Shown: positions 1-497 of the stretch, piece after piece
Layout: every line of letters starts with the position of its first letter
How positions within the stretch are numbered: position 1 is the first letter of the stretch
Source of the DNA: Escherichia coli
Lineage (GTDB): Bacteria > Pseudomonadota > Gammaproteobacteria > Enterobacterales > Enterobacteriaceae
Length of the DNA stretch: 497 nt
Reading direction: 5' to 3' (one strand)
Assembly (NCBI RefSeq): GCF_003334335.1
Contig: NZ_QOWQ01000184.1
Translations under genes and position numbers: made by a program
The notes under the pieces: generated by a model
Seen by the model: the letters and a program-made list of their open reading frames with translations, nothing else
Told to the model about the DNA's origin: nothing
Databases searched by the model: none

Positions 1-41
1 TCGGTATAACCGAGTAACTGGCGGGTCGTAAACAATCCCAT
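1..41 (-). CDS. E: Major capsid protein, lambda gpE family (5' end only; gene continues beyond window start)
   Basis: Minus-strand ATG at 41-39 followed by an open frame to the window edge, encoding MGLFTTRQLLGYT. This resembles the lambda gpE N-terminus MSMYTTAQLLAAN (M, TT, QLL shared). An AAGGA Shine-Dalgarno sits 8 nt upstream. The start lies 57 nt downstream of the D-like stop, close to the lambda D-E spacing as I remember it. Only 13 codons are visible, so the call rests on synteny plus a short N-terminal match. Confidence 0.75.
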   Translation of the reverse strand, partial: MGLFTTRQLLGYT

Positions 42-49
42 AAATCAGT

Positions 50-54
50 TCCTT
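50..54 (-). promoter_or_regulatory. Shine-Dalgarno (AAGGA) for the E-like major capsid gene
   Basis: Minus-strand sequence AAAGGA-ACTGATTT-ATG, an 8-nt spacer to the start at 41. Confidence 0.6.
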
Positions 55-69
55 TCATTCAGAAATCAG

Positions 70-91
70 TCAGGCCAACGCGGTGGCCTGA
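70..91 (-). other. Intergenic GC-rich stem-loop between the D-like and E-like genes (possible mRNA stability or attenuator hairpin)
   Basis: Perfect inverted repeat: on the + strand tcaggcca (70-77) and tggcctga (84-91) flank a 6-nt loop acgcgg (78-83). On the mRNA (minus) strand this is UCAGGCCA-CCGCGU-UGGCCUGA, an 8-bp stem with six G/C pairs, starting 8 nt after the D stop codon. It is followed by CUGAUUUCUGA, not a clean U-tract. Confidence 0.55.
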
Positions 92-98
92 TAACGTG

Positions 99-446
99 TT
101 ACGGCAGCGCCGCGTGACTCAGGGCTGTGCCGACAAAGGCGTTGGCCTTTTTGTGTTCATCCACACTTTCAGGCCAGCGGATTGCCTCCGTCGCAAAGGT
201 CCCCGACTTGTAATACGTCAGCACCGTCTCTGTGCCTTCAAGCGGCAGTACCAGTATGCCAGCCGCACTACCGGCTTTCTGTCCGTCCCAGACCACCAGT
301 TTCCCGCTGGCTTCATCCAGCATCAGGGGCGTCAGTGCCGGTGTTGCCTGAGAAATCCCGCTGCTGCCTGTGGCGGTATGAGCCGGATCATTACCGGCAA
401 AAATACGTACTTCTGCACGTTGTTCAGTGATGGTTTTCGTTACCAT
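99..446 (-). CDS. D: Head decoration protein, lambda gpD family (complete, 115 aa)
   Basis: Minus-strand ORF from the six-frame track: ATG at 446-444, TAA stop at 101-99. The product aligns by eye with lambda gpD as I recall it, including NDPAHTAT, TPLMLD, KLVxWDG, GIL, YKSGTF, WPE and AFxGTA motifs; roughly half of aligned positions are identical. Length (115 aa against 110 in lambda) and position immediately upstream of a gpE-like start fit the lambda gene order. GAGG Shine-Dalgarno lies 10 nt upstream of the ATG. Confidence 0.9.
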   Translation of the reverse strand: MVTKTITEQRAEVRIFAGNDPAHTATGSSGISQATPALTPLMLDEASGKLVVWDGQKAGSAAGILVLPLEGTETVLTYYKSGTFATEAIRWPESVDEHKKANAFVGTALSHAALP

Positions 447-497
447 ATTGTAAAAACCTCATATTGATGGTCAGCACTGACTTCATGGCATGGCCAT
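440..497 (-). CDS. Probable 3' end of the upstream head gene (position of lambda C/Nu3 protease/scaffold); partial, frame uncertain
   Basis: On the minus strand two frames are open from the window edge into the D start region. One ends with TAA at 442-440, overlapping the D ATG as ATGGTAA; the other ends at a TGA about 20 nt inside D. The third frame is closed by TGA stops at 485-483, 476-474 and 461-459. Lambda gene order predicts a scaffold/protease gene ending just before D. About 19 codons are visible and the correct frame cannot be chosen from the sequence alone; the coordinates given are for the frame ending at 440. Confidence 0.25.
   Translation of the reverse strand, partial: WPCHEVSADHQYEVFTIW
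457..460 (-). promoter_or_regulatory. Shine-Dalgarno (GAGG) for the D-like gene
   Basis: Minus-strand sequence GAGG-TTTTTACAAT-ATG, a 10-nt spacer to the start at 446. The site sits inside or at the very end of the upstream ORF. Confidence 0.55.

Follow-up and report, generated by a model that had tools for sequence, protein, structure and literature searches.

A phage 21-type shp and major capsid gene module from Escherichia coli and the hairpin that separates its two head genes

Introduction

To which phage, and to which part of its genome, does a short stretch of Escherichia coli DNA belong when its gene order resembles that of the lambda head? The question is raised by 497 nt of contig NZ_QOWQ01000184.1 (assembly GCF_003334335.1), here termed the window, meaning the whole stretch that was analysed. 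A preliminary description, made from the letters of the sequence, had recognised the end of an upstream gene, a D-like gene, a 57-nt spacer and an E-like start on one strand, and had placed them in the head module of a lambdoid prophage or phage. All four elements lie where that description located them. The window almost certainly represents the middle of a head-assembly module, encoded on the minus strand, from an E. coli lambdoid phage or prophage of phage 21 type, and no evidence contradicting this gene-level reading was obtained. The module is already known, very common and well characterised, its genes having previously been sequenced, structurally solved and studied genetically in lambda shp chimeras. 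The window holds no accessory or cargo gene, and its significance beyond correct annotation is small; the practical value of the analysis lies in an exact label, namely shp of phage 21 type with the major capsid gene, within a late operon.

Organisation of the window

The features of the window, in the direction of transcription, are as follows.

497..483, minus strand: 3' end of the protease/scaffold gene (last four codons, MAMP, and TGA), from the annotation of identical DNA
482..447, minus strand: spacer upstream of shp, 36 nt, with ribosome-binding site GAGG at 460..457
446..99, minus strand: shp-type head decoration (capsid-stabilising) gene, a lambda D homologue of 115 codons with its TAA stop at 101..99
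98..42, minus strand: spacer between shp and the capsid gene, exactly 57 nt, with the capsid-gene ribosome-binding site AGGA at 53..50
91..70, minus strand: near-palindromic spacer hairpin, TCAGGCCA-ccgcgt-TGGCCTGA
41..1, minus strand: start of the major capsid gene (equivalent of phage 21 gene 7 and lambda E), 13 codons plus 2 nt

The reading frame that ends in MAMP and TGA lies outside the range covered by the preliminary description (positions 1 to 446) and was fixed from annotated identical DNA. In Escherichia phage PhiR5_1 (PV340545), which is 100% identical over the window, the protease/scaffold coding sequence stops 15 nt into the match, and phage 21 genes 5/6 stop likewise. The nested genes of this region correspond to phage 21 gp5/gp6 and to lambda C/Nu3 (S49 peptidase). 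Similarity of the protease/scaffold protein to the NCBIfam SppA domain (E = 3e-32) scored 111.9 bits, whereas the curated cut-off is 155.45. The shp gene starts at the ATG at 446; its ribosome-binding site is annotated at the equivalent place in the phage 21 record M81255, and the GAGG motif is kept in all haplotypes, unlike an overlapping hexamer of promoter type. The capsid-gene ribosome-binding site is also annotated in M81255, and the ATG at 41..39 opens MGLFTTRQLLGYT, with the reading frame continuing past the window edge.

The decoration and capsid proteins

The 115-residue product of the central gene matched the Pfam family HDPD (PF02924; residues 5-110 aligned with positions 1-114 of the 116-position model, E = 1.4e-23) and the 'head decoration' family PHROG 49 (E = 1.1e-29). 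Comparison with proteins of known structure gave E = 1.8e-67 over all 115 residues for SHP (PDB codes 1TD3 and 1TD0) and about 1e-29 for the lambda gpD entries (PDB codes 1C5E and 7VII). SHP of phage 21 (crystal structures 1TD0, 1TD3 and 1TD4), also 115 residues long, is 93% identical and differs from the window protein by eight amino-acid substitutions; identity to lambda gpD is 58%. The gene is flanked by the protease/scaffold gene on one side and by a capsid gene of the Phage_cap_E family on the other, as it is in seven divergent relatives. No NCBIfam model matched the D-like or E-like proteins, whereas Pfam and PHROG models did. The reading frame was intact in all 52 distinct homologous sequences (81 copies from fetched loci), and its variable sites were distributed 9/14/31 over codon positions 1, 2 and 3, a third-position bias. 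Such agreement greatly exceeds what coincidence would give; as judged by homology, the protein is a member of the gpD/SHP head decoration family (Pfam HDPD).

In the expanded capsid shell the threefold sites are occupied by trimers of SHP, whose binding stabilises the head once it is filled with DNA (Forrer et al. 2004; Wendt & Feiss 2004; reviewed in PMC7602432); gpD is known to act in the same manner (PMC7602432). The shell itself is formed by the capsid protein, and the trimers are added after the expansion that accompanies DNA packaging (PMC7602432). Considering the 93% identity to SHP, the window protein would likewise be predicted to bind as a trimer at the threefold sites of the capsid and to stabilise the filled head.

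The capsid gene, of which the window holds only the start, was followed in the DNA of PhiR5_1 and of E. coli 2015C-3121, both 100% identical to the window. The preliminary description had anticipated about 1 kb of a gpE-like capsid gene past position 1, and the gene there measures 1029 nt and encodes 342 residues. The protein covers the whole of Pfam family Phage_cap_E (PF03864; all 329 model positions, 1-329, E = 4.8e-66), and its identity to lambda gpE is 61% along the whole length.

Relationship to phage 21, lambda and N15

Along its full 497 nt the window is 96.6% identical in DNA to the phage 21 head operon (M81255; genes 5/6-shp-7), and equally so to the complete phage 21 genome. Gene order, spacer lengths, positions of the ribosome-binding sites and the spacer hairpin are those of the window. 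Position 78 is T in the window and G in phage 21, such that a perfect 22-nt palindrome of phage 21 is present in the window in a version with one mismatch. In the GenBank taxonomy phage 21 is classified in genus Jouyvirus and not in Lambdavirus.

The lambda C/Nu3-D-E region (NC_001416, 4418-7160) shares gene order, gene roles and Pfam families with the window, has a D-E spacer of 55 nt as opposed to 57 nt and, like the window, carries a GC hairpin in that spacer. This homologous arrangement is what would be expected if the window came from lambda or a very close Lambdavirus relative with genuine D and E genes. In contrast, the lambda proteins are only 58% (D) and 61% (E) identical, against 93% for phage 21 SHP, the DNA is too diverged for megablast, and the spacer hairpin differs in sequence from that of lambda. 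No wild-type lambda record appeared among the megablast matches of the window, in spite of one match named 'Lambda_4C10', which carries a 21-type segment (96.0% identity); the module is therefore of phage 21 type. The megablast and protein comparisons refute lambda proper, the window having no near-identity to Lambdavirus lambda, and an origin in lambda or a very close relative can be given next to no credence. The preliminary description stands with one refinement: on sequence comparison the module is that of phage 21 (shp/gene 7), a homologue of lambda D/E only at the protein level. The two decoration proteins also differ in solution, where SHP is a trimer and gpD a monomer; lambda capsids accept SHP in place of gpD (PMC7602432).

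Phage N15 (NC_001901) presents the same arrangement of decoration gene, stem-loop and capsid gene (gene 7 - stem-loop - gene 8), with 50% protein identity and a longer spacer (67 nt). Its stem sequence is unlike that of the window and is followed by a clean T7 run, and the stem-loop is annotated 'putative rho-indep. transcription terminator'.

Late-operon context and occurrence

In the identical DNA of PhiR5_1 and E. coli 2015C-3121 the head and tail genes form a collinear order on one strand, which is the order of lambda. Past position 1 lie FI-FII-Z-U-V-G-T-H-M-L-K-I-J, and past position 497 the S49 protease/scaffold, portal, W and the large and small terminase subunits (Nu1-A-W-B-C/Nu3), so that the head-tail joining and tail genes foreseen on one side and the portal and protease/scaffold genes foreseen on the other are all found. 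Flanks devoid of phage structural genes, or an early end of the reading frame at position 41, which had been named as grounds for abandoning the proposal, were seen in neither of the two. Head genes of such phages are transcribed within a single late operon under the Q antiterminator (PMC7602432).

The copy in 2015C-3121 lies inside a complete-looking prophage of ~48 kb between yecD and yecE, in agreement with the proposed location in a prophage late operon. Tyrosine integrase and excisionase genes (int/xis) occupy one end and abut yecE; tail-fibre and accessory genes adjoin yecD/aspS at the opposite end. The interior holds repressor-like genes, the Q antiterminator and lysis genes. A candidate att core, a weak one, is a 23-nt repeat of 83% identity present at both junctions, of which 11 nt are exact (CACGCAGTTAA); in the fetched loci the two repeats are placed as follows.

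about 9010-9060, one fetched locus of 2015C-3121: junction with the candidate att repeat, weak
39279-39301, a second fetched locus of 2015C-3121: candidate att repeat, weak

The integrase coding sequence overlaps the start of yecE. Taken together, every testable prediction of the preliminary description was borne out in DNA 100% identical to the window, which supports its interpretation.

Among complete E. coli genomes the window was matched in 1866 of 5426 (about a third), in one to five copies each, almost all of them chromosomal, and the module thus ranks among the most frequent prophage head modules of the species. At least 24 E. coli chromosome records are 100% identical over all 497 nt, and these records and PhiR5_1 all carry the annotation S49 peptidase, head decoration, major capsid. 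Several sister phages of PhiR5_1 are 98% identical to the window, and a scan of IMG/VR revealed only close relatives (at least 96% identical).

Two further origins were weighed against this distribution. Many lambdoid prophages of E. coli are defective, especially in STEC, and together with the high frequency and copy number given above this would fit a window derived from a defective or cryptic remnant, in which head genes persist and particles are no longer made. In contrast with such a remnant, PhiR5_1, a phage isolate grown on E. coli C, carries an identical copy; in the 2015C-3121 prophage the late and lysis genes, and those for regulation and integration, form a complete complement; and shp is intact in each of the variants compared. 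A remnant is thus considered unlikely, although it retains appreciable weight. The second origin is an engineered construct, SHP being used in biotechnology as a trimerisation scaffold: PDB entry 8w3p holds an SHP fusion, and several papers use SHP in adenovirus shields. Against a construct, the native flanks are present (the gp5/6 end, the two natural spacers and the beginning of gene 7), and natural chromosomes are identical to the window throughout its length. The probability of an engineered origin is very small.

The hairpin between shp and the capsid gene

The spacer hairpin (91..70) comprises 8 bp, five of them G-C pairs, closing a 6-nt loop, and thereby has the GC-rich stem-loop of an intrinsic terminator. 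It is followed by the tail CTGATTTCTG, a broken T-tract that passes only a loose rule (5 T in 8 bases), and no uninterrupted U-tract directly follows the stem in the window. This contrasts with lambda, where the hairpin GCCGC-ctgt-GCGGC is followed by T7 in the canonical intrinsic-terminator shape. The folding energy is unexceptional against dinucleotide shuffles (z = -1.1, and -1.7 for the spacer alone), and an Rfam scan of both strands (E <= 1) returned only a meaningless 10-bit lncRNA match.

Variation along the spacer is uneven. Counted over 81 related 21-type loci as columns, which are not independent events, 2 of 49 columns were variable in the spacer outside the hairpin centre, compared with 31 of 116 third-codon positions of shp (Fisher p = 5e-4), while the hairpin centre (84..77) varied at 6 of 8 columns, more than the third-codon positions of shp (p = 0.009). 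Nearly all spacer variation therefore falls in the central 8 nt of the palindrome. The 22-mer is a perfect palindrome in 46 of the 81 loci, with CCGCGG or CCATGG at its centre, and the window is one mismatch away. The central variation could reflect quasi-palindrome template-switch mutation or structural selection. Within the 21-type loci, conservation of the stem arms does not exceed that of the remaining spacer. Apparent compensation at the closing pair (84 A>G with 77 T>C) was considered and rejected, as the two changes occur in different sequences, and covariation therefore gives no proof of the hairpin structure. A role of the palindrome as a repeated protein-binding site was also rejected because 40 kb of prophage contain it just once.

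Since IMG/VR yielded only close relatives, divergent spacers were taken from GenBank phage records. A stem with a T7 run behind it stands at the decoration-capsid junction of lambda, PhiR47_2, ev243, phi80, N15 and EcoM-783R5, and one with a T4 run in Vibrio ST2-1pr, such that T7 follows the stem in six of the seven head-module types compared with that of the window. These stems comprise 8-13 pairs with a G+C-rich core and differ in sequence. Aeromonas PhAER-5 is an exception, with no spacer between the decoration and capsid genes. Among the divergent modules compared, a terminator is annotated at the junction hairpin only in the N15 record. The counterparts in the two reference phages are located as follows.

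6096-6121, lambda: hairpin at the decoration-capsid junction
1057-1081, N15 fetched locus: hairpin at the decoration-capsid junction

In the fetched PhiR5_1 locus the other strong, terminator-like hairpins on the sense strand of the late operon are placed at 13493-13513, directly after the capsid gene, and at 21924-21947, between I and J; owing to the first of these, stem-loops bracket the capsid gene.

The positional counterparts in divergent modules, together with the uneven variation in the 21-type family, suggest that the hairpin is not accidental. By analogy, it would represent the 21 lineage's version of the terminator-shaped intercistronic stem-loop of related head modules. Q-modified polymerase would be expected to read through the spacer hairpin, which would likely block unmodified transcription and/or shield the transcript upstream of it against decay from the 3' end. 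The phage 21 lineage appears to have lost the T-tract and gained a 22-nt palindrome with a hypervariable centre, which could point to a different mode of action or to template-switch mutation. That the hairpin has a conserved regulatory function in lambda-like head modules, beyond an incidental terminator shape, is improbable and is put forward with little confidence. If it is regulatory, it could act as a checkpoint that admits only Q-modified polymerase to the capsid gene or, alternatively, as a signal for processing or stability through which the upstream genes, D and E are adjusted in relative dosage. In either case, it constitutes a small detail of gene expression in the late operon. No paper describing a terminator at the D-E junction or a function of its hairpin was found, and a literature search on PhiR5_1 likewise returned nothing.

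Other signals in the window and in database records

An open reading frame on the plus strand (96..467, 123 aa) could be taken for a real gene or for a second gene overlapping shp, since 51 of the 52 variants leave it uninterrupted. In contrast, this frame is unannotated in every record examined, begins with GTG, and its variable sites are distributed 32/15/11 over its codon positions, the first of which coincides with the third of shp. Its openness is explained by shp using none of the codons TTA, CTA and TCA. The absence of these codons and the first-position variation identify the antisense frame as a shadow of shp, and its being a gene is highly improbable.

A sigma-70-like site on the minus strand just upstream of shp (CTGACC-16-TACAAT, 474..447) is probably a chance occurrence; it was rejected because the -10 hexamer reads AACAAA in 27 related loci and a late operon needs no internal promoter. 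Five terminator-like matches occur in the window as against 0.4 expected, three of which overlap at one site. Matches consisting of a stem and T-run lie inside shp at 127-150 on the plus strand and 420-405 on the minus strand, the former being a product of the codons that specify HKKANAFVG.

The start of a capsid gene of the E. coli 21 type was also encountered in the record of Aeromonas phage AP1 (MT713136, about 249.4-251.1 kb), a T4-like jumbo phage. There it is joined to unrelated upstream sequence, and nearby pieces match E. coli dicB and IS5/IS903B; this part of the record, near its end, is suspected to be a chimeric assembly or contamination.

Follow-up and report, generated by a model that had tools for sequence, protein, structure and literature searches.

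The 497-nt stretch of Escherichia coli DNA analysed here (the window, in what follows) corresponds to the junction between shp (D) and gene 7 (E) in a lambdoid prophage of the phage 21 type; it belongs to the late operon and is transcribed from the minus strand. Listed in the direction of transcription, its features are:

483..497, minus strand: 3′ end of the C/Nu3-like protease-scaffold gene (phage 21 gp5/gp6), with a TGA stop at 485..483, mapped from the M81255 annotation.
457..462, minus strand: shp RBS, ATGAGG, a putative RBS in M81255 (L001 1536-1541).
99..446, minus strand: ORF of shp, the gene for the D-like head decoration protein of 115 aa, with a TAA stop at 101..99.
71..90, minus strand: GC-rich stem-loop CAGGCCA-CCGCGU-UGGCCUG, terminator-like, its position conserved in every D-E spacer examined.
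63..70, minus strand: octamer copy 1, ACUGAUUU, which flanks the hairpin on the 3′ side and fills, in degenerate form, the slot of the terminator U-tract.
50..55, minus strand: Shine-Dalgarno (SD) sequence of the E-like gene, AAAGGA with the core AGGA, annotated as RBS in M81255 and OL657228.
42..49, minus strand: octamer copy 2, ACUGAUUU, which makes up the complete 8-nt SD-AUG spacer.
1..41, minus strand: 5′ end of the gene for the E-like major capsid protein (gene 7 in phage 21), with its ATG at 41..39.

At the DNA level, the window showed 100% identity to Escherichia phage PhiR5_1 and 96.4% to phage 21. The D-like protein of 115 aa was 100% identical to PhiR5_1 protein D and 93% identical to phage 21 SHP, and it matched the PDB entry 1TD3, ‘Head decoration protein’, which is the phage 21 SHP structure (E=2e-67), as well as PHROG 49, head decoration. 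The ORF of the E-like gene opens with MGLFTTRQLLGYT and this start was homologous to phage 21 gp7 and to Gifsy-1 E. In the annotation of phage 21, shp encodes the head decoration protein, a lambda D homologue, and gene 7 the major capsid protein, a lambda E homologue, with a putative RBS annotated for each of them. A 140-nt query located the junction in 1,867 of the 5,426 complete E. coli genomes, that is, in about a third. The region under study is an ordinary intergenic region that had been previously sequenced and annotated.

Some other elements were seen in the surroundings of the spacer. Upstream of shp and outside the window, M81255 describes in the gene 6 scaffold (L001 980-1374) three repeats called ‘Tri box’, each about 105-115 nt long and of unknown function. 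Antisense to the D-like gene, on the plus strand of the window between 127 and 150, there were three overlapping terminator-like sites with stems at 129-146, 135-150 and 127-142, each of them followed by a T-rich tail, and the sense (minus) strand contained another terminator-like site inside D, at 420..405. Terminator-like sites numbered 5 compared to 0.4 expected in shuffles, a count that is inflated by the overlapping calls. Also, a 245-nt stretch of the Aeromonas phage AP1 record (MT713136.1 250152-250396, L373) matched the 5′ end of gene 7 of phage 21 at 99.6% identity. This record corresponds to a jumbo phage of 254 kb, the match begins 1 base before the ATG and the stretch carries no annotation, and it is probably an assembly chimera or a contamination.

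The D-E spacer spans 57 nt (98..42, minus strand) and the mRNA reads, from the D stop to the E start, UAA, CACGUUAU, the stem-loop, ACUGAUUU, CUGAAUGAAAGGA, ACUGAUUU and AUG. The octamer AAATCAGT is found exactly, as originally predicted, at 42-49 and 63-70 of the plus strand, and it corresponds on the minus strand to ACUGAUUU in the mRNA and to ACTGATTT in the DNA. The proposed anatomy, that is, a D-like gene followed by a hairpin, an SD and an E-like start, with one copy after the hairpin and the other one between the SD and the ATG, was correct in all its positions. The spacer had also been described as AT-rich along its 57 nt; its length and the composition of its 29-nt tail (31% GC) agreed with this description and the hairpin half, which is GC-rich, did not. 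The two copies are 21 nt apart from start to start, and the repeat extends to 11 nt if one mismatch is allowed (39-49 versus 60-70, ACTGATTT-ATG versus ACTGATTT-CTG). An origin by tandem or segmental duplication was considered and rejected, since the likeness ends at 11 nt and the remainder of the two 21-nt units is unrelated.

How often such a repeat would arise by chance was estimated with dinucleotide-preserving shuffles of the spacer, of the tail and of the whole window. Direct repeats of 8 nt or more appeared in 0.9% of the shuffled 57-nt spacers (P = 0.009) and in 1.9% of the shuffled 29-nt tails (P = 0.019), and matches to the octamer with up to 1 mismatch numbered 3 versus 0.28 expected. 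When the entire 497-nt window was shuffled, 18% of the sequences contained one or more exact 8-mer pairs within 30 nt (P about 0.18), and the mean number of exact 8-mer pairs anywhere in a shuffled window was 2.1. The real window has a second exact 8-mer pair, TTCATCCA, at 156-163 and 312-319. The repeat is thus unusual locally and within chance given the search space of the scan.

Each copy belongs to a different structural element of the spacer. Copy 1 follows a hairpin whose stem has 7 bp (CAGGCCA/UGGCCUG) and whose loop has 6 nt; pairing of U91 with A70, the first A of copy 1, can lengthen the stem by one pair. The hairpin had a pairing probability of about 1 in the ensemble fold and, taken as a terminator stem, it has 8 base pairs, of which 5 are GC, and a loop of 6 nt, within the limits of a stem of at least 5 bp and a loop of 3-8 nt. 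A GC-rich hairpin was present in 20 of 20 representative spacers, with unrelated stem sequences and, in every case, with a T-rich tail, an SD and an A/T-rich spacer after it; in N15 the equivalent hairpin carries the annotation of a putative rho-independent terminator. The tail of the window, CTGATTTCTG, passes a lenient rule of five T in eight, but the bases proximal to the stem are ACUGA, and the U content after the stem is 1 in the first 5 nt and 5 in 11 nt, compared to the T6-T8 that relatives carry there. As a U-tract, the copy 1 tail ACUGAUUUCUG is poor, and the word ‘terminator’ denotes here a position rather than an activity.

Insertion sequences gave an independent view of this position. 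In some E. coli 21-type prophages (L337 2575-3305; L299/L300), IS200C, a member of the IS200/IS605 family, lies inside copy 1, after ACTGATT, with GGCCTGACTGATT joined to GTGCACAG at one junction and GGAGGATATTTATT joined to TTCTGAATGAAAGGAACTGATTTATG at the other; its right end brings a new hairpin and a U-rich tail directly upstream of the E RBS. All of about 20 other distinct IS200C sites (IMG/VR; L338-L368) were located directly after a hairpin plus T-tract, and a bias of the IS200/IS605 family to such targets has been reported in a preprint on insertion sequence niches (10.1101/2025.07.22.666184). Because IS200C enters copy 1 and, at the other sites examined, inserts after a hairpin and T-tract, copy 1 can be placed in the U-tract slot of a terminator-like hairpin.

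With respect to alternative pairings of the hairpin, its 3′ arm (mRNA GCGUUGGCCU, window 72-81) is complementary over 10 nt to AGGCCAACGC in D (window 139-148), which lies 57 nt upstream. This complementarity is perfect only in the loop variant of the window (G to T) and has 1 mismatch in phage 21, and the local hairpin dominates the predicted ensemble despite it.

Copy 2 is part of the initiation region of the E gene, in which AAGGA (54..50) is followed by an 8-nt spacer and by the ATG (41..39) that opens a conserved ORF, a distance within the 5-10 nt used as anti-SD criterion. The copy is A/U-rich, with 2 G/C in 8 nt. Copy 2 is the SD-AUG spacer, at optimal spacing, of a gene that needs a very high translation rate. 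In addition, the mRNA segment AAGGAACUGAUU is complementary, save for 2 central bases, to GAUCACCUCCUU, which we take to be the 3′ end of the 16S rRNA; other lineages lack this complementarity.

A coincidence of reading frame is also found in this region. The D stop (101..99) and the E AUG (41..39) share one frame with the UGAs of the two octamers (68..66 and 47..45), and the final UGA is placed one codon ahead of the E AUG. It could be argued that selection for in-frame UGA stops made the two octamers alike, either as a back-up against D-E read-through fusions or for re-initiation 3 nt before the AUG, given that the 57-nt spacer and the 21-nt spacing produce, in a single frame, TAA, 9 codons, UGA, 6 codons and UGA UUU AUG. 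We find this hardly credible, because it would account for only 3 of the 8 repeated bases, other lineages have no in-frame stop just upstream of the AUG (for example lambda GGGAUUUUUUUAUG, Gifsy-1 and L224), and the strong SD, at its optimal spacing, is enough for E to initiate independently.

We compared sequence conservation of the two copies and of the neighbouring segments inside the phage-21 cluster. Among 78 IMG/VR loci retrieved by D-protein similarity there were 10 phage-21-type spacer haplotypes, all of them with both octamers, and 120 of 120 loci read ACTGATTT/ACTGATTT when the retrieval pattern left both octamers as N8. A 46-nt block was exact in 1,596 of 1,870 E. coli records. Four one-mismatch variants were sampled: three of them altered the G between the copies (CTGAAT to CTTAAT) and one altered copy 1 (ACTGATTG). 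The latter, the only copy 1 variant seen, comes from E. coli O157:H7 F3113 (NZ_CP038374.1 1949107-1949232; L369), in a prophage whose annotation lists the major capsid gene as a truncated pseudogene, which fits with a relaxed constraint after decay.

Nucleotide variation was measured on 55 unique haplotypes, ungapped and retrieved without reference to the spacer. No site was variable in copy 1 (0/8), in copy 2 (0/8) or in the 8 nt before the hairpin (0/8), and the SD block showed one variable site out of 13. In the same haplotypes, 6 of the 20 hairpin sites varied, all in the loop and upper stem, and third codon positions were variable at 37%; no variable site was present in the first 26 nt of E. 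A separate ungapped set, filtered of a few mosaic or indel sequences, gave similar figures. The comparison of 0 out of 16 repeat sites with 37% of third codon positions yields a naive P of 5e-4, and would indicate either that the octamer bases are constrained or that they are located in a block of low diversity. Purifying selection specific to the repeat bases was not found in the 55 haplotypes: since the initiation region from -29 to +26 was equally invariant throughout, the conservation is not specific to the repeat. We attribute the invariance to the initiation region as a whole, an interpretation of the alignments with which a motif-specific constraint would remain compatible.

The hairpin behaves differently within the cluster. 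In phage 21 it is a perfect 20-nt palindrome, CAGGCCACCGCGGTGGCCTG (L001 1908-1927; window 71-90), whose centre is the sole hypervariable part of the spacer, with 6-7 variable sites. The commonest variants of the centre, CCGCGG and CCATGG, differ at two bases with the palindrome preserved, a pattern suggestive of a templated (quasi-palindrome) mutation or a symmetry constraint acting at the DNA level.

More distant spacers were obtained from IMG/VR scans with the D proteins of Gifsy-1 and of an E. coli intermediate (L224), together with a species-level genome scan. The search of genome contigs for D homologues gave only 17 loci, mostly of the lambda/N15 type, and the informative intermediates came from IMG/VR. 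In these relatives D is 65-73% identical to that of the window and E starts with MGLFTT or MNLFTT. The layout was kept in all of them, that is, a hairpin, a T-rich tail, (CTGAA..)AAGGA, an A/T-rich spacer and the ATG, and the AAGGA block itself was kept in most. The octamer pair was present in none of the diverged homologous spacers (L328, L329/L317, L224, L230/L236, L322/L325, Gifsy-1 and Trabulsiella). The slots homologous to the two copies are occupied in the diverged relatives by differing, non-repeated sequences:

L328: copy 1 slot, TCTTATTT; copy 2 slot, CCTGATT.
L329: copy 1 slot, TTCTGTTT; copy 2 slot, TATTATTC.
L317: copy 1 slot, TTCTGTTT; copy 2 slot, CACGTTTC.
L224, which retains CTGAATTAAAGGAAC: copy 1 slot, TGTTTTTT; copy 2 slot, CCATATTT.
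L230: copy 1 slot, TTGTGTTT; copy 2 slot, AATAAATT.
Gifsy-1: copy 1 slot, TCGTATTT; copy 2 slot, CACCATTT.

In the case of L224, the pair is missing even though the SD block CTGAAT.AAAGGAAC is retained. The copies are therefore invariant only within the near-identical phage-21 cluster, and the comparison of D-E spacers from related prophages that had been proposed as a check found the repeat absent from homologous spacers. The possibility that the repeat arose by chance, which the original prediction had left open, is favoured by this absence together with the window-level P.

The two slots of the relatives, even if not repeated, resemble each other at 5-6 of 8 positions (CT.ATT, ...TTT). Because those of L328 and L329 were already this similar, about two substitutions would suffice to produce a perfect repeat. 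A variant of this history would be that a templated event (short-patch gene conversion, slipped mispairing or template switching) made the copies identical and that the outcome was selectively neutral. Ancestral slots already 5-6/8 alike, as inferred from L328 and L329, copies lying 21 nt apart on the same strand beside a palindrome, and the symmetric double changes of the hairpin centre (CCGCGG to CCATGG), which suggest local templated mutation, are all consistent with such an event. We nevertheless regard it as unlikely: the identical tract is only 8 nt long (11 with 1 mismatch), a pair of point substitutions accounts for it just as well, and the cluster sets contained no intermediate haplotypes. 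Moreover, this proposal concerns origin only, and its functional prediction is the same as that of the coincidental repeat that we favour.

Similar pairs were detected in other lineages. The spacer of the lambda/N15 clade consists of GCCGCnnnnGCGGC followed by T7-8, A, YGGGA, an A/T-rich stretch and the ATG. In lambda (L083 689-743) and in an Erwinia endophytica prophage (L091), TTTTTTTA (an 8-nt pair in lambda) occurs twice, flanking the SD GGGA, and in the Erwinia prophage even TTTTTTTATG does; one copy is the U-tract of the terminator and the other one lies just before the E start codon, in an analogue of the octamer pair. L328 contains ATTTAAA twice. The longest direct repeats ranged from 4 to 8 nt across the 20 representative spacers, with the 21 type at the top of this range and not isolated from the rest. 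Judging from these spacers, look-alike pairs formed by the post-hairpin tail and the pre-AUG spacer appear to be recurrent by-products of two U-rich slots.

If the octamer were a recognition motif or a processing site, as had been suggested, it might recur at other places of the phage genome. The phage 21 genome (42.9 kb) contains ACTGATTT four times on the plus strand, where 0.6-0.8 copies are expected, and not once on the minus strand. Two of the four are the pair under study, and the extra two are located inside cII and antisense to a small ORF; the whole-genome count thus placed none at another RBS or late-gene start of phage 21. This outcome of the proposed frequency check, like the absence of the pair from diverged homologous spacers, argues against the motif. 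A scan with Rfam 15 (E up to 10) returned 3 sub-threshold matches, far under the gathering score and none of them over 42-98. A consistent structure for the octamer tail was not found either: minimum free energy and ensemble folds were robust for the hairpin alone, the pairings of the tail were weak and differed between the two folds, and the region had a z-score of -0.72. Our literature search for the D-E intergenic hairpin of lambda or phage 21, or for a terminator or processing there, yielded no relevant paper.

These results bear on the reading that the ACUGAUUU copies are lineage-specific cis-acting RNA sites, for an RNase E-type cleavage or for an RNA-binding factor, whose role would be to split the D message from that of E or to adjust the translation of E. 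Neither copy varies among 55-104 unique haplotypes or among the 120 of 120 matches to the pattern that left them free, the local shuffles gave a P of about 0.01, the CUGAUU core is kept in L328 at the position of copy 2, and both copies sit in an A/U-rich tail beside a stable hairpin, which is a typical context of endonucleolytic processing. RNase E cuts at a loose consensus, RN/WUU, that GA/UUU fits. Even so, we consider this reading quite improbable. The RNase E consensus is too loose and carries almost no information, the pair is conserved in no diverged homologous spacer, the other late-gene starts of phage 21 show no enrichment of the motif, no Rfam family matches it, and the invariance covers the whole region from -29 to +26 rather than the repeat. 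In addition, a cleavage at copy 2 would detach the SD from the AUG of the capsid protein that is needed in the largest amounts. A more specific form of it, according to which a pair of RNA processing or factor sites of the phage-21 lineage sets the D:E ratio or the stability of each half of the message, and the unchanged sequence of both copies in over 1,500 E. coli prophages reflects that function, seems to us very improbable. If the motif reading were true, it would provide a small, lineage-specific case of post-transcriptional tuning of capsid protein stoichiometry.

The explanation that best accounts for these data, to which we assign a probability of roughly 0.8, is that the two ACUGAUUU copies, A/U-rich segments with different functions, became identical in this lineage by coincidence, the repeat having no separate function. 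The absence of the pair in diverged homologues, the lack of recurrence of the motif and the chance level of 0.18 lead to this reading. Copy 1 would be a U-rich tail, in degenerate form, behind the conserved terminator-like stem-loop that lies downstream of D, and copy 2 the 8-nt spacer that goes from the SD AAGGA to the AUG of the major capsid gene. Since both segments are constrained to U-rich ends (..AUUU), only about 4-5 more bases need to coincide. From what is generally known of lambdoid late operons, the Q-modified polymerase would read through the hairpin, which in turn may act as a weak terminator and/or as a barrier to 3′ exonucleases that stabilises the upstream message. The A/U-rich tail, with its presumably low structure, would then give ribosomes access to a strong, independently initiating E start. 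Taken together, the comparative evidence indicates that the octamer repeat at the capsid gene start is most likely a lineage-specific coincidence.

This result drops one candidate motif. At the same time, it outlines a fixed layout for lambdoid D-E spacers, in which a terminator-like hairpin is followed by a U-rich tail, an SD, an A/U-rich spacer and the AUG. As two U-rich slots readily grow alike, short ‘repeats’ that flank the RBS in this type of spacer need comparative support before they are read as motifs.

Among the closest known systems is the shp-gene 7 junction of phage 21 itself (M81255, OL657228), which is the same locus, differs from the window by 1 base of the spacer, in the hairpin loop, and carries both octamers; in these two records only the RBS is annotated there, and the hairpin and the repeat lack annotation. 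With respect to a standard SD site, the initiation region of E is ordinary, because an A/U-rich spacer of 8 nt is usual for highly expressed genes, and its only oddity is the identity with the post-hairpin octamer. As for the known targets of the IS200/IS605 family, the element treats copy 1 as a U-tract, an observation that is silent on any function of the repeat. Compared to an intrinsic terminator, the hairpin shares the GC-rich stem of 7-8 bp, the 6-nt loop, the T-containing tail and its detection by a consensus scan, and it is positionally homologous to the canonical elements of lambda, N15, L224 and L329, made of a hairpin and T7-8. It departs from them in its weak U-tract, its termination efficiency is probably low, and, unlike a standard terminator, it is located inside an operon that, as general knowledge of these phages has it, is read through under Q antitermination. 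Finally, the D-E region of lambda presents the same layout as the window, that is, a stop, a GC hairpin, U7, an SD (GGGA), U7 and the AUG, and where lambda has a clean U7 tract, the 21 type has the tail ACUGAUUUCUG and the SD AAGGA.

Follow-up and report, generated by a model that had tools for sequence, protein, structure and literature searches.

A GC-rich hairpin lies between the head decoration protein gene (shp, a homologue of lambda D) and the major capsid gene (gene 7, a homologue of lambda E) on the minus strand of the window, by which is meant the whole 497-nucleotide stretch of Escherichia coli DNA that was analyzed. This element is the phage-21-lineage allele of a conserved D-E intercistronic hairpin and is homologous to that of lambda. 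In function, comparative analysis suggests that it is most likely a decayed intrinsic-terminator-type hairpin, read through by Q-modified polymerase, that would protect the 3' end of the D segment, a reading given a probability of roughly 0.45. The D-E hairpin belongs to a recognized class of terminator-like late-operon hairpins; it is an ordinary feature and contradicts nothing current. No description of it was found in a search of the literature and of annotation, and its lambda counterpart has been visible in sequence for decades. Of 5426 complete E. coli genomes, 1866 (about one third) carried a copy of the window at ≥90% identity, yet the element is absent from the carefully curated phage 21 annotation.

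Structure and setting of the hairpin

The window is a phage-21-type head module, and its minus strand represents the end of a lambda-like head operon. Its sequence matched Escherichia phage PhiR5_1 and a prophage of E. coli 2015C-3121 at 100% identity and phage 21 at 96.6%. PF02924 homologues of the D protein encoded in the window showed 96% identity. The following features were assigned.

99..446, minus strand: head decoration protein gene (shp / lambda D homologue), 115 aa, with stop codon TAA at 101..99 (ORF list; Pfam PF02924; head decoration or D annotation in PhiR5_1 and phage 21)
92..98, minus strand: linker CACGUUA, 7 nt, from the D stop codon to the hairpin (sequence)
70..91, minus strand: hairpin, with 5' arm 91..84 UCAGGCCA, loop 83..78 CCGCGU, and 3' arm 77..70 UGGCCUGA (folding, shuffles, and covariation across lineages)
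78..78, minus strand: allelic site, U in the RNA of the window versus G in phage 21 (haplotype comparison and folding)
58..69, minus strand: weakly U-rich tail CUGAUUUCUGAA, a degenerate U-tract (sequence and tail scoring)
49..55, minus strand: Shine-Dalgarno region AAAGGAA of the major capsid gene (matching ribosome binding site [RBS] annotated in phage 21 records)
1..41, minus strand: 5' end of the major capsid gene (gene 7 / lambda E homologue), with ATG at 41..39, encoding MGLFTTRQLLGYT... (MGLFTTRQLL...) (sequence and phage 21 annotation)

A preliminary description of the window reported an 8-bp perfect, GC-rich stem with a 6-nt loop, and this was borne out by sequence and folding. Read from 91 to 70 on the minus strand, the hairpin contains eight perfect pairs, five of which are G-C. 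Folded alone, it had a free energy of -13.0 kcal/mol (z = -4.2), which was equalled by 0 of 200 shuffles. The fold of positions 42-98 (minus strand) that the preliminary description had proposed returned the same helix at -15.6 kcal/mol (z = -1.9), and the hairpin was the dominant helix both in this fold and in that of positions 1-160. When the 57-nt spacer between the D stop codon and the E start was shuffled, an equally stable hairpin arose in 3 of 3000 dinucleotide and 16 of 5000 mononucleotide shuffles. The hairpin starts 7 nt past the D stop codon and ends 28 nt ahead of the E ATG; the distance of about 30 nt to the capsid start given in the preliminary description therefore stands, while the start codon lies at 41..39 rather than at about 40..38. 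The 8-bp stem and 6-nt loop fall within the dimensions of intrinsic-terminator hairpins (GC-rich stem of ~5-14 bp and loop of 3-8 nt). A scan of the window against Rfam 15, with E values up to 10, returned nothing at 70-91 and three sub-threshold chance matches elsewhere.

In the 160-nt fold (z = -2.1), the 3' coding region of D was also paired over a long range with the start of E. The CCC...GGG core of this pairing was, by eye, absent from the Gifsy-1 sequence. The hairpin loop, CCGCGU (78-83), is perfectly complementary to ACGCGG (110-115) in the last codons of D, which constitutes a potential loop-to-upstream pairing. This complementarity is probably due to chance, since it is lost in the common CCAUGG allele.

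Several other matches were recorded in the window. Positions 1-42, which cover the capsid gene start, had a 42-nt, 100% identical match in Aeromonas phage AP1 (MT713136, 250152-250193), in an unannotated stretch near the end of the 254-kb record; this match may be an assembly or contamination artifact. A sigma-70-like promoter match was found at 447-474 on the minus strand (CTGACC, 16-nt spacer, and TACAAT; 9 of 12 positions). A moron-like unit made up of promoter, D, and terminator was considered and rejected, because this sole promoter-like match (474..447) stops one base before the D start codon, too close to it to give a translatable D mRNA. A terminator-like sequence, AAAGGC-GTTG-GCCTTT followed by TTGTG, was found at 135-150 on the plus strand, antisense to D; it falls within the codons of a conserved KKANAF motif and may be incidental. 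A weak terminator-like site, ACGTGCAGAAGTACGT followed by ATTTTTG (420-405, minus strand), falls within the D coding sequence, in its 5' part.

Relatives and covariation of the stem

Loci encoding D homologues were gathered from viral and genome collections (287 loci) and by DNA pattern search (120 more). The stretch from D stop to E start was taken from 281 loci and yielded about 60 distinct spacers, with D proteins that were 48-100% identical. Nearly all of these distinct spacers contained a GC-rich hairpin in the same place (7-13 bp; -8 to -21 kcal/mol), which was kept even where the D proteins were only 48-54% identical (Erwinia and Hafnia); the stem was disrupted in a few low-frequency alleles. 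Among all hairpins of ≥6 bp in the 2.7-kb locus, the D-E hairpin ranked 1st to 4th in 15 of 16 representative hairpin-bearing lineages and 8th in the other (L202). The D-E spacer of Providencia alcalifaciens prophages (L006-L008) is 26 nt long and is without the hairpin, so that at least one lineage can do without the element. The hairpin also occurred beside a 96%-identical E. coli-type shp gene on a contig of a metagenome-assembled genome labeled as the Actinobacterium “Collinsella sp.” (JAIJJM010000092.1; locus L004); this contig is most likely a misbinned fragment of an E. coli prophage.

The late genes of enterohemorrhagic E. coli (EHEC) prophages encode HnrS, a multicopy small RNA (sRNA) that is transcribed from a start site of its own and is 98% confined to EHEC/EPEC (10.1101/2025.11.27.690950). 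Identity of the D-E hairpin with HnrS was rejected, as the hairpin occurs in UPEC and commensal strains too and the HnrS preprint (10.1101/2025.11.27.690950) gives no sequence or location linking the two. A preprint on Hfq RIL-seq in lambda reported no sRNA from the 3' end of D (10.1101/2024.10.31.621285).

The preliminary description is right that lambda has a GC hairpin followed by a T-run at the D-E position (AAAGGCCGC-CUGU-GCGGC and then U7). The lambda hairpin (NC_001416, 6097-6118; AAAGGCCGC-CUGU-GCGGCUUUUUUU) likewise lies between the D stop codon and the E RBS, and the GGCCNC...GNGGCC core aligns between the two. The stabilities are similar, at -12.2 kcal/mol in lambda and -13.0 kcal/mol in the window. 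The lambda element differs in having U7 directly after the stem and a 4-nt loop, compared with ACUGAUUUCU and a 6-nt loop in the window, and one G-C pair of the lambda stem corresponds to A-U in the window.

Thirty-one distinct hairpins were aligned on the shared GGCC(G/A)C...G(C/U)GGCC core, and the eight pairs of the window were scored. Four sequences in this alignment are misaligned on the 3' arm, which makes its figures conservative: 89% of cells were paired, compared with 27-46% when the 3' partners were slid by 1-3 columns, both-sided changes were found in six of the eight stem pairs, and the covariation score was 0.398 versus 0.205 for shuffles, a value reached by 0 of 500. RNAalifold independently recovered the 7 inner pairs of this stem, with compensatory changes at 5. 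Pair 21-28 is A-U in the phage-21 type and G-C in most lineages, with G·U and A·C intermediates present only as low-frequency alleles. The comparison of homologous D-E spacers by which the preliminary description proposed to check the stem thus showed it to be kept, with compensatory changes. Non-Watson-Crick stem pairs on the sense strand comprised 20 G·U and 3 A·C, although the stem base beside the U-tail accounts for many of the G·U pairs and the internal pairs alone give about 7 G·U versus 3 A·C. Transitions in duplex DNA would yield G·U and A·C equally, so the excess of G·U points to a hairpin that folds in sense RNA rather than to a symmetric DNA site.

The U-tract and termination in the late operon

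The sequence downstream of the stem is CUGAUUUCUGA. The tail after the last G-C pair, ACUGAUUUCU, contains 5 U in 10 nt, and its first four nucleotides are A, C, U, and G (one U). Tails of the phage-21 lineage were the poorest in U among the D-E hairpin family: values per 10 nt were 6-7 in lambda-type loci, 6 in Gifsy-1, 8 in Erwinia and L256, and 9 in L202 (a range of 8-9 for L256, L202, and Erwinia). The weak U-richness claimed in the preliminary description was confirmed by this comparison. The T-tail score was 1.1 for the window, 1.9-3.2 for lambda-type loci, and 4.1 for Erwinia, and canonical U6-U7 tails were found in the lambda, Erwinia, Hafnia, L191, and L202 homologues. With its U7 tail in lambda and in the Erwinia and Hafnia relatives, the hairpin has the look of a classic intrinsic terminator. 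Intrinsic terminators are expected to have a U-tract of ~7-9 nt directly 3' of the stem that is U-rich proximally; the site in the window was listed by a permissive terminator scan (≥5 T within 8 nt, counted from 0-2 nt past the stem), but its 5 U in 10 nt, its A, C, U, G start, and its T-tail score fit such a U-tract doubtfully to poorly. Across the family, the U content of the tail varies from 5 to 9 per 10 nt without loss of the stem, which suggests that the stem, and not termination, is the conserved feature. Judged from its sequence, the hairpin of the phage-21 lineage, in which the U-tract has decayed, would be a decayed terminator-type element and a feeble terminator at most.

In lambdoid phages, transcription of the late operon is carried out by Q-modified polymerase, which ignores terminators. 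Structural work on Q21 (PMID 31455742) is cited in the phage 21 record. That record (OL657228; 194 features) has late-operon terminators annotated at I-J and after J and none in the D-E spacer; the hairpins at D-E (6303-6324) and E-FI (7389-7409) are both unannotated, despite a U6 run at E-FI. The I-J and post-J terminators of phage 21 and the intra-operon terminators of P22/L resemble the D-E element in being GC hairpins in the few sizeable spacers of a Q-antiterminated late operon. Those sites have clear U-runs, such as GGGCGCCAGAAATGGCGCC followed by UUUUUUAUUU, whereas the D-E hairpin is without a clear U-run.

The phage L genome paper (10.1101/2020.10.05.325894) describes terminators within late operons as common but of unknown role, and suggests partial termination or the stopping of non-antiterminated transcription. 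A working but leaky intrinsic terminator at D-E, which would stop polymerase not modified by Q (stray transcription of a silent prophage) or partly attenuate E and the genes beyond it, is possible but rather unlikely. The listing of the site by the terminator-like scan, the canonical tails of the homologues named above, and the similar terminators annotated elsewhere in the phage 21 late operon are in keeping with such an activity, and both of its roles are among those named for phage L (10.1101/2020.10.05.325894). The A, C, U, G start of the tail, its low U content and T-tail score, and the missing annotation at D-E argue against it. It is also established that Q-modified polymerase reads through terminators, which makes attenuation during lytic growth unlikely, and attenuating E relative to D has no obvious rationale, since both are needed at about equal copy number. 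Given so weak a site and a Q-modified polymerase, attenuation is less likely than 3'-end protection.

A second conserved GC hairpin with a U-rich tail was found downstream of gene E in nearly every lineage, Providencia among them. Its sequence in phage 21 is GCGGGGGCGAAAUGCCCCCGU followed by GUCUUUUUUC. Its locations are as follows.

2993-3013 of locus L001 (phage 21): post-E hairpin
2617-2634 of locus L095 (lambda): post-E hairpin
E-FI spacers of loci L206, L191, L193, L011, and L006: post-E hairpin

With hairpins after both D and E, gene E is usually bracketed by two hairpins. The late genes of phage 21 are otherwise tightly packed, with overlaps. All four of its late-operon spacers longer than 50 nt (D-E, E-FI, I-J, and J-stf) contained a hairpin of ≤-15 kcal/mol. 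Of the 30 strong hairpins, 4 fall in the 1.8% of the sequence that these spacers make up, compared with an expectation of about 0.5 (Poisson P ~0.002). The same pattern of hairpins in long spacers was observed in lambda.

Proposed protection of the D segment and competing readings

Because Q-modified polymerase reads through terminators, any effect of the hairpin in the lytic stage must be post-transcriptional. We infer read-through by Q-modified polymerase, cleavage downstream of the stem, and a role as an exonuclease barrier. During lytic growth, Q21-modified RNA polymerase would make the late operon by reading through the hairpin, which would form in the sense-strand late mRNA between the shp/D and 7/E cistrons by refolding behind the polymerase. 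An endonucleolytic cut in the AU-rich stretch just downstream would then leave the hairpin to block 3'-to-5' exonucleases, and the D-containing upstream segment may live longer through 3' protection of the malE-malF type. The post-E hairpin may do likewise for E.

Intercistronic structures that are protective at the 3' end are documented in E. coli operons; in the malE-malF model, PNPase and RNase II are halted at the hairpin after an endonucleolytic cut downstream of it (PMC5927463). The D-E arrangement is similar in that a stable stem-loop lies just downstream of a high-demand cistron and is followed by AU-rich single-stranded RNA with an RNase E-like motif. By eye, GA|UUU (67-63), 4 nt past the stem, matches the RNase E motif RN|WUU (PMC5927463), a short match that is expected by chance in U-rich sequence and carries little weight; no RN|WUU motif was found by eye in the 7-nt linker or the last D codons. 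The malE-malF element is a REP sequence; the D-E hairpin matched no Rfam family. The D-E hairpin also resembles the 5' protective hairpin of papBA in lying upstream of a highly expressed structural gene, here E, which has a 3' hairpin too (model in PMC5927463). The papA model requires cleavage directly upstream of the hairpin, and at D-E the RN|WUU motifs lie downstream instead. Conservation of the stem independently of the tail, the downstream GA|UUU, and the 3' hairpin of E itself fit with the model of 3' protection.

Against the protection reading, weakened alleles are common, Providencia is without the hairpin, and within the phage-21 clade the stem is no more conserved than the spacer. 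The argument that an abundant protein needs a stabilizer is also incomplete, as D and E are required in about the same number and no hairpin follows the abundant major tail gene V. That the hairpin sets the D:E ratio is speculation.

A broader proposal, which we hold only tentatively and consider doubtful, is that the post-D and post-E hairpins form a conserved punctuation system in which the stoichiometry of capsid proteins is set post-transcriptionally by adjacent RNase E cleavage. Q antitermination would make transcription uniform, and long-lived D and E segments capped by hairpins would result. U-tracts would be dispensable under such a system and could therefore decay, as in the phage-21 lineage. 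If the proposed protective role is true, the phage would tune its two most abundant head proteins, which are encoded in one antiterminated 20-kb transcript, by RNA stability rather than by promoters or terminators, and the persistence of terminator-like hairpins in late operons would be accounted for. The wider value of the element lies in the conservation of hairpins after both D and E and in a stem that is kept here while the U-tract has decayed, a case in which a few mutants and the available Term-seq data could put the purpose of late-operon terminators directly to the test. Term-seq of EHEC Sakai has been published (PMC7547250).

Variation within the phage-21 clade was examined in 96 haplotypes from 217 loci. 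In phage 21, the hairpin sequence is a perfect 22-bp palindrome, UCAGGCCAC-CGCG-GUGGCCUGA, with 9 pairs and a free energy of -16.8 kcal/mol; the G allele reduces the loop to CGCG. In the window, a single G-to-U change at 78 opens the ninth pair, C-G, at a cost of 3.8 kcal/mol (-13.0 versus -16.8 kcal/mol). This U allele was carried by 31 of the 96 haplotypes. Other weakened alleles had A·C or C·A mismatches or a 1-nt deletion. The mean minor-allele frequency was 0.008 in the stem and 0.010 in the rest of the spacer, and in this young clade the stem was therefore no more conserved than the remaining spacer; the whole spacer is nearly invariant and the loop alone varies, so that this population-level comparison says little about selection.

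These data bear on whether the hairpin is a decaying relic of an ancestral terminator that persists through short time or hitchhiking, without present function. An already degenerate U-tract, within-clade conservation of the stem equal to that of neighboring spacer positions, frequent destabilizing alleles, and complete loss of the hairpin in Providencia would all be expected of a relic. This explanation is nevertheless improbable, as the stem is kept via compensatory changes (e.g., G-C versus A-U at pair 21-28) and the hairpin is retained across lineages in which the spacers are otherwise unalignable.

A translational role, in which the hairpin would make E initiation independent of D termination or keep the E RBS open by locking up GC-rich sequence, is very unlikely. 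The geometry is compatible with such a role: with 28 nt between it and the AUG, the stem falls outside the expected 30S footprint, and ribosomes terminating on D, whose stop codon is 7 nt upstream, would melt the stem. In silico, however, the unpaired probability of the E RBS (-20 to +12) of the window type was 0.48, compared with 0.45-0.51 when the hairpin was deleted or either arm was complemented. Of 13 lineages, 8 changed by ≤0.10; larger shifts, of up to 0.20, went in different directions, there was no consistent sign overall, and Providencia copes with a 26-nt spacer and no hairpin.

A DNA-level palindrome, serving as a site for a dimeric protein, a cruciform, or a hot spot for recombination or insertion, would suit the perfect 22-bp palindrome of phage 21, the change of CCGCGG to CCATGG, which is symmetric even at center positions unable to pair in RNA, and the insertion of IS200C 6 nt past the hairpin in two loci, but it can hardly be credited in view of the asymmetric 3-6 nt loops of other lineages (ACA, GAA, GAU, CUGU, and CUCAGA), the broken symmetry of the window allele, and the sense-strand excess of G·U over A·C, which a duplex-DNA site predicts to be about equal.

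The loop (78-83) was a hot spot of polymorphism, with a mean minor-allele frequency of 0.158 compared with ~0.01 in the stem and spacer. Loop variants included CCGCGG, CCGCGU, CCAUGG, CCACGG, CUGCGU, and CCGCGC. The change from CCGCGG to CCATGG retains the perfect 22-bp DNA palindrome, with CCACGG as a one-step intermediate. The hot spot may result from quasi-palindrome-templated mutation or from deamination of bases in an extruded loop. The IS200C copies in loci L071 and L073 were inserted at CTGATT|GTGCACAG..., splitting D from E, and the 146-nt junction sequence was a 100% match to IS200C tnpA regions in many E. coli genomes.

Follow-up and report, generated by a model that had tools for sequence, protein, structure and literature searches.

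The head decoration locus

The DNA analysed here is a 497-nt stretch from Escherichia coli, hereafter the window, which carries one complete gene on its minus strand between the ends of two others. The complete gene is a head decoration gene of the SHP type located at positions 99..446 (minus strand), and it comprises 115 codons followed by TAA according to the ORF listing and the translation of the window. Its ATG lies at 446..444 and its stop codon at 101..99, and it is the only long minus-strand ORF in the window. The full product is MVTKTITEQRAEVRIFAGNDPAHTATGSSGISQATPALTPLMLDEASGKLVVWDGQKAGSAAGILVLPLEGTETVLTYYKSGTFATEAIRWPESVDEHKKANAFVGTALSHAALP, which begins with MVTKTITEQRAEVRIFAG and ends with LSHAALP. 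The original prediction had placed a decoration gene at 99-446; both these coordinates and the residues quoted with them are exact, and the strand, which was left unstated, is the minus strand. An identical gene is annotated as 'head decoration protein' (WP_000256795.1) in an E. coli O104:H4 record.

The ribosome-binding site of the decoration gene was read from the sequence as ATGAGG at 457..462 (minus strand), with GAGG at 460..457, 10 nt 5' of the ATG; the phage 21 record M81255 marks a putative RBS for shp at the same site. Alignments delimit two further features of the product. The first is an N-terminal arm, encoded by codons 1-18 at 393..446 (minus strand), for which a capsid-binding role is predicted on the basis of lambda cryo-EM (PMC5701804). 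The second is the C-terminal HAALP, encoded by codons 111-115 at 102..116 (minus strand).

Upstream of the decoration gene, positions 483..497 (minus strand) hold the 3' end of a protease/scaffold gene, equivalent to lambda C/Nu3 and to phage 21 genes 5/6, with its stop codon TGA at 485..483. In Escherichia phage PhiR5_1 the protease/scaffold CDS ends at L001 6015, which corresponds to window position 483, and in RefSeq E. coli annotation its product is called 'S49 family peptidase'. Downstream, a spacer of 57 nt separates the decoration TAA from the 5' end of the major capsid gene (the equivalent of phage 21 gene 7 and of lambda E), which occupies 1..41 (minus strand), has its ATG at 41..39 and begins MGLFTTRQLLGYT. 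The PhiR5_1 capsid CDS starts at L001 6457, corresponding to window position 41. The RBS of the capsid gene, AAGGA, was read from the sequence at 50..54 (minus strand), and the phage 21 record annotates AGGA at the equivalent site. In the window, the decoration ORF, its RBS and the ends of the two neighbouring genes are all intact.

Family and subfamily assignment

When the product was searched against PDB chains, the best matches covered residues 1-115 and were the structures of phage 21 SHP (1TD3/1TD4, E 1.8e-67; 1TD0, E 9.6e-67), followed by the lambda gpD entries 1C5E, 1VD0 and 7VII with E ~1e-29. The protein also matches Pfam PF02924 (HDPD, Bacteriophage lambda head decoration protein D) with E 1.4e-23, query residues 5-110 aligning with model positions 1-114 of 116, as well as the PHROG 49 'head decoration' family (phrog_49) with E 1.1e-29. 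Judged from these matches, the homology of ORF 99..446 is far beyond chance, and the membership in the gpD family of decoration proteins that had been proposed for it is borne out by the similarity search, by PF02924 and by PHROG 49. A scan of the decoration protein against NCBIfam matched no family, a result that is uninformative and not evidence against membership, and a PADLOC scan gave no defence-system match.

An alignment of nine lambda-, N15- and SHP-type proteins presents 41 invariant columns. The family motifs DPAHTA, TPLMLD, WDG, YKSG.F and WP are among them, and all are present in the window protein. The gpD fold, which consists of a beta-tulip domain and a small alpha/beta subdomain, is assigned to the window protein through its 93% identity over 115 of 115 residues to the protein in the 1TD3/1TD0 crystals. 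The assignment rests on this identity to a crystal structure because the AlphaFold2 model built from a 9-sequence alignment is poor, with a mean pLDDT of 52, which is too weak for reading either the arm or the C-terminus. When this weak model was submitted to Foldseek, the ten best PDB matches were all SHP or gpD (TM 0.52-0.63); given that Foldseek also uses sequence, so that these matches are partly sequence-driven, little independent weight is placed on them.

Phage 21 SHP (gpShp, 'stabilisation of head protein'; UniProt VSHP_BPP21; gene shp of M81255; structures 1TD0/1TD3/1TD4) is the closest known system. In a three-way alignment the window protein has the same length of 115 residues and is identical at 107 of them (93%) over the full length. 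There is no difference from phage 21 SHP in residues 1-32, with the whole arm among them, nor in residues 108-115, which contain HAALP. The two loci also share their flanking genes, the positions of the ribosome-binding sites and the intergenic hairpin, and the window DNA is 96.6% identical to that of phage 21.

The features that separate the SHP subfamily from lambda gpD proper place the window protein with SHP. It is 115 residues long, has an 18-residue arm ending in RIFAG directly before NDPAHTAT, and closes with SHAALP. The 15-residue arm with FTHxQPxGN and the C-terminal AISIV of lambda gpD proper are both absent from it. Its identity to the decoration proteins of lambda, ev243, 2E9, PhiR47_2 and N15 is 49-52%, whereas those proteins are 69-98% identical to one another. 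We therefore consider it nearly certain that the product of 99..446 on the minus strand is an allele of SHP and serves as head decoration (capsid-cementing) protein in a lambdoid phage or prophage resembling phage 21, and none of the data speak against this reading.

Comparison with lambda gpD and Gifsy-1

In comparison with lambda gpD (1C5E, 1VD0, 7VII), which belongs to the same Pfam family PF02924 and whose gene likewise lies between C/Nu3 and E, the window protein presents 51% identity overall and 58% (55/95, BLASTP) in the core; the common fold follows from the homology of SHP and gpD. The two cores share DPAHTAT, TPLMLD, WDG, YKSGTF and WP, and a one-residue deletion relative to lambda gpD falls near residue 95. 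The arm has 18 residues in the window protein and 15 in lambda gpD, and lacks the FTHxQPxGN motif of lambda and N15. It is the most diverged part of the decoration protein between the clades, with 3/15 identities against 53/94 elsewhere. The C-terminus is three residues longer than that of lambda gpD (SHAALP as opposed to S---IV). The two proteins also differ in their state in solution, where SHP is trimeric and gpD monomeric (PMC7602432).

The divergent arm and the longer C-terminus had been presented in the original prediction as peculiarities of this protein. They are real when lambda gpD is the reference, but both are standard features of SHP from phage 21, which was missed at that stage. 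By its sequence, the window protein is of the known SHP type and not a new gpD variant. The broader statement that the gene marks a lambdoid phage distinct from lambda, and not a new function, holds.

A third protein places these features in a wider frame. The Salmonella prophage Gifsy-1 encodes a 115-aa decoration protein (STM2604.Gifsy1; L012 599-946) that is 69% identical to the window protein and has the SHP-type architecture. Its arm, MSFTTTIEKRADNRIFAG, has 10 of 18 residues in common with the window arm and keeps the motif E.RA..RIFAGNDPAHTAT (E.RA..RIFAG), and its C-terminal SHAALP matches the window protein exactly. The capsid protein linked to this decoration gene is of the gp7 type and 85.6% identical. 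Gifsy-1 differs in its host genus, Salmonella, and in the sequence of its intergenic hairpin. Compared at the sequence level, it is a more distant member of the SHP clade, and since it retains both the arm motif and SHAALP, these two features define an SHP subfamily spanning Escherichia and Salmonella prophages.

Predicted role on the capsid

The lambda gpD trimer sits over the three-fold positions of the capsid; its N-terminal ~14 residues are disordered in the crystal and form a beta-strand on the capsid (PMC5701804; bioRxiv 10.1101/216911). Two E-loop strands from one gpE, the N-arm of an adjacent gpE and this added strand together make up a four-stranded sheet, which staples the subunits (PMC5701804; bioRxiv 10.1101/216911). 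The earlier statement that the N-terminal arm contacts the shell is thus correct for lambda gpD (PMC5701804; bioRxiv 10.1101/216911). SHP has the same fold as gpD, with ~11 N-terminal residues disordered in the crystal (bioRxiv 10.1101/216911), and has been reported as trimeric on capsids as well as in solution (PMC7602432). Binding of trimers at three-fold sites and stabilisation of the DNA-filled head are known for gpD and reported for SHP (PMC5701804; PMC7602432).

From this published work on SHP and gpD we infer trimerisation, the binding site and the stabilising role of the window protein, and given its 93% identity to SHP it would be expected to work like SHP on a shell of the phage 21 type. 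By homology to SHP and gpD, it would be made from the late operon along with the products of the protease/scaffold and major capsid genes, and would form trimers with the gpD-type beta-tulip plus alpha/beta fold. The stable trimer in solution is likely retained. The arm (residues ~1-18) would settle on the shell, where its beta-strand would extend a sheet to which one major capsid subunit contributes its E-loop and another its N-arm; the added strand would staple capsomers so that they withstand the pressure exerted by the packaged genome. This path is extrapolated from that of the lambda arm, as no capsid-bound SHP structure on a phage 21-type shell was found.

At the PhiR5_1 locus, whose DNA is identical, the encoded major capsid protein has 96% identity to phage 21 gp7 and 61% to lambda gpE. 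Within the whole phage collection, an SHP-type decoration gene is present in 20 records, and these are exactly the 20 whose capsid protein is at least 90% identical to the one at this locus; no SHP-with-gpE or gpD-with-gp7 hybrid was seen. In a comparison of nine phages, the decoration proteins divide into an SHP clade with 93-99% identity within it and a lambda/N15 clade with 69-98%, at 48-54% between the two; the capsid proteins split alike, with 95-99% and 89-99% within the clades and 59-62% between them. Among the four E. coli phages of the SHP clade that were compared, decoration residues 1-32 and the first 95 capsid residues are invariant, and by analogy with descriptions of lambda these 95 residues would include the N-arm and the E-loop. 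The divergence of the capsid protein from gpE is fairly even along the protein and is not concentrated at the N-terminus. A lambda hybrid in which shp replaces D is described as viable but Mg2+-dependent (Wendt & Feiss 2004, as cited in PMC7602432).

It had been proposed that divergence in the arm reflects co-adaptation to a different gpE-like shell. Arm/shell co-adaptation is plausible, and the shared set of 20 records, a capsid protein with 61% identity to gpE and the published lambda shp hybrid all fit it, yet it is unproven: the decoration and capsid genes are only 57 nt apart, and simple linkage explains the co-occurrence of SHP-type and gp7-type genes equally well.

Occurrence and genomic context

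Over all 497 nt, the window has 100% identity to a phage that grows on E. coli C, Escherichia phage PhiR5_1 (PV340545.1), and a further 19 phage records, phage 21 among them, are 94.8-98.2% identical to it. Matches of at least 90% identity exist in 1866 of 5426 RefSeq complete E. coli genomes, about a third. These copies are chromosomal in 2906 of 2914 places, with up to five copies per genome, and many of the prophage copies are 100% identical, including those in O104:H4 and STEC strains. In the E. coli copies, the gene is annotated as 'head decoration protein' between 'S49 family peptidase' and 'major capsid protein'. PhiR5_1 and the O104:H4 prophage both have the canonical late module of lambda-like phages, in the order Nu1/A terminase, W, portal, protease/scaffold, decoration, major capsid, FI, FII, then tail Z, U, V, G, T, H onward. 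The decoration gene thus takes the place that is typical of its family, with the prohead protease/scaffold gene on one side and an HK97-fold major capsid gene on the other.

The exact DNA of the window, the protein fold, the family, and the arm and tail of the subfamily are thus already known, being public and annotated. The gene serves as a marker that assigns the window to the head module of a lambdoid phage or prophage resembling phage 21 (SHP/gp7-type), and it has little discovery value, having already been well studied.

The prevalence of chromosomal copies, with several in some genomes, raises the possibility that the gene is a relic in a defective (cryptic) prophage, intact in sequence and no longer used for making particles. 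In line with this, several early-region genes are frameshifted or partial in the O104:H4 prophage with the identical copy. Nevertheless, the window presents no damage to the ORF, to its RBS or to either flanking gene end, the same 497 nt are found in PhiR5_1, which has E. coli C as propagation host and a complete head-tail module, and dN/dS is below 0.5 among the alleles. A cryptic prophage is hence considered unlikely, and it would change the view of the host element's condition while leaving the identity of the encoded product as it is. A decoration gene of a phage 21-like phage or prophage is the reading of the locus in either case.

Separately, the comparison of PhiR5_1 (L001 3001-8072) with phage 21 (L002 1-5072) presents a strongly patchy density of mismatches. 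The portal gene diverges by ~1%, the 3' end of the scaffold gene by 12-14% and shp by ~4%; along the capsid gene the value climbs from 2% to ~10%, and FI is essentially unalignable. The diverged 3' end of the scaffold gene is the 'Tri box' repeat region of the phage 21 record. Synonymous divergence is 0.08 in shp and 0.30 in the capsid gene. Such patchiness implies recombination breakpoints inside the head module, which is ordinary lambdoid mosaicism.

A 42-nt perfect match in Aeromonas phage AP1 (MT713136.1, a 254-kb jumbo-phage record) was also considered as a possible biological link and rejected, being judged an assembly artefact in the AP1 record. The last ~9 kb of that record contain fragments of E. 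coli lambdoid prophage that are 96-98% identical (L010 4501-4745, 5317-5436 and 8111-8193) and lie in unannotated or tRNA-containing sequence. One of them comprises 245 nt of the gp7-type capsid gene, starting 1 nt before its ATG. These fragments are most likely contamination or the product of a chimeric assembly.

Allelic variation among SHP proteins

The sequence of SHP is part of record M81255, which covers the phage 21 head operon, and its crystal structures 1TD0/1TD3/1TD4 date from 2004. The primary paper on them is that of Forrer et al. 2004 in J Mol Biol. Eight conservative substitutions distinguish the window protein from phage 21 SHP: S33Q, P34A, T47S, V62A, A75V, H90R, A105V and S107T. 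Over residues 1-32, four synonymous changes and zero amino-acid changes separate the two genes. Among SHP alleles dN/dS is 0.11-0.49, indicating purifying selection.

The upper end of that range comes from the comparison of PhiR5_1 with phage 21, for which shp has a dN/dS of 0.49, based on ~16 differences (~9.5 nonsynonymous, ~6.5 synonymous), and the adjacent capsid gene one of 0.06. Taken alone, this difference could be read as a sign that the eight substitutions mark a functionally distinct decoration protein, e.g., one with altered trimer stability or shell specificity, as opposed to neutral allelic variation. The counts behind it are tiny, however, and all changes are conservative, with none in the arm or in the invariant family motifs. 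In addition, intermediate alleles are known (4A7, 94%; PhiR12_5, 98%), and the four SHP-type phages compared do not differ from one another in the first 95 residues of the capsid protein. A distinct function is thus very improbable, and the value of 0.49 is in keeping with weaker constraint on a small surface protein and does not point to a new function.

The possibility that the real gene is the plus-strand ORF 96..467 (123 aa, GTG start), with the minus-strand ORF as its by-product, is negligible: the plus-strand ORF is slightly longer, but neither it nor an 82-aa plus-strand ORF has a PHROG match, its product is Arg/Cys-rich as expected for antisense reading of a coding region, the homology of the minus-strand product is overwhelming, all annotated records call the minus-strand gene, and the 123-aa ORF was accordingly rejected as a mirror ORF, or antisense shadow.

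The SHP allele described here has a possible use in engineering. In PDB 8W3P, chain F ('prefusion-stabilized RSV F protein UFCR3-D(1TD0)'), the C-terminal 102 residues align with residues 11-112 of the window protein, and the alignment presents the same substitutions as the comparison with SHP. The SHP structure 1TD0 is therefore in use as an engineered fusion module for RSV F, and the present allele, which differs naturally at eight positions, offers work on such modules a variant that already exists.

Intergenic stem-loop

A scan for terminator-like elements and RNA folding identified a stem-loop at 70..91 (minus strand), between the decoration and capsid genes, which reads TCAGGCCA-CCGCGT-TGGCCTGA and is followed by CTGATTTCTG. 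The hairpin is real as an inverted repeat, and the region as a whole is not unusually stable: RNA folding of window positions 30-110 yielded z = -1.13 against shuffles. A scan of the window against Rfam at a permissive E-value matched no known RNA family, the only match being a 10-bit chance match to a vertebrate lncRNA model.

Modules of the phage 21, lambda/N15 and Gifsy-1 types all have a GC-rich stem-loop at the same place, a few to ~30 nt 3' of the decoration stop codon and before the major capsid gene, with sequences that are unrelated between the lineages (lambda, L003 1781-1835; N15, L004 1857-1881; Gifsy-1, L012 947-1000). Among the SHP-type phages one base of the loop varies and nothing else does. 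In lambda, ev243, 2E9, PhiR47_2 and N15 a run of T residues comes after the stem-loop, which in the N15 record carries the annotation of a putative rho-independent terminator; the hairpin in the window is less terminator-like.

This kept position with differing sequence is a mildly interesting aside to a coding gene without novelty. The stem-loop is a tentative candidate for a selected RNA element, e.g., a leaky terminator or an mRNA-stabilising or processing hairpin, which we regard as possible and somewhat doubtful. If it is one, it might tune the relative output of the flanking genes in the late transcript.
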